NCBI GenBank assembly: GCA_024407875.1 | Contig: JAKSVT010000003.1 | Span: 19,563-83,562 of the forward strand | DNA: 64,000 nt | DNA from: Alphaproteobacteria bacterium | GTDB taxonomy: Bacteria; Pseudomonadota; Alphaproteobacteria; CAAGCB01; CAG-977 | Direction of reading: 5' to 3' | Shown: piece after piece, positions 1 through 64,000 of the stretch | Layout of the letters: every line of letters begins with the position of its first letter | Position numbering within the stretch: position 1 is the first letter of the stretch | Made by a program: the position numbers and the translations under genes | Notes under the pieces: generated by a model | Database searches by the model: none | What the model was told of the DNA's origin: nothing | The model's input: the letters and a program-made list of their open reading frames with translations, nothing else

Positions 1-176
1 TAAAAATTAATTTTTAATTAAATTTAAGATTTATTAATAAAAAGTGCAAGCAAAAAAAATTAAAAAAGTTAATTTTTTTTACAATATTTTTAATATAATT
101 GTTTTTTATGTTTATTTTTTAGCTAAGTTAAGTATATTGAATTTAAAAAGTTTAGAGATTTTAGAGTGTTTCTTAA

Positions 177-1553
177 ATGGATGATCGCTTAAAAAGTTTA
201 ATAGACGATATAAATCAATTGCCTGAATGCAAGAGTTTCGGGCAAGTTTGCTCTGTTAAAGGGATGCTTGTTGAAATTACGGGCGTTCGTTCAGAATTAT
301 CTGTTGGCGATCAATGCTTTATTATAGCAAGAGGTGGAAAAAGGGTTCCTGCTGAAGTTGTAGGCTTCAATTATAAATCAGATAAAGTTTTGTTAATGCC
401 ATTTACAAATTTAGATGGTGTAGGTCCAGGTAATCCAGTAGATGTTAGCACTAAATTACCAGTTTTATATCCTGATGAAAGCTGGTTAGGCAGAGTTATT
501 AATGCAATGGGTGAGCCTGTTGATGGTAAAGGTCCATTAAAGAAAGGAAATATTCCTTGTTTAATTCATAATATGCCTCCTCCTGCTAATTCTCGTGAAC
601 GTGTTGCTGGAAAGGCTGATTTAGGTGTTCGTGCTATTAATACGTTTTTGACTTTGTGTAAAGGCCAACGTATGGGTATTTTTGCGGGATCTGGTGTTGG
701 AAAATCTTCATTAATGTCTATGATGGCAAGACATACAAAATTAGACGTTACAGTTTTAGGTTTAATTGGCGAACGTGGAAGAGAAGCAAGAGAATTTATT
801 GAAGATGACTTAGGTCCAGAGGGTATGAGCCGAAGCATTGTTGTTGTTGCAACATCCGATGAAAGTCCATTAATGCGCCGTCAAGCAGCACACGTTGCTA
901 TGACAATTTCTGAATATTTTAGAGATAAAAAACAAAATGTTCTTTGTATGATGGATAGTATTACTCGTTTTGCAATGGCACAACGTGAGATTTCATTATC
1001 TGCTGGTGAACCTCCTGCAACAAAAGGTTATACTCCGACAGTGTTTGCAGAGCTGCCTAGATTGCTTGAACGTGCAGGTCCAGGACCGATTGGAAAAGGT
1101 TCTATTACAGGATTGTTTACAGTGTTGGTTGATGGTGATGATCATAATGAGCCTATTGCTGATGCTGTTCGTGGTATTTTAGATGGACATATTGTTTTAG
1201 AGCGTTCTATTGCTGAAAGAAATAGATATCCTGCAGTAAATATTTTGCGTAGTATTTCAAGAACCATGCCTGGTTGTAATAATGATGAGGAAAATGCTTT
1301 AGTTAATAAAGCAAGATCTTTAATTTCAGCATATGAAGATATGGCAGAACTTATTCGTTTAGGTGCTTACATTGAAGGCTCAAATGAAAAAGTTGATGAA
1401 GCTATTTTCTATTATGATAAAATTGAAGCGTTTTTATCACAGAAAAAGAAAGAAAAAGTTGATTTTGCAACAGGTTATAAACAATTAGCTGATATATTAA
1501 ATGAAAAGCGTGGTCAATCTACGCAAAATCCAAATACAACAATACAACGATAA
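177..1553 (+). CDS. fliI: Flagellar export ATPase FliI
   Basis: GQRMGIFAGSGVGKS Walker A, LIGERGRE, DSITRFAMAQREI, LDGHIVL motifs; followed by fliJ. Confidence 0.96.
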   Translation: MDDRLKSLIDDINQLPECKSFGQVCSVKGMLVEITGVRSELSVGDQCFIIARGGKRVPAEVVGFNYKSDKVLLMPFTNLDGVGPGNPVDVSTKLPVLYPDESWLGRVINAMGEPVDGKGPLKKGNIPCLIHNMPPPANSRERVAGKADLGVRAINTFLTLCKGQRMGIFAGSGVGKSSLMSMMARHTKLDVTVLGLIGERGREAREFIEDDLGPEGMSRSIVVVATSDESPLMRRQAAHVAMTISEYFRDKKQNVLCMMDSITRFAMAQREISLSAGEPPATKGYTPTVFAELPRLLERAGPGPIGKGSITGLFTVLVDGDDHNEPIADAVRGILDGHIVLERSIAERNRYPAVNILRSISRTMPGCNNDEENALVNKARSLISAYEDMAELIRLGAYIEGSNEKVDEAIFYYDKIEAFLSQKKKEKVDFATGYKQLADILNEKRGQSTQNPNTTIQR

Positions 1554-1565
1554 TATAGTCGATAA

Positions 1566-2027
1566 ATGGCTGGCGAACGTAGTATAAAAACTTTGATAAA
1601 ACTTGAAAAGACCAGGTTAGATGAAAAACAAAGGGCTTTAGGTCGTTTATTACGTTTTGAAAAATCTCTTAAAAATCGTAAAATTTTGTTAGCAAATCAA
1701 TTTATAGAAGAAGAAAAAGTTGCTAAAATAGACCAAGTAGCTGCTTTGACTTTTGGTGCATATGTTGATTGGAATATCAATGAAAATAAACGTGTTGATA
1801 AAGCACTAGCCGAAACAAAATCTGAAATTCGTGTTATGAGAATTGATATTCGTGAATCTTTTAGAGAAATTAAGACACTAGAGATTGTTTTGGAAAATAG
1901 AAGAAAGCGTGCAAGAATGGAACAAGAGAGAAAAGATAATGCTTTCTTGGACGAAGTTGGTCTTAATTTGTATAGAAGAAGACAAGAAGAAGATAGAGAA
2001 GAAAATGGTGAGACTGAAGACGAATAA
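1566..2027 (+). CDS. fliJ: Flagellar export protein FliJ
   Basis: 153 aa coiled coil directly after fliI; C-terminal E.K..E...E...LDE pattern. Confidence 0.8.
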   Translation: MAGERSIKTLIKLEKTRLDEKQRALGRLLRFEKSLKNRKILLANQFIEEEKVAKIDQVAALTFGAYVDWNINENKRVDKALAETKSEIRVMRIDIRESFREIKTLEIVLENRRKRARMEQERKDNAFLDEVGLNLYRRRQEEDREENGETEDE

Positions 2028-2101
2028 GTGCTTTAGTTAGTGTAACCTAATATAAGTTTTTCCGTTATATAATTAAGGAATAATTTGGTAGATTATGTGT
2101 C

Positions 2102-2284
2102 ATGGAAAAAGAAAATATGATTAATGCTTCAGATTTAGAAAAATCAGAAATAGTTGAATTGTCTGATGATAATTTAAATGACATTTCTGCAGGAAATAAT
2201 GGCGGAAAAATAGATAAACTACAAAATATATCATTAGAAGATTTATATAAGAATGGCCATGTGGGTGTTTATTTAGGACATTAA
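2102..2284 (+). CDS. Small peptide with a bacteriocin-type (double-glycine-like) leader
   Basis: ELSDDNLNDISAG resembles the ELSxxELxxIxGG leader; start could be 2117. Confidence 0.45.
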   Translation: MEKENMINASDLEKSEIVELSDDNLNDISAGNNGGKIDKLQNISLEDLYKNGHVGVYLGH

Positions 2285-2310
2285 AATCTTATAAATTATG
2301 TTAAAAATGC

Positions 2311-2355
2311 TTGATGTTCTCCATATAGTCCATTATAATTGGACTATGAGGAGAA
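2311..2355 (+). promoter_or_regulatory. sigma70 promoter with overlapping inverted-repeat operator for abiE
   Basis: TTGATG(2311)-17 nt-TATAAT(2334); inverted repeat ATAGTCCA(2325-2332)/TGGACTAT(2340-2347) flanks the -10 and extends imperfectly to TTCTCC/GGAGAA. Confidence 0.7.
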
Positions 2356-2358
2356 AAT

Positions 2359-2946
2359 ATGATATATTCTTATGATGATTTAAAAATTAAATTTAGCGAT
2401 TATGCTAAAATTAAAGACAAAATATGTAGAGAAGTGCAATCAGGAAAATTAATTCCTATTGTGCGAGAGCTATATGAATCAGATGCGGCAACAGATGGAA
2501 AATATTTAGCCAGTCGTATTTATGGACCGTCATATTTATCTTTTGATTTTGCATTATATGTTTATTCGCTTATACCAGAAGCTGTATATAAAACATATAC
2601 TTCCGCAACATTTAATAAGCGCCGAACTAAAAAGTATCAAAATCATTTTGGAATTTATACTTATAGAGATGTTCCTTCAAAGGTTTATTCTTTAGGCGTT
2701 CTTATCCATGAAGAAAATGGCTATTCTTATCAAATAGCAACTCCTGAAAAGGCTTTGTGTGATAAGTTATATACAATTTCCCCTGTTAGTAATTTAAAAG
2801 AATTAAAAGAACTTTTGTTCGAAGATTTACGTATAGATGAAAGTGATTTTGTAAAGTTAGATATGAAAGTATTAGAAACTTTGTCTCCTTTGTATCATTC
2901 AACAAATCTTTATTTGTTAGCTAAGCTTATAAGGAAGTTTATTTAA
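2359..2946 (+). CDS. AbiEi-family antitoxin / transcriptional regulator (type IV TA)
   Basis: PSYLSFDFALYVYSLIPE and IATPEKALCDKLY motifs; coupled to the downstream nucleotidyltransferase. Confidence 0.85.
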   Translation: MIYSYDDLKIKFSDYAKIKDKICREVQSGKLIPIVRELYESDAATDGKYLASRIYGPSYLSFDFALYVYSLIPEAVYKTYTSATFNKRRTKKYQNHFGIYTYRDVPSKVYSLGVLIHEENGYSYQIATPEKALCDKLYTISPVSNLKELKELLFEDLRIDESDFVKLDMKVLETLSPLYHSTNLYLLAKLIRKFI

Positions 2947-3803
2947 TGCAAACAATTTTAACTCAGATGTTATCTAGATATGATGCGAATAATATTGAAG
3001 AAAAGAAAAATGCTATAAAAGAAGTCGTGCAAGAAATTGCTTTATGTGGTTTGGCAAGAGCGGGCTTTTTTAAACAAGCTGCTTTTTATGGAGGTACAGC
3101 TCTTCGTATATTTTACGGCCTTGATAGATTTTCTGAAGATTTAGATTTTTCTCTTATAACGTCAAATCTTGATTTTGAATTGTCTCCTTATTTTAGTGGT
3201 TTAAAAAAGGAATTAGCTTCAGTTGGCCTTAATTTCCAAATAGAAGAAAAATTAAAATCTAATGATTCTTATATTAGATCAGCTTTTTTAAAAGGAAATA
3301 CAAAGGAACATATTATTAGCATTTATGATGAACAAAATAATTATATAAATCCTAATGAAGTTATCAAAATAAAATTTGAGATTGATGTCAATCCTCCAAA
3401 GTTTGCAACTTTTGAAAATAAATATAGGCTATTACCATCACCATACGAAGTTAAACTTTATGATAAGTCTTCTTTATTTGCCGGTAAAGTTCATGCTGTA
3501 ATTTGTAGATCTTGGAAAAATCGCATTAAAGGTAGAGATTTATATGATTATGTTTTTTATTTATCTAATCAAATAAAAATAAATTTACCTCATTTACGTG
3601 CTAGATTAGAAGATAGTGATGTTTTAAAAGAAGAAAGTTTGTTTACAATGGATATTTTAAAGCAAATGTTAATTGATAGATTTGACATAATTGATTTTGA
3701 TGCGGCAAAAAATGATGTAATTCAGTTTACTAAAGATCCTAGTAAATTAGATTTATGGAGCAAAGATTTTTTCGTAAAAATAACTGAAAACTTTTTAGAA
3801 TAA
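2946..3803 (+). CDS. AbiEii/AbiGii-family nucleotidyltransferase toxin
   Basis: FYGGTALRIFYGLDRFSEDLDF, KIKFEID, K.HA, KGRDLYD motifs; TAATG overlap with the antitoxin. Confidence 0.9.
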   Translation: MQTILTQMLSRYDANNIEEKKNAIKEVVQEIALCGLARAGFFKQAAFYGGTALRIFYGLDRFSEDLDFSLITSNLDFELSPYFSGLKKELASVGLNFQIEEKLKSNDSYIRSAFLKGNTKEHIISIYDEQNNYINPNEVIKIKFEIDVNPPKFATFENKYRLLPSPYEVKLYDKSSLFAGKVHAVICRSWKNRIKGRDLYDYVFYLSNQIKINLPHLRARLEDSDVLKEESLFTMDILKQMLIDRFDIIDFDAAKNDVIQFTKDPSKLDLWSKDFFVKITENFLE

Positions 3804-3806
3804 TAA

Positions 3807-4691
3807 TTACCAGTTTTCTTGGTAAGAATTGCTTTTTTTAGAAACTTTACCTGTTGCAAAATTTGCAGTTGTAATAAAATTATAAGCTAAATCACAAATA
3901 ATTTTATCTTTAAGCAATCCAATCCTTGGTTTGTTAATTGCCAAATAAGACAGTCTAGCTTTGGGATCTTTCATATCACATACAGGAACAAAACCATCGT
4001 TATCCATTTTAAACCATGGTGTGAAACCTTTTTTATCTCCTTTTCCACCATAGATAGTGGCATAATCTTTATTCATATCTGGTATTAATTCAATATTCTT
4101 TTCAAGTAATAAATAACGAGCTTCACCAAATAAGAATTTAAACCAGAGCTTATTATGTTGGCTTTGGAAAATTTTATATCCTTTTGTTGCACATGATATG
4201 AATACTGATCTATTGTATTTTTCCAACCAAGCTGGGTCTTTTGAAATAGCTTGTCTTAATATAAAAGCACCTGTTCCACTACATACAAAAGAAATTTCTG
4301 TCAAATCTCCACGAGAGTTTAATAAAGCATTTAATAATTCTGCATTGTGAATAAAATCATGTCTGAGCATTGGATAAGAGAAATATATAATTTCATATTT
4401 CTTTTTAAATTTTAAAGCCATTTCATCAAATTGGGCAGGTCTTTCATGAAGTCCATGGATAAAGACTATAGCTCTAGATGAAACAGGCTTTTGTAATTTC
4501 CAACGCTCTTCTATGTATTCTAGTTTATCTTTGCAAGCATCAAATTTCCCACTAAATCTACGTATTTGGTAAGGATCTAATAATCTGCAACGTTTAGTCC
4601 AAATGTTACGTTGAATACGCCAACCATTGAAAGTATATACATCAATCCAATAATACATACCCCCAAATGTAAAAAATTGAAAATTCAACAT
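3807..4691 (-). CDS. Alpha/beta-hydrolase-fold protein with degenerate catalytic motifs
   Basis: IVFIHGL and NDGFV motifs; GGxxxWxD/WRIQ/CRLLD N-terminal domain; elbow reads FVCSGTGA. Confidence 0.6.
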   Translation of the reverse strand: MLNFQFFTFGGMYYWIDVYTFNGWRIQRNIWTKRCRLLDPYQIRRFSGKFDACKDKLEYIEERWKLQKPVSSRAIVFIHGLHERPAQFDEMALKFKKKYEIIYFSYPMLRHDFIHNAELLNALLNSRGDLTEISFVCSGTGAFILRQAISKDPAWLEKYNRSVFISCATKGYKIFQSQHNKLWFKFLFGEARYLLLEKNIELIPDMNKDYATIYGGKGDKKGFTPWFKMDNDGFVPVCDMKDPKARLSYLAINKPRIGLLKDKIICDLAYNFITTANFATGKVSKKSNSYQENW

Positions 4692-4705
4692 ATTGAACTC
4701 CTTTA

Positions 4706-6817
4706 TTATAATTGTCCTAACATACGTATTTTTGCTCTAGAATGTACTTCTGCTTGGCTCATGACAAATGTTGATGGGCGAGAACGACGAATTATTTGTC
4801 TTACATAAGGTCTAATTTGTGGACTTGTAAGTAATACAGGTGTTTCACCTTTTGCAGCTAAGTCTTCAAATACTGCTCTTACACGTTGTGTAAATTGTTG
4901 AATTTGTGTTGGAGGCAATTGTAGAGACTTTTCGTCACCTTGTCCAACCAAGTTTTCTTGGAAAGCTTGTTCCCATTGACCACCTAATTGTACAAATGGT
5001 AAAAATCCATTGCTATCTAAATAAGCGTTTGTAATTTGTCTTGATAACTTAATTCTACAAAGTTCTGTCATTACCATTAAACTTTGGGTTGAACCATGAG
5101 CTTCGCCAATACCTTCTAAAATTGTAGGTAAATCACGAATGGAAACACGTTCTTCTAATAGATTTTGTAAGATATGTTGAATAGTTACAATATTAGTATG
5201 CTTCAGAATTTCTTTTACTAATTCTTGTTGTTCTTTATCTAAATCATCAATTAACTTCTTGGTTTCAGTAAAGCTTAATAATTCAGACATATTAGCTTTT
5301 ACCATTTCTGTAATATGAGTTGTGATAATTGTTGGACAATCAACAACAGTGTATCCTCTAAATGAAGCGTCTTCACGCATGGATGTATCAATCCACGTTG
5401 CAGGTAATCCAAAAGTAGGTTCTTTTGTTTCTTCACCAGGAATAGCAATCTTTTGTCCCATAGGATCCATAACTAATAATTTGTTAGGACGTAATTCTCC
5501 TCTACCAACTTCTGTTTCTTTAATTAAAATAACATATTGGTTTTGTGATAAACGCATATTATCTTGAATACGAACAGAAGGCATTACAAAACCCATTTCT
5601 TGTGCAAGGTTTCTACGCAACGCCTTAATTTGTTCTGTTAATCTTCTGTTAGAAGTATCATTAATTAACGATAATAGGCTATATCCTAATTCCAAACGAA
5701 CCAAGTCCATCTTTAAAATTTCTGGCATTGGTGTTTCAACAGCAGGAGGAGGTGTTTCTGGAGGTTTTTCCATAGCACGACGTGCTTCTTCTTTCTTTGC
5801 TTTTTCATGGCTAGAATAAAGAAAATATGCAATTCCACCTGTAACCGAACTTAATAAAATAAAAGGAATAGCAGGAGTTCCAGGTAACGTTGCAAGCATG
5901 AATGACAAGAAAGATGTCATACCTAATGATTTAGGATAGTGAGATAATTGTCCAAATAAAACTTTTTCTGTTCCACCAGAGATACCAGCTTTAGAAACCA
6001 TGATACCAGCAGCAACAGAAACAATCAAAGCAGGAACTTGAGAAACTAGACCATCACCAACAGTTAATCGCATGTAGGTGTTAGCAGCTTTCATAAATTC
6101 CATATTTTGTTGGATAACACCAATTAAAATACCAGCAATAATATTAATTGCTGTAATAATTAAGCCAGCAATAGCATCTCCACGTACGAATTTAGAGGCA
6201 CCATCCATAGCTCCGTAGAATGAAGATTCTTGTTGTAATTCATCGCGTCTAACTCTTGCAGTAGGTTCATCAATTAAACCACTCGATAAGTCAGCATCAA
6301 TAGCCATTTGTTTACCAGGCATAGCATCTAATGCAAAACGAGCAGCAACTTCAGCGATACGACCAGAACCTTTAGTAATAACCATGAAGTTAACCAATAC
6401 TAAGATTGCGAAAACGATAACACCGATAATAAAGTTGCCACGCATGATAAATCCACCAAATGCAGCAATAACATTACCAGCAGCGGCAGGGCCTTTATAA
6501 CCATCAGATAGAATAAGTCTAGTTGATGATAAGTTTAGTGCTAGACGGTACAATGTGGTTAACAACAAAATCAAAGGGAAAGATGTAAATTGAATAGGTT
6601 TCTCAATGAAAATTGATGTCATTAAAACCAATACAGATATTGTAATAGATAAAGCTAATGCAATATCTAACATCCATGTTGCTAAAGGTAAAATCAAAAT
6701 TACCAATAAGCAAACAATAAAAAAAGCTAAGGCAATATCTTTACGTTTTGCTAATATGCCTAAACTGTTTTTAATATTACTAACATTTGCTTTAGGTAAT
6801 GCTGGAGTATCTGCCAT
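4706..6817 (-). CDS. flhA: Flagellar export gate protein FlhA
   Basis: TKGSGRIAEVAARFALDAMPGKQMAIDADL, FYGAMDGASKFVRGDA motifs. Confidence 0.97.
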   Translation of the reverse strand: MADTPALPKANVSNIKNSLGILAKRKDIALAFFIVCLLVILILPLATWMLDIALALSITISVLVLMTSIFIEKPIQFTSFPLILLLTTLYRLALNLSSTRLILSDGYKGPAAAGNVIAAFGGFIMRGNFIIGVIVFAILVLVNFMVITKGSGRIAEVAARFALDAMPGKQMAIDADLSSGLIDEPTARVRRDELQQESSFYGAMDGASKFVRGDAIAGLIITAINIIAGILIGVIQQNMEFMKAANTYMRLTVGDGLVSQVPALIVSVAAGIMVSKAGISGGTEKVLFGQLSHYPKSLGMTSFLSFMLATLPGTPAIPFILLSSVTGGIAYFLYSSHEKAKKEEARRAMEKPPETPPPAVETPMPEILKMDLVRLELGYSLLSLINDTSNRRLTEQIKALRRNLAQEMGFVMPSVRIQDNMRLSQNQYVILIKETEVGRGELRPNKLLVMDPMGQKIAIPGEETKEPTFGLPATWIDTSMREDASFRGYTVVDCPTIITTHITEMVKANMSELLSFTETKKLIDDLDKEQQELVKEILKHTNIVTIQHILQNLLEERVSIRDLPTILEGIGEAHGSTQSLMVMTELCRIKLSRQITNAYLDSNGFLPFVQLGGQWEQAFQENLVGQGDEKSLQLPPTQIQQFTQRVRAVFEDLAAKGETPVLLTSPQIRPYVRQIIRRSRPSTFVMSQAEVHSRAKIRMLGQL

Positions 6818-6822
6818 TTAGA

Positions 6823-8160
6823 TTAATCCATCATATTATTTGGTGCAGGTGGAATATCTACGCCGTGAGCAGAATATTGGTTTAATTTATTACGTAATGT
6901 TCTTATAGAAATGCCAAGAATTGTAGCGGCATGTGTTCTATTTCCATAAGTGCTTTTTAATGTATCTAAAATTAAATCTTGTTCAACTTCAGCAACTGTT
7001 CTTCCAACTAAATTTGAGACACCTTCATTATTTTCTTGGATGTTTGTTGTTGTACCTTCTTCAGCTTCAGATAAAATTATGTCTTCAGGCATAATTTGTG
7101 GTGTAATTGATAAAATTACAGCACGTTGAACAGTATTTTCTAATTCACGAACATTTCCTGGCCATGAATAGTTTTCTAATTTTGTTTTAGCTTCTAAAGA
7201 TAATTCCTTTTTCTTTACATCATTTAATTCAGAGTAAATATCAATAAAGTGATTTACTAAAGGAATTATATCGCCTTTTCTTTCTCTTAAAGCTGGCAAA
7301 GCCAAGTTAACAACGTTCAATCTAAAATATAAGTCTTCTCTGAATGTTTTATTTTGAACTTCTGTTTTCATATTTCTATTTGATGTTGCCAAAATTCTGA
7401 CATCAACTTTTACAGGAGCTTTTCCTCCTAATCTATCTACTTGTCTTTCTTGGATTACACGTAATAATTTTGCTTGTAATCTTAGATCCATTTCAGAAAT
7501 TTCATCTAATAAAATTGTTCCGCCATTAGCTTCTTCAAATTTACCAATATGCCTTGAAACAGCACCTGTAAATGCACCTTTTTCATAACCAAAAAGTTCA
7601 GATTCTAATAAATTTTCTGGAATAGCAGCACAGTTTACAGCAACAAATGGACCGCTAGCACGTTTTGAATTTTCATGTAAAAATCTTGCAAAAACTTCTT
7701 TACCTGTTCCTGACTCACCAGTAATTAAAACACTAGCTGTTGAAGGGGCTATTTGTTTTGCCATTTGCAATACACGTTCTGTTTTTGGATCAGCATAAAC
7801 AACAGGATGTTTTTCTTCTGTGAATGATGCAAGTACAGCACCGATTAATTCAGCATCAGGAGGTAATGGTATATATTCTTTAGCACCAGCTTTAATGGCT
7901 CGAACAGCTGTTTGTGCATCTTGGGCAATACCACAAGCAATAACAGGAATTACTCTTTTTTCATCATTTAGGGCTTCTGTTAATTTGCTAATATCCTCTT
8001 TAACGTCGCACATGATGACGTCAACAGATAATCCATTATGAAATTTATCTAATGCATCATTAATATCATTGGCTAAATTAACAGTGCCTCCCTTGGCCAG
8101 CGCAATTTTCCCCGCTGCCCCAATTTGACCGTTCATAGATCCAATTAATAATAAACGCAT
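6823..8160 (-). CDS. flbD: sigma54-dependent flagellar activator FlbD
   Basis: Receiver domain, GESGTGKE, GAFTGA, WPGNVRELEN, Fis-type HTH; fliN-flbD-flhA order. Confidence 0.88.
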   Translation of the reverse strand: MRLLLIGSMNGQIGAAGKIALAKGGTVNLANDINDALDKFHNGLSVDVIMCDVKEDISKLTEALNDEKRVIPVIACGIAQDAQTAVRAIKAGAKEYIPLPPDAELIGAVLASFTEEKHPVVYADPKTERVLQMAKQIAPSTASVLITGESGTGKEVFARFLHENSKRASGPFVAVNCAAIPENLLESELFGYEKGAFTGAVSRHIGKFEEANGGTILLDEISEMDLRLQAKLLRVIQERQVDRLGGKAPVKVDVRILATSNRNMKTEVQNKTFREDLYFRLNVVNLALPALRERKGDIIPLVNHFIDIYSELNDVKKKELSLEAKTKLENYSWPGNVRELENTVQRAVILSITPQIMPEDIILSEAEEGTTTNIQENNEGVSNLVGRTVAEVEQDLILDTLKSTYGNRTHAATILGISIRTLRNKLNQYSAHGVDIPPAPNNMMD

Positions 8161-8177
8161 TTATTCTGAATTCCTTA

Positions 8178-8525
8178 TTATTTGTCAGATTTAATAATTT
8201 CTGTCATTGTCACGCCAAGGTTGCCAGTAGAAGTAATCAAAGCTTCACCACGAGCAACTAATCTATTGTTTACGTAAATATCAATAGATTCACCAACTTT
8301 TCTATCTAATTTTACAACGCTGCCACGACCCAATTTTAACAATTCATGAACTTCCATTGTTGCTTTTCCCAATACTGTTGAAACAGCAACAGGAATATCA
8401 TAAACAGCTTCTAGATCTGAAGATGATTTTGGCTTTTCTGGTAATGGCTTTTCATATTTTGATAATTTATCTTCATTACCTGATAAGTCACTTAAATTTT
8501 CATCTTTTATTGTTTCATCAGCCAT
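8178..8525 (-). CDS. fliN: Flagellar motor switch protein FliN
   Basis: LEAVYDIPVAVSTVLG...LDRKVGESIDIYVNNRLVARGE SpoA domain. Confidence 0.93.
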   Translation of the reverse strand: MADETIKDENLSDLSGNEDKLSKYEKPLPEKPKSSSDLEAVYDIPVAVSTVLGKATMEVHELLKLGRGSVVKLDRKVGESIDIYVNNRLVARGEALITSTGNLGVTMTEIIKSDK

Positions 8526-8582
8526 TTTATTGTCCTCATTAAACTTTTTATTATAACGTTATAATAATTTGTTTGTGTTAAA

Positions 8583-9671
8583 TTATTCCTTAAAAGTATC
8601 TACTAATTTTTCAGTCTCTTCTACTAAATCTGATACACTTCTTTTTAAAAATCCATGATTCCATTCAACTATGCAATCAGATAACCCTAATTTTCCATCC
8701 TTTAATAACGCCAATTTTCCCGAATATCCATTAGATTTAACCAATTCAGATAGTCTTGGCTTTATTCCTTCTAAGATATCGGGATTTATTTTTAAAGTGA
8801 TTTTAGGCTCTTCTCTTAAAAAATGGAAGTTTTTTTCTAACATATTTACAATTTCATCGATACCATGGTCTTTTTCTAAAGTAGGAAAAAGCTTTTTTAT
8901 TATAGATAATGCTAAATTTGTTGTAGTATCAAAAGAATTGTTTGCACTGTTAGATATTAATTCGCCTTGTTTATCAATTTCTTCACAAATATGACTTAAA
9001 GAGTTCTGTATTGATGTTTCATTAGCTTGTTGTGCGTCATTTGTTCCTAAAGCATATCCATCAGCTTTTCCTTTGTTATAAGCTTCTTCTTTTGTTGCTT
9101 CAATGGCTTCATTTAGTCTAGCTTCAAGTTCTTCTTTTGTATAAAGTAGGCCTTGTTTTCTTAATTCATTTACAGGTTCAGGCAAGACTTCTTTTTTAGG
9201 CTCTTCTTGAGGAACTTCATTATCTGTAGTCTCTTCTTTTGCATCAGTTGAGACTAAATTTTCATCTGCTGACTTGGGTTCTTCTTGGTAGATTTCTTGA
9301 GAAGTTTCGTTATTTTCTTGAATAGCAGGTTCTTCTATGGAAGGCTTTTTTTCCTCATGGAGTTCATCATCAAGCTTTTTTTCTTCTTCTAATTCTGTCT
9401 TTGATTTAGAATGCTTTCCAATATTAACACGATCTTCAGTAATTTGACCTTCAGTTCTTAATTTTTTAATTTCATCAGTATCTAAATCTTTATCAGTATC
9501 TAATACTAATTTTGAGTTTATAGATCCTAATAAATCAGAGATACTTATCATTCCAGATGGAGTTTCCTCTTTTTTGCCTGAAGAATTTTCTTCTAGTTCA
9601 GGTACAAATTCATAAACTTCATCCGGATCATCAAAATCACGATCGAACATAAATCGTAACTTATCTGCCAT
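8583..9671 (-). CDS. fliH: Flagellar assembly protein FliH with acidic N-terminal extension
   Basis: RFMFDRDFD N-terminus, AYNKGKADGYALG (AxxxG) repeats, DCIVEWNHG C-terminus; lies between fliG and fliN. Confidence 0.8.
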   Translation of the reverse strand: MADKLRFMFDRDFDDPDEVYEFVPELEENSSGKKEETPSGMISISDLLGSINSKLVLDTDKDLDTDEIKKLRTEGQITEDRVNIGKHSKSKTELEEEKKLDDELHEEKKPSIEEPAIQENNETSQEIYQEEPKSADENLVSTDAKEETTDNEVPQEEPKKEVLPEPVNELRKQGLLYTKEELEARLNEAIEATKEEAYNKGKADGYALGTNDAQQANETSIQNSLSHICEEIDKQGELISNSANNSFDTTTNLALSIIKKLFPTLEKDHGIDEIVNMLEKNFHFLREEPKITLKINPDILEGIKPRLSELVKSNGYSGKLALLKDGKLGLSDCIVEWNHGFLKRSVSDLVEETEKLVDTFKE

Positions 9672-9702
9672 TTATAAATTCCTATAAACTCATATATTAA
9701 GA

Positions 9703-10737
9703 CTAGTAAACTACTTGGCCATCTTCACCATCATCCAAGACGATGATTGTACCTTCATCTTTCAAGCGTTTAGCAACAGCCAATACACTTTGTTGTGCTG
9801 CATCGATATCTCTTAATCTCATCATAGGCAAAGCTTTGATGTTTTCTTCCATCATCTGACGTTGACGTTGAGACATAGATTCGAAGAACAAATTGCGCAA
9901 GATTTCTGAAGCGCCCTTCAAAGCCTTTGCCAAATCTGTAGCATCTGCTTGTTCGATCAAAGATGCAATACCTTGAGGTGGAACACGAGTAAGGTCTTCG
10001 AATCTGAACATGAATTTTTGAATCTTTTCTGCTGCTTGAGAGTTTCTTTCTGTTAAAGCATTTAAGAACTTTGAAGACTTTTCTTGATCCATTGAGTTGA
10101 AGATATGAGCAACAAATTCGTGAGGTTCTTGTCTTTGTGCATGTGTTAAGTTTGACATGAATTCAGCACGCAATGTTTTTTCAACGTTGTCTAAAACATC
10201 TTTTTGAATTGCATCGATTTGAAGTAAACGGAAAATTACTTCTAATGCTAAGTCTTGTTTAAAGTTAAATAAGTTAACTAAAACACGGCCGGCATGATCA
10301 GCTTTAATCTTTGATAAAATAACGGCAATTGTTTGTGGGTATTCGTTTTTCAAATAGTTCGATAAAATTTGATCTGGAATATTGCCAAGTTTTTCCCACA
10401 TGGTTTTACCTTTAGGACCATTCAAGTCATCTAACAACATTTGAGCTTGATCAGAGCTAAATGCTGATTCCAACAATTTTCTCGTTGTGTTGTAGTTACC
10501 TACTGTACCTGATTGACCTGTTGCGTGTTCAGCAAATTCACGAAAAATCTTTTCGATATCTTTTGGAAGAACGTGTCCGATTTCGTTCATGGTTCCTGTA
10601 ACTTCACGAACTTCATCCATTTCCAATCTTTTTAATACCTCAGCTGCAACTGAGTCTGGTAAAGACATTAAAAACACAGCAGCCTTTTGAGGGCCTGTCA
10701 TCATTTCATATGTTATGGTAGCTTTACTTCCAGCCAT
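9703..10737 (-). CDS. fliG: Flagellar motor switch protein FliG
   Basis: GPQKAAVFLM, EYPQTIAVILS, MFRFEDL, ALKGA, MSQR motifs. Confidence 0.95.
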   Translation of the reverse strand: MAGSKATITYEMMTGPQKAAVFLMSLPDSVAAEVLKRLEMDEVREVTGTMNEIGHVLPKDIEKIFREFAEHATGQSGTVGNYNTTRKLLESAFSSDQAQMLLDDLNGPKGKTMWEKLGNIPDQILSNYLKNEYPQTIAVILSKIKADHAGRVLVNLFNFKQDLALEVIFRLLQIDAIQKDVLDNVEKTLRAEFMSNLTHAQRQEPHEFVAHIFNSMDQEKSSKFLNALTERNSQAAEKIQKFMFRFEDLTRVPPQGIASLIEQADATDLAKALKGASEILRNLFFESMSQRQRQMMEENIKALPMMRLRDIDAAQQSVLAVAKRLKDEGTIIVLDDGEDGQVVY

Positions 10738-10760
10738 TGTTATATCTTCCTTCTATTTAG

Positions 10761-12380
10761 CTATTTATTGCCTTTTGTGTATAGCCATTCTCGAATAATA
10801 TCAACAGCCGTTTCTGGGTGTTCTTCAATTAATTCACTAATACGTTTTGATGTAGATGATCCTACTCTGTTTTCTACTTTTGCAATATCAATCAAATCGT
10901 CTAATTTATCACTATCTGTCAATGCTGTTCCTCCAGGTCCTGCAAGAGACTTTTGTTCTCCATCTGGGCCCATAATCAATTTTTCTTCGTCGTCATCATT
11001 AGATTGTTCAAACGCTTTAACAACTAAAGGCCTTACAACTAATAAGATTACTAATACAGAAACAATTGCTACGCCAATACCTTCAACCATTTTCATAACT
11101 TCCGCTTTTGTGAAACCCATAAATAATACAGGATCTTCTAATCGTAAAAGATCTTCAGGATTGAAGAACTGCATATTAACAATATCTACTACGTCGCCTC
11201 TATCAGCATCATAGCCAACAGCGCTTCTTGTTAATGTAGCTAATTGTTCGAGTTCTTCTTCGGTTCTTGGAATATACTCTTTTGATCCATCTGGATTCAT
11301 TTTGTAATTTCCATCAACAATTACAGCAACACTAATACGTTTTATGATTCCTTGTTTACGTATTTGACTTGTTGTCTTTTTAGAGATTTCGTAATTGTTT
11401 GTTTCTTTCGTTCTATTTGCTTGAGATTGAACTTGATTTATATTCTTTCCTTCAGCATCAGGAATGTTTTCTTGAACACTTACAATAGGTTCTCTTTCAT
11501 CTGTTTTAGATGTTTCTTCTTCTGTAACTGATGAACGCAAAACTTGTTCATCTGGATTATATGTCTCGTTATTAATTACTATTTGGTCAAAATCCATATC
11601 TAAAGTTACAGTTACCAAAACTTTTTCTTGTCCAACGGATTGTGCCAATAATTTTTGAACAGCTTGACGCAAACGTCTTTCTTGGTCTCTACGCATTTCT
11701 TCATTAGAGTTCATTTGTGCTTGTTCATCATCTTCGTAGTTGCTTGTTAATAAAGCTCCTGTTGTATCCATAATAGAAACGCTCTTTGTTTCCATTTTTG
11801 GTACAGCAGCGGCAACTAATTTTTGAATTGCTTCAACATTTTTAGGAGTTAACTTAAATTTTTCTTCCATTCTAATAATTACGGAAGCAGATGGCTTTTG
11901 TTCATCTTTGGAAAATAATTCTCTTTGTGGTAAAACTAAGTGAACTCTGGCTGTTTTAACGTGATCAATAGCGCCGATAGTTCTTGATAATTCTCCTTCT
12001 AAAGCACGAAGCATTTGTAATTTTAATACTTCTTGACCAACGCCAGGTGATTGAGCTTTATCGAAAATTTCATAGCCTACAACGCTACCTGCACCAACAG
12101 TTTCTGCTAATTGTACACGAAGCTTTAAAGCCGTTTCAATTGGAACTAAAATTTCAGTTCCGGATTTTGTTAAACGGTATTCAACGTTTTGCTCTTCTAA
12201 TTTTGTAATAATTTTTTTAGCGTCAGCTGTGTCTAATTCATTGAAAAGAACAGCCATTTCTTTTTTGCCTAAGTTTGTTGCTAAGAAAATCAAAAAGCCC
12301 ATTAAAAACAAGGCTACCGCGCAAAGGGCAACAATTTTAGATGTTCCTAAATTTTTTAAACTAGTTAGAAAAGAATTCAT
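10761..12380 (-). CDS. fliF: Flagellar M-ring protein FliF
   Basis: GYEIFD, RALEGELSRTI, ARVHLVLP, PSASV, RISVAVIVDG, GYDADRGD motifs; two TM segments. Confidence 0.96.
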   Translation of the reverse strand: MNSFLTSLKNLGTSKIVALCAVALFLMGFLIFLATNLGKKEMAVLFNELDTADAKKIITKLEEQNVEYRLTKSGTEILVPIETALKLRVQLAETVGAGSVVGYEIFDKAQSPGVGQEVLKLQMLRALEGELSRTIGAIDHVKTARVHLVLPQRELFSKDEQKPSASVIIRMEEKFKLTPKNVEAIQKLVAAAVPKMETKSVSIMDTTGALLTSNYEDDEQAQMNSNEEMRRDQERRLRQAVQKLLAQSVGQEKVLVTVTLDMDFDQIVINNETYNPDEQVLRSSVTEEETSKTDEREPIVSVQENIPDAEGKNINQVQSQANRTKETNNYEISKKTTSQIRKQGIIKRISVAVIVDGNYKMNPDGSKEYIPRTEEELEQLATLTRSAVGYDADRGDVVDIVNMQFFNPEDLLRLEDPVLFMGFTKAEVMKMVEGIGVAIVSVLVILLVVRPLVVKAFEQSNDDDEEKLIMGPDGEQKSLAGPGGTALTDSDKLDDLIDIAKVENRVGSSTSKRISELIEEHPETAVDIIREWLYTKGNK

Positions 12381-12595
12381 TTTGCAAATCCAAATATTTA
12401 CACTTATTCTAAGCTATAATATCGAAATTAGTTTAAAAATCTATTATAATTTTCATTTTTTTTGCTTTTTTCTAGTAATTTTGATGATTTTTTTGTTTTT
12501 GTCTTAATTTTTGTAAAAATATATATTTTTAATCTTAAAATTTTTATGTTTTTTAACGTTAAATTATATCAATTTTTAATGTTTGATTTTTGAAT

Positions 12596-12611
12596 TGGCA
12601 TAGAATTTGCA
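12596..12611 (+). promoter_or_regulatory. sigma54 (-24/-12) promoter of fliK-flgD-flgE
   Basis: TGGCAT-AGAAT-TTGCA, GG-N10-GC spacing, 34 nt before the fliK start; FlbD encoded nearby. Confidence 0.8.
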
Positions 12612-12645
12612 TCTTTATAACTAAATTTAATGTGCGAGGTGTGCC

Positions 12646-14664
12646 ATGGATTTATCGTTGTTTAATGTTTTGATTAGTACAAATAATGTAGATGCGGCTA
12701 ATTCTATGCCGTTTGGCGTATCTCCTTTGCCAGAAAATCAAGATCAAACACTCGCTGAGGGAGTGGGCAAAAGTGATGCATTTTTAAAGATTTTAGAAAA
12801 TGCAAAATTAAATAAAACGGATAGTTCTAGTGAAATTGTATTCAATTCTATGAGTGCTAGTGCTGAAAATGGTAAAAATGCTAGATTGATAGCTGCAGGT
12901 CGTGAAGTTACAAAAGATACAAAAATTGTTAAATTGTCTATTAAAAGAACACGTCCTTCAGAAATGTATGCTGATAAAAGAACTTTACGTAGAATTGAAA
13001 ACGCTCAAAGAAGAGAAGTAGCTAAAGCAAGTGATGAAACTGTTCCTCAAAGTGAATTTAGTACGTTTAGTTCTCAAACTGTTGAGGATACTTATAATTT
13101 AGTTGAACAACCACAAATGGTTCAAAATAATGAGGTTGTAACTACTAAACAAGGTGTTGAATTTAAAAATGATTTAGCTTGTGCTGATAATTTTAACATG
13201 GAAAATTCTTCTCATGAACCAACACAATTTTTTGTTTCTGAAAATGGTCGTATTGAGATTAAAGATAATGAAGTTGAATTAAAGGTTGAAGAGAATAATA
13301 ATCCTAAACAAATTCATTTTGGAAAAAAAGAAATTAAAACAAAAGATGTATCAGAATTACCTGAAAATATTGATGCTATATCTTCTCAGGTTATAAGTGT
13401 AAAAACTAATGAAATGAATAAATTAAATATCGAAGATGTAAAAATACACTTACCTGAAGATATTAAAGAAGCTAAAGTAAATGAAAGTGAAAAAGTAATT
13501 GAAAATGTTAACGATAATTTTGTTGATGAAAATAATGTTGAGACTAAAGAAACGAATTTTGAACCTTTAGTTAATGAAAATAAGAAAAGTGAAAATAAAA
13601 CTCCAATTAAAGCAGAAAATCATAAAACTGTTAAGGTCGATAATGATGTCCAAATAGATAATGAACAAGAAATTGATTCCCAGTTTGATTTTGATAACAA
13701 GGAATCTTTTACCCAGTTAGATACAAAAACAAAACATCATCAAGCTGCTATTATATCTGAAATGCTTCCTGAGGATGTTAATGTTAATATAAAAGTTCAA
13801 ACTTTTGGCTTTTCAGAAAAATTAAATAAAAAAGATGTCGGCGAAAAACATGATACTAGAGATGCTTTAGTAGAACAAAAGAAAGATACTTTTGATACAA
13901 ATGCTTTATTTAAAAATGTTGAACAAAAAGATGAAGCATCTAAAACAAATGTTAATGAAAAACATGAAGAATTGTTCAAATCATTAGATGGAAAAGCTAT
14001 AAATAATACACAAACTAAATCAAATGATGATTTTACTAAATTAGTTTTACCTACAATGAACAATGTAGAAAAGGTTGAAAATACAACTACGGTACAAGCA
14101 GCAAAAGCTGGCGTTTCTATGGTCGGTGAAACAAATAATGTTCAAACAAATGTTTTAGCAGAAGGCCAAAAGAATTTAAAAACATCTCCAAATGCGCAAA
14201 AAACTAATAATCAGCCTCAAATGCAAAAACAAACATATGAATTAGCTGATCAAATTAAAGTTAAGATTACAAAAGCTTTAAAATCAGGAATAAGCCGTGT
14301 TGAGGTTATTTTAAAACCAAAAGAATTAGGAACTGTAAAAGTTCAAATTGTAACAAAAGATGGAAGAACGGATATTCATTTAGTTGCTTCACGTGAAGAA
14401 ACAATGAAAGTTTTATCTAATGATATTCAAGTATTAAAACAATCACTAGCTGATGCTGGTATGAATATGGAAAACAGTACGTTTTCGTTTAGTTATGCAG
14501 GTCAATTTGCTGAAAAAAATAATCAACAAAATCAAGGAAATGATGCTGATAATAAAAAAATGGCACGGGATTTGCATGATGATAAACAGATAGCAGAAGT
14601 ATCTGCAACAGAACAAAAAGCCACGACGGTTTTAGGCAATCACGCTTTAAACATTCGGGTGTAG
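12646..14664 (+). CDS. fliK: Flagellar hook-length control protein FliK
   Basis: Long low-complexity N-terminus; C-terminal ILKPKELGTVKV...LKQSLADAG domain; upstream of flgD. Confidence 0.85.
   Translation: MDLSLFNVLISTNNVDAANSMPFGVSPLPENQDQTLAEGVGKSDAFLKILENAKLNKTDSSSEIVFNSMSASAENGKNARLIAAGREVTKDTKIVKLSIKRTRPSEMYADKRTLRRIENAQRREVAKASDETVPQSEFSTFSSQTVEDTYNLVEQPQMVQNNEVVTTKQGVEFKNDLACADNFNMENSSHEPTQFFVSENGRIEIKDNEVELKVEENNNPKQIHFGKKEIKTKDVSELPENIDAISSQVISVKTNEMNKLNIEDVKIHLPEDIKEAKVNESEKVIENVNDNFVDENNVETKETNFEPLVNENKKSENKTPIKAENHKTVKVDNDVQIDNEQEIDSQFDFDNKESFTQLDTKTKHHQAAIISEMLPEDVNVNIKVQTFGFSEKLNKKDVGEKHDTRDALVEQKKDTFDTNALFKNVEQKDEASKTNVNEKHEELFKSLDGKAINNTQTKSNDDFTKLVLPTMNNVEKVENTTTVQAAKAGVSMVGETNNVQTNVLAEGQKNLKTSPNAQKTNNQPQMQKQTYELADQIKVKITKALKSGISRVEVILKPKELGTVKVQIVTKDGRTDIHLVASREETMKVLSNDIQVLKQSLADAGMNMENSTFSFSYAGQFAEKNNQQNQGNDADNKKMARDLHDDKQIAEVSATEQKATTVLGNHALNIRV
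14561..14576 (+). promoter_or_regulatory. Internal sigma54 promoter within fliK, upstream of flgD
   Basis: Full consensus TGGCAC-GGGAT-TTGCA, 106 nt upstream of the flgD ATG. Confidence 0.72.
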
Positions 14665-14682
14665 AGGGAAAGGATTAGAAAG

Positions 14683-15510
14683 ATGACTACGACAGCGACA
14701 GGTATTCAGACGCTTTCGAATGCTGTATCTAACGGAACAGATTCGTCGTCTTCAAAAACAAAATTGTTCGATGATATGCAAGCGTTCTTGTATTTGCTTA
14801 CACAACAATTGCAATATCAGGATCCATTGGACCCAATGGATACAGCAGAATATACCAATCAATTGGTACAATATGCTGAAGTTGAACAATCTATTCAACA
14901 GAACTCATATTTAGAGACTATCATTAATCAAAATATTAATGCTATGTCAGCTCAATCTGTTAATTACATGGATAAAACAGTTCAAGCTTTATCTGATAAA
15001 GTTCCTTTACAAGACGGATATGCAAAATTTGCCTACGTATTAGAAGATGATGCACAAAATTGTACAGTAACAATTACAGATGCTTCAGGCAACTATGTAA
15101 AAAGTATTAATACGGAAACAACATCTGGCCGTCATGAGTTATCATGGGATGGTAAAGATAATAATGGTAATCAATTACCTGATGGGGCATATAAGATTAT
15201 TGTTACAGCTTCAAATCATTCTGGTGAAACAGTTGGTGTTAAAAAATATGCTTACGGTAAAGTTACGGGTGTTGCATATGATGGTGCTGATGTGGCTGTA
15301 GCAATGGGTGATGTTGCAGTAGATATGAATAGTGTTGTGGCTATCCATCCAAATTCAATTTTAGATCATGGAAATTCACAACAAAGAGCTGCAACAGATG
15401 AAATCTTAGACAAAGTTGAAGAGATTTCTCAAAACGTTGCTCAATTCGTAAATCAATATAATACAAATTTAGATAATAAAACCTCAGGAACGGCTGATGC
15501 CGCTGTCTAA
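14683..15510 (+). CDS. flgD: Hook capping protein FlgD
   Basis: FLYLLTQQLQYQDPLDPMD, WDGKDNNGNQLPDGAY motifs. Confidence 0.95.
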   Translation: MTTTATGIQTLSNAVSNGTDSSSSKTKLFDDMQAFLYLLTQQLQYQDPLDPMDTAEYTNQLVQYAEVEQSIQQNSYLETIINQNINAMSAQSVNYMDKTVQALSDKVPLQDGYAKFAYVLEDDAQNCTVTITDASGNYVKSINTETTSGRHELSWDGKDNNGNQLPDGAYKIIVTASNHSGETVGVKKYAYGKVTGVAYDGADVAVAMGDVAVDMNSVVAIHPNSILDHGNSQQRAATDEILDKVEEISQNVAQFVNQYNTNLDNKTSGTADAAV

Positions 15511-15540
15511 AACAAAGAAATTTTTTAAGGAGTAAAAACA

Positions 15541-18500
15541 ATGAGTTTATTTGGTGCTTTAAAAACAGGTGTTTCAGGATTAACGGCTCAATCTTCTTCA
15601 ATGACCATTATTTCTGATAATATTGCGAACGTAAATACAGTTGGCTATAAAGCTAATTCTGCAAGCTTTTCAACTTTAGTTACAAAACAAACATCTTCAA
15701 CAAATTATTCTAGTGGTGGTGTTTTCTGCCGTGTACGTGAAGGTATTGATGCACAAGGTTTGTTGTCATCAACATCTAACGCAACAGATATTGCTATTTC
15801 TGGGGATGGTTTCTTTGTAACAACAGCCGTAAGTGTACCTGACGGTGATGATATGTATTCATATACACGTGCAGGTTCCTTTGGTATTGATAAAGAAGGT
15901 TATTTGGTTAACGAAAATGGCCAATATTTACAAGCATGGACTTTAATGAGCTATGATGGTACATCTACAGCAAATACAATTACTGTAAACAACAATACCT
16001 ATATGAAAGCTTATACAGATACAAGAGGTAAAACGGTTTATATTAATGATAACATCATTGATGCTGAAAACTTGCAAGCTGTTAACTTAAATCGTATTGG
16101 TGGTACAGCTCAAGAAACAACAGAAATTCAATTCGGTGCTAACTTACCAGCTGACGATCCTATTTTTGATCCAGGTAATCCTGAAGCTGGTGGTCGTTAT
16201 ACATCTGCTGTATTAATGTATGACTCTTTAGGTAATTCTCACAACGTTGAAATGATCTTTACAAAGACAGGTACAGGAGCATGGGACGTTGATATGGGAT
16301 TGCCAACAGGGGTATCATCATTAGTTTCTTACTCAAATGCAGAATCAACAAATGATGCAAGTCCAGATGTTTATGCTGCAGCAGCTCAATTAGAATTCAA
16401 TAAAATTCCATCAAACCACTCAACAATTGGTATTGAAATTGAGGGAATTAACTATGTATTTGAATTCTCTTCAGATGGAACAAAATCATATAATCCATTA
16501 CCAAATGAACAAGTTATTATGGTTGATACTTCAGCTGGTATTGTAACAGTAGAAGATGCTGTAAAAGCTTTATATACTGAAATGCAAGGAATTTTACCAG
16601 GAGCAGGTAGATTTTCTATGGGCTCAAATGGTATGTCAATTCAAGTACGTCAATCAACAGCAGGTTCATCTGTAAGATTTAATTGTTCTGGATGTTATGC
16701 TTGTTTACAATCTCAAACAAATCCAGATCCACAAACAGGTATTGCAACAGGTTATTTTGAAATGCCTGAGATCGACTGGGATGTAAAAAATACAGCACGT
16801 ATTGAATTTACATCAACGAAGTCAAGCGACTACTTAAACAAAACTATTACTCTTGGCCAAAATATTTATAAATTTACAAATAAAGATGAAGTTTCTGATG
16901 GTATAATTTGCGTAAATATTGATAGTGCTGTTGATAGAGTAACAAATACTGTTGACGTAGTTAAAATGGTTGGTTTGTTAAAAGCAAAAATCAATGATAT
17001 AGAATTGGATCCAGAACGCTTTATAGCAAGTGGTTCAACATTAGAAATTGAACCAAATCCAACAGGTGAAAATATTTTATTAAATACAAGTGCTGGTTCA
17101 GCTTTAGTATTTACATGTAATATTTTAGCATCATATGCTAACCAAGTTGTAAATATTAATGGCAAACAATATAAATTTATTAAAGATGATTCTCATGCAA
17201 CAGGTGATGTTGATGGTGATACAGTATTTGTAAGCTTGGCAGGATTAGCTGGTCAAGATAGAACAGATGCATTGCCAATAGCTGTTGTTAATGAACTTAA
17301 AAATGCAATTGATGCTTACTATGCAAAGAATAATGACTTTGATACAGCAAACTATTTTGCTATTAAAGGAAATAAGATTACTGCAGCATCTGATGATATG
17401 AGCATGAGTGTTGAATCTATTCCTTCTTATAAAAAGACATTAACATTTAGTGAAACTAATGCAAAAAATTATGATAATAAGACAATTGATATTGATGGAA
17501 TAACATATAGATTTTCTTTATGGGATCAAACAGGTACTGAAGCTGATGGTACAGTAACAGTAGGTTTGTTAGATAAGGGAGCTATTAGTACAGAAAAATT
17601 AGATTTCGTATCTAGTGATGGTGTATTCCATTTTGATAAAAATCTTGTAGGTAAAAACCTAACAATAGGTAACAAAATTTACGGATTTAAGAAATATGGA
17701 GCTATTTCAGGAAATGAAATTGCTTTAGTCCAAGATCAACAAATTAAATTAGATAGTGTAGCAGCGGGTGATACATTAGTAATTAAAGGAACAACATACA
17801 CATTTAAAAATAATGCAGATGCTTCTGTAAAAACAGATGTTTATAAGAGTGATGCTACACATTGTTGTATTGCTAATGGAAGAACATTTGAAATTCCTGA
17901 TAAAACAGGTACTGGTACAATTACATATACTTTCTATGATCCAGCAAATTATGAAGCACATAAGACAGAAGATAACGTGTTTAAAGTAGATTATACAGGT
18001 TTGGATTTGGGAACAGAAAATGGTGTGCAAGCAGCTTTGGCACGTACATCTAACTATTTAAAGAGTTTGATGTCTGCATTACCTGATAGTTTAGGCAAAT
18101 CATCAGTATCAGAAACAGCAAGCACAGTTTCTTTATCATTCTCTCCATATTGCTATGTTGATTTAGATACATCAAATTTAGGAGAAACATTCTCAAGAAA
18201 TATTAATAAGTTAGATAGCAATACTCCAGCTTCATATTCAGATGGGACAACAGTAAACTTATCAGGAACAACGCTTGGAAAAATTACAGGAACAGGAAGT
18301 TTTTCAAATGGAGCAGTTGGTACTGAAGGAAATACTGAAGATGGTTCAATTAAAAATGTAACTGAATATATGACAAATTCACTTAAGACATTAGCTACGT
18401 TAACAGGAGGTAGTTATAGTGCAGGTGTAATTACATATAATGATAGTAACTGCTTAAAATTAGAAAAGGCTGCATCTATCGGTGATGATGTTTGTGCAAT

Positions 18501-19440
18501 TAGTTTAACAACAACATCTAATGCAGCAATGAATGCTTTAGGGGATGCTGCTGGTAAATTAGCATATGTTACATCTAATACAATGAATATTACATACGTT
18601 AGAGGTGAAGATGATCCAATTCCTGCTGAAAAAGCATTAATTGGTGATGTTAACCAAACAACAGATGGCAATATTACACCAGTAAATGTAACAGCAAATC
18701 AACAAGGATTGCAAAGTGCAGTTACAGTAACAGGTAAAAATAATGGTAACCAATCAGGTCAACCAGTAACATTTGGAGCTGGAGAAAAATCAACAGCTGG
18801 TAAGTTAGTATTAACTAATAAATTTAGCTTTAATAACATTAAAGCATCACAGGTTGGTAATAAAATTGCAGGTGTTTCATTTAACGCAGATGGTACTCCT
18901 TCAGCAGTTAATATCAATAATTTAGCTTTCGAATGGTGTAATGGTGCAGCTGATATGACAGGAAACTATTACGAAAGTACACAAGTTAATTTGTTCTTAG
19001 GTAATGAGAATACAGCAACAGGCTTGACTCAATTATCTGGAGCGTTTACAACAAACTTTATTAGCCAAAATGGTGCAAAGTTTGGTTCATATACAGGCGT
19101 TTCAATATCAGAAGACGGTGTTGTAACAGCAATCTTTGACAATGGTCAAACACGTCCTATTGCTCAAATTCCTGTGGCTACATTTGTAAACGCAAACTCT
19201 ATGGAAGCTTTGACAGGTAATATTTGGATTGAAACAACCGGTTCTGGCAATGCAACACTTCGTACTGCTGGAGAAGGAGGTTCCGGTACAATTACTGCCT
19301 CATCTTTGGAAGATTCAACCGTTGATATCGCTAACGAATTTACAAATATGATTACGACACAACGTGCTTATTCCGCAGCTTCAAAGATTATTACTACATC
19401 TGATGATATGTTGGAAGAATTGATTAACATCAAACGTTAG
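15541..19440 (+). CDS. flgE: Very large flagellar hook protein FlgE (1299 aa)
   Basis: ISDNIANVNTVGYK, DIAISGDGFF, YTRAGSF, YDSLGNSH, LEDSTVDIANEFTNMITTQRAYSA motifs, with a large central insertion. Confidence 0.93.
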   Translation: MSLFGALKTGVSGLTAQSSSMTIISDNIANVNTVGYKANSASFSTLVTKQTSSTNYSSGGVFCRVREGIDAQGLLSSTSNATDIAISGDGFFVTTAVSVPDGDDMYSYTRAGSFGIDKEGYLVNENGQYLQAWTLMSYDGTSTANTITVNNNTYMKAYTDTRGKTVYINDNIIDAENLQAVNLNRIGGTAQETTEIQFGANLPADDPIFDPGNPEAGGRYTSAVLMYDSLGNSHNVEMIFTKTGTGAWDVDMGLPTGVSSLVSYSNAESTNDASPDVYAAAAQLEFNKIPSNHSTIGIEIEGINYVFEFSSDGTKSYNPLPNEQVIMVDTSAGIVTVEDAVKALYTEMQGILPGAGRFSMGSNGMSIQVRQSTAGSSVRFNCSGCYACLQSQTNPDPQTGIATGYFEMPEIDWDVKNTARIEFTSTKSSDYLNKTITLGQNIYKFTNKDEVSDGIICVNIDSAVDRVTNTVDVVKMVGLLKAKINDIELDPERFIASGSTLEIEPNPTGENILLNTSAGSALVFTCNILASYANQVVNINGKQYKFIKDDSHATGDVDGDTVFVSLAGLAGQDRTDALPIAVVNELKNAIDAYYAKNNDFDTANYFAIKGNKITAASDDMSMSVESIPSYKKTLTFSETNAKNYDNKTIDIDGITYRFSLWDQTGTEADGTVTVGLLDKGAISTEKLDFVSSDGVFHFDKNLVGKNLTIGNKIYGFKKYGAISGNEIALVQDQQIKLDSVAAGDTLVIKGTTYTFKNNADASVKTDVYKSDATHCCIANGRTFEIPDKTGTGTITYTFYDPANYEAHKTEDNVFKVDYTGLDLGTENGVQAALARTSNYLKSLMSALPDSLGKSSVSETASTVSLSFSPYCYVDLDTSNLGETFSRNINKLDSNTPASYSDGTTVNLSGTTLGKITGTGSFSNGAVGTEGNTEDGSIKNVTEYMTNSLKTLATLTGGSYSAGVITYNDSNCLKLEKAASIGDDVCAISLTTTSNAAMNALGDAAGKLAYVTSNTMNITYVRGEDDPIPAEKALIGDVNQTTDGNITPVNVTANQQGLQSAVTVTGKNNGNQSGQPVTFGAGEKSTAGKLVLTNKFSFNNIKASQVGNKIAGVSFNADGTPSAVNINNLAFEWCNGAADMTGNYYESTQVNLFLGNENTATGLTQLSGAFTTNFISQNGAKFGSYTGVSISEDGVVTAIFDNGQTRPIAQIPVATFVNANSMEALTGNIWIETTGSGNATLRTAGEGGSGTITASSLEDSTVDIANEFTNMITTQRAYSAASKIITTSDDMLEELINIKR

Positions 19441-19542
19441 TAATTAAGAACAATAAAATAATTCAGAAAGTGTTTTGGTAGAATTTCAAAACAAAAAAAG
19501 GAAGAATTCCTTAAAATATAAATAGAATGTTTAGAAATTTAT

Positions 19543-19717
19543 GCCAGAATGGCGATAGCAGAAAGCTGTATTTCAATAGAATATTGTCGCCAGAATGGTA
19601 TACTTATTAGGTAAAGATATAGAATAATATCATATAAAAAATAGAATATTTGGTTTAGAAAGCTAGAAAGGTGATAGCAGAAAGCTGTTTCGACAGAATG
19701 TTGTCGCCAGAAAGGTA
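19543..19717 (+). repeat. Imperfect direct repeat, ~57 nt x2 (19543-19600 and 19662-19717), four hairpins per copy
   Basis: GCCAGAATGGCGATAGCAGAAAGCTGTATTTCAATAGAATATTGTCGCCAGAATGGTA vs GCTAGAAAGGTGATAGCAGAAAGCTGTTTCGACAGAATGTTGTCGCCAGAAAGGTA. Confidence 0.92.
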
Positions 19718-19738
19718 AAAAATCAAAATAGAATATTT

Positions 19739-19780
19739 ACAAAATTGGGGTGCAAAGAATGGCACTCCATTTTTGTTTTT
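19739..19780 (+). terminator. Intrinsic terminator closing the AGAA array
   Basis: TGGGGTGC-AAAGAATG-GCACTCCA followed by TTTTTGTTTTT. Confidence 0.8.
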
Positions 19781-19795
19781 GAAATTATGGTAAAT

Positions 19796-19826
19796 AAAAA
19801 ACCCGTCAAAATCTTGACGGGCTTTT
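19796..19826 (-). terminator. rpmB terminator (possibly bidirectional)
   Basis: CCCGTCAA/TTGACGGG stem flanked by A and T tracts. Confidence 0.8.
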
Positions 19827-19845
19827 AAATTCTTCAAACAAGCGA

Positions 19846-20148
19846 TTATTTTGCTTCAGCTGTTTTCTTTTGTGCTGCTGACAAAACGCTCTTCTTTAAG
19901 CATTTTGCATCATAAGACAAGCGGCTGTTTGGTGTGCTGATTAAGAAAGCATCCAATCCACCGTTAGCTTCGATTGTGCGTAATCCACGTGTTGAAACAC
20001 GTAAAGCAACTGTTTTACCGAGAGCTTCACTTAACAATGAAACAACTTGCAAATTTGGTAAAAATCTGCGACGTGTTTTGTTGTTAGCATGAGAAACATT
20101 GTTTCCTGTTTGTACGCCTGTTCCTGTAATAATGCAACGTCTGGACAT
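19846..20148 (-). CDS. rpmB: 50S ribosomal protein L28
   Basis: MSRRCIITG...[20 protein letters not shown], alphaproteobacterial long form. Confidence 0.97.
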
Positions 20149-20380
20149 ATCTTTAATTCCTTTTAAACAAAATGTTGTACGCGCTTTTTACATTTATTTT
20201 GCGATAAAGTCAAGTAAAAACAATCAATAGAAGGAAAATTATTTTTTCCTTTGTTTGATTTTAAAATTTTTCAATGAGATATAAGCATATATATACTCTA
20301 TATTTAATATTTGTTGAAATTCTAGAAAAATTTGATAAAAATATGTAAATTTTAATTTTTTATTAATAAGGCTAAATGAA

Positions 20381-21541
20381 ATGAAAGTTGGAAGAATTAA
20401 AGTAAGCAATGTAGTACTCCACACATTTATGATGGGACTATGTTTTGGAGTAGGTTGGGAACTTAAAGAAAAGTTGACACCTAAGAGTGATATGTCATGG
20501 GCTTTTCAGACTCCTTACGTTGTAACAGCTCAGGTTGAAACAAAAACCATAGCTCCAGAGAAAAAGTATATTGCTTCTGTTGAAGCTATCAATGGTGTTG
20601 ATGTTAAAGCACAAGTTACAGGCTATTTAGATAAAATCTTATTTACTGAAGGTGCTTATGTTAGAAAAGGTGATGTTCTTTTTGTTATTGAACAATCAAA
20701 ATATATTGAAGCTGTAAATTCTGCTGAAGCTGATGTTGCTCGTATTTCTGCTGACTATAAGCGCGTTTCCAACGATCATAAGAGAAATATGGTTTTATAC
20801 AAACAAGAGGTTTTGACAGCAAGTGAAATTGAAGCTTCCGAATCCGAATTGCAACAAACAAGAGCTGCTTTAAAAGCTGCTCAAGCAGGATTAGAAGTTG
20901 CAAAAATTAACTTAGGCTATACAGAAGTAAAATCTCCAATTAATGGTTATATTGGTAAGGCCTTAATCACAAAAGGAAACTTCGTTGATATGTCAGGAAA
21001 AGCTATGGCAAGAATAGTTCAAATATCACCGATTCGTGTTTCTTTTTCTATTTCTGATCGTGATCGTTTAGAAGCAATCAAAAATATGAAAAATAATAAA
21101 ATTGATATTAAGAAAAATTTTAAAGTTCGTTTGCCTGATAATGAAATTATGCCATTTAATGTAATTGATGTTTTCTTTGATTCTGAAATTAATGCAGCAA
21201 CAGCTACAGTAGCTTCTTATTTGGATGTTGAAAATCCAGATAAATTATTGTTGCCAGGAAACCATGTTGATGCAATTTTAGTTGTTGGTGAAAATAAAGA
21301 TTATTTATTAATTCCTCAAGGAGCTATTGTCCAAGATGAATTAGGAGTTTTCGTTTATAGAGTTGATACAAAGGAAAATGGCAAAAAGGTTGCTGTTAAA
21401 GCTTATATCAAAACTGGAGAACAAATTGACGATAAAATTATCGTAACAGAAGGCTTGAATCCATCTGATAAAATTATTGTTCAAGGTCTTCAAAAAGTTG
21501 ATAACGGTGTTGAAGTTAATACTTCTGACTTAGTTAAGTAA
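20381..21541 (+). CDS. RND efflux periplasmic adaptor (MFP)
   Basis: VDVKAQVTGYL, EGAYVRKGDVLF, LGYTEVKSPING motifs. Confidence 0.92.
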   Translation: MKVGRIKVSNVVLHTFMMGLCFGVGWELKEKLTPKSDMSWAFQTPYVVTAQVETKTIAPEKKYIASVEAINGVDVKAQVTGYLDKILFTEGAYVRKGDVLFVIEQSKYIEAVNSAEADVARISADYKRVSNDHKRNMVLYKQEVLTASEIEASESELQQTRAALKAAQAGLEVAKINLGYTEVKSPINGYIGKALITKGNFVDMSGKAMARIVQISPIRVSFSISDRDRLEAIKNMKNNKIDIKKNFKVRLPDNEIMPFNVIDVFFDSEINAATATVASYLDVENPDKLLLPGNHVDAILVVGENKDYLLIPQGAIVQDELGVFVYRVDTKENGKKVAVKAYIKTGEQIDDKIIVTEGLNPSDKIIVQGLQKVDNGVEVNTSDLVK

Positions 21542-21555
21542 AAGGTTTATTAAAA

Positions 21556-24500
21556 ATGTTTTCTGAATTCTTTTTGAAACGTCCTCGTTTTGCTATAGTT
21601 ATTTCAATTATAATGTGTATTGCTGGTATTGTTTCAATAAAACAATTACCTGTTGCATTATATCCTGAAATTACACCTCCAGTTGTTAAAGTTAGAGCAA
21701 ATTATCCTGGAGCTTCTGCAGATGTTATTGCTAAGACTGTTGCTATTCCTATTGAAAAGGAAGTAAACGGTGTTGAAGATATGTTATACATGGAATCATC
21801 ATCTCAAGATACAGTTTACGAATTAACAGTTACCTTTAAAACAGGTGTTGATCCTGATATGGCTCAAGTTAAGGTTCAAAACCGTGTTCAAATTGCTAGC
21901 GCATCTTTACCTGAAGAAGTTTCTCGTCAAGGTGTTACTGTAACACGTGAATCAACAAATATGTTGGCAATGATTTCATTTGCTTCACCTGATTTAAGTG
22001 TAGATAAATTAAAAATATCAGATTTCGTTATTGATAACGTAAAACAATCCCTTGCTCGTGTTGAAGGTGTTGGTGGTGTTCAAATTTATGCTTCAAACTC
22101 ATCTATGCGTGTTTGGTTAAACTCAGATAAAATGGCTCAATTAGGCTTAACAGCTAGTGATATTCGTGTAGCTATTTCTTCTCAGAACTATCAACCAAGT
22201 TTAGGTAAATTAGGTGCAGCACCAAATGAAAATGCACAAATGATTTATCCTTTAAAAACTTTGGGCCGTATTAATGAGGTTGAAGACTTTAAGAATATTA
22301 TTGTTAGAACAGCTGAACATGGTGGTTTAGTACGTTTAAAAGATATCGCTAGAGTTGAAATCGGTGAAGAAAATTATGGTATTACAGCATATGCAAATAA
22401 TAAAGATGCTGTAGCTCTCATGGTTAACTTATCTTCAGGAGCAAATGCTCTTGATTGTATTAAGAAAGTTCGTAATGAATTAAAACGTTTGGAACAATAT
22501 ATGCCAAAAGGAGTTGAATACCATATCAACTTTGACTCAACTGATTATATTAATGCTTCTATTCATGAAGTTGTTGAAACATTAGTTGAAACATTCTTGT
22601 TGGTTGTTTTAGTTTGTTGGATTTTCTTACAAAACTGGAGAACAACATTAGTTCCATCTATTGCAATTCCTGTATCATTGTTAGCAACATTTGGAGTTAT
22701 GCTTGCTTGTGGCTATTCAATCAATATGTTTACATTATTTGGTTTGGTTTTAGCTATTGGCTCCGTTGTGGACGATGCGATTGTTGTTGTTGAACGTGTT
22801 GCGGTTTTAATGAATGATGAAAATATGGAACCAATGGATGCTACTCGTAAGACAATGAAAGAAGTTTCAGGAGCTTTGGTTGCAACAACTCTTGTTATGG
22901 TTGCTATTTTCGTTCCTATTGCATGTATGGGTGGTATTACTGGTCGTATTTATCAACAATTTGCTATTACAATTTCAACGGCTTTGTGTTTCTCAACATT
23001 AAATGCTCTTACATTATCTCCAGTTTTATGTTCAACAATTTTGAAACGTTATACTGTTCCAAAACATGGACCATTTGCATGGTTTAACTCAATTTTGCAT
23101 AGATCAAACAAATATTATACAAGAGCAACAGCTTTGTTTGCAAGAAAGGTTGCTGTTATTGCAATATTTTTCTTTGTTATTTTAGGTATAAATGGAGCTT
23201 TATTTAAAGTAAGTGGTACATCATTTGTTCCTAATGAAGACCAAGGTGTTTATGTGGTTGATGTTGCTTTGCCAGAAGGTGCTTCTTTCTCAAGAACACG
23301 TGATGCTATACAAAGTATGACAAAAGATATTTTAAAAGATTTCGGTGATAAAGGTGGTGTTAAAGACACTACAACTGTTGCTGGTGTATCTATTATTGGT
23401 GGTAGAGCAGAAAATGCAGGTTTAATTATTGTTGGTTTGAAAAATTGGGAAATTCGTAAATCTCCAGATAAATATTCAACTACAATGATGACACAAAGAT
23501 GTACTCAATTAAAAGCATCTTATCCTGGTGCTAATATCAACTGTTTTGAATTCCCTGCTATTATGGGGTTAGGTAGTCAAGGCGGTATGGATTTTAGATT
23601 ACAAATGGTTGATGGTATGGATTATACCAAATTGGATAATGCAGCTACTAAATTTTTAGGAGCTGTAAATAGTGAATATGCTTATTTCAAATATGGATTT
23701 ACAACATTTACATCTAAGACTCCAGCAATGTACATTGAAATTAACCGTGAAAAAGCTGAAGCTTTGAATGTTCCAGTTGGAACAATTTATTCAACTTTAG
23801 AAGCTTATTTAGGTTCTATGTACGTAAATGATATTAACTTTGGTACTCAAGTAAATAAGGTTGTTGTTCAATCTGATGCTTTATTCCGTGATAATGTAGA
23901 TAGTTTAAATAAGATTTATGTTCAATCTACAAGTGGACAAGAGGTGCCATTAGGTTCATTAATTTCATTAAGAAAAGTAATGTCTCCTCGTGTTATTACT
24001 CGTTATAACCAATTTCCTAGTGCAACAATTAATGCAATGCAAAGTGATTCTGTTTCATCAGGTGAAGCTATGAGCAAAATGGAAAGTTTAATGAAAATGT
24101 TCCATGGTGACTTTACATTCGATTGGTCAAGTATGAGTTGGCAAGAAAAGAATAACCAAGGACAAATTATTATATTGGTAACTTTGGCAGTTTTGTTTGC
24201 TTACTTGTTCTTGGTTGCACAGTATGAAAGTTGGACGTTGCCATTATCTGTTTTGATGTCAGTTTCTGTTGCATCTGCAGGTGCTTTAGCAGGTTTAATT
24301 TTTACAGGTTTGCCATTATCAATTTATTCTCAATTAGGAATTGTTTTGTTAGTTGGTCTAGCTTCTAAGAATGCTATTTTAATTGTTGAATTTGCACGTG
24401 ATGCTCATAGTACAAAATCAATAGCTGCATCTGCTATATATGCATTAAAAGAACGTTTTCGTCCTGTATTGATGACAGCTTTAACATTCGTTTTAGGTGT

Positions 24501-24678
24501 ATGGCCTATGTTGATTGCTAATGGAGCTGGTGCAAACAGCCGTCGAGCAATTGGCACACCAGTATTTTGGGGAATGTTATTTGGTACTTTTATCGGATTG
24601 TTTATAATTCCATTACTTTATGTTTTAGTTCAAACATTAACTGAAAAATTCAGTAAAAAGAATGTATCTAATAAGTAG
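21556..24678 (+). CDS. RND efflux permease (HAE1, AcrB/BepE-like)
   Basis: 1040 aa; LAIGSVVDDAIVVVE, GLASKNAILIVEF, RFRPVLMT motifs. Confidence 0.95.
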   Translation: MFSEFFLKRPRFAIVISIIMCIAGIVSIKQLPVALYPEITPPVVKVRANYPGASADVIAKTVAIPIEKEVNGVEDMLYMESSSQDTVYELTVTFKTGVDPDMAQVKVQNRVQIASASLPEEVSRQGVTVTRESTNMLAMISFASPDLSVDKLKISDFVIDNVKQSLARVEGVGGVQIYASNSSMRVWLNSDKMAQLGLTASDIRVAISSQNYQPSLGKLGAAPNENAQMIYPLKTLGRINEVEDFKNIIVRTAEHGGLVRLKDIARVEIGEENYGITAYANNKDAVALMVNLSSGANALDCIKKVRNELKRLEQYMPKGVEYHINFDSTDYINASIHEVVETLVETFLLVVLVCWIFLQNWRTTLVPSIAIPVSLLATFGVMLACGYSINMFTLFGLVLAIGSVVDDAIVVVERVAVLMNDENMEPMDATRKTMKEVSGALVATTLVMVAIFVPIACMGGITGRIYQQFAITISTALCFSTLNALTLSPVLCSTILKRYTVPKHGPFAWFNSILHRSNKYYTRATALFARKVAVIAIFFFVILGINGALFKVSGTSFVPNEDQGVYVVDVALPEGASFSRTRDAIQSMTKDILKDFGDKGGVKDTTTVAGVSIIGGRAENAGLIIVGLKNWEIRKSPDKYSTTMMTQRCTQLKASYPGANINCFEFPAIMGLGSQGGMDFRLQMVDGMDYTKLDNAATKFLGAVNSEYAYFKYGFTTFTSKTPAMYIEINREKAEALNVPVGTIYSTLEAYLGSMYVNDINFGTQVNKVVVQSDALFRDNVDSLNKIYVQSTSGQEVPLGSLISLRKVMSPRVITRYNQFPSATINAMQSDSVSSGEAMSKMESLMKMFHGDFTFDWSSMSWQEKNNQGQIIILVTLAVLFAYLFLVAQYESWTLPLSVLMSVSVASAGALAGLIFTGLPLSIYSQLGIVLLVGLASKNAILIVEFARDAHSTKSIAASAIYALKERFRPVLMTALTFVLGVWPMLIANGAGANSRRAIGTPVFWGMLFGTFIGLFIIPLLYVLVQTLTEKFSKKNVSNK

Positions 24679-24691
24679 AAGGATGAATAAA

Positions 24692-26245
24692 ATGTATGAT
24701 TTAAGAAAATTTAGCGTTGCATTGGGTACATTACTTTTAATAACTTCAGGAGCTTATGCAGAAGAAAATTCTGATAATGCTCAGGCTAGTGAGCAATCCC
24801 AAGCTGTTGAACAAAATCAGGTTGAACAAAATCAAACAGCTATTCAAGAACAAAAAGAAGCTAATGCTAATAATGAAACAGTAGAAGCTAGTAAGGAAGA
24901 AGATAAGACACAAGACCAACCTGTTAAAGAGGAAAAATCTTCTGAATTAAAACGTCCAGGGCAATGGGGTGATTGTGAATTTGATATAAATAAAAAATTG
25001 ACTTTAGAAGATTTAAGATCAATAGGAATTTGTAAAAACCCTGATTTAAGAAGAGGGTATATGTCTGCAAAAGCTGCAGAATCTCAAGTGGGGTCTGCTA
25101 GAGCTGCATATTTTCCAACTTTAAATTTAAATGCTGAAGCAGGTGCTTCTCATTATAAAGGTCAATTTAGATCAGATGAAGCAAATATACAAAAAGATTC
25201 TAAGGCAAAACCTTATTCCGTTAATTTGGCTTTACATTGGATGTTAATTGATTTTGGACGTGGATCTAAAGTTGATATGTATAAGGCTTATAAGGAAGTT
25301 TCTCGTTATGGATTTAATTCAGTTTGGAATGATACTCTTCTCGGAATTAATGGAGCTTATTTAGATTTATTAAGTGCTCAAGAAACTCTTGAAAGCGCAA
25401 AGAAAACTGTTGAAGCATATAAAGAATTCTATGAAGAAACAGAAAAGAAATTTAATGTTGGTAAAGCTAATAAATCTGATTTATTGCTAGCTAAAACCAC
25501 ATATTTAAAATCTCAATTGCAAGTAACTTCTACAGAAAATACTATTGAAAAGAATAGGGCTAATTTAGCAAGACTTTTGAATATGGATCCTGATACTAAA
25601 TTTGAATTAGAAGTTCCTGAAAAGACAGAAGAAAGTATATCTTTAAATGAAGAAACAACTATTAGTGATTACATTAAAATTGCTTTAGAAAATAGACCTG
25701 AATTACAATCTTCTAAACAACAAGAATATGCTACAGAAAAAGCAATTGGTGCAGCAAAGGCAAATTTTGGCCCGACATTAGCTTTTGTAGGAAAAGCATC
25801 TTATTCAGATAGATGGAAAGATAATAAGCCATTTAAAGAAGATGGATATCCTTGGAAAAAAGAAGGCTATGTAGGATTAGCATTAGATATGCCTTTGTTT
25901 AATGGTTTGTCTGATATGTATAATGTTCAAAAAGCTAAATATGAGAACCGTGCAGCCAAAGCTAATATAAAGAGCACTGAAGATATGGTTAAATCTGAAG
26001 TTTGGGATGCATATCAAGACTATAAAACAGCTTTAGAATCATTCAGAATTAACGGCGATGTTTTAGCTTCTGCTGTAGAAAATGAACGTGTATCTCACGT
26101 TTCATATAGAGCGGGTAAAGAAACATTGTTGAATTTGCTTACAATTCAAGCAAGAAAATCAGAAGCAGAAATTGGCTTGATTGTTTCTTTTTATGGCGTT
26201 TTGTATGCAAAAGCTAATTTATACAGAGCTGTAGGAAATATGTAA
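24692..26245 (+). CDS. TolC-family outer membrane efflux protein
   Basis: Signal peptide, NPDL/YFPTL and NRPEL/FGPTL repeats; start chosen by the AGAAGGA SD (ORF open from 24662). Confidence 0.88.
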   Translation: MYDLRKFSVALGTLLLITSGAYAEENSDNAQASEQSQAVEQNQVEQNQTAIQEQKEANANNETVEASKEEDKTQDQPVKEEKSSELKRPGQWGDCEFDINKKLTLEDLRSIGICKNPDLRRGYMSAKAAESQVGSARAAYFPTLNLNAEAGASHYKGQFRSDEANIQKDSKAKPYSVNLALHWMLIDFGRGSKVDMYKAYKEVSRYGFNSVWNDTLLGINGAYLDLLSAQETLESAKKTVEAYKEFYEETEKKFNVGKANKSDLLLAKTTYLKSQLQVTSTENTIEKNRANLARLLNMDPDTKFELEVPEKTEESISLNEETTISDYIKIALENRPELQSSKQQEYATEKAIGAAKANFGPTLAFVGKASYSDRWKDNKPFKEDGYPWKKEGYVGLALDMPLFNGLSDMYNVQKAKYENRAAKANIKSTEDMVKSEVWDAYQDYKTALESFRINGDVLASAVENERVSHVSYRAGKETLLNLLTIQARKSEAEIGLIVSFYGVLYAKANLYRAVGNM

Positions 26246-26270
26246 TTTTCTATTAAAAATTTAAATTTTA

Positions 26271-26310
26271 AAAAAATAGAGGATATTCTTTGAGTATTCT
26301 CTGTTTTTTT
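26271..26310 (+). terminator. Terminator after the efflux operon
   Basis: AAAAAATAGAGGATATTC/GAGTATTCTCTGTTTTTT hairpin with G-U pairs and T tract. Confidence 0.7.
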
Positions 26311-26405
26311 ATAGTTTTTTATATTATTTTTGCGAAAAAATATAGACAAAATGGAAAAATAAGAGTAGAAATAAATTAAAATATATATTTTAAGGTAGGC
26401 TAGCT

Positions 26406-27527
26406 ATGTCATTTTTATCAGATATATTCTCAAAAAAGAAAGAAGTTAATGAACAACCGATTACATTAACTAGAGAAGATTTAGAAAATAAATTGGTTGT
26501 TGATTATCAACAAGAATATGTTGCTGGATATCGTTCTTTTGTAAGATGTCAACGTAGAGATGCAAATGAAGAGGAAGCTAAGGAGTTAAAACAGGTTTTT
26601 GATTTAATTTCCTCTGTTCCAGAAGGTAAGAAGCTTATTGATGAAGTTGCTAAAGCAGGTTTCCAATTTTCATTACAGGCATTTAGTGGAAATAATGATG
26701 GGTGTATGTATGGCCAAAGAAAATTGATTATGCTTTGCCCTGTAAATCATAATAGCATTGCAAGTCTTGCAACTACAGCTTTTCATGAAATGGTTCACGC
26801 TGTCCAAGATACAAGAACAAATCAATTACTAAGTAATTCTTCAAAATTAAATATAGCTGATCAATTTAAATTTCAAAGAGCTTGTGAAGCTGCCGCTTGG
26901 ACAGAAGAAGCTAGATTTGCATATCAAATATCAAAGGATCATCCTGAAGTATTGAAACATGTTTCTCAATTTCCTATGTATCAAGCATTTGATGAAGAAA
27001 TGAAAAAATCAAATGATATGGATAAAGCAGGAAATGCAGCATTTAAAGCTTGGTATAATTATCCTCATTATCAACAAGCTTATGAAAAAGATCATATTGC
27101 AAATATCACTTTTGGTTTAAAAAATGCAGAGAACGCTTATAATAGAAAGTGCTTAAGAGAATCAATTTCAAATGAACAAGTAATGGATAGTATTTTCTTA
27201 ACAGATAGTTTGAAAAAAGCCGTTGAGCCTGAATATTTAACAAGTCCAGAAGCTTTATCAATCACTCCAGCAGGACTAGACAGAATTAAAAAAGCTGAAA
27301 GCAAATACACATCTATTTTCTTTTTTAAAGATAATGATAAATCTTATATGAGTATGTATTCTACAGAAAATAAAAAGAGATTTGATGATGTTGAAAATGA
27401 TCCGAGCGCTATGTTATGTGCAAGTCATAATTCTTTGCAATCAAAATTAAACGCTACTGCTTCTTCTAAACAAGAAACTAAAAAGAACTTAGTTCAAAAA
27501 GCTCTTATTAATAATATGGGAAGATAA
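26406..27527 (+). CDS. Putative zinc metallopeptidase (HExxH, DUF6782-like)
   Basis: HEMVH, downstream RACEAAA, AWY motif; no signal peptide. Confidence 0.65.
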   Translation: MSFLSDIFSKKKEVNEQPITLTREDLENKLVVDYQQEYVAGYRSFVRCQRRDANEEEAKELKQVFDLISSVPEGKKLIDEVAKAGFQFSLQAFSGNNDGCMYGQRKLIMLCPVNHNSIASLATTAFHEMVHAVQDTRTNQLLSNSSKLNIADQFKFQRACEAAAWTEEARFAYQISKDHPEVLKHVSQFPMYQAFDEEMKKSNDMDKAGNAAFKAWYNYPHYQQAYEKDHIANITFGLKNAENAYNRKCLRESISNEQVMDSIFLTDSLKKAVEPEYLTSPEALSITPAGLDRIKKAESKYTSIFFFKDNDKSYMSMYSTENKKRFDDVENDPSAMLCASHNSLQSKLNATASSKQETKKNLVQKALINNMGR

Positions 27528-27543
27528 GATTTAAAGGTGTATT

Positions 27544-28944
27544 ATGGGAGCTTTATCAGACGCTTATTTGGAAGCCTTAAAACCAAAAGAAGTTGCAAAA
27601 TCTTGGGAAATTGAAGGCATCGAAGTAGTTTGTAAACAATCAGATTATGAAATGATGGAAAAAATTGTTCAATCAATGAATTCCATTCCTACTGGGCGTG
27701 AAACATTAAATGAAATGAGAAAATATGAAACACCTCTACATTTAATGGACGATATGGGTACATCTGCAGGATGTTATTATCCAGGACAAAATAAAATTGC
27801 TTTAAATAAATCAACAGGCGTTGATAAAATGCGTGGATGCTTAGTACATGAAGCGCGCCATTTGTGGCAAGACCATGCTGGTCGTGGTGCTTATGAAAAT
27901 CAAAATTTAGATTATGAAACCACACAAATGATTTATCGTGCAACAGAAGCTGATGCACAATCACAGTCATATAAAGCATGTAATGAATGGGCTGAATTGG
28001 GAGATGAAGGACCAAAGAAAGCTTTTGCTGATCGTTATACTCAAATTGCTAGTGGATGGGAAAAAGAAGGTATAGCTGGAGCATATAAAGGCTGGTATGA
28101 TGATGAAAGAATTACAGCAGCCTATGAAAATGGATATGATATAGAGCCTGCAATTTATGCTTTAACTCATAACCAATATCAAAAAGGCAATTTTGTACAT
28201 GGAACTCCTTCACAAGTTAAAGCTTTTTGTGGTGGTGATAAAGTTCCTAATTTTGAAGAGTTTGTATCATCTGATTACGCTAAACAAATTCATAAAATCA
28301 CACAAGCTATATTAGGCGTTTATAATGTTGGTCAAGCTTCATTTGGTAATAATTGTGATGAAACTGTAGAAAAAATGCCTTTGCGTAAGTTGGAAGAAAA
28401 TACAGCTGATCAAATGTATAGTGATAAATATATTACTCAAACACGTGAAAATATTGCTAAAAAATGTTCTTTTGCTCCTAGAGAAGATAAGCCTATTTAT
28501 ATGTCAATCTTAAGAACAATTAGTGCTGCAGAAAAAGTTGCTAATGCTGACAAAAAAGGCGAAAAGGATTTAGATGCAGAACAAGATATTCAAGATGAAA
28601 AACTATATTTGTTTATGGCTAAAAGAATAAAAATAGGATTAAATCCTGATGGCCTTGATAAATTTGAATTGCCTGCTAGAGTTTTTGATAGACTTAAAAC
28701 AGATTCAAAAAGTCTATATACATATGATATTAAATATGATGTTAATGATGATGCTATTGATAGTATCAAAAAGGATATGAGCAAATTAAATTATAAAACA
28801 ATAATAGAGCGTTCTAGTGAGGAACCTAAAGTTCAAAATGCTCCAAAAGAATCTTTGTTGCAAAAATCTTTGAAAAATATTCCTGAAAGAAATGATATAA
28901 AAGATTGTGTTGCAAAATATATTTCTAAAAATAGAGAAAGATAG
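27544..28944 (+). CDS. Putative zinc metallopeptidase (HExxH, DUF6782-like)
   Basis: G.Y...N.I.LN, HEARH, RATEADA, GWY motifs. Confidence 0.65.
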   Translation: MGALSDAYLEALKPKEVAKSWEIEGIEVVCKQSDYEMMEKIVQSMNSIPTGRETLNEMRKYETPLHLMDDMGTSAGCYYPGQNKIALNKSTGVDKMRGCLVHEARHLWQDHAGRGAYENQNLDYETTQMIYRATEADAQSQSYKACNEWAELGDEGPKKAFADRYTQIASGWEKEGIAGAYKGWYDDERITAAYENGYDIEPAIYALTHNQYQKGNFVHGTPSQVKAFCGGDKVPNFEEFVSSDYAKQIHKITQAILGVYNVGQASFGNNCDETVEKMPLRKLEENTADQMYSDKYITQTRENIAKKCSFAPREDKPIYMSILRTISAAEKVANADKKGEKDLDAEQDIQDEKLYLFMAKRIKIGLNPDGLDKFELPARVFDRLKTDSKSLYTYDIKYDVNDDAIDSIKKDMSKLNYKTIIERSSEEPKVQNAPKESLLQKSLKNIPERNDIKDCVAKYISKNRER

Positions 28945-28962
28945 ATTTTTAATGAACAAATT

Positions 28963-28989
28963 TTAAAGGAGCCTAAATGGCACCTTTAA
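28963..28989. terminator. Probable terminator between convergent genes
   Basis: TTAAAGGAGCC/GGCACCTTTAA imperfect hairpin. Confidence 0.5.
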
Positions 28990-29169
28990 TTTTAAAATTT
29001 AAGGAAATGTGTAAAATAACGCTTTGAAGCCTTATATTAAAGAGTGCTATAACAAACTTCAACTACTGGGACAAGCTCTTCATAGAAAGGCCATGAATTT
29101 ATTTAAGCAATATTTGATGGAATCCCTTCTCAATTGTCTCATAGTGAAAAGAAATATAGAATTTCATCA

Positions 29170-29841
29170 TTAGATAAATTTTTTTGATTTTATTTGTGAA
29201 AAATAATATTCAATTGAAGCAAAAAAAATCAATATATATCCTTCTAATTCAATAGCTTCTTCAATCATTCTTCGTACAGTGCTAATTTCTGAATATGTTC
29301 CCAAAATTGCCATTATAAAATTTTTATGCCCAATAGCTTGTGCAATAGGAATTATTAAAATTATAGCAGTCATCATAAGATTATAAGAAAAAGATTTAAA
29401 AAATTTTGAAAGACTACGTCTAAATTGTTTCGGATATTTGATAATATATCCAAAAACAAAGGAAGGAAAAATCCATCCAAATTTCCATCCTATTAAAGGA
29501 ATTAAATCATCAAAATAAGCATCTAATTCACGTACAATTGCAATTAAAGTAAATGATCCTAGTAGTATTGATAATTCAAAATTTTTTGGAAATTTATAGC
29601 CTAAAAAAAAGAATATTAATGTGGATAAAATTAAAAATAAAATTTGTAAGTTTTCAATAATTTGATGTTCATCAAATAAATTTTGATGATAAAAATCACC
29701 CATTTTCCACATTATTAAAATGTTGAATATTAAAAAAATAATATAAATAAATTGACGCAATAAACTTAAGCAGATTTCATTTTCTGTTTTTATAAAATAT
29801 TTAATTTCGTTGAAAAAAGACGATATTATTAACTTTTTCAT
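29170..29841 (-). CDS. Hypothetical polytopic membrane protein
   Basis: About six hydrophobic segments with IENLQ, RELD and EEAIEL charged motifs; very low GC. Confidence 0.7.
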   Translation of the reverse strand: MKKLIISSFFNEIKYFIKTENEICLSLLRQFIYIIFLIFNILIMWKMGDFYHQNLFDEHQIIENLQILFLILSTLIFFFLGYKFPKNFELSILLGSFTLIAIVRELDAYFDDLIPLIGWKFGWIFPSFVFGYIIKYPKQFRRSLSKFFKSFSYNLMMTAIILIIPIAQAIGHKNFIMAILGTYSEISTVRRMIEEAIELEGYILIFFASIEYYFSQIKSKKFI

Positions 29842-29973
29842 AAGTTGATACTTTCAAAAATAACATTAACAGAAATTGAATATGCTATAAAAGGCGATAC
29901 TATAAAAGACGTAATAAAATACTAAGATTTAAATGTCTATTCACAATCTTTATTATATAGAATATTTTAGAGT

Positions 29974-30003
29974 AAATTACCCCCCCCCCAGGCATATTGT
30001 CAA
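29974..30003 (-). promoter_or_regulatory. sigma70 promoter with a poly-G tract in the spacer
   Basis: Minus strand TTGACA-ATATGCCT-G10-TAATTT (18-nt spacer); C10 at 29980-29989 on +. Confidence 0.6.
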
Positions 30004-30133
30004 GTTTTTTAGAAAATAGCTTTTTGAAAATTTTGATAAATTTAGACTTAATAATTAAATCTTTTGAATTTTTTTTTCAAATAGATAAGCACCTCTGTAT
30101 AATTATTCACTAATATGACATCTTTGTTGTAAT

Positions 30134-30165
30134 AAAAAAACGGCAGAATAAATTCTGCCGTTTTT
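30134..30165 (-). terminator. hydG terminator
   Basis: AAAAAAACGGCAGAAT/ATTCTGCCGTTTTT. Confidence 0.85.
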
Positions 30166-30183
30166 AAACTTTTTTTATTTAAA

Positions 30184-31593
30184 TTAGAATCTAAAATCAC
30201 GTTCACCTTTTGCAATATGATCTAAATGATCAATACAAACTTCTTTTACTTTAGGATTTGTAATGTTTTCTAATTCACGTTTGATTAATTCTAATCCTAC
30301 AGCTTTTGTTTCAGGAGAAGCATAGTCTTCTAAATATTCTTTTAATGTCATTAATGCGTTTGGATGGCAACAATTTAAAATTTGCTTTGTTTTGCATAAA
30401 GACATAAATCTATCACCTGTTCTTCCTGCACGATAACAAGCAGTACAGAAACTTGGAATATAGTTCATATCCATCAACCATTTGATTACTTCATCAAGTG
30501 TTCTTGTATCAGCACGATCAAATTGAGCTGTTTCTGTTTCGCGAACAACATAACCACCAACAGATGTTGATGAAGCACCTGAAATTTGAGAAATACCCAA
30601 GTGCAATGCACGTTCACGCATTTGTTGTGATTCACGTGTTGAAATAATCATGCCTGTATATGGTGTTGAAATACGAATACAAGCAATAATTTTTGCAAAG
30701 ATATCATCAGGTAAAGCATTCTTAAATGATTTTGGGTCGATATCATCAGCAGGACAAATACGAGGTACAGAAATTGTGTGAGGTCCAACACCATGAACTG
30801 CTTCTAAGTGCTCTGCATGCATCAATATACCTGCAAATTCATAAGCGTAGTTTTCTAAGCCATATAATACGCCTAAACCTACATCATCAATTCCGCCTTC
30901 CATAGCACGATCCATTGCTTCTGTATGGTAAGCATAATCATGTTTTGGACCAGCTGGATGCAATACTTCATAAGATTCTTTGTTGTAAGTTTCTTGGAAT
31001 AAAATATATGTACCAATTCCTGCATCGTGTAATTTTTTATAATTTTCAACTGTTGTGGCAGCAATGTTAACATTAACACGACGGATTGAACCATTTTTGT
31101 GCTTTATTGAATAAATTGTTTTGATACTTTCTAAAATATATTCAATAGGGTTATTAACAGGATCTTCACCAGCTTCTAAAGCTAAACGTTTATGACCCAT
31201 ATCCTGTAAAGCAATAACTTCAGCTTTGATTTGTTCTTGCGTTAATTTTTTACGAGGAATGTGCTTGTTCTTAATGTGGTAAGGACAATATACACAACTA
31301 TTAATGCAATAGTTTGACAAATACAAAGGAGCAAATAAAACTATACGATTTCCATAGAAATCTTTCTTTAATTGTTCTGCTAATTTAAAAATTTGTTCGT
31401 TTCTATCTTCTAATTCGCAGGCTAAAAGAACAGATGCTTCACGGTGTGTTAAACCATGCCATAATTTTGCTTTTGCAATAATTTCATCAATTAATTTAGC
31501 GTTTGTTTTATTATCTTGTGCGTATTTAAGAGTTTCTAAAATCTCTTCATGACTTATGAACTCTTCAGCTTTTAATGATTTTGGATTATACAT
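30184..31593 (-). CDS. hydG: [FeFe]-hydrogenase maturase HydG (radical SAM)
   Basis: APLYLSNYCINSCVYC (CX3CX2C), GPHTISVPR, C-terminal PSFCTACYR...C auxiliary cluster motif, GERDFRF end. Confidence 0.93.
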   Translation of the reverse strand: MYNPKSLKAEEFISHEEILETLKYAQDNKTNAKLIDEIIAKAKLWHGLTHREASVLLACELEDRNEQIFKLAEQLKKDFYGNRIVLFAPLYLSNYCINSCVYCPYHIKNKHIPRKKLTQEQIKAEVIALQDMGHKRLALEAGEDPVNNPIEYILESIKTIYSIKHKNGSIRRVNVNIAATTVENYKKLHDAGIGTYILFQETYNKESYEVLHPAGPKHDYAYHTEAMDRAMEGGIDDVGLGVLYGLENYAYEFAGILMHAEHLEAVHGVGPHTISVPRICPADDIDPKSFKNALPDDIFAKIIACIRISTPYTGMIISTRESQQMRERALHLGISQISGASSTSVGGYVVRETETAQFDRADTRTLDEVIKWLMDMNYIPSFCTACYRAGRTGDRFMSLCKTKQILNCCHPNALMTLKEYLEDYASPETKAVGLELIKRELENITNPKVKEVCIDHLDHIAKGERDFRF

Positions 31594-31618
31594 TTTAAAA
31601 TGCCTTTAAAGTAATGTA

Positions 31619-31864
31619 TTATATTTCAGCGTAAACTGTTTTTACTGTAATGCCATCTAATTGGCCAATCTTTCCTGATAAAGAAGAAATTTCATCATTT
31701 GTTGCATCTAATGCAACAGAAATCAAATTTACACCTTTTGCATGATTTGGAATTCCCATACGACCAATTATAATTGAGCCATATTCGTGCAATAATGCAT
31801 TTAAATCCATTATTGATTTGCTGTTAGATACAGCAATAGCCATCATAGCTAATCTTTTTTCCAT
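31619..31864 (-). CDS. TM1266-family iron-only hydrogenase system putative regulator (ACT-like)
   Basis: LNALLHEYGSIIIGRMGIP...LSGKIGQLDGITVKT; upstream of hydG. Confidence 0.85.
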   Translation of the reverse strand: MEKRLAMMAIAVSNSKSIMDLNALLHEYGSIIIGRMGIPNHAKGVNLISVALDATNDEISSLSGKIGQLDGITVKTVYAEI

Positions 31865-32103
31865 ATTGTAAACTCCTCTTGTTCGCAGGGAAAATTCCCT
31901 TTGGCTTCAGATAATTTAACTTATACTACTAAAAAATTTAAAAGCAACTTTTATGTTAAAATATTAACGAATGCTTAGATTGTAATTTGGATTAAAAAGT
32001 TGTGATGGTATAGTGTTTTGAATATCGTCAAATTTAAATTGATTTTTTCTAAATATGATGCAGAATAATTATAAATAGATTAACTATAAAATAGGAGGAA
32101 GCT

Positions 32104-32904
32104 TTGAAGATTTTTCCTTTGATATTATTTCTATTTTGCTGTTGTTTCTTTAATAAAAGCTATGCTTATTATGAAACCGTCTATCCTAGACCATTAGAAA
32201 ATTTTTCAGGCTTGTCTGTGCAAGAAATTTTATCAAAAAGAAAAGCAGCAGTTCAATCATCAAAATACTTTGGTGAATTAGATTATTCTCCAAGCTACCA
32301 AGTGTTCCAGATAGAAGATCATTTGCCTTGGATTAGTGCTCATGAAATATCTTGTAATGGCCTCAGTAAATCAAGAGACATTAGCAAAGGACCTTCCCGT
32401 GAAAGCGTTGGTATTTTAAATCCTGAACTTCTTTATTATGTTAATATTTCAACAATTCCTATTCGTGTAAATGATGCACCTTGTTCATCAGAAGATTATT
32501 TTATTCCTTACGATATTCAATTGGATAAGTTTGATAAGAAAATTACAGCACGAATCAACTATAGTGCTTTTTATAACAAAAATGGGGCAGGTTCCAGACT
32601 TATCTTAAGTGATTCAAATGCACGAGATTTTGGATATAACTATGCTTATGCAGATTATAATCCAAATCTTCGTTTTTCTAGTAACTACAACATTTCAACA
32701 GGGCTAATTACAACAAGAGGTTTTTATCATCGAGGAGGTTCTTGTAGATTGCCATCAGGTTGTAATAATTATTCCCCATACAACAAAGCAATTGAGTTTT
32801 ACGTACTAGAAACACCAGCAACTCTTCGTATAAAATTGTGGAAAAAAGCTCCAATAAGTATATCAGAGCCGGCTGATATCACATACATTATGGAATTTGA
32901 ATAA
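32104..32904 (+). CDS. Hypothetical exported protein
   Basis: TTG start after AGGAGG, signal peptide (SYA), GFYHRGGSC...GCNNYSP motif. Confidence 0.7.
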   Translation: MKIFPLILFLFCCCFFNKSYAYYETVYPRPLENFSGLSVQEILSKRKAAVQSSKYFGELDYSPSYQVFQIEDHLPWISAHEISCNGLSKSRDISKGPSRESVGILNPELLYYVNISTIPIRVNDAPCSSEDYFIPYDIQLDKFDKKITARINYSAFYNKNGAGSRLILSDSNARDFGYNYAYADYNPNLRFSSNYNISTGLITTRGFYHRGGSCRLPSGCNNYSPYNKAIEFYVLETPATLRIKLWKKAPISISEPADITYIMEFE

Positions 32905-32934
32905 AAAATGAGTTTTAACAAATTGTTTTAAGGT

Positions 32935-32966
32935 AAAAAATAAAGCGGAAGTTTTCTTCCGCTTTA
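32935..32966. terminator. Terminator between convergent genes
   Basis: TAAAGCGGAAG-TTTT-CTTCCGCTTTA perfect hairpin. Confidence 0.8.
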
Positions 32967-32975
32967 TTCTAAAAA

Positions 32976-35369
32976 TTATTTGTTATCTTCAATAACTGGG
33001 ATACGCATTCCGTAGAATGATCGAACAATAAAGTATAACCCAAATAAGAAGAATGCACCGCCAATGTACCAAGCCGTTTGTCCTGCTTCAACAGCAATTT
33101 CAACTGCTAATAAGCCAAACAATGTTGTAAACTTAATAATTGGGTTTAATGCAACTGAGGATGTGTCTTTGAACGGGTCGCCAACTGTATCACCAACAAC
33201 TGTTGCTGCATGTAAATCTGTATTCTTTTCATGCATATCAACTTCAACTAACTTTTTAGCGTTATCCCAAGCACCACCAGCATTTGCCATGAATATTGCT
33301 TGATATAAGCCAAAGATAGCAATTGAAATTAAATAGCTAGCAAAGAAAGTCGGATCAAAGCAAGCATATGCTAAAGTGAAGCAGAATAAAGCTCCGAAGA
33401 TGTTAATCATGCCATATTGAGCATATACTGTGCAGATGCGAACAACTTTTGTAGAATCTTCTGTTGAAGCTCTTGTTGCTGTGCTGTCTAAATGAATGTT
33501 GTCTTTAATGAATTGAACAGCACGGTATGCACCAGTTGTAACTGCTTGAATAGAAGCACCACAGAACCAGTAAATTAAAGCACCACCAGCCATAAATCCA
33601 ATTAATACTCTAGGGTCTAATAAGCTTAATTGTAAGTTCAACATTAAAATGATTGAGAAAATCATTGTTGTTGCACCCATAACAGCTGTACCAATTAAAA
33701 CAGGTTTTGCTGTAGCTTTAAATGTATTACCAGCTGAATCATTTTCTTCAAGGAAATATTTGCCTTTTTCAAAATCTGGATCAAATCCAAAATCACGTTT
33801 GATTTCTTCTTTAATTCCTGGAATTTGTTCAATTTGTGATAATTCAAATACTGATTGGGCGTTATCTGTAACAGGACCATAAGAGTCAACAGCAATTGTA
33901 ACAGGTCCCATTGATAACATACCAAATGCAACTAAACCAAATGCAAAAATTGTAGGATAAATCATAAAGTGATCTAAGCCTTTTGCACTTGCAATATAAG
34001 CAATCAACATTAATAATGTTAATGTCATACCTTTCCAGAATGCACTGAAGTTACCAGCAACAATACCTGATAAAATTGATAATGAAGCACCACCTTCACG
34101 TCCAGCGTTAACAACTTCATGAACGTGTTTTGAATTTGATGATGTGAATGCTTTTGTCAATTCAGGAATTAATGCTGCAGCTAATGTTCCACAGCTAATG
34201 ATTGTTGCTAAACGTAACCATACACATCCCATTGAGCTTAATAATGCATAGCTAATACCAAATGTCATAGCTATAGCTAAAATTGAGCTTAACCATACTA
34301 ATGTAGTTAAAGGTAATTCAAAATTGAATTTTTCTTTCATAAAAGCATTAGCAATTTTGCCATTAATTAAATAAGCAAAAACAGATGTGATTACCATAAC
34401 AATACGCATAGCGAAAATCCAAACTATTAAACGTGCTTGAATATCGCTTGAGCCTTCAATAGAAACAATTCCTGCATCATTTGCAATTTTACCAACTGCT
34501 AAAATAATGAATGTGATTAAAGCTACGCCTGTTACGCCGTATGTTTCAAAACCATCAGCTGTAGGTCCAACTGAGTCACCAGCATTATCACCGGTGCAAT
34601 CTGCTGTAACACCAGGGTTTCTTGCATCATCTTCACCAATCTTAAAGAAAATTTTCATTAAGTCAGCGCCAATATCAGCAATCTTTGTGAAAATACCACC
34701 ACAAATACGTAAAACGCTAGCTCCTAAAGATTCACCAATAGCAAATCCAATAAAGCATGAACCTGCATTTTCTGGAGATACAAACAATAAGATTGATAAC
34801 ATCATTACTAATTCAACGCAAATTAATACAACGCCGATAGACATTCCTGAACGAAGAGGAATAGCTAATACAGGTGCAGGTTTGCCTTTTAATGATTCAA
34901 ATGCTGTTCTGCAGTTTGCCCAGTTGTTAATCGTAATACCAAATGCTGCAACACAAACGGATCCAGCAATGCCTAATAAAGACCATAAGAAAATTACAAT
35001 AACACGTGAGAAAGCAAAACCACGTAAGTACCAGAAGTAATAAAATAAAGCTAAACCAATTAAAACTTCTAATTTTGCTAATAACTTAATTTGTTGAATT
35101 AAGTATGTGTTGCATGTGTTGTGAATTAATATTGAAGTGTTTTCCATTGAGGAATGTAACTTCATATTTTTGATTTTTTTGAATTCTAATAAGCCAAAAG
35201 CAATGCCTAAAATACAAACAACTAAACCAATTTCAAAAATGCAGTTGCCTGTTAAAGAACCATTTGTCATTTGGATATTGAAGTTAGGTAAAATTAAATC
35301 AGCTTCACTAGCAAAAGCTTGAGAAGTTGTAGAAAATAAACCTAATAAAAATAAAGCTATAAAACGCAT
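32976..35369 (-). CDS. hppA: Membrane-bound pyrophosphatase, divergent K+-independent type
   Basis: ADIGADLMK...EDDARNPG..ADCTGDNAGD, DSYGPVTDNA, GNTFKA, GGAWDNAKK, GDTVGDPFKDT; start at MRFIALF with AGGA SD. Confidence 0.92.
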   Translation of the reverse strand: MRFIALFLLGLFSTTSQAFASEADLILPNFNIQMTNGSLTGNCIFEIGLVVCILGIAFGLLEFKKIKNMKLHSSMENTSILIHNTCNTYLIQQIKLLAKLEVLIGLALFYYFWYLRGFAFSRVIVIFLWSLLGIAGSVCVAAFGITINNWANCRTAFESLKGKPAPVLAIPLRSGMSIGVVLICVELVMMLSILLFVSPENAGSCFIGFAIGESLGASVLRICGGIFTKIADIGADLMKIFFKIGEDDARNPGVTADCTGDNAGDSVGPTADGFETYGVTGVALITFIILAVGKIANDAGIVSIEGSSDIQARLIVWIFAMRIVMVITSVFAYLINGKIANAFMKEKFNFELPLTTLVWLSSILAIAMTFGISYALLSSMGCVWLRLATIISCGTLAAALIPELTKAFTSSNSKHVHEVVNAGREGGASLSILSGIVAGNFSAFWKGMTLTLLMLIAYIASAKGLDHFMIYPTIFAFGLVAFGMLSMGPVTIAVDSYGPVTDNAQSVFELSQIEQIPGIKEEIKRDFGFDPDFEKGKYFLEENDSAGNTFKATAKPVLIGTAVMGATTMIFSIILMLNLQLSLLDPRVLIGFMAGGALIYWFCGASIQAVTTGAYRAVQFIKDNIHLDSTATRASTEDSTKVVRICTVYAQYGMINIFGALFCFTLAYACFDPTFFASYLISIAIFGLYQAIFMANAGGAWDNAKKLVEVDMHEKNTDLHAATVVGDTVGDPFKDTSSVALNPIIKFTTLFGLLAVEIAVEAGQTAWYIGGAFFLFGLYFIVRSFYGMRIPVIEDNK

Positions 35370-35584
35370 TATAAATGTCCTAACTATAATAAAATTTGAC
35401 ACCAATATCAAAATTTTTTGAATCTTAACAGATTTGTTTATAGTAGGCAAATCAATTTTTAACTTTAGGTGTAGATTCTATATTATATATAAATAATTTC
35501 TCTTTCTTTATTAATGTGACACAAAATGACGTACTTCTGTTTTATTTTATAAATAATGAAGGAATTTATGAAGTGGAAAAAAAT

Positions 35585-37621
35585 ATGAATGAAGATTTTG
35601 AATTATATAAGTTGGCTCAATATTTAATAAAAGCTATAGACAGTAATCTTATTTGTGAATTTCATTTTGATGATTTGTTTTCTTGGTTTGAAAGAAAAGG
35701 ATTTAAGTATTTTAAAATAAGTAAAAAAGAAATTGGAATGAAAAACACTGTTATCGGAATTAATCGAAAATTCGATAATGGAGAAAAGGAATTTCGAAAG
35801 CTTTTAACAAGTTTAAATAATGCATTAAAAGTTAAGTATAAAAAAAATTGCAAAGTTTCAAAGCTAGAGCGTAATTTGATTTATATTAAAGAGTGTTTAA
35901 ATTTAGATAAAGAACAAGCAGAATTGTTAGGCTTTTATGCTAGAACGAGTTTGGATAAAACAGCCAAAAGTTTGTTTTCGGGAATAAATGAATGGATTAA
36001 TTCTGAAGATATTGAAAATGTTATTATAAATTCATCAAATGAAGAAATTAAAAAAGCAAAAAAGAACCTTTTAAAATATCATTTGATTTATTTTGTAAAC
36101 TTTCGTGAGGAAATTGCTTTGTCAAGTTTTGCAGTTGATTTGCTTAAAATTGATGCAAACAATGTAGAAGAATTTAAAAGAAAATTTATTGGAGATTCTT
36201 TGCATTCTTCTTTAAGTTGGAAAGATTTTAAACATGTTCCTAATATTGATTACATAGCAGATTTAATAAAAATGGCTATAAAAAAGAAACAAAAGGGGGT
36301 GAATATATTATTATATGGAGAACCAGGAACCGGAAAGACTGAATTTGTCAAAGCTTTAGCAGATAAAATTAAAGTTCCTATTTTTTCAATGGAAGATAAT
36401 GAAGATAGTGATGATAATGAATATTTTCATAGAGGCAGAAAAAATAACAGATATGCAAAACTTATGTTTTCTCAAAAATTAGTGAGCAAAATAAATAAAG
36501 TATGTTTGTTTTTTGATGAGGCTGAAGATCTGTTTTTTAGAGAAAGATTTGGTGACGATGATGAAGGAGGCATTTCTAAACTTCAAATAAATAGATTGTT
36601 AGAGGAAAATACAAAACCAATTATTTGGACAACTAACGTTCTAATGAAGGATGCAGCATTTGCCAGAAGGTTTACGTTTTCACAAGAGTTTGAGAAACCT
36701 AGTGAAAATATGAGAGTGAGAATGTGGCAAAAAGCTCTTAAAGAAAATGATTTGCCTTGTTCAAAAAAAATAGCAGAAAAGTTTTCTAAAAAATATAAAA
36801 TCCCACCTGCATTTATTTCTAATGCAACTAAATCAGCAAATTTAGTTAATGGTGGATTAGATAAAGTAGAAAAAACTTTAGAATCTATGCAAAAAATTTG
36901 TGCAATTAATACTTGTGAAGAAGAAATTAAATCGGTAAAGGAATTTAATACAGATTTGATTAATACTGATGTTGATTTAGTTCAATTATCTTCAAGAATT
37001 AAGCAACTACATTTAAAAAGATTTTCATTATGTTTGTATGGAGCACCGGGAACGGGTAAATCGGCTTATGCAATTTGGCTTGCTAAACAACTAAATATGC
37101 CGGTTGTTCATAAAAAATGTTCTGATTTGTTGAGTATGTATGTTGGAGAAACCGAAGAAAAAATAGCTTTAGCATTTAAAGAAGCAAAAGAACAGGGGGC
37201 TTTATTGGTGTTTGACGAAGCTGATAGCTTTTTAAATGATAGATCAAAAGTATTTAGATCTTGGGAAAAGACACAAGTAAATGAAATGCTAACACAAATG
37301 GAAAATGCAACAACTCCATTTGTTTGTACAACAAATTTAATGGATGGACTTGATAAAGCTGCTCTACGTAGATTCACATTTAAAGTAAAGTATGATTTTA
37401 TGAGTGAAGCGCAGAAAACAAAAGCTTTTAAATATTTTTTTGGCTTTAATAAAGTTGACTTAACTGATTTGCAAAATTTGTCTCCAGCAGATTTTGAACT
37501 AACTTATAGAAAGGCTGAAATTTTAGGATATCTTAAAAATAAGGATGAAATTATAAAACTATTAAAAGCTGAAGAAAAAGAAGACGAAAATAAAAAGACG
37601 AAAATAGGTTTCAATATTTAG
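35585..37621 (+). CDS. Tandem-AAA ATPase of unknown function
   Basis: Two modules (YGEPGTGKT/FDEAE/TTN/RRF and YGAPGTGKS/FDEAD/TTN/RRF); KIGF tail; start uncertain (ORF open from 35516). Confidence 0.85.
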   Translation: MNEDFELYKLAQYLIKAIDSNLICEFHFDDLFSWFERKGFKYFKISKKEIGMKNTVIGINRKFDNGEKEFRKLLTSLNNALKVKYKKNCKVSKLERNLIYIKECLNLDKEQAELLGFYARTSLDKTAKSLFSGINEWINSEDIENVIINSSNEEIKKAKKNLLKYHLIYFVNFREEIALSSFAVDLLKIDANNVEEFKRKFIGDSLHSSLSWKDFKHVPNIDYIADLIKMAIKKKQKGVNILLYGEPGTGKTEFVKALADKIKVPIFSMEDNEDSDDNEYFHRGRKNNRYAKLMFSQKLVSKINKVCLFFDEAEDLFFRERFGDDDEGGISKLQINRLLEENTKPIIWTTNVLMKDAAFARRFTFSQEFEKPSENMRVRMWQKALKENDLPCSKKIAEKFSKKYKIPPAFISNATKSANLVNGGLDKVEKTLESMQKICAINTCEEEIKSVKEFNTDLINTDVDLVQLSSRIKQLHLKRFSLCLYGAPGTGKSAYAIWLAKQLNMPVVHKKCSDLLSMYVGETEEKIALAFKEAKEQGALLVFDEADSFLNDRSKVFRSWEKTQVNEMLTQMENATTPFVCTTNLMDGLDKAALRRFTFKVKYDFMSEAQKTKAFKYFFGFNKVDLTDLQNLSPADFELTYRKAEILGYLKNKDEIIKLLKAEEKEDENKKTKIGFNI

Positions 37622-37738
37622 TCTATTTAGATTTAAAAAATCACTAATACTAAAGAAAATAACTTTATATTAAAGCAAAATTACTCTATATTATGCGTAA
37701 TTATGTTAATATAAATAATCTTTGGGACTTTTAAAGTT

Positions 37739-38134
37739 ATGGATTTAGCTGAATTAGAAGATAATTTCTCTTTCTTGGATGATTGGGAAGCAAGGTATTC
37801 ATATTTAATTGAATTGGGCAACCAATTGCCTAAATTGGCAGATGAAGATAAGAATGACGCAAACAAAGTTGACGGGTGTATGAGCCAAGTTTGGTTAAAA
37901 ACAAAAGTTGACGGTGATGTTTTAACTTTTGATGGCGAAAGTGATGCTCATATTGTAAGAGGTTTGATTGCTGTTTTACAAATTATGCTTTCAGGAAAAA
38001 CAAAATCTGAAATTTTAAATACAGATGTTCCTTCTGTTTTTGCAAAATTAGGTCTTGATGCTCATTTAAGTCCAACAAGAAGAAATGGTTTTTTCTCAAT
38101 GGTGGAAAGAATTAAGCAAGTAGCTAGTAAATAA
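37739..38134 (+). CDS. sufE: SufE-family Fe-S sulfur acceptor
   Basis: WEARYSYLIELG, VDGCMSQVW, SDAHIVRGL, HLSPTRRNG. Confidence 0.92.
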   Translation: MDLAELEDNFSFLDDWEARYSYLIELGNQLPKLADEDKNDANKVDGCMSQVWLKTKVDGDVLTFDGESDAHIVRGLIAVLQIMLSGKTKSEILNTDVPSVFAKLGLDAHLSPTRRNGFFSMVERIKQVASK

Positions 38135-38154
38135 TTTTATAATTTGGAAAAATA

Positions 38155-40032
38155 ATGATTTTACGCCTTATTTCTTTTTTAGTTTTTACAATGTTTTCTA
38201 GTTTTGCTTATGGCAAAATGCCTGAGAATGCAATTAAGTGTTTGGGTGATTGGGAATGTCCTAATGGATGGTTCTGCTATCATGAAGATGAAGACTATTA
38301 TTGTAAGCAATTATGTTTAGAACCAAAAACAAAAAGCGGTGAAATTTGTGAAGGTATTACTCCTGCATGTTTTGAATCTCAAACAGGTCATGATTCATAT
38401 TGTGGATGTGTAGATGATTCATGCCCAAGTGGAATGATTTGTAAAGGTACAAAATGTGTTCCTTGTCCGAAAGGTTATGTAGACTACGATAATTCTTCTT
38501 GCAATTGTCCTCCAGGAAGAGCAGCAAATGGTAAAGGAAGTTGTGGTATTTGTGGTCCGCATCAAAATTGTCATTGCCCAGATAAAAAAGTTACAAATGG
38601 TGAGGGTAATTGCGTTACATGTGTTTCCGGAGATGATTGTGGGGATTACGGATTTAAATGTATTAATCCTGGAAAATTTGATTCATCATGTGGAAGACTT
38701 GTTTGTGAGGAAGGTGAATACATTAAGGGAAATGAATGTGTAAATTGTCCTGAAGGATGTGGAGCTTGTGAAAATGAAAAAGTATGTACAAAAGGTGCTC
38801 CAGGATATTTTATAATTGATGGCAAGCCTTATAATTGTCCAGTTGGATTAGGAGAAGGCTGTGCTGAGTGTTCAGGATTTGCTGCAAAAGTTTGTGATAA
38901 ATGCAAAATTGGTTTTGAAAAAAATGAAAATAACTATTGTGTTAGAATTCAATGTCCAGATGATTCATTTTTAGTTGGTGATTCTTGTGTAAAGTGCAGT
39001 GATTTGGTTCCTAATTGCCATTTTTGTGATAGTGAAACACAATGTAAAGTATGTAATTTACCAGGCTACCAATTAAGTGTTGATAAGCAATGTGTTTGCC
39101 ATGATGGTTATCATTTAGCTCAAGATGGCGTTTCTTGTGAAATAGATAAATGTGATTTCGGTAAATTCCATAATGGTAATGGATGCGCTAATTGTATTGA
39201 AGGATGTAATGTTTGTCAGGATCAATTCCAGTGTATGTTATGCGATGAATATAACGGATATCAATTGGTAAATAATATTTGTCAGAAGGTATTTTGCCCA
39301 GTAGGTACATACAGAAGTGGTATTGATTGTCCTTCTTGTTCGTCAGCAATGCCAAATTGTACAGAGTGTTCAGAAAATGGCAAAATATGCAATAGTTGTA
39401 TGATTGGATTTAAATTAAAAGAAGATAATTCTGGCTGCGAACCTATTGTATGTAAAGATAATGAATATTTGCTAGGAAATGATTGTTTGTCTTGTTCTGA
39501 AAAATATTCGTTCTGTTCAAGATGTAATCAATTTGAATGTTTAGAATGTGATAAGTTTTACATTAATAAAATAGATCATTGTGAATTACAAACATGTCTA
39601 CCAAAACATTATTTAAGTGAAGAAACTTTGGGATGTGAACTATGTCCAGTAGGAACAAATCCTTCGGCAGATTTACGTTCTTGTGAACCAATCGTATGTC
39701 CAGATGGTCAGTATTTGTTTGAAGATTCTTGTGTCGATTGCCATGAATCTTGTGCAACATGTTCAAGTAGTGCAGATTGTGATACATGTAAACCTGGTTT
39801 AGGTCGTTATGAAGATAGCGATTATTGTGAAGTATGCAAATTAGGATATTACTTAGAAGATGAGGTTTGCTATACTTGTGATACATCTATTCCAGGTTGT
39901 GAAGAATGTTCAAGTGATGGTAAAGTTTGTATGGATTGTGGCAAGTATAAAATAAGCGTTTTAAATAAATGCATTATTGATGATAAACCAAAAAAATCTA
40001 AAGCAAAACAGAAGAAAGAGGATAATAAATGA
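38155..40032 (+). CDS. Secreted cysteine-rich repeat protein (CXXC / furin-like repeats)
   Basis: Signal peptide (AYG); repeated C..C...C..C...C..GY pattern along the whole length; basic tail. Confidence 0.8.
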   Translation: MILRLISFLVFTMFSSFAYGKMPENAIKCLGDWECPNGWFCYHEDEDYYCKQLCLEPKTKSGEICEGITPACFESQTGHDSYCGCVDDSCPSGMICKGTKCVPCPKGYVDYDNSSCNCPPGRAANGKGSCGICGPHQNCHCPDKKVTNGEGNCVTCVSGDDCGDYGFKCINPGKFDSSCGRLVCEEGEYIKGNECVNCPEGCGACENEKVCTKGAPGYFIIDGKPYNCPVGLGEGCAECSGFAAKVCDKCKIGFEKNENNYCVRIQCPDDSFLVGDSCVKCSDLVPNCHFCDSETQCKVCNLPGYQLSVDKQCVCHDGYHLAQDGVSCEIDKCDFGKFHNGNGCANCIEGCNVCQDQFQCMLCDEYNGYQLVNNICQKVFCPVGTYRSGIDCPSCSSAMPNCTECSENGKICNSCMIGFKLKEDNSGCEPIVCKDNEYLLGNDCLSCSEKYSFCSRCNQFECLECDKFYINKIDHCELQTCLPKHYLSEETLGCELCPVGTNPSADLRSCEPIVCPDGQYLFEDSCVDCHESCATCSSSADCDTCKPGLGRYEDSDYCEVCKLGYYLEDEVCYTCDTSIPGCEECSSDGKVCMDCGKYKISVLNKCIIDDKPKKSKAKQKKEDNK

Positions 40033-41672
40033 AATTAAGTAAATCATTATTAGTAGCATCAGGATTGTTAATATCTGTAAATGCTAATGCAAATGTTAAT
40101 AATGTTGTTTCTAAAATTGATAGTGTAATTGTTTATACAGATCAAGCAGATGTTTCTAGAATAGCCTTTGTTGATTTGCCTGTTGGTAAATCTGTTATTG
40201 TCTTTAAACAAATGCCTTATTCTATGATTAAAGATTCTGTTCGTATATCAGGAATTGGTAATTCTGCCTTTGATATTGGTTCTGTTGAAATTAAAGAAGT
40301 TTTTTTGACAGATGAACAACGTGCTAAAAATGATGAATTACAAAATAAGTTGATGGCATTAAAAGATAAAAAGTCATTAATTCAATCACAAATTGAAGCA
40401 ACGAATGCTTCTATGAATTTTATTAAAAATATTCAACTCGGAAAGAATGATTTAAGTTTAAATCAAAATAGTTGGCAAGCTGCTTGGCAAAATGTAAAAA
40501 ATGGAATGAATACATTAGGCAAAGAAAATGTAAACTTAAATATCCAATTAAGAAAAATTGATGATGAAATCAAGACTTTAGAAAAGCAAATCAACTCTTC
40601 AAATGCCAATAATAAAAGAACGTTTGATATTAATGTAAATGTTGAAACTAAAGCATTAACTAAAGCTAATATTAATTTAAAATATCGTGTTCGCGGAGTT
40701 TTTTGGCATCCTGAATATGAAGCTAAATTAGATAGTGCTACTCAAAGTGTTCAAATTGAACAATATGGTGTTATTTCTCAAAAATCAGGCGAAGATTGGA
40801 AAAATGTAAGTTTAGAGTTATCAACAGGAAGACCTACACAAACAACACGTCCTCCAGAATTGTATCCATCATATGTTGATGTTCAAGACCAAGTAGATAT
40901 GGCAGATAATTCAGTTCAAATGCCTTTGCGTAAAAAAATGATGGTAAAAACAAGAGCTTTAAATTCTGTTGCCATGAATGAAGAAATGGATATGGTTGCA
41001 GCTGCGCCAGCACCAATGTTATATGCTGCTAATACAGTCAAAGCTACTGAAGAGAGTAATGATTATACACAAAGCTTTAAAATTCCAGGATTGAATAATG
41101 TTCAAGCAGATGGAAGTGAAAAGAAATTAAATATTAATGCTATTAAAACAAGTGCTGAATTATCTATTGAAACTGTTCCATCTTTAGATTCTGCAGCTTA
41201 TGTTTTAGCTGAGTTAACATTTAATGGTAATACAAATAATTTACCAGGTAAGATGTCTTTATATAGAGATGGCGCATATATTGGTAATACATATGTAAAT
41301 ATGATGTTGCCAGGTGAAAAAACAAAAGTTTATTTTGGCCAAGATGATAGTATTAAAGTTCAATACAAAGTTTTGGGCGAGAAGAAGCATGATGCAGGTA
41401 TGATTGCAAAATTAAACCAAAATGAAAGCTCTGCACAAACAAAGGTTCAAAATATGCATAAAAAACCAATTAAATTGGTTGTTTATGAAAGAATTCCTGT
41501 TTCTAAAAATGATAGTGTTGAAGTTAAAGTTGTTAAAACAAAAACAACTCCTGATTACATAAGTGAACAAGGTGTAATTAAATGGGAATACACTTTACAA
41601 CCTAATGAAGCTAAGACATATGATTTTGATTACATAATTTCTTGGCCAAAGGATAAAATGTTAATTAAATAA
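40029..41672 (+). CDS. DUF4140/DUF4139 (MuiA-like) protein
   Basis: IDSVIVYTDQADVSR, WHPEYEAKL, QKSGEDWKNVSLELSTGRP, ERIPVS motifs. Confidence 0.85.
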   Translation: MKLSKSLLVASGLLISVNANANVNNVVSKIDSVIVYTDQADVSRIAFVDLPVGKSVIVFKQMPYSMIKDSVRISGIGNSAFDIGSVEIKEVFLTDEQRAKNDELQNKLMALKDKKSLIQSQIEATNASMNFIKNIQLGKNDLSLNQNSWQAAWQNVKNGMNTLGKENVNLNIQLRKIDDEIKTLEKQINSSNANNKRTFDINVNVETKALTKANINLKYRVRGVFWHPEYEAKLDSATQSVQIEQYGVISQKSGEDWKNVSLELSTGRPTQTTRPPELYPSYVDVQDQVDMADNSVQMPLRKKMMVKTRALNSVAMNEEMDMVAAAPAPMLYAANTVKATEESNDYTQSFKIPGLNNVQADGSEKKLNINAIKTSAELSIETVPSLDSAAYVLAELTFNGNTNNLPGKMSLYRDGAYIGNTYVNMMLPGEKTKVYFGQDDSIKVQYKVLGEKKHDAGMIAKLNQNESSAQTKVQNMHKKPIKLVVYERIPVSKNDSVEVKVVKTKTTPDYISEQGVIKWEYTLQPNEAKTYDFDYIISWPKDKMLIK

Positions 41673-41687
41673 TTTTTAAAAATTATG

Positions 41688-41734
41688 AGAAAATGCACAC
41701 TTTTCAATATGTTTGAAAAGTGTGTTTTTCTTTT
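41688..41734 (+). terminator. Probable terminator
   Basis: GCACACTTTTCAA/TTGAAAAGTGTGT stem followed by a T-rich tail. Confidence 0.65.
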
Positions 41735-41837
41735 AATGAAAATTGATAATAGTTTTGTTAAATTTTTGTTTTGTTTATAGGGGTTTTGTTGTATATTCAA
41801 CGCAAAATTAATTGTCTTTTATAAGGAGTTTAATAAA

Positions 41838-43382
41838 GTGAGTGAACAAAATAAACGTCCACATCCTGTAATGCTTTGTATTTTGGATGGTTGGGGAAAT
41901 CGTGAAAGTAAAGAAAATAATGCTATTGAAATTGGAAATACTCCAGTTTGGCATGATTTGGTAAAAAATAATCCTCATACATTAATTGCTACATCAGGAT
42001 TAGATGTAGGATTGCCAGATGGACAAATGGGTAATTCAGAAGTTGGTCATACAAATATCGGTGCTGGTCGTGTTGTTATGCAAGACTTGCCAAAGATTGA
42101 TCAAGCAAGTAAAGATGGTTCTTTAGCTAAAAGACCTGCTGTTGTTGAATTGATTGAAAATTTAAAGAAAACAAATGGTACTTGCCATTTAATGGGATTG
42201 ATGAGCCCAGGTGGTGTTCATTCTCATATGAACCATATTGTTGCTTTAGCTGAAATTTTAGATAAAGCTGGTGTTAAGGTTGCTGTTCATGCATTTTTAG
42301 ATGGTCGTGATACTCCTCCAGATTCAGCAAAAGATTATGTTGCTGATTTTGAAAATAGAACAGAAGCATTCAAGAATGTTAAAGTTGCAACAGTTTCTGG
42401 TCGTTATTATGCAATGGATCGTGATAACCGTTGGGAACGTGTAACACTCGCATTTGAAGCTTTAATGAATGGAAAAGGCAAAACAGCAAATACTGCTGCA
42501 GAAGCAATTAAAGCATCTTATGATGAAAAAGTTTTTGATGAATTCGTAATCCCATGTGTCGTTGGTGATTATGATGGTATGAAAGATGGCGATGCTATTT
42601 TGTTTGCTAATTTCCGCGCTGATCGTGCTCGCGAAATTATGTATATTTTAGCTGATAAAGAATTCACAAAATGTGAACGCTCAAAAACAGTTAAGTTCTG
42701 TGCAGTTGTTGGAATGACACAATATTCTGCAGATCATGATAGATTTGTAAAAGCTATTTATCCACCAGAACAATTAGTAAATATTTTCGGCGAAGTTGTA
42801 TCTAAAGCTGGATTAAAACAATTACGTATTGCAGAAACAGAAAAATATGCTCACGTAACATTCTTCTTCAATGGTGGTGAAGAAAAATTGTTCCCAGGTG
42901 AAGATCGTATTTTAATACCTTCTCCAAAGGTAGCAACATATGATTTACAACCAGAAATGAGTGCATATGAAGTATGTGATGCTTTAGTAAAAGCTATTAA
43001 AGATGAAAAATTTGACACAATCATTGTAAACTTTGCTAATGGCGATATGGTAGGTCATACAGGCGTTTTAGAAGCAGCTGTTAAAGCAACAGAAGCTGTT
43101 GATAAATGCTTAGGAAAATTGACAAAAGCTATTGAAGAAGTTGGTGGTGTAATGTTGGTAACAGCAGATCACGGAAACTGTGAAATGATGAAAGATGAAA
43201 AAACAGGTGCTCCATACACAGCACATACAACTTTCAAAGTTCCTGCTGTTTTATTTAATGCTGACAAAGAATTGAAATTGCGTGACGGTGGTCGCTTAGC
43301 TGATTTAGCTCCTACATTGTTAGAACTATTAGGCTTAAAACAACCTGCTGAAATGACAGGAAAATCCTTGTTGGTAAAATAA
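41838..43382 (+). CDS. gpmI: 2,3-bisphosphoglycerate-independent phosphoglycerate mutase
   Basis: ILDGWG, QMGNSEVGH, GRYYAMDRD, AETEKYAHVT, DMVGHTG, TADHGN. Confidence 0.97.
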   Translation: MSEQNKRPHPVMLCILDGWGNRESKENNAIEIGNTPVWHDLVKNNPHTLIATSGLDVGLPDGQMGNSEVGHTNIGAGRVVMQDLPKIDQASKDGSLAKRPAVVELIENLKKTNGTCHLMGLMSPGGVHSHMNHIVALAEILDKAGVKVAVHAFLDGRDTPPDSAKDYVADFENRTEAFKNVKVATVSGRYYAMDRDNRWERVTLAFEALMNGKGKTANTAAEAIKASYDEKVFDEFVIPCVVGDYDGMKDGDAILFANFRADRAREIMYILADKEFTKCERSKTVKFCAVVGMTQYSADHDRFVKAIYPPEQLVNIFGEVVSKAGLKQLRIAETEKYAHVTFFFNGGEEKLFPGEDRILIPSPKVATYDLQPEMSAYEVCDALVKAIKDEKFDTIIVNFANGDMVGHTGVLEAAVKATEAVDKCLGKLTKAIEEVGGVMLVTADHGNCEMMKDEKTGAPYTAHTTFKVPAVLFNADKELKLRDGGRLADLAPTLLELLGLKQPAEMTGKSLLVK

Positions 43383-44665
43383 TGAATAAACAACAGCGTT
43401 TTAAAATTTATAATGTTATGGCCACATTCCTGATTTTTTCAGGAATGTTGGTCGTTACAAATAATGCTGTTTCAAAACCTATTATTTTAACAAATTCTAG
43501 TAGTAAAAATACTACAGCATCTAAGAAAACTGCTAAAAAATCTTCAAAAGAAACAAAGAAAAAAGATACATCAGTTAACAATGCAAAAGTTGGCCAAACT
43601 AAAAAAGAATTATCTCAAATTAATTCTAAAATTCAGGCTGAAAAAGATAAGCAAACACAATTAGATAAAAAAGTTGAATTAACAAAAAAAGAAATTCTTG
43701 AAGTTCAGCGTAAAATGGTTGTTGCTGCAGGGTCTATTCAAGAGCAAGAAGAAAGTTTAGGTAGACTAGAACAAAAAATGCATGAATTCGAAACAGGCTT
43801 AGCTCAAATGAAACAATGTCTAAGTGTTAGAAAAAAACAACGTATTTACGTTTTAGCTGCTTTGCAAAATTTAGCATGGAAACCGACAGAAGCTTTGTTT
43901 ATTCAACCTTTGCCAGCAGAATATACTTTAAGAAGTGCTCTTTTGTTAAGAGAAGTTGTTCCAAGGCTTGAATATACAACAGATGAGTTAAATGAAGATA
44001 TTGCAAAAGTTTCTAGTTTAACTGGGGCTATTAAAGCTCAATACGCGCAAATTAAAACATATGCTAAGCGTTTGGAAGAAAAACGTAAAAATATGGATGG
44101 TTTGTTGCTTCAAAAAACGAAATTACAAAATATGTTTGCTCAAGAAAGTAAGCAGGCAAAATTACGTGCAGAAAATTTGGCTAAACAAGCAAGCGATTTG
44201 AAAGATTTGGTTGCAAAGTTAGAACAAGAAAGTATGAAACGTAAGAAAGAAAAGAAAAAAGTTAAAACTGAAGAAACTGGTGCATTTATGGCATCTAAAG
44301 GAAAAATTCCATATCCTGTAAAAGGTACAATTGTTAAAAATTATGGAGATGCTACTGACACAGGGCCTTCAAAGGGAATTGTTATTCAAACCCGTGGTAA
44401 TGCACAAGTTATTTCACCATTTGATGGAACAGTTTTGTTTGCTGGACCATTTAGAGGTTATGGTCAACTCATGATTATTGAACATGATGGTGGATATCAT
44501 ACTTTGTTAGCTGGTATGGGAAGACTTGATGCTGTTGTTGGCTCATCATTAATGGCAGGAGAACCTGTGGGTATAATGAGTGATGAATTATCTCCTACAT
44601 TGTACATTGAATTAAGACATGGTGGTCAACCTATTAATCCATCAAGTTATATGAAAAATAAATAG
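43382..44665 (+). CDS. envC: Murein hydrolase activator EnvC (coiled coil + degenerate M23)
   Basis: Long coiled coil; FAGPFRGYGQLMIIEH, LYIELR; conserved position after gpmI. Confidence 0.85.
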   Translation: MNKQQRFKIYNVMATFLIFSGMLVVTNNAVSKPIILTNSSSKNTTASKKTAKKSSKETKKKDTSVNNAKVGQTKKELSQINSKIQAEKDKQTQLDKKVELTKKEILEVQRKMVVAAGSIQEQEESLGRLEQKMHEFETGLAQMKQCLSVRKKQRIYVLAALQNLAWKPTEALFIQPLPAEYTLRSALLLREVVPRLEYTTDELNEDIAKVSSLTGAIKAQYAQIKTYAKRLEEKRKNMDGLLLQKTKLQNMFAQESKQAKLRAENLAKQASDLKDLVAKLEQESMKRKKEKKKVKTEETGAFMASKGKIPYPVKGTIVKNYGDATDTGPSKGIVIQTRGNAQVISPFDGTVLFAGPFRGYGQLMIIEHDGGYHTLLAGMGRLDAVVGSSLMAGEPVGIMSDELSPTLYIELRHGGQPINPSSYMKNK

Positions 44666-44744
44666 TTTTTAAAAATTATATTAAATCGTTGAAAAATTGG
44701 GAAGATTGATTTAAAAATATCTAAATATGTTTTTTTAAACAAAT

Positions 44745-46148
44745 ATGAGGAATGAAATGATAAAACGTTTTGGTTTAATTTCTTTATTAATGTCAGCATT
44801 GTTGACAACACAAAGCTTTGCTGCTGAAGAAAAGAAAGAAGAAAAAAAGCCAGTAGATGTATATAAATACTTGGCTGTTTTTGGAGAAACTTTAAATCGT
44901 GCTAAGACGGATTATGTAGAAGAAGTTGGTGAAGATAAATTAATTGAAAATGCAATTAATGGAATGTTGTCTTCATTAGATCCTCATTCATCATATTTAG
45001 ATGCTAAATCATTTCAAGAAATGCAAGAACAGACCAAAGGCGAATTTGGTGGTTTAGGCATTGAAGTTACAATGGATAGTGGATGGGTTAAAGTTGTATC
45101 TCCTATTGATGATACTCCAGCATTTAAAGCGGGTATTCAAGCAGGTGATTATATTACTCATATTGAAGGACAAGCTGTTTTAGGGTTAACTTTAACTCAA
45201 GCTGTTGAAAAGATGAGAGGTCCAGTTAAAACAAAAGTTAAATTGACAATTCGTCGTAAAAATGCTGATCCGTTTGATGTTGTAATTACAAGAGATAATA
45301 TTAAAATTAAATCTGTAAAAGGAAATGAAGATTTTAATAAAGCAAATCCTGAAGCAAAATACAAAAATATCGGGTATTTACGTATTTCTCAATTTATGGA
45401 AACAACAACAGATGATCTCAAAAAATTGATTAATGAAATCAAAGAGACAAAAAAGAAAAATAACGAAGAAATTTTAGGATACATTATTGATTTACGTAAT
45501 AATCCAGGTGGATTGTTAGATCAAGCAATTAAAGTATCTGATTTATTCTTAGATAAGGGTGAAATTGTATCCACAAGACCAAGAGATAAATCACAAATTC
45601 AATCATTTAGTGCAGAAATGTTTGAACCTGGAGATATTATTGAAGGCTTGCCATTAGTTGTATTGATTAATGAAGGATCAGCTTCAGCATCTGAAATTGT
45701 ATCCGGTGCTTTACAAGACCATAAACGTGCAATTGTTGCTGGTATGAAATCATTTGGTAAAGGTTCTGTACAATCAGTTATTCCTATTAATGGAATGGGA
45801 GCTATTCGTTTAACAACTGCAAGATATTACACACCATCTGGAAGATCAATTCAAGCAAAGGGGATTGAACCTGATATCGTAATTCCTATGGCAAAACTTG
45901 AAAATTTAAATAATGGAATTGAAGAATTGTTCTCTGAAGCTGCTTTACCTAATGCTTTAGCAAAACAAGATGATTCAAAAGATAATAAAAAAGATGCTAA
46001 AAAGTCTAAGAAAGACAATAAATCTTTAGATAAAAATGATGATAATAAAAATGCTTCTGATGATAAACAAGAAAAGAAAATCGCAGATTATCAATTAGAT
46101 AGAGCTTGTGATATTGTTAGAGCAATGGGTATTTATCATAAAAAATAA
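44745..46148 (+). CDS. ctpA: Carboxy-terminal processing protease (S41, PDZ)
   Basis: LDPHSSY, FGGLGIEV, DLRNNPGG, SASASEIVSGALQD, FGKGSVQ. Confidence 0.93.
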   Translation: MRNEMIKRFGLISLLMSALLTTQSFAAEEKKEEKKPVDVYKYLAVFGETLNRAKTDYVEEVGEDKLIENAINGMLSSLDPHSSYLDAKSFQEMQEQTKGEFGGLGIEVTMDSGWVKVVSPIDDTPAFKAGIQAGDYITHIEGQAVLGLTLTQAVEKMRGPVKTKVKLTIRRKNADPFDVVITRDNIKIKSVKGNEDFNKANPEAKYKNIGYLRISQFMETTTDDLKKLINEIKETKKKNNEEILGYIIDLRNNPGGLLDQAIKVSDLFLDKGEIVSTRPRDKSQIQSFSAEMFEPGDIIEGLPLVVLINEGSASASEIVSGALQDHKRAIVAGMKSFGKGSVQSVIPINGMGAIRLTTARYYTPSGRSIQAKGIEPDIVIPMAKLENLNNGIEELFSEAALPNALAKQDDSKDNKKDAKKSKKDNKSLDKNDDNKNASDDKQEKKIADYQLDRACDIVRAMGIYHKK

Positions 46149-46167
46149 ATCTTTGTAGGAAAAAATA

Positions 46168-47916
46168 ATGATAAGTGACAATACAAGCTACGCTGCTGTT
46201 CAACAAAGATATTATCGTTTGAAAAATACGATGAATGTTTTAACGCTATTGACTATTTTATCTTTGGTCGGCGTTGGATTTGGTTTTGTTCATACATTTG
46301 TACCATTAGATATTCCGGTTTTTGAATTTTTGTTAAATGAAGATGGAACGAGTGCTAGTTTAGTTACTCCACAACCTGCAAATGGAAAGAAAGAATTAGG
46401 TGATGCTACCAGCCATTCATTAGTAAATGAGATGGAAGCTCACAAAAAGGATTTAGAAAATACAGAAAAAAATTTAAAAGCTAAATTAGAAGAGGCTAAT
46501 GCCCCTGCTAAAGCTGAAAATCCAGAAGTTGAAGCACTTGATCAAGCTAGAAAAGAAGCTGAGGAAGAAAATATTCAGGCTTTAGAAAATTGGGAAAAAG
46601 AAGTTAATGCTGAATTAGATAAAGCAGCTCCTAAAGAAGATAAAGCTGAAGAAGTTAAAGGCAAAGAAGATCCTGAAGCAAAAAAAGTAGATGCAAAGGA
46701 TGAAAAATCTAATGAAGAAAAACCTAAGAAAGAAAAACCTAGTGATGAAGTAAAAAAAGAAGAAATAGGGAATAAAGTTTCTAGTGGTATTCCTGGAGTT
46801 TTTGCTGAAGAAGAACGTATTGAATTAGATTCTGGAATGAAATTGAGTGTAGATGCAAAACATCCTCTTCATTCTTCTGATCATTTAAGTAAAATGGCAA
46901 AAGAAAATGCAGAGAATATGAAGAATGTTAAAAGTTTAACATTGCATCAAAGACAAGGTGAAAGAAGAACAGGAAAAATGGATCCTTTACCATTTCCAGA
47001 TCCTTTGCCTGAAGGAACAACAATTTTAGAAAATGTTGTTGATTATACACAAATTAAAGGTGAAGCTCCTGCACAAATAAATGAACAAATTGCTTTGCAT
47101 GTTGATAGCCCATTACCTAATTTACAAGAAGTAACATCATATGGAAAATTGCCTAAGATAGATGCTACAGGTATGACACCATTTCAGGCTTATAGAGCAC
47201 CTAAATTTCCTGGTTATGCGATAGATGCAGCTAAAGATAAATTACCAACAATTTCATTTTTGATATCAAATATTGGAAATGTTAAAGATTTAAGAAATAG
47301 TGCTATTTTTAAATTGCCTTCTTTTGTATCTTTATGTTTTTCACCATATGTTAATTTGCAAAATTTAAAACAATATGCTTCAGATGCAAGAAATCAGGGA
47401 CATGAAATATTTTTAAATTTGCCAATGCAAATGGGTGTGTTTAAAAACTATGATCCGGGTCAATATGGCTTAGTATCAGGATTATCGGAACAAGAAAATC
47501 GTCAAAGATTACGTAGAATTCTTTCTATTGATGTTCCATACATTGGTGTTTGCTTAACAGGAAATCAGACATTCTCTTCAAGTAATGAAGAGCAAGCATC
47601 TATTTTAGCTGAAGAAATTACTGAACGTGGTTTAGCAATTGTTGCAGGTGTTCAAATTGGCGAAGAAAATGAAAATCAAATAATATTTGAACATACGATT
47701 ATTCCTGATGTTTACATTACAAGCAATGTTTATAAATCAGCAATGCGAGCAAGATTTGAATATATTAAAAAGGTTGCTAGAGAAAAAGGTTCTGTTTTAG
47801 TACGTATTGAACCTATTAAACGTGCTTTCGTTGAAATATTACAATTTATCAATGAAGAAACAGAAAAGGGCGAATTTGCATTTGTTCCAGCATCTGAATA
47901 TATATCAAAACAATAA
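46168..47916 (+). CDS. Divergent polysaccharide deacetylase family protein
   Basis: N-terminal TM, charged linker, ARNQGHEIFLNLPMQ...DPG; conserved position between ctpA and rppH. Confidence 0.75.
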   Translation: MISDNTSYAAVQQRYYRLKNTMNVLTLLTILSLVGVGFGFVHTFVPLDIPVFEFLLNEDGTSASLVTPQPANGKKELGDATSHSLVNEMEAHKKDLENTEKNLKAKLEEANAPAKAENPEVEALDQARKEAEEENIQALENWEKEVNAELDKAAPKEDKAEEVKGKEDPEAKKVDAKDEKSNEEKPKKEKPSDEVKKEEIGNKVSSGIPGVFAEEERIELDSGMKLSVDAKHPLHSSDHLSKMAKENAENMKNVKSLTLHQRQGERRTGKMDPLPFPDPLPEGTTILENVVDYTQIKGEAPAQINEQIALHVDSPLPNLQEVTSYGKLPKIDATGMTPFQAYRAPKFPGYAIDAAKDKLPTISFLISNIGNVKDLRNSAIFKLPSFVSLCFSPYVNLQNLKQYASDARNQGHEIFLNLPMQMGVFKNYDPGQYGLVSGLSEQENRQRLRRILSIDVPYIGVCLTGNQTFSSSNEEQASILAEEITERGLAIVAGVQIGEENENQIIFEHTIIPDVYITSNVYKSAMRARFEYIKKVAREKGSVLVRIEPIKRAFVEILQFINEETEKGEFAFVPASEYISKQ

Positions 47917-47932
47917 TTAATGGGTAATTCTA

Positions 47933-48409
47933 ATGGAAAAACAATATAGACGTAATGTCGGTATAGTTATTAGAAATAAAGACGGTTTAGTATTTTTTGC
48001 AAGACGTAATGATGTAAAAAATGATGAAAGATGCTGGCAATTTCCACAAGGTGGAATTGAAGATGGTGAAGAAAATTTAGCCGCAGCCTATAGAGAAATG
48101 TTTGAAGAAACAGGAATTAAATCTGCAAAATTAGTTGCTGAAATGCCTAATTATGTTCAATATGACTTTGCTAAAGGATATGTTTGGAAAGATAAAAGAA
48201 AAGACGTTATTTGGGTTGGACAAAGACAAAAATGGTTTTTGTTTGATTTTGTTGGTGATGAAAGCGAAATCAATTTAATTAATCCTGATGAACAAGAATT
48301 TTGTGAATATAAATGGGTTAAATTAGAAAATGTTATGGATAAAGTTGTAGAATTTAAACATGACGTTTACAGACAGGTCCTAGATTTTTTGAAGGATTAT
48401 TGTTTATAA
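47933..48409 (+). CDS. rppH: RNA pyrophosphohydrolase (Nudix)
   Basis: YRRNVG, WQFPQGGIEDGE...REMFEETG, GQRQKWF. Confidence 0.93.
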   Translation: MEKQYRRNVGIVIRNKDGLVFFARRNDVKNDERCWQFPQGGIEDGEENLAAAYREMFEETGIKSAKLVAEMPNYVQYDFAKGYVWKDKRKDVIWVGQRQKWFLFDFVGDESEINLINPDEQEFCEYKWVKLENVMDKVVEFKHDVYRQVLDFLKDYCL

Positions 48410-48420
48410 TTCAAAATCTT

Positions 48421-51201
48421 CTAGTTCTTTAGCATTTTTAGTAAATATTTTCCGGTGAATGATTCTTTACATTTTGCAACTTCTTCTGGAGTTCCTTGTG
48501 TAACAATTGTTCCTCCACCGTTTCCTCCTTCAGGCCCCATATCAATAATATAATCTGCTGTTTTGATAACATCTAAATTGTGTTCAATAACAATAACAGT
48601 GTTACCTGTATCAACTAATCTGTGTAAAACTTCTAGTAATTTTGAAATATCTTCAAAATGTAATCCTGTTGTTGGTTCGTCTAAAATATATACAGTCTTA
48701 CCTGTAGCTTTCTTAGAAAGTTCTTTAGATAACTTTATTCTTTGAGCTTCGCCGCCTGATAAAGTTGTAGCAGATTGTCCTAAATGAATATATCCCAAAC
48801 CAACTTCATGTAGTAATTGTAATTTGTTTTTAATGCTTGGAACGTGATCAAAAAATTCTATAGCTTGGTCAACCGTCATATTTAAAACATCAGCAATTGA
48901 TTTATCTTTATATTTAACTTCTAATGTTTCACGGTTATATCTGGAACCCTTGCATTCATCACAAGGTACATAAACATCAGGTAAGAAATTCATTTCAATT
49001 TTAATAACGCCATCACCTTGGCAAGCTTCGCATCTTCCGCCTTTAACGTTAAAAGAAAAACGTCCTGATTTATATCCTCTTAATTTTGCTTCAGGTAATT
49101 CTGCAAACCAATCACGAATATTACTAAATACACCAGTATAAGTAGCAGGATTTGATCTTGGTGTTCTTCCAATAGGAGATTGGTCAATATCAATTATTTT
49201 ATCAATATTTTCTAATCCTGTAATTTTATCGTAAGCCCCAACATTAATTCTGGCTCCATTTAATAATTTTTCTAAGCCTTTATATAATGTTTCTATTACT
49301 AAAGAAGATTTTCCACCACCTGATACACCAGTAACACAAGTAAATTTACCTAAAGGAAATTTAGCGTTAACATTCTTTAAGTTGTTAACTCTAGCTCCAA
49401 TAACTTCAATGAATTTTCCATTACCGGTTCTTCTAGTTTTTGGTACAGCTATTTTCTTTTTTCTAGATAGATATTGTCCTGTTAGACTTTCAGGAACTTT
49501 ACATATTTCTTCAGCAGTGCCTTGAGCTACCAAATGTCCACCATTAGCTCCTGCTTCAACTCCCATATCAATGATTTGATCTGCAGCTCTCATTGTATCT
49601 TCATCATGTTCAACAACTACAACTGTGTTACCTAAATCTCTTAAACGATATAAAGTGGAAAGTAATCTGTCGTTATCTCTTTGATGCAAACCAATAGAAG
49701 GTTCATCTAAAACATATAATACGCCTGTTAAACCTGAACCTATTTGGGAAGCTAAACGAATACGTTGACTTTCTCCTCCAGATAAAGTCCCAGATGATCT
49801 ACCTAATGATAAGTATCCTAAACCAACATTAATTAGAAAATCTAATCGTTCATTAGTCTCTCTTAAAATACGCTTAGCAATTTCAGCTTTTTGTGGTGAT
49901 AATTGGTCTATTACAGTGCCAAACCAAGCCCTTGCATCTTGAATAGATAAATTAGTTATATCAGCAATATCTTTTCCAGCAATTTTAACGCATAAAGCCT
50001 CAGGTCTTAAACGCTTTCCATGACAGCATTCGCATACAATATTGTTTTGAAAGCGTTGAATATCATTTCTAACCCATTCAGAGTCTGTTTCTAAAAAACG
50101 TCTGTTTAAGTTAGGAATTACTCCTTCAAAATTATGACATCCATATAAAATAGCTTTTTGTAATTCAGGTTCTAAATCACACCATCTATTTGATAAATCT
50201 AACTTAAATTTATAAGATAAAGCATCTAAAGAATCTTTATGCCATGGATAAATTTCGCCGTTTAAACCAGACCAAGGAGCAATAGCTCCTTCATCTAAAC
50301 GAAGTTCTTTATTTGGAACAACTAAATCAGGATCAATATGGAGTTTTACTCCAAGTCCTTCACATTCAGGACAAAATCCTCTAGGATTATTAAATGAAAA
50401 TAAACGGGGTTCTATTTCATCGATAGTAAATCCAGATACAGGGCATGAATATCTTGAAGAAAATAAAATTTCACTATTGTCATTTAAATTTTGAATAACA
50501 GCTAAACCATCAGATAAATTTAAAGCTGTTTCAAAAGATTCTGCTAGTCTTGATTTTATTTCAGGTTTTAGAATAATTCTATCAACAATAACACTAATAT
50601 CATGTTTCTTGTTTTTATCTAATTCTGGAGTTTCTTCTATTAAATAAGTTTCCCCATCAATTTTTAAACGTTGAAAACCTTTTTTTTGAAATTCTTTTAT
50701 TTCTTTTTTATATTCACCTTTTTTGCTTCTTATAACAGGGGACATTAAAAGTAATTTTGTTCCAGTTTCCATCTCAAGGACTTTATCAACCATTTGAGAT
50801 ACGGTTTGTGCTTCAATTGGTAATCCTGTTGTTGGAGAATAAGGAGTTCCCGCTCTAGCCCATAATAAACGCATAAAATCGTATATTTCAGTAACAGTTC
50901 CTACAATAGATCTAGGATTGTGAGAAGTTGTCTTTTGTTCAATAGAAATAGCAGGTGATAGACCTTCAATTAAATCAACGTCAGGCTTTTTTGTTAAATC
51001 AACAAATTGTCTTGCGTAAACAGATAAACTATCAACGTATCTGCGTTGACCTTCTGCATATAATGTATCAAATGCTAATGAAGATTTGCCCGATCCTGAT
51101 AAGCCTGTAATAACTACTAATTTATTTTTAGGAATATCAATATCTACATCTTTTAAATTGTGTTCTCTTGCACCACGAATTTTAATTTTGTCGCTTGGCA
51201 T
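48421..51201 (-). CDS. uvrA: Excinuclease ABC subunit A
   Basis: GAREHNLK, two ABC modules ([16 protein letters not shown]), zinc fingers. Confidence 0.98.
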
Positions 51202-52289
51202 TATTTTTCCATAAATTCTTTTAGTAAAGAAACTAATGTTGTCATTTCTTCTTCATTGCCTATAGTAATGCGTAATTCGTCTTTTAATCCATACGCTAAA
51301 ACTCTTCTAACAATGTATCCATGTTGTTTTAAAAATTCGTCGCACTTTTCAGATGTTTTTCCTGTTTTTGGAAAATGAACTAAAACGAAATTAGCGACAG
51401 TTGGTGTGCAATTAAGTCCAATTTTGCTAAGTTCTTCTGGAAACTTCTTTTGCCATTTTTTGTTGTGCTCAAAACATTTTTTTACAAATTCTCTGTCTTG
51501 CATAGCAACAACACCAGCATATTGAGCCATTGTATTAACATTAAAAGGAGCTCTAATTCTGTTAAATACGTCGATTATTTCTTTGCTTGCATAAGACCAA
51601 CCAATTCTAAGGCCGCCTAAAGCGTAAATCTTAGAAAATGTTCTAAGCATAATTACATTGTTAAATTCTTCTACGAATTCAGCTCCAGCAGTATAATCTT
51701 CACAAGGAACATATTCAGCATAAGCAGAATCCAAAACTATTAAAATATTTGAAGGAACTTTTTTGCAAAAATCATATAAATCTTTTTTGGGTAAATATGT
51801 TCCAGTAGGATTTCCAGGGTTTGTAATGAATATAATTTTTGTTTTGTTCGTTATTGCTGATAGTACTGCATCTAAATCAACAGTATAATTTTTTTCAGGG
51901 ACTTCAATTACGTTTGCACCGTTTCCTTTTGCACATACACGATACATTGAAAATCCATATTGTGTCATTATAACGTCATCGCCATCTTTTGAAAAGGCTT
52001 CGCAAATTATATCAATAACGTTATCAGATCCTGTTCCACATAATATTTTGTCTTTATCTAAATTGTGAACTTTAGCAATAGCTTCTCTTAATTCTTGGCT
52101 ACTTCCATCAGGATATCTAAACATTAACTCAGCATGACTTCTTATTGCTTCTACAACATTTGGATTAACCCCAAATGCTCCTTCGTTTGAAGATAATTTA
52201 ACAACTTTATCAAAGCCTGGAAGTTTAGAAGTTCCTCCAACATATGGAGAAATTTCCATAATGGTATCGTGTGCAACAGGTGTTTTCAT
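51201..52289 (-). CDS. hisC: Histidinol-phosphate aminotransferase
   Basis: [39 protein letters not shown]. Confidence 0.92.
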
Positions 52290-52300
52290 TTTGATAAATC

Positions 52301-53167
52301 CTATAATTGTTCTAAAGGAGCTGGAAAGCCACCAATAACTTTTGTTAATATTACTTTGTCTTCAGATTTCTTTTTGATTTCTAATAAACGATTATCTTCA
52401 TCATTTATGTATTCATCAATTTCAAATAAATAGGCTTTTCTCATCATATCTGGAGCAAATGTGTCATAGATAGCATTTGTTGGAAGGCCTACGGATTTAA
52501 TTAATAAATCTAATGTTGATAAACTAATTGTTCCATCAGTTTCAACTACTAACAAAGATCTATCATTTCCACTTGATTCAAAAGGCATTTTTGAAACACC
52601 AAAAATAGTGTTTCCTTCAGCAATCTTGATGCCGGTATTAGTTATAGGTAATTTAACAAATACAGATAAAATACGTTGAATATCATGTGATAATGCATAC
52701 CACCAACAATTTGAATCTTCATTTAAGGAAACAATTCCGACATTAGCGTCATTTGTTTCAAGCATTTTGAAAACCATATTAATAGATCTGCAAGGAATAT
52801 AAGCAGACTTTGTTCCAAAATAAGGCTTAGCTAATTCTAATGTTTTGCTTTTTCCTCGTTCAGATACAAAAACTGCTACGTTCATTTGTGTTTGTAAATT
52901 AACACTACTGCTTATAATTTCTCTCCAAATGCGAATCATTGTATCTTTATCTAAAGAATCGCCAGATTTTCCCCATAAACGTCTCATAATTTGAGCCTCT
53001 CTTGCATGTCTTAATGCAAAAGATGTATTGTTTTTTGTTTGTCCTATTTTTTTAGAGACGTTTGTTCTTTCAATTAATAAAGAAAGAATAGAATCATCAA
53101 TTTGATCGATTTTATTGCGTAATTCTGCCAATTGCTGTTCGTTAGAATTTAATTCAATTTCGTTCAT
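52301..53167 (-). CDS. Chorismate mutase (AroQ domain + C-terminal extension)
   Basis: LAELRNKIDQIDDSILSLLIER, REAQIMRRL, IWREIIS; upstream of hisC as in alphaproteobacteria. Confidence 0.82.
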   Translation of the reverse strand: MNEIELNSNEQQLAELRNKIDQIDDSILSLLIERTNVSKKIGQTKNNTSFALRHAREAQIMRRLWGKSGDSLDKDTMIRIWREIISSSVNLQTQMNVAVFVSERGKSKTLELAKPYFGTKSAYIPCRSINMVFKMLETNDANVGIVSLNEDSNCWWYALSHDIQRILSVFVKLPITNTGIKIAEGNTIFGVSKMPFESSGNDRSLLVVETDGTISLSTLDLLIKSVGLPTNAIYDTFAPDMMRKAYLFEIDEYINDEDNRLLEIKKKSEDKVILTKVIGGFPAPLEQL

Positions 53168-53251
53168 TAATTAAGCCTTTATGATTTTACTTTATTTTCT
53201 GTTTCAATTTTGTATGTTATATACCACGATTTATAAAAAAATGGCACAAAA

Positions 53252-53617
53252 ATGGAAAATAAAATTAAAAATAGTTTAGAATTAATAGGGAAAGATGAAT
53301 TCCTTTCGCTTGTGAAGTTTAATGATATGGGATTAGTTCCTGTTATAGCTCAGCAACATGATACCGGAGATGTGCTAATGATGGCTTGGGCAAATAAAGA
53401 AGCTTTAATTGAAACTATTGAAACAAAGCGTATGTGCTATTATTCTAGATCAAGAAAAGAATTTTGGAGAAAAGGCGATACTTCAGGACATATCCAAAAA
53501 ATGATTGATTTATATATCGATTGTGATGGAGATACTATTTTAGCGAAAATAGATCAAGTAGGAGCTGCCTGTCATACAAATAACCGTAGTTGCTTTTATA
53601 GAAAATTGGATAAATAG
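53252..53617 (+). CDS. hisI: Phosphoribosyl-AMP cyclohydrolase
   Basis: YYSRSR..WRKGDTSG, DCDGD, ACHT...CF. Confidence 0.95.
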   Translation: MENKIKNSLELIGKDEFLSLVKFNDMGLVPVIAQQHDTGDVLMMAWANKEALIETIETKRMCYYSRSRKEFWRKGDTSGHIQKMIDLYIDCDGDTILAKIDQVGAACHTNNRSCFYRKLDK

Positions 53618-53626
53618 GAGCTAAAA

Positions 53627-54820
53627 ATGACTGCATTAATTGAAGCTGCAAAAAAAGGCGATTTAGCTGAAATTATGAAATTGTGCAGAGAAAAATGTGA
53701 TATTAATGCTGGGGATGAAAACGGCACTACGGCATTGATGTTCGTTTCAATGTTTTGTCAGGATGTGATTATTTATGACGCTTTGATAACTGCTGGTGCA
53801 GATGTTAATGCAAAACAAGCTCAAGGCTTAACCCCTTTATTCTTTGCTGCATCAAAAGCTCAAAATGTTAGCGTAATAGAAAAGCTTTTATCTAAAGGTG
53901 CAAATATTAATGCTGTAGACAATGTAGGCTCTACGCCTTTAATGTATGCTTGTATGATGAATTCTAATTTGGAAATAACAGAAAAATTATTAGAGTATGG
54001 TGCTAAATTAGAAGCTGTTGATCAAAATGGAATGTCTGCTTTAATGTGGGCGTGTAAAGAGAATTCTAATCCTGATATTTGTGCGTTGCTTGTTGGCGAA
54101 GGTGCAGATGTTCGTCAAAGAGAGCCAAAATTTGGAGCAACACCATTAATGATGGCTGCAAAATATAATCCAAATCCAAAAATGATTACCACTCTAATTA
54201 TGCAAGGAGCAAAAGTTAATAGGGCAACTTTAAATGGATTTACTCCTTTAATGTTAGCTGCGGGATTAAATCCAAGTTCAGAAATTGTTGAAACTTTATT
54301 AAGTGTTGGTGCCAATCCTGATATGAAAAATATTAATGGCGAAAATGCCTTAATGATTACTGTTCAAAATAAAGCGGATCCTTCCTTGATAAAAGCTTTT
54401 GCAAAAACAAAAATGGATTTAGAAGCTAAAAATAAGGTTGGCTCAACAGCTTTAATTCAATGTGCTATGATGAACCCAAATCCAGAAATGACATTGGCTT
54501 TGATTAAAGCTGGAGCTGACGTTAAAGCAACAGATGATATGATTGGTGCAACACCATTTATTTGGGCTTGTGCAAAAAATACAAATCCAGAAGTGTTAAA
54601 CGTTTTATTATCAAATGGTTCTCATCTTTATGAAACATCAAATGATGGAAAAAATGGATTAATGGCTGCAGCTGGTTCAAATCCAAATCCTGAAATAGTA
54701 GCGTTTTTATTAAGTAAAGGTATGAATACACAATTTACAGATAGAAATGGAGCAAAAGCCGTTGATTTTGCTAGATCTAATCCAAATTTGTTTAATACAG
54801 ATGTTTACTGGAAATTGTAA
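53627..54820 (+). CDS. Ankyrin repeat protein
   Basis: About 11 repeats of G.TPLM.A...N.NP.I...L...GA.VN. Confidence 0.93.
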   Translation: MTALIEAAKKGDLAEIMKLCREKCDINAGDENGTTALMFVSMFCQDVIIYDALITAGADVNAKQAQGLTPLFFAASKAQNVSVIEKLLSKGANINAVDNVGSTPLMYACMMNSNLEITEKLLEYGAKLEAVDQNGMSALMWACKENSNPDICALLVGEGADVRQREPKFGATPLMMAAKYNPNPKMITTLIMQGAKVNRATLNGFTPLMLAAGLNPSSEIVETLLSVGANPDMKNINGENALMITVQNKADPSLIKAFAKTKMDLEAKNKVGSTALIQCAMMNPNPEMTLALIKAGADVKATDDMIGATPFIWACAKNTNPEVLNVLLSNGSHLYETSNDGKNGLMAAAGSNPNPEIVAFLLSKGMNTQFTDRNGAKAVDFARSNPNLFNTDVYWKL

Positions 54821-54911
54821 AATTATTGACGAAAATTATAAATAATTCTTGAAATTTTTTGTCTAAAATATATAATAAACTAAAATATTACGTAATTTTA
54901 GGGTTAAATAT

Positions 54912-56207
54912 ATGTCAGAAAACGTTTCAGAATTCTTTTCTAAAGAAAAAGTTCAAAAGTTTACAAATGGTGCAAAATCTCTAGCAGATCGTTCCAAAAA
55001 AAGAGCTGCTACAATAGGCATGGTTTTAGCTACAGCATTCACTATTGGTTCTTGTGGTATGCATGCTAGTGCTCATATTGATGAAGGAAAAATTGATGTA
55101 AAAACTGATACAGTTGAAACGGTTGACTATTCAAAACCTACAACAGCTTATGCTATTACAGAAAAAGGTGATACACTTTGTTCTTATCAAGCTATTCCTC
55201 AAGATAGTGCATCTTTTGCCAAGCTTCAAGGGCTAGTAAATTCTGCTACTAAGAGTAAAACAGGTTGTTCTATTATTGAATCGATTTCAAAGCAAGGGAC
55301 AACATTAACGATTGAAAAAGCAGATTCAACGGTAGTTGGATATTTTGATCCAAGTAGTAACGCTATTGTTTTAAACCCTATATTTGGTGATGCAACTCTT
55401 CAATCATGCTTAGCTCATGAAGGAAAGCATTCTGTTCAATCACATGATTTTAATAAAGATGCTGATGCATTTTATTCATTTAAAGCAAATACTATTATTA
55501 CACGTGCAATGGAAGCAGATGCTGTTGCTAATCAAACAAAGTTTTCTTATGAAATGATGCAAGCAGGAGATTCTTTAGCTTGGAAAGATTTGGAAAAATC
55601 TCATGGTGGAATTACCAAGACATTTGAAGAAAATGCAAAGAAATATGGTGTTGATGCTAAAGAAACCATGAAAGAAACAATGTTAGCTTGGTATGATGAT
55701 ATTCCATATAGCTCTTTGTATGATCAATCAATGGTAGATTTCTATGCTGCAGCATCTAAAAAATTAGATAAAGATGTTTTACCTTATGCATTTACACAAT
55801 CAGTTAATGCAGATAGTGTTGTTGTAAATATTTGCAAAGTTAATGGTGAATCATATGCGGGAACAGACGGTTCTATTTTAACACAGCCAAGAACATTATC
55901 ATTAACCCCAGAAATGTTTGTAGCGACACAAGCAATTGCTGCTTATCAACAGGAAAAATGTGGCAAATGTGATACATCTTCTAATGATATGTATGTTGTT
56001 TATGAAGGTAAACCAACAAGCATAACATATACAGTTTTGTTAGATAGTATGTCAAAAGAAAAAGGAGCTGAGTCTAAAGTTTCAACAAATGAAGAAATAA
56101 GTGCTCAAACACAAAAACAATTGAAAAAACTTGAAGTTGCTGAAAATAAATCATCAACAATTTCTTTTGCAAAAGCAGCTTTGAATAAAAAATATTCAAG
56201 AGGTTAA
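54912..56207 (+). CDS. Putative zinc metallopeptidase (HExxH, DUF6782-like) with N-terminal hydrophobic segment
   Basis: GYF....N.IVLN, HEGKH, RAMEADA, AWY; paralogous to 26406 and 27544. Confidence 0.65.
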   Translation: MSENVSEFFSKEKVQKFTNGAKSLADRSKKRAATIGMVLATAFTIGSCGMHASAHIDEGKIDVKTDTVETVDYSKPTTAYAITEKGDTLCSYQAIPQDSASFAKLQGLVNSATKSKTGCSIIESISKQGTTLTIEKADSTVVGYFDPSSNAIVLNPIFGDATLQSCLAHEGKHSVQSHDFNKDADAFYSFKANTIITRAMEADAVANQTKFSYEMMQAGDSLAWKDLEKSHGGITKTFEENAKKYGVDAKETMKETMLAWYDDIPYSSLYDQSMVDFYAAASKKLDKDVLPYAFTQSVNADSVVVNICKVNGESYAGTDGSILTQPRTLSLTPEMFVATQAIAAYQQEKCGKCDTSSNDMYVVYEGKPTSITYTVLLDSMSKEKGAESKVSTNEEISAQTQKQLKKLEVAENKSSTISFAKAALNKKYSRG

Positions 56208-56290
56208 TTTATAAAAATTAGAAATAGTTTTTAAGCTTTTGAAAATTTGAGATTGTTTTAGCTTTACTTTTTAAGAAAAATTTTTTTAAT

Positions 56291-56320
56291 TAAATGACAT
56301 TTGAAATATAATGTCATTTA
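56291..56320. promoter_or_regulatory. Perfect 11-bp inverted repeat upstream of the 5'-nucleotidase
   Basis: TAAATGACATT-8 nt-AATGTCATTTA overlapping TATAAT. Confidence 0.45.
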
Positions 56321-56341
56321 CTATTTTATGTAGGTGTTAAG

Positions 56342-57850
56342 ATGAAAATTAGATTATTTGTTTTGTTATTTATAAGTTTGTTTTTTTGTCCTTTAAAATC
56401 TTATGGAAATACAAATATAACATTATTACATACAAATGATCTCCATTCTCATTTGCTCCCCATTGATGAAAAAGGAAATGATTGTTCAAAAGGAGAAAAT
56501 TGTTTAGGCGGATTTTTGAGATTAAAAACATTTATTGATGAAGAAAGAAAAATAGATCCAAATTTAATATTATTAGACGCTGGAGATAGATTTTATGGGT
56601 CTATATTTTTTACTTTAAATAAAGAAAAAAACTTATCTCCTATTTTTAAAGAACTAAATTATGATGTGATTACATTAGGTAATCACGAATTTGACGAAGA
56701 CTTGTCAGTATTAGCTAATTTTATTAAAGATACAAATACTCCAACAGTTTGTTCAAATATTAACTTTAAAACTAATGATTTTCTAAAAAAGAATGTTGTT
56801 CCATCAATAATAATTAATAAGAATGGTAATAAAATAGGCGTTATTGGAGTAACAACACAAGAGGCAAAATTATCATTACAAAAAGAAGAATTTGATATTT
56901 TGGATGCAAAAGAAAAAATAAAAGAACAAGTTGAAAATTTATCTAATCAAGGCGTTTCTATTATTATATTATTAAGCCATTTAGGACTAAATGTAGATTT
57001 GGAAATTGCAGAACAAATTTCTAATATTGATGTTATTGTTGGTGGACATACTCATAATTTATTATCAAATACTATTGAACCAAATGATGGTAAATATCCT
57101 TTATTTGCTGAGCATGAAGATAAGAGTAAAACGCTGGTTATTACTAGTGGTGCTTTAAGCAGATATGTGGGAAAAATAAAATTAGAATTCAATGACGATG
57201 GTAAAATTTTATCATTTAAAGGGGATACAATAGCGTTAGATGATAAGATTGGAAATAATAAAAAGATTGATGAATTAATAGGTGCAGATTTAAAAGAAAT
57301 ACAAAATACTATAACTGAAAAAATAGCAACTATTAATGAAGATATTAATTTTAGTGAAGGTAAAAATTATTGTTCCGTAAATTGTCCAATAGGAAAGTTT
57401 GTTGCTAATGCTATTCTTAAGATGGAAAATGTAGATATTGTATTTATAAATTCAGGATCTATAAGAGCTCCGTTAAAAAAAGGTGAAGTGATTTATAGAA
57501 ATTTATTTGAAGTATTACCGTTTGATGGTGTTCTAGTTAAAATCAGAATGAGCGGAAAAGAAATTATAGAATATATTGAAGCTGGACTAAGAAAATATTC
57601 TGATGAGTATCGTACAAATGCTTTATTACAAATGGCTGGTGGTGATTATGATTTTGATTTAAAAACTAAAAAAGTAAAGTCAGTAAATGTTGCATCTAAA
57701 GAAATAGATTTAAATAAAGTATATACGGTAATCGTTCCTAAATATATTGCTTTAGGAGGAGATAGCTTTCCTAAAAAAGAAATTTATGAAACTTTAAAAA
57801 ATACTGCTAACGTTTATTTGAAACAAAATCTAAAAAATTTGAGTAAATAG
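56342..57850 (+). CDS. Periplasmic 5'-nucleotidase / UDP-sugar hydrolase
   Basis: Signal peptide, HTNDLH, LDAGD, LGNHEFD, LSHLG, GGHTH, NSGSIR. Confidence 0.92.
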   Translation: MKIRLFVLLFISLFFCPLKSYGNTNITLLHTNDLHSHLLPIDEKGNDCSKGENCLGGFLRLKTFIDEERKIDPNLILLDAGDRFYGSIFFTLNKEKNLSPIFKELNYDVITLGNHEFDEDLSVLANFIKDTNTPTVCSNINFKTNDFLKKNVVPSIIINKNGNKIGVIGVTTQEAKLSLQKEEFDILDAKEKIKEQVENLSNQGVSIIILLSHLGLNVDLEIAEQISNIDVIVGGHTHNLLSNTIEPNDGKYPLFAEHEDKSKTLVITSGALSRYVGKIKLEFNDDGKILSFKGDTIALDDKIGNNKKIDELIGADLKEIQNTITEKIATINEDINFSEGKNYCSVNCPIGKFVANAILKMENVDIVFINSGSIRAPLKKGEVIYRNLFEVLPFDGVLVKIRMSGKEIIEYIEAGLRKYSDEYRTNALLQMAGGDYDFDLKTKKVKSVNVASKEIDLNKVYTVIVPKYIALGGDSFPKKEIYETLKNTANVYLKQNLKNLSK

Positions 57851-57859
57851 ATATTATTC

Positions 57860-59074
57860 TTACCTTTTAGGTTTCCAACGAGTAAAATGAGGCTTAGTAA
57901 TTGTATTGCTGTTAAAGATACTTTCTATTTTTAATTCCTCTTCATGTGTAGAGTTGTTTTGAATTTCTTGCTTTGGAACTTCTTTTTCTTTTGCTTGAAA
58001 ATTTGTATTATCCAAACTTTTTTCTGATGAATTAAATATATCTTCCTCCCATACTTTTCTGCCAGTTAACACCTCAACACCTAAATTAAAATAATGCTCA
58101 TATCGTTCTTTTAGTTTTCTTGTTCCTCCTTTATGCAATGCACACATTAATAATGTTTGACAAATTCCATTTGGCAATAATGGCTTAGGAGTTCTAACTA
58201 TATTTTTCCCTTCTGGTGTTAAATTACCACCACCCCAAAATGCTGATAAAGATAATAAGCCTTCTGGTTTATCTGGACATTTATTTCCTAAATCTAAACA
58301 TATTTTAGAGTTTGTTTCGTCAGGAGAAACAATCCAAGCATATACAGCTTCTAATATTTCTTTTGATAATTTTTTTTCAGTTTCTAAATCTTCTGGAGGT
58401 ATTACAGTATGTATTGTATCAAGGGTTTCTTTTCTGATAGTCTGTAATCGTTCTTTCATCTTATCAACTTCTTGGAAAATTGGACTGTTCATATCCAAAT
58501 TTCCTTCTTCTCTTTGACGGGCAAGTTTTTTGCCAGCTATTTCTATGAGTTCCATTGGAGAGTATCCATGAACTTTTTTAAATTCATCGTAGAAAATATT
58601 TAAGTATTTTTCAGTTAAAGCCAATAATTCAGGATCGCATTTTTCACGCATCTTTTGAATATCATTTTGCATTTTAGAAATACTATCATTATATTCTTTT
58701 TCCTGTGTAGCATTTGGTTTTAAAGGTTCAACTTTTGCAAAATCAGGGACTGTGGGCTTAAATGAAGTGCCAATTTGATCAATATCAATACTTGGAGCAG
58801 GAACTTCTTGAAGTTCATCTTTTAATGATTTTACGCATAAATAAGCCCACCAAACAACAGATCTAGTGTGTGCGATATAGGCCATTAATTCGCAAGCACA
58901 TTTAAACCTTTTAGCTTCAGCAAAATCCCAAACTATTTTTTCCGCATTTTCTGTGCCATAAAATGATTTTAAATCAGGGCGTATTTCATAGTTTTCTTCA
59001 TTAATAATATCATTAATTTTTGTATATTTAATAGCAACAAAATGCTTGTTTAACCATTCTAACTTATCACTCAT
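57860..59074 (-). CDS. DUF6931-like protein (VgrG-associated family) with helical insertion
   Basis: R..VWWAY.C, AVYAWI..PDE.N, AFWGGGNL.P motifs recalled for this family. Confidence 0.55.
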   Translation of the reverse strand: MSDKLEWLNKHFVAIKYTKINDIINEENYEIRPDLKSFYGTENAEKIVWDFAEAKRFKCACELMAYIAHTRSVVWWAYLCVKSLKDELQEVPAPSIDIDQIGTSFKPTVPDFAKVEPLKPNATQEKEYNDSISKMQNDIQKMREKCDPELLALTEKYLNIFYDEFKKVHGYSPMELIEIAGKKLARQREEGNLDMNSPIFQEVDKMKERLQTIRKETLDTIHTVIPPEDLETEKKLSKEILEAVYAWIVSPDETNSKICLDLGNKCPDKPEGLLSLSAFWGGGNLTPEGKNIVRTPKPLLPNGICQTLLMCALHKGGTRKLKERYEHYFNLGVEVLTGRKVWEEDIFNSSEKSLDNTNFQAKEKEVPKQEIQNNSTHEEELKIESIFNSNTITKPHFTRWKPKR

Positions 59075-59091
59075 TTATTTTAATCCTATCA

Positions 59092-59475
59092 TCAAGTCAT
59101 CTTTAATGCTTTAGTTTCAATATCACAAGCACCGGCTTTTGTTCTAGCTGCTGTTGCACCAGTTTCTGCAGCTGTGGCTTCAGCAGTTGAAGCAAGAGCT
59201 TCGGTTTCATTGGCTTTAATTTTACCTTCTGTTCCATTAACTCCATCTTTTGCAATTTTGCCTTCAGTTTCATTTCCTGCAACTTCAACTTTACTGATTG
59301 TATTATCATCATCTGTAGGCTTTACGGCAATATCACCTGTTAAATCTTTTCGTTGGTAATTTGTTGTAATATATTTTGCAAGTCCAGCAGTTATCCCAAC
59401 GACAGCAGCTGTTGTGATGGCACTCGTAATTATAGGCATAATTGTAGATTTAAAAGTTTCTTCTGTATCTGACAT
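59092..59475 (-). CDS. Small protein with hydrophobic N-terminal helix and 7-residue repeats
   Basis: ISKVEVA-GNETEGK-IAKDGVN-GTEGKIK-ANETEAL-ASTAEAT-AAETGAT-AARTKAG. Confidence 0.65.
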   Translation of the reverse strand: MSDTEETFKSTIMPIITSAITTAAVVGITAGLAKYITTNYQRKDLTGDIAVKPTDDDNTISKVEVAGNETEGKIAKDGVNGTEGKIKANETEALASTAEATAAETGATAARTKAGACDIETKALKMT

Positions 59476-59477
59476 GA

Positions 59478-61166
59478 TTAAAGCTCCTGTAATTCGTTAA
59501 GTGTTTCGCAATTAGTTAAATACGTCATATAAGCTCCTACGCCTACACCAATAGCTGCAGTAGCGCCTACACTTAAAATAAGTTTTCTATAGTCTATTAA
59601 GCCACCTTTTTGAATTGCTGCAATAGGTGAAGCAGCATCACTTTTAGAAACCCCAACATGTTGAATATCTTTTGATAAAATCATTGTTTTTGCATCACCA
59701 GTTAACGCAAATACGTTTTGGTATAAAGCTCCATCGGCACTATATGCAGATATAAGAGCTAAAAATGTTGCAAGTAAAGAATATTCAATAGTGCAGTTAA
59801 TAGTGTTTATTGAATCGTAATATGCTTGAGAACCTGTTCTTTTTTTCTTCTCGGGAACAAGTGTATCTATTGTTAAATAAATGATCGGCAAAATAGTGAA
59901 TATGTTTTCCATAATAGATAAAACATTGCCAATTGTATCTTCAGCATCAGTTGTATCATTAGTTAATCCCATATTTTGATTTTCAATAAATTGAGTTCTT
60001 ATAAAATCGCCAATTTGTTGTAAAAGTATAGACTTGTCATTGTATTTGTAGATGGCTCTACTTGCTGAACCATGCTCGCCATTTCGCTTTGCTCCAAGAG
60101 CTAATCCAAGAGAAGTAACGGTTTCAGTACCTCTCATTGCTGCAATAACTGCTTTTTTAACATGATCTAAAGCGCAATTTGTTACAACTCTATAATCGTG
60201 AGTGTTAATTCTTGTTGCACCGCCAAATGAAGATATTGCTCCTCCCATTTGTTCAGAAATGCTATATTTGATAGCAGCTTCCATATTAATCTGATTACCT
60301 GTAACAGAAACGCCACTTAAAGGACTAATCGTAATAGAAGAATCATCAGGAACTGGGTAAACAGATGAAATTTTTCCGGATTTTAATTTTATACCTGTGT
60401 CATCAATTGTAATAGTTGATCTGCCACATCTAATTTCTATTCCTTTGTCAGCAGCTAAAACAATTTTATTGCTAGCTCTAACTTGGACATCACCTTTTGA
60501 AAAATATGGAATAGCATCTTTAGTGTCTAAAGGCAATTCGCTAAGTCCATTATTTTCTTTAGTTGTATCAGTTGATTGTATTGTTTCTTTTAATTTACTA
60601 AGACTTTCATCAACCCCAGCATAAATACCAATACGTGATGCGTTTACTTCGTTATAATTTTCAGCTTTGTTTATTATATCTCCAGAGGACGCAATATCTA
60701 TTCTATCCATTTGAGGAAATTCAGATGAAGTGTTTTTCTTTTCAGGCCAAAAAGTTTTTTCTGTTGAGAATTTAATTTCAGAATATTTTTTTTCTGTTTT
60801 TTTAGGATTTAAGTTTGGTGTCTTGTATCTTAAGATGAGACCTTGTTTTTCTTTCTCATCTTTTTCATCTTTGTTCTTTCTAAAATCATTGGCATCAACT
60901 TCTGGAATGTAAGCTATCAGATAGTATTCTTGGCCTTCAAATCCTACTAAAATTTTTTCACCAACTTTAGGAAGACGCATTAGGCCATTCATTTGTCCGC
61001 CAACAGGCATGGTTAAAGTAATATTGCATGGTTTTTGATCTTGGGAAGACGTTGCATAGAAAGTATAGAATTCACTTGTTGCATCTTTTAGAATGATTTC
61101 TCCTTTTTTTGTATCATACTTTCCATTTTTGTCACAAACGACCATTTTTAAGAGGTTGCGTTCCAT
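59478..61166 (-). CDS. gp5/gpV/VgrG-like spike protein lacking the gp27 hub, with C-terminal extension
   Basis: MPVGGQMNGLMRLPKVGEKILVGF (gp5 OB-fold), IVLAADKGIEIRCGRSTITIDDTGIKLKS (VgrG C-terminal beta repeats). Confidence 0.6.
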   Translation of the reverse strand: MERNLLKMVVCDKNGKYDTKKGEIILKDATSEFYTFYATSSQDQKPCNITLTMPVGGQMNGLMRLPKVGEKILVGFEGQEYYLIAYIPEVDANDFRKNKDEKDEKEKQGLILRYKTPNLNPKKTEKKYSEIKFSTEKTFWPEKKNTSSEFPQMDRIDIASSGDIINKAENYNEVNASRIGIYAGVDESLSKLKETIQSTDTTKENNGLSELPLDTKDAIPYFSKGDVQVRASNKIVLAADKGIEIRCGRSTITIDDTGIKLKSGKISSVYPVPDDSSITISPLSGVSVTGNQINMEAAIKYSISEQMGGAISSFGGATRINTHDYRVVTNCALDHVKKAVIAAMRGTETVTSLGLALGAKRNGEHGSASRAIYKYNDKSILLQQIGDFIRTQFIENQNMGLTNDTTDAEDTIGNVLSIMENIFTILPIIYLTIDTLVPEKKKRTGSQAYYDSINTINCTIEYSLLATFLALISAYSADGALYQNVFALTGDAKTMILSKDIQHVGVSKSDAASPIAAIQKGGLIDYRKLILSVGATAAIGVGVGAYMTYLTNCETLNELQEL

Positions 61167-61337
61167 ACATCTCTCCTATAATTAAATAAAAACGTGAGAT
61201 AATAACATTTAAGTAAAAAATATTAAATGTTTTTTATACAAATAATATTTTCTGTTAAGAAAACGAAAAAAAATTAAAATTGTTACAATAAAAATTTTGT
61301 TTTTGGGATTAAAATTATTGGAAGCATACTGTAACAT

Positions 61338-61364
61338 AAAAAGTCGCAGTTAACTGCGACTTTT
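61338..61364 (-). terminator. tRNA terminator
   Basis: AAAAGTCGCAGT/ACTGCGACTTTT perfect palindrome 3 nt after CCA. Confidence 0.85.
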
Positions 61365-61367
61365 AAA

Positions 61368-61444
61368 TGGTGATCTCGCCGGGATTCGAACTCGGGACCC
61401 ACAGCTTAGAAGGCTGTTGCTCTATCCAGCTGAGCTACGAGACC
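61368..61444 (-). tRNA. tRNA-Arg (anticodon UCU)
   Basis: GGTCTCGTAGCTCAGCTGGATAGAGCAACAGCCTTCTAAGCTGTGGGTCCCGAGTTCGAATCCCGGCGAGATCACCA folds as a cloverleaf with encoded CCA. Confidence 0.96.
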
Positions 61445-61502
61445 ACAACAGCTATTCTATTTAATATAAATGCTATTAAAACGCAAGAGTTATTTTTAAT
61501 AT

Positions 61503-61859
61503 TTAGTTTTTTTCGCTTACTAAATCTTCTGCACAACCTTTTAGTTCTTTTAAAGCATCTATAATAGTTAAGTTTCCATCAAAAGAATTTTCAATATAAT
61601 CGTCAATCATTGATTTGATTAATGGATTGTCATTGATTTCTTCAGGATGATCTATTAAATGATTTATTAAATCAAGAGCTTCTTTTAAAGGTAATTCAGG
61701 TTCATCACCTAATAATTCTGAAGCAACTCTATGTTGATGTTCTCTTTCAACTATTTGATTAACAATATCATTATAATCCCATTCTGGATGTTGCTCTACT
61801 AATCCACAAAAATCTTCTAAATCATCAGGAATACTACTTATTTTAGTATCTTTATCCAT
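61503..61859 (-). CDS. Hypothetical acidic protein
   Basis: 118 aa ORF 3 nt after the preceding gene; no recognised motif. Confidence 0.65.
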   Translation of the reverse strand: MDKDTKISSIPDDLEDFCGLVEQHPEWDYNDIVNQIVEREHQHRVASELLGDEPELPLKEALDLINHLIDHPEEINDNPLIKSMIDDYIENSFDGNLTIIDALKELKGCAEDLVSEKN

Positions 61860-61862
61860 AAA

Positions 61863-62480
61863 TTATCCTACAAACTTAAAAGCTTTTGTGTTCCATTCTG
61901 AGCAAGACCATTTGCCGTTATCAAACTCTAATACGCAAACAGCCCCTGTTGCTACTTTGATGTCATGATCTTTGCAAAAACCTTCGTAATCTCCTAAAAT
62001 ATATGGAGCAAAACGAATTACTCCGTTTGAAGAAACTAATAAAACTGTTTCTCCATCTTTAATTTCTTTTGCATAATCTAACCAGGTTTTAATTAGCTTA
62101 TCTGGGTCAACTTTCCAACCATTTGGAACAATAGCTTTTTCATTCCATAAATCTAAAGCATCTTGTCCAATACGGGCAATTACTTTATCTTCAGTTTGGT
62201 TTTCATCAGGACCGTAATCGATTTCTGTGAATAAATCACAAATTTCAATTTCGCCATTATATCCTAATTCTTCCTTAGCTAATTGAGCTGTGGACATAGT
62301 TCTTTTTAATGGAGCGGATACAATTTTAGTTGGAATTAAATTCTTTTGTTTTAAATATTTTCCAATACCACGACCTCTAGTTTCTTCAACTAAAGGCAAA
62401 TCTGTTCTAGCACCAACACGTGTAGGAGTTTCTCCTGGAGCAAATGTGTTTCCATGTCTTGCAATAATTAATCTTTTCAT
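61863..62480 (-). CDS. Histidine phosphatase (phosphoglycerate mutase family)
   Basis: IARHGNT, SAPLKRT, EIDYG; second His replaced (VSSNG). Confidence 0.85.
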   Translation of the reverse strand: MKRLIIARHGNTFAPGETPTRVGARTDLPLVEETRGRGIGKYLKQKNLIPTKIVSAPLKRTMSTAQLAKEELGYNGEIEICDLFTEIDYGPDENQTEDKVIARIGQDALDLWNEKAIVPNGWKVDPDKLIKTWLDYAKEIKDGETVLLVSSNGVIRFAPYILGDYEGFCKDHDIKVATGAVCVLEFDNGKWSCSEWNTKAFKFVG

Positions 62481-63301
62481 TTAATTAGCTCTCCATATTC
62501 AGCAATAATTTCTTCAACACGTTTGATATCTTCAGGGGAATCAACGCCACTTGTTGTTTTACGACCGCGGTAATCAACTTCAACCATTTTTATTTTCTTA
62601 CCGTTATACAAGAAGCGCATTTGTTCTAAGCCTTCAATCATGTCTTGTTCATATACAGCTTGATCTAATGTGAAATAATCTTTTAAAGCTTCATATGTGT
62701 AAGCATATAAACCTACATGGCGACGTACAGGACTTTTTTCCATTTGTTCACGAGCTTTTTCAGCTTTTCTAATTGCAGGAATAATGTTCTTAGAAAAAGC
62801 CATTGCATATCCAGCTTTATCAACTAATACAGTTGTTCCTGAATATGGTGTTGTTTTCTTAGCTTCTACTAAGTTATCATATTCATTCCAATTTAAATGA
62901 ATGCATGGGGTAAATACATCTGCTGGGAATTTTTTCCATTGATCAATAATTTCTTGAATAATGTGAGGAGGGCACAAAGGATTGTCTCCTTGTAAATTGA
63001 TAATAAAATCAGGCTTTACATTATTTTTTTGAACAGCATCCCAACATCTTTCTGTTCCAGAACGGCATGTGTCTGATGTCATTACAGCATTGATGTTTTC
63101 TTTTTTACAAAAATCTACGATTCTATCATCATCTGTTGCTACAACATAATTGCAATTTGTATTGTTTTGGCAAACGAAATTTGCTATTTGGGCAACACGT
63201 TTAATCATTTCAACACCAGCTATCTTAACTAATGGTTTCCCTGGTAATCTTGATGATTGATATCTAGCAGGAATAACTATTAAAATTTTTTTGTCAGCCA
63301 T
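62477..63301 (-). CDS. kdsB: 3-deoxy-manno-octulosonate cytidylyltransferase
   Basis: IPARYQSSRLPGKPL, VATDD, SGTER, NLQGD, HVGLYAY, LEQMR, VDSPED. Confidence 0.9.
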   Translation of the reverse strand: MADKKILIVIPARYQSSRLPGKPLVKIAGVEMIKRVAQIANFVCQNNTNCNYVVATDDDRIVDFCKKENINAVMTSDTCRSGTERCWDAVQKNNVKPDFIINLQGDNPLCPPHIIQEIIDQWKKFPADVFTPCIHLNWNEYDNLVEAKKTTPYSGTTVLVDKAGYAMAFSKNIIPAIRKAEKAREQMEKSPVRRHVGLYAYTYEALKDYFTLDQAVYEQDMIEGLEQMRFLYNGKKIKMVEVDYRGRKTTSGVDSPEDIKRVEEIIAEYGELIK

Positions 63302-63549
63302 AAAAATAATCTCCTTATTTTTTGTTATATTTCAGTGGCGATTATACACTAATCTAAATAAAAAAAAACTCTTTTAGATGTGAAATAATTTTTACAGGAG
63401 TTTAGTGCTATTGTGTAAATAAATAGAGAAATTGTAGTTTTTTTAACGGTTTTATTGGCAGTTCTTGTTAAAAAATCTTGAAAAATATATAAATTATATT
63501 TTATACTGCCAGCTAAAAGAATTGTTTTTGGAAGTATTCCGAGGTTTTT

Positions 63550-64000
63550 ATGAGAAAAATTTTAGTCAAAATTTATATTTCTGTTGCTTTCTTAATATTA
63601 GTAGCAATTTCTTGCTATGGATATAGTTTTATATCAGATTATTTAGACTATTTAAAAGCTGATAAGTCATACATTGAAAAACAAGATTTTGACTATGCAG
63701 GAACATTAAATTTAAAAGAAATTGAAACAAATATTGCTGATATTAAACACCTTCTTAGAATGAAGGAAAATGAGAACAGTGATTTTATTATAGCTTTGGC
63801 AAAATTCCAAAAGTCATTATCAAAAAAGAAAGTTCATCATCGCCTTTTAAAGGATGATCATTTTTCTAAAGAGTTTGTACATGATATTTTAGGAGTTGTA
63901 ATTAATTCGTATTTTACAAATCCTGTTGTTAATGAAGAAAAATTTACATTAGTTAGTGAAGAAAGCTTGCCAAATGGTTTCTCTGCAATTGCTTTAAAAG
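63550..64000 (+). CDS. Membrane-anchored hypothetical protein, truncated by the window end
   Basis: GAGG SD, ATG 63550, MRKILVKIYISVAFLILVAISCYGY..., open to the end of the window. Confidence 0.6.
   Translation, partial: MRKILVKIYISVAFLILVAISCYGYSFISDYLDYLKADKSYIEKQDFDYAGTLNLKEIETNIADIKHLLRMKENENSDFIIALAKFQKSLSKKKVHHRLLKDDHFSKEFVHDILGVVINSYFTNPVVNEEKFTLVSEESLPNGFSAIALK

What the first reader, a model, noticed from the sequence alone, without database searches (positions are those of the whole stretch)
19445..19780. CsrB/RsmZ-like sponge RNA architecture with a changed code (AGAA instead of AGGA) directly after flgE
Seen: AGAA starts at 19447, 19465, 19480, 19503, 19524, 19533, 19546, 19560, 19578, 19592, 19621, 19643, 19657, 19665, 19679, 19695, 19709, 19730 and 19756. 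Most sit at the apex of short stems with different stem sequences: TGTTTTG-gtAGAAttt-CAAAACA, AAGGA-AGAAT-TCCTT, TAAAT-AGAAT-GTTTA, TGCC-AGAAT-GGCG, ATAGC-AGAAA-GCTGT, CAAT-AGAAT-ATTG, AAAT-AGAAT-ATTT, CGAC-AGAAT-GTTG. The terminator loop also contains AGAAT. Seven copies read CAGAA(T/A)G. Known: E. coli CsrB is a similar-sized RNA with many CAGGA(U/A/C)G loop motifs that titrates CsrA. Inference: this is a multivalent decoy for an RNA-binding protein that reads AGAA loops, such as a specificity-shifted CsrA or an alphaproteobacterial flagellin regulator like FlbT/FlaF. No terminator separates it from flgE, so it may be co-transcribed with the sigma54 hook operon and couple hook synthesis to release of late flagellar translation. 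I know of no described RNA of this kind.
Basis: partly seen in the sequence, partly recalled or inferred. Interest (0 to 1): 0.92.

Follow-up and report, generated by a model that had tools for sequence, protein, structure and literature searches.

The report
AGAA-loop decoy RNA after flgE
Just after the flagellar hook gene of an uncultured gut alphaproteobacterium lies a roughly 330-base non-coding RNA that shows about nineteen AGAA motifs, mostly on small hairpin loops; it is built like the CsrB/RsmZ protein-sponge RNAs with one letter of the motif changed, and it probably soaks up a flagellar RNA-binding protein.

Summary
The flgE–rpmB spacer (19441-19780, + strand) holds 19 AGAA and no TTCT. 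Eleven AGAA sit in good hairpin loops, against 0.5 in shuffles, and this is the densest AGAAW stretch in the genome and the only non-coding one. It has no coding potential and ends in an intrinsic terminator whose loop also carries AGAA.

The sister species has an unalignable flgE-downstream sequence with the same design: 11 AGAA, consensus C-AGAA-N-G, and an AGAA terminator loop. Both RNAs give sub-threshold matches to Rfam PrrB_RsmZ, with the model's GGA loops aligned to AGAA loops. Contigs from two RNA libraries cover the element. Strain variants keep the pairing and spare the motif.

Neither genome has CsrA or FliW; both have FlbT, FlaF and Hfq. FlbT's N-terminal β-domain shows weak but better-than-control profile similarity to CsrA, and FlbT is modelled as a β-sheet homodimer. 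Flagellin 5' UTRs in both species carry an (A)GAA-loop hairpin.

Best reading: a Csr/Rsm-like multivalent protein decoy with a changed motif, carried on or derived from the flgE 3' UTR, with FlbT as the leading candidate partner. Binding and function are not shown. It was seen in only two sister species.

The parts
15541..19440 (+). flgE, flagellar hook protein, 1299 aa. The element starts right after its stop codon.
   Evidence: ORF. Pfam Flg_bb_rod, LlgE_F_G_D1, FlgE_D2 and Flg_bbr_C. flgD lies upstream at 14683-15510.
19441..19780 (+). The AGAA-loop RNA as a whole. The 5' end is unknown and could lie anywhere from the flgE stop to about 19466. The 3' end is the terminator T tract.
   Evidence: 19 AGAA, 0 TTCT, 61% purine. 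Fold z = -7.4. Stops in all six frames. RNA-library contigs cover 19466-19706 and 19676-19776.
19471..19493 (+). Hairpin with an 8-bp stem and loop UAGAAUU.
   Evidence: The strain variant 19479 T>C changes UAGAA to CAGAA, which stays within the motif consensus.
19498..19512 (+). Hairpin AAGGA-AGAAU-UCCUU.
   Evidence: The variant 19499 A>G turns A-U into G.U, so the pair is kept.
19519..19533 (+). Hairpin UAAAU-AGAAU-GUUUA.
19542..19601 (+). Module A. The GGCGA/UCGCC helix (19551-55 with 19587-91) encloses two AGAA hairpins, 19555-19569 (AUAGC-AGAAA-GCUGU) and 19574-19586 (CAAU-AGAAU-AUUG). It is flanked on each side by CAGAAUGG. The alternative local hairpin UGCC-AGAAU-GGCG lies at 19542-19554.
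   Evidence: MFE; pairs listed. Variants 19553 C>T (C-G to U.G) and 19568 G>A (U.G to U-A) keep the pairing.
19616..19631 (+). Hairpin GAUAU-AGAAUA-AUAUC.
19639..19718 (+). Module B, a duplicate of module A plus its upstream hairpin. It comprises AAAU-AGAAU-AUUU (19639-19651), GAUAGC-AGAAA-GCUGUU (19673-19689), CGAC-AGAAU-GUUG (19691-19703) and the GGUGA/UCGCC helix.
   Evidence: Direct repeats D1 and D2, 76-87% identical. The two copies differ by a two-sided change: CAAU/AUUG becomes CGAC/GUUG, so U-A becomes C-G. The Rfam RsmZ model aligns its GGA loops here.
19726..19738 (+). Hairpin AAAU-AGAAU-AUUU.
19746..19780 (+). Intrinsic terminator: 8-bp stem (5 G-C pairs), loop AAAGAAUG, then TTTTTGTTTTT.
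19802..19821 (.). Second G+C-rich hairpin (CCCGTCAAAATCTTGACGGG) between the element and rpmB. It probably serves as the terminator of the convergent rpmB and as a back-stop for the + strand. It is not part of the AGAA array.
19846..20148 (-). rpmB (ribosomal protein L28), convergent neighbour.

Best explanation
The flgE-rpmB spacer encodes a structured, purine-rich non-coding RNA of about 310-340 nt. It is read from the + strand and ends at the intrinsic terminator at 19746-19780. No terminator and no sigma-70-like promoter separates it from flgE. It is therefore most simply the 3' UTR of the hook-gene transcript, possibly trimmed to a stable RNA.

The RNA presents about 15-19 copies of a Y-AGAA-N-R motif. 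Most are pentaloops on short hairpins with unrelated stem sequences, and a few sit in single-stranded junctions. This is the design of the CsrB/RsmZ sponges with the central G of A-GGA changed to A.

I infer that it works as a multivalent decoy that binds many copies of a dimeric RNA-binding protein recognising AGAA loops. By doing so it would set how much of that protein is free to act on mRNAs.

The leading candidate partner is FlbT, the alphaproteobacterial post-transcriptional regulator of flagellin. The likely competing targets are the flagellin 5' UTRs, which in both sponge-bearing species carry an (A)GAA-loop hairpin plus AGAA next to the Shine-Dalgarno sequence.

Shown: motif enrichment, loop placement, strand bias, conservation of design without conservation of sequence, presence in RNA libraries, and absence of CsrA.

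Inferred: protein binding, the identity of the partner, titration, and the link to hook expression.
For: Motif and structure statistics:
- 19 AGAA against 3.2 expected, and 11 in hairpin loops against 0.52 in shuffles.
- 0 TTCT on the same strand.
- Genome-wide top AGAAW density and the only non-coding stretch among the densest.
- Fold z = -7.4.

Conservation of design:
- Among 27 flgE loci of the family, only the closest relative G007 (FlgE C-terminus 81% identical) has an AGAA cluster after flgE.
- There it has 11 AGAA, 9 with stem score 3 or more and 6 with 4 or more (shuffles: mean 0.4, maximum 3).
- C stands at position -1 in 9 of 11 and G at +5 in 10 of 11, and the terminator GGGAGUUC-AGAAC-GAACUCCC also carries the motif.
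- The two sequences do not align by blastn or tblastx. Fold z is -6.0.

Likeness to RsmZ: both RNAs hit Rfam PrrB_RsmZ below threshold (21.7 and 22.6 bits, gathering score 44), with the model's GGA loops laid on AGAA loops.

Covariation:
- The duplicated modules differ by a two-sided stem change, U-A to C-G.
- Of 5 strain variants inside the RNA, 3 lie in stems and all 3 keep pairing. One changes UAGAA to CAGAA, one is unpaired, and none touches an AGAA.

Expression: contigs from two RNA libraries of two studies lie on 19466-19706 (241 nt, 0 differences) and 19676-19776 (3 differences).

Partner:
- CsrA (PF02599) was not found in G000 or G007 even at E <= 10. FliW was not found in G000.
- FlbT, FlaF and Hfq are present in 4 of 4 genus genomes tested.
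- The FlbT model (pLDDT 90.8) has five N-terminal β-strands followed by helices.
- hhalign of FlbT residues 1-55 against a 33-sequence CsrA alignment gives P 2.1e-4 over 39 columns (FlbT 3-41 to CsrA 2-46). FlbT's invariant E11 and R39 fall on CsrA E10 and R44. None of 200 column-shuffled controls reach the score (maximum 22.9 against 25.9).
- An FlbT homodimer is modelled with score 0.42 against a best control of 0.00 among 3 controls. That mark was reached by 20 of 30 proteins solved as pairs of one chain and by 1 of 23 solved as single chains. The runs agree in at least 97% of contacts, and partner pLDDT is at least 85. My own alignment was used, so these counts hold only roughly. The interface is residues 2, 15-25 and 27-35, which is the β-domain.

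Targets:
- Two G000 flagellin 5' UTRs have AAAUUC-AGAAU-GAGUUU or AAUUU-AGAAU-GAAUU about 65-80 nt upstream, plus GGAGAAAU at the SD.
- G007 has GUUAUCGC-AGAA-GCGGUGAU plus AAAGAAGGAGACAGAAC before the ATG.
Against: - No binding data of any kind exist.
- The RNA motif of FlbT is unknown. A 2015 review table leaves it blank.
- The element is in only 2 of 28 family genomes, and those are sister species. The other 25 flgE loci have a plain terminator after flgE or no AGAA cluster, yet FlbT is present in the two other genus members tested. FlbT clearly works without such an RNA.
- The link between FlbT and CsrA is weak. Full-length hhalign gave E 0.17 over 15 columns. Pfam shows no CsrA hit. Sequence searches of the PDB were negative. 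Foldseek on the monomer model gave nothing at E <= 0.001.
- AGAA next to the SD of flagellin may simply extend the Shine-Dalgarno pairing with the 16S 3' tail. That tail sequence is recalled, and the 16S gene is not assembled here.
- Of 58 intergenic AGAAN pentaloop hairpins genome-wide, only 2 are in flagellin leaders. Ten genes with such a hairpin just upstream were translated and inspected by eye only; none looked flagellar.
- In the MFE fold some AGAA lie in internal loops rather than hairpin loops.
- RNA-library contigs cannot give strand or ends and may contain DNA.
- Part of the array is a recent duplication.
Confidence: 0.55

Rival explanations
1. It is a cis-acting 3' UTR of flgE. The AGAA hairpins recruit a protein, which may be the same AGAA reader, to the hook mRNA itself. 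This would control its stability, translation or localisation, rather than titrating the protein away from other targets.
For: No terminator and no sigma-70-like promoter lies between the flgE stop and the array. The element is tied to flgE in both species. The G000 and G007 FlgE proteins are unusually long, about 1300 aa against 870-1260 in most relatives.
Against: Nineteen sites is far more than a cis element needs. The design matches known trans-acting sponges. An RNA-library contig lies wholly inside the array, although that cannot tell a separate RNA from a UTR.
Confidence: 0.2
2. It acts through RNA-RNA pairing. The AGAA loops would kiss or pair with UUCU-containing RNAs, for example the pyrimidine-rich 3' tail of 16S rRNA or UUCU loops of another RNA. 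It would then be an RNA sponge or ribosome-interacting element rather than a protein decoy.
For: Loop-displayed 4-5-nt motifs are the usual geometry for kissing contacts. AGAAAGG, present in some copies, is complementary to the alphaproteobacterial 16S tail (sequence recalled, not from a call) (contexts).
Against: The fifth loop base and the bases after the motif vary: U/A in G000 and C/A in G007. Complementarity therefore stays at only 4 nt. There are no TTCT on this strand and no partner array was found. The 16S gene is not assembled, so this could not be tested.
Confidence: 0.08
3. It is a passive array of 3' hairpins that protects the flgE transcript from 3' exonucleases or separates it from convergent rpmB transcription. 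The recurrence of AGAA would be a by-product of duplication and A-rich composition.
For: It lies between convergent genes, holds an internal duplication, and sits in an A+T-rich genome of 31% G+C.
Against: Shuffles that keep composition never reach the counts. The sister species keeps the motif in loops while all stems differ. Strain variants avoid the motif. A single terminator suffices in 25 of 27 relatives' flgE loci.
Confidence: 0.07
4. It acts at the DNA level, as an array of AGAAT direct repeats bound by a DNA-binding protein (iteron-like or nucleoid-associated), or as single-strand DNA hairpins.
For: The motif is oriented and repeated at 8-29 bp spacing.
Against: The constant part is the centre of each palindrome and the arms vary, which is the reverse of what dimeric DNA binders show. 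The array ends in a canonical intrinsic terminator that also carries the motif. It is present in RNA libraries. It is single-copy, with no replication or partition genes nearby.
Confidence: 0.03

Closest known systems
CsrB/CsrC/RsmX/RsmY/RsmZ sponge RNAs (Rfam clan CL00106; PrrB_RsmZ RF00166)
   Same: Similar size. Both have many short hairpins with unrelated stems that all display one short purine motif in the loop, extra copies in single-stranded linkers, and a Rho-independent terminator at the end. The motif context is C-A-G-x-A-(U/A/C)-G closed by a C-G pair. The Rfam RsmZ model aligns its GGA loops to the AGAA loops in both species.
   Different: The motif is AGAA, not A(N)GGA, and the whole RNA has only one GGA. 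Scores of 21.7 and 22.6 bits are far below the 44-bit gathering score. No CsrA gene was found in either genome. It sits directly behind flgE with no terminator between, whereas the known sponges are, as far as I recall, separate genes. The host is an alphaproteobacterium.
FlbT/FlaF control of flagellin translation in Caulobacter and Brucella (Anderson & Gober 2000; Ferooz 2011; Ardissone 2020)
   Same: The genome encodes FlbT (PF07378, 130 bits) and FlaF. In that system the regulated object is the flagellin 5' UTR, and here the flagellin leaders carry the same loop motif as the array.
   Different: I saw those three papers only as citations and summaries inside passages of PMC4347634, PMC7591256 and PMC4894983. 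Those passages describe no RNA antagonist of FlbT and no defined RNA motif. There FlbT activity is set by flagellin (FljJ) and secretion, not by an RNA. Whether FlbT binds AGAA loops is untested.
CsrA-FliW-flagellin partner switch (Bacillus, Campylobacter, Borrelia)
   Same: It is a flagellar checkpoint in which a small dimeric RNA-binding protein represses flagellin translation at a leader hairpin plus the SD. In Campylobacter the flagellin mRNA itself titrates the protein (PMC4894983: abstract, and passages). That paper's discussion calls FlaF/FlbT a possibly analogous system.
   Different: FliW was not found in G000 (not searched in G007), and CsrA was found in neither genome. The antagonist proposed here is an RNA array, not a protein.
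CrcZ/CrcY (Hfq/Crc sponge) and other protein-decoy sRNAs
   Same: They share the principle of several copies of a short A-rich motif on one RNA competing with mRNAs for a protein. Hfq is present here.
   Different: As I recall, CrcZ motifs are unstructured AANAANAA tracts read by the distal face of Hfq. Here the motif is a pentaloop on a hairpin and has at most two A-R-N triplets.
Flagellar UTR-derived sRNAs of E. coli
   Same: These regulatory RNAs are cut from the 3' or 5' UTRs of flagellar mRNAs, so a flagellar gene's transcription also delivers a regulator.
   Different: Those are Hfq-dependent base-pairing sRNAs without a repeated loop motif.

Membership tests
Rfam PrrB_RsmZ (RF00166) / Csr-Rsm sponge clan | Covariance-model score at or above the curated gathering score (44 bits) | tested here: not met
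   21.7 bits for window 19642-19777 and 22.6 bits for L125 3231-3350.
Rfam PrrB_RsmZ (RF00166) / Csr-Rsm sponge clan | Repeated A(N)GGA motifs in hairpin loops and linkers | tested here: not met
   One GGA/AGGA in 340 nt against 19 AGAA. The loops align to the model's GGA loops but read AGAA.
Rfam PrrB_RsmZ (RF00166) / Csr-Rsm sponge clan | A CsrA/RsmA-family protein in the same genome | tested here: not met
   PF02599 gave no match in G000 (96.6% complete) or G007 (97%), even at E <= 10. The control genomes gave matches.
Rfam PrrB_RsmZ (RF00166) / Csr-Rsm sponge clan | Many short hairpins with variable stems and a terminal Rho-independent terminator | tested here: met
Rfam PrrB_RsmZ (RF00166) / Csr-Rsm sponge clan | Own promoter with an upstream GacA/UvrY box | not tested
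   Only a sigma-70 consensus scan was run. It found no + strand site between 19200 and 19780.
Any Rfam 15 family | A match reaching a family's gathering score | tested here: not met
   20 matches at E <= 10 over 19200-20400, none near its gathering score.
FlbT (Pfam PF07378), the candidate partner | Score above the 27-bit gathering score over the full profile | tested here: met
   130.2 bits, profile positions 1-125 of 125, protein at G000 C6:20916-21320 (-).
CsrA fold/superfamily, asked of the FlbT N-terminal domain | Detectable sequence-profile homology to CsrA | tested here: inconclusive
   Pfam shows no hit. Full-length hhalign gave E 0.17. N-domain against diverse CsrA gave probability 45.9%, P 2.1e-4 and 39 columns, with 0 of 200 shuffled controls reaching the score.
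CsrA fold/superfamily, asked of the FlbT N-terminal domain | Five-stranded β-domain followed by a helix, forming a β-sheet homodimer | tested here: inconclusive
   The AF2 model has strands at 3-7, 12-15, 18-21, 27-31 and 37-39, then helices. The dimer model scores 0.42 against 0.00 for the best control, with the interface at residues 15-35. Foldseek of the monomer model finds no CsrA chain. The interleaved CsrA topology was not checked.
3' UTR-borne or 3' UTR-derived sRNA | No terminator between the upstream ORF and the RNA, and a shared terminator at the 3' end | tested here: met
   The same arrangement is seen in G007.
3' UTR-borne or 3' UTR-derived sRNA | A mapped 5' end (processing site or internal promoter) | not testable with these tools
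   Only Logan contigs were available for the RNA runs. They give no ends and no strand.

The most novel reading that the evidence does not exclude
FlbT is a diverged CsrA-fold dimer whose recognition code is A-G-A-A instead of A-G-G-A. The alphaproteobacterial FlbT/FlaF flagellin checkpoint would then be the evolutionary counterpart of CsrA/FliW. In this gut lineage it has acquired its own RsmZ-like sponge written into the 3' UTR of the hook mRNA, so that transcription of flgE directly delivers the antagonist that frees flagellin mRNAs for translation.
Probability: 0.3. Interest if true: 0.9.

Novelty: new variant of a known kind. Interest (0 to 1): 0.78.

Why it matters
Protein-sponge RNAs of the Csr/Rsm type are known mainly from Gammaproteobacteria and always use GGA. 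Here the same design appears with a one-letter change of motif, in an alphaproteobacterium without CsrA. That would show the design has arisen, or been retuned, for another reader.

It would also give the first concrete candidate RNA motif for FlbT. The review table I read leaves FlbT's target sequence and mechanism blank. A simple EMSA with AGAAU against AGGAU hairpins would test the idea.

If FlbT's β-domain really is CsrA-like, two flagellar checkpoints thought to be only analogous (CsrA/FliW and FlbT/FlaF) would be linked by descent. Placing the array on the hook mRNA also suggests a direct way to couple an earlier flagellar class to late translation.

Limits: the organism is an uncultured gut MAG lineage, only two sister species carry the element, and everything about function is inferred.

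Tried and rejected
- DNA similarity of the element to 40 relatives found only chance 20-30-nt matches.
- Among 27 flgE loci of the family, 80 genome-contig loci and 80 metagenome loci, plus the other loci held by then, only G000 and G007 (the latter held twice, as L011 and L125) show an AGAA-hairpin cluster. The next-best windows are coding, in hflX and fliF.
- The pattern CAGAANG x3 in the 28 family genomes gave real hits only in G000 and G007. The other hits were short tandem repeats or coding sequence.
- The same pattern over 401 alphaproteobacterial genomes hit 117 genomes, mostly tandem repeats or coding sequence. The reversed control pattern also hit often, so the result is uninformative and I did not follow it further.
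- Coding potential is rejected. There are stops in all six frames in G000. The 87-aa minus-strand frame of G007 has no counterpart in G000, and tblastx found nothing better than E 0.006.
- A dispersed repeat is rejected, because the element is single-copy in the genome.
- No sigma-70-like promoter was found on the + strand in 19200-19780. Sigma-54 and sigma-28 promoters were not searched.
- Searches linking FlbT to CsrA that gave nothing: Pfam at E <= 10, PDB sequence search with the single protein and with the profile, Foldseek against the PDB, full-length hhalign, and ESM Atlas with no usable hit.
- The genome-wide list of intergenic AGAAN pentaloop hairpins revealed no regulon beyond the flagellin leaders.
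- The 16S 3' end could not be checked because the rRNA is not assembled.
- Read laying: in RNA run X10 nothing of this organism covered flgE 18900-19319 or rpmB. In X19 nothing covered flgE. Gaps in contig cover prove nothing, and I do not use them as evidence for a separate transcript. The X19 contig stops matching at 19776 but carries a loose end, so it does not mark a 3' end.
- Literature searches found no described AGAA-loop sponge, no RNA antagonist of FlbT, and no flgE 3' UTR sRNA of this kind. The searches were FlbT + CsrA, FlbT + flagellin + mRNA, flgE + 3 UTR + sRNA + sponge, and Alphaproteobacteria + CsrA + RsmZ + GGA motif + titrat. I read only listings, abstracts and 'find' passages of PMC4894983, PMC4347634, PMC13277936 and PMC7591256. 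Supplements were closed, and subscription papers (Anderson & Gober 2000; Ardissone 2020) were not seen.
Full report
WHAT IS THERE

The window is contig C23 of a 1.77-Mb, 31% G+C genome in 47 contigs, 96.6% complete. The finding lies in the 405-nt spacer between flgE (15541-19440, +, 1299 aa; Pfam hook and rod domains) and the convergent rpmB (19846-20148, -). flgD precedes flgE.

Record titles of the nearest flgE loci describe uncultured gut Alphaproteobacteria MAGs from horse faeces, rumen and human gut.

All 19 AGAA positions and all quoted stems are correct.
- The 340 nt from 19441 to 19780 have 19 AGAA, 0 TTCT and a single GGA, and are 61% purine.
- Genome frequency predicts 3.2 AGAA. In 2000 dinucleotide shuffles the mean was 5.5 and the maximum 12.
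- Eleven motifs sit in loops closed by stems scoring 4 or more. Shuffles gave mean 0.52 and maximum 7. Genome-wide only 9.6% of 32,384 AGAA do so.
- In 300-nt windows over the whole genome this is the top AGAAW density (17). The six other high-density stretches I printed (14 down to 11 per window) each hold a long open frame and read as K/E-rich coding sequence.
- The + strand folds far better than shuffles (z = -7.4), and the - strand less so (z = -4.5).
- All six frames carry stops.
- The array ends in an intrinsic terminator (19746-19769 plus T tract) whose loop reads AAAGAAUG. A second G+C hairpin at 19802-19821 lies before rpmB.
- No terminator and no sigma-70-like promoter lies between the flgE stop and the array.
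- About 80 nt is duplicated (19520-19600 against 19639-19717, 76-87% identity), so the motifs are not all independent.
- The two copies differ by a two-sided stem change: CAAU-AGAAU-AUUG against CGAC-AGAAU-GUUG.

CONSENSUS AND ARCHITECTURE

Context tables give Y-AGAA-(U/A)-G in G000. Position -1 is a pyrimidine in 16 of 19, and +5 is G in 11 of 19. Position -1 pairs with +5 (C-G, U-A or U.G), so the unit is an AGAAN pentaloop on a short stem.

Two modules place a GGYGA/UCGCC helix around two such hairpins, with CAGAAUGG on either side. In the MFE fold those flanking copies lie in internal loops. As in RsmZ, some motifs are therefore in linkers rather than hairpin loops.

RELATIVES

BLAST-level similarity to 40 relatives is absent. 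I fetched the flgE 3' end from all 28 family genomes and read downstream.

Only the closest relative, G007, has a cluster. Its FlgE C-terminus is 81% identical, and its FlgE is likewise about 1300 aa.
- It has 11 AGAA in 260 nt, 9 with stem score 3 or more and 6 with 4 or more (shuffles: mean 0.4, maximum 3).
- C stands at -1 in 9 of 11, and G at +5 in 10 of 11.
- The fifth loop base is C or A instead of U or A.
- The terminator GGGAGUUC-AGAAC-GAACUCCC-U6 again carries the motif.
- Fold z is -6.0.
- The two RNAs do not align.

What is conserved is therefore the motif, its display and the position, not the sequence.

The other 25 loci show a plain terminator after flgE followed by fliF or other genes. 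Scans of 80 further genome loci, 80 metagenome loci and all other fetched loci found no third case. A CAGAANG x3 pattern search found no convincing extra copy in the family and was uninformative class-wide.

LIKENESS TO RsmZ

No Rfam family reaches its gathering score. Both the G000 and the G007 RNA nevertheless give their best low-E match to PrrB_RsmZ: 21.7 bits (E 0.002-0.014) and 22.6 bits (E 0.0046), against a gathering score of 44.

The printed alignment for G000 puts the model's ...GCAgGAaGC... and ...CaGGAuG... loops on GCAGAAAGC and CAGAAUG. This is a likeness of design, not membership.

EXPRESSION AND POPULATION VARIATION

Nineteen public runs from 10 studies hold all or part of the stretch, two of them RNA libraries. 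I laid two RNA and two DNA runs.
- An RNA-library contig of 241 nt lies wholly on 19466-19706 with no difference.
- A contig from another study's RNA library lies on 19676-19776 with 3 differences, alongside an rpmB contig.
- Contigs give neither strand nor ends, and RNA libraries can hold DNA. This shows presence in RNA libraries, no more.

The two DNA runs give five variants inside the RNA.
- 19479 T>C changes UAGAA to CAGAA.
- 19499 A>G changes A-U to G.U.
- 19553 C>T changes C-G to U.G.
- 19568 G>A changes U.G to U-A.
- 19570 A>G is unpaired.
- None touches an AGAA, and all three stem changes keep pairing.
- The numbers are small, but they point the way an RNA-structure constraint predicts.

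WHO READS AGAA?

CsrA (PF02599) is not found in G000 or G007 even at E <= 10, while the control genomes give matches. FliW is not found in G000. FlbT, FlaF and Hfq are present in all four genus genomes tested.

FlbT of G000 (134 aa, next to a flagellin/FlgL-like gene) was modelled from 51 homologues. The model has pLDDT 90.8 and shows five short β-strands (residues 3-39) followed by four helices.

Tests of a link between FlbT and CsrA:
- Foldseek, Pfam and PDB sequence searches give no link.
- Full-length hhalign aligns only 15 columns (E 0.17).
- Restricting FlbT to residues 1-55 and widening the CsrA alignment to 33 sequences gives probability 45.9%, P 2.1e-4 and 39 columns (FlbT 3-41 to CsrA 2-46).
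- In that alignment FlbT's invariant E11 and R39 fall on CsrA's invariant E10 and R44.
- None of 200 column-shuffled CsrA profiles reaches the score (maximum 22.9 against 25.9), and the reversed profile scores 8.7.
- R44 is, as I recall from the CsrA mutagenesis literature, the key RNA-binding residue. That statement comes from no call.
- This was the fourth variant of the comparison I tried, so I treat it as a hint.

A two-copy model of FlbT passes the tool's mark. The score is 0.42 against a best control of 0.00 among 3 controls. The mark was reached by 20 of 30 proteins solved as pairs of one chain and by 1 of 23 solved as single chains. Contacts agree at 97% or more, and pLDDT is at least 85. 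My own alignment was used, so these counts hold only roughly. The interface is residues 2, 15-25 and 27-35, that is, strands 3-4 of the β-domain. A dimer with two RNA-binding faces is what a multivalent hairpin array would fit.

POSSIBLE TARGETS

Two G000 flagellin genes (C17, C5) have an AGAAU-loop hairpin 65-80 nt upstream and GGAGAAAU at the SD. G007's flagellin has a 9-bp hairpin with an AGAA tetraloop and AAAGAAGGAGACAGAAC before the ATG.

Of the 25 flagellin leaders I extracted, 20 carry AGAA on both sides of the SD, typically CCAAGAAAAGGAGAA. The three leaders of genus g3 read C(A/C)CAG(A/T)AAGGAGUAA, and G000's two have it only after the SD. In the six relatives' leaders I folded, the upstream AGAA was not in a hairpin loop.

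This fits a leader-hairpin-plus-SD operator of the CsrA-hag type. It may equally be an extended Shine-Dalgarno sequence; the 16S gene is not assembled, so I could not check. Genome-wide, 58 intergenic AGAAN pentaloop hairpins exist: 7 in the array and 2 in flagellin leaders. Ten genes with such a hairpin just upstream were translated and inspected by eye only; none looked flagellar.

MECHANISM

Commitments:
- 0.85 that this is a functional structured RNA whose function depends on displayed AGAA loops.
- 0.55 that it is a multivalent protein decoy of the Csr/Rsm kind.
- About 0.35-0.4 that the protein is FlbT.

The steps are inferred as follows. flgE transcription reads into the array. The array, as a UTR or a trimmed RNA, binds several dimers of the AGAA reader. 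This changes how much reader is free for the flagellin leaders.

The sign of the effect cannot be predicted. According to a review passage, FlbT destabilises or represses flagellin mRNA in Caulobacter but is reported as an activator in Brucella.

The main rival, at 0.2, is a cis role on the flgE mRNA itself.

KNOWN OR NEW

Searches for FlbT with CsrA, FlbT with flagellin mRNA, flgE 3' UTR sRNA sponges, and Csr-type sponges in Alphaproteobacteria found no described RNA of this kind and no RNA antagonist of FlbT.
- I read only listings, abstracts and passages.
- One passage calls FlaF/FlbT a possibly 'analogous' system to CsrA/FliW.
- A review table leaves FlbT's RNA motif and mechanism open.
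- I could not read the primary FlbT papers or any supplements.

I class the element as a new variant of a known kind: a protein-sponge RNA with a changed motif, a new likely partner and an unusual 3' UTR location.

VERDICT

Its interpretation is partly supported and remains the best reading. The narrow distribution (two sister species of uncultured bacteria) and the lack of any binding evidence are the main reservations.

Noticed in passing
window 15541-19440; relatives: FlgE is very long here (1299 aa) and in G007 (about 1301 aa). Family relatives range from about 870 to 1263 aa. The extra length lies between the conserved N- and C-terminal rod/hook domains. The two species with the longest hooks are the two with the AGAA array.
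   Followed up: no
G000 C6:20916-21320 (-) and alignments A1/A2: The N-terminal approximately 40 residues of FlbT give a weak but better-than-control profile match to CsrA, with the invariant Glu and Arg aligned. FlbT is also modelled as a β-sheet homodimer. A homology statement did not appear in the passages I read.
   Followed up: partly
L288 (G012:C4) and L289 (G041:C38), around position 1500 on the - strand of each locus: Three to four tandem 11-nt units (TAGCAGAATGG-like) sit in the spacer immediately upstream of a divergently oriented gene in two genus-g4 genomes. They share the CAGAATG heptamer with the array but lack hairpins. They are probably unrelated, perhaps a promoter-region repeat.
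   Followed up: partly
L011 / L125 (G007), 300-566 nt downstream of flgE: After the G007 array the contig ends in two copies of a repeat of about 100 nt (AATAATCAATTTTAGTGAGAT ... GAGAACAAATGGAG ...). This is probably a dispersed repeat that broke the assembly, so the gene downstream of the G007 array is unknown.
   Followed up: no
window 19676, RNA run X19 (table 7): The X19 RNA-library contig carries 21 unlike letters (AGAAAGGTAAAAACAAAAACA) just before 19676. They resemble the sequence after module B (19709-19729). This suggests a strain in which the modules are arranged or numbered differently.
   Followed up: no
Flagellin leaders, loci L097-L114: The 5' UTRs of flagellin genes are strongly conserved across the family even where genome G+C differs greatly. 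Shared features are a TGGGCAAAAATTGCCTATTGAA box, a GGCCGAAGCGCC hairpin, a GNRA-capped hairpin, and CCAAGAAAAGGAGAA before the ATG. This looks like a structured regulatory leader worth its own analysis.
   Followed up: partly
G000 contigs C5, C10, C17, C7: There are at least four flagellin paralogues, and two of them lie at contig ends (C5, C10). The flagellin repertoire of this MAG is therefore incompletely assembled.
   Followed up: no
Family genomes, same genus g1: Members placed in the same genus differ sharply in base composition. G000 is 31% G+C, while the flgE-downstream and fliF sequences of G001-G003, G005 and G006 are visibly G+C-rich. G000 and G007 form a distinct A+T-shifted pair.
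   Followed up: no
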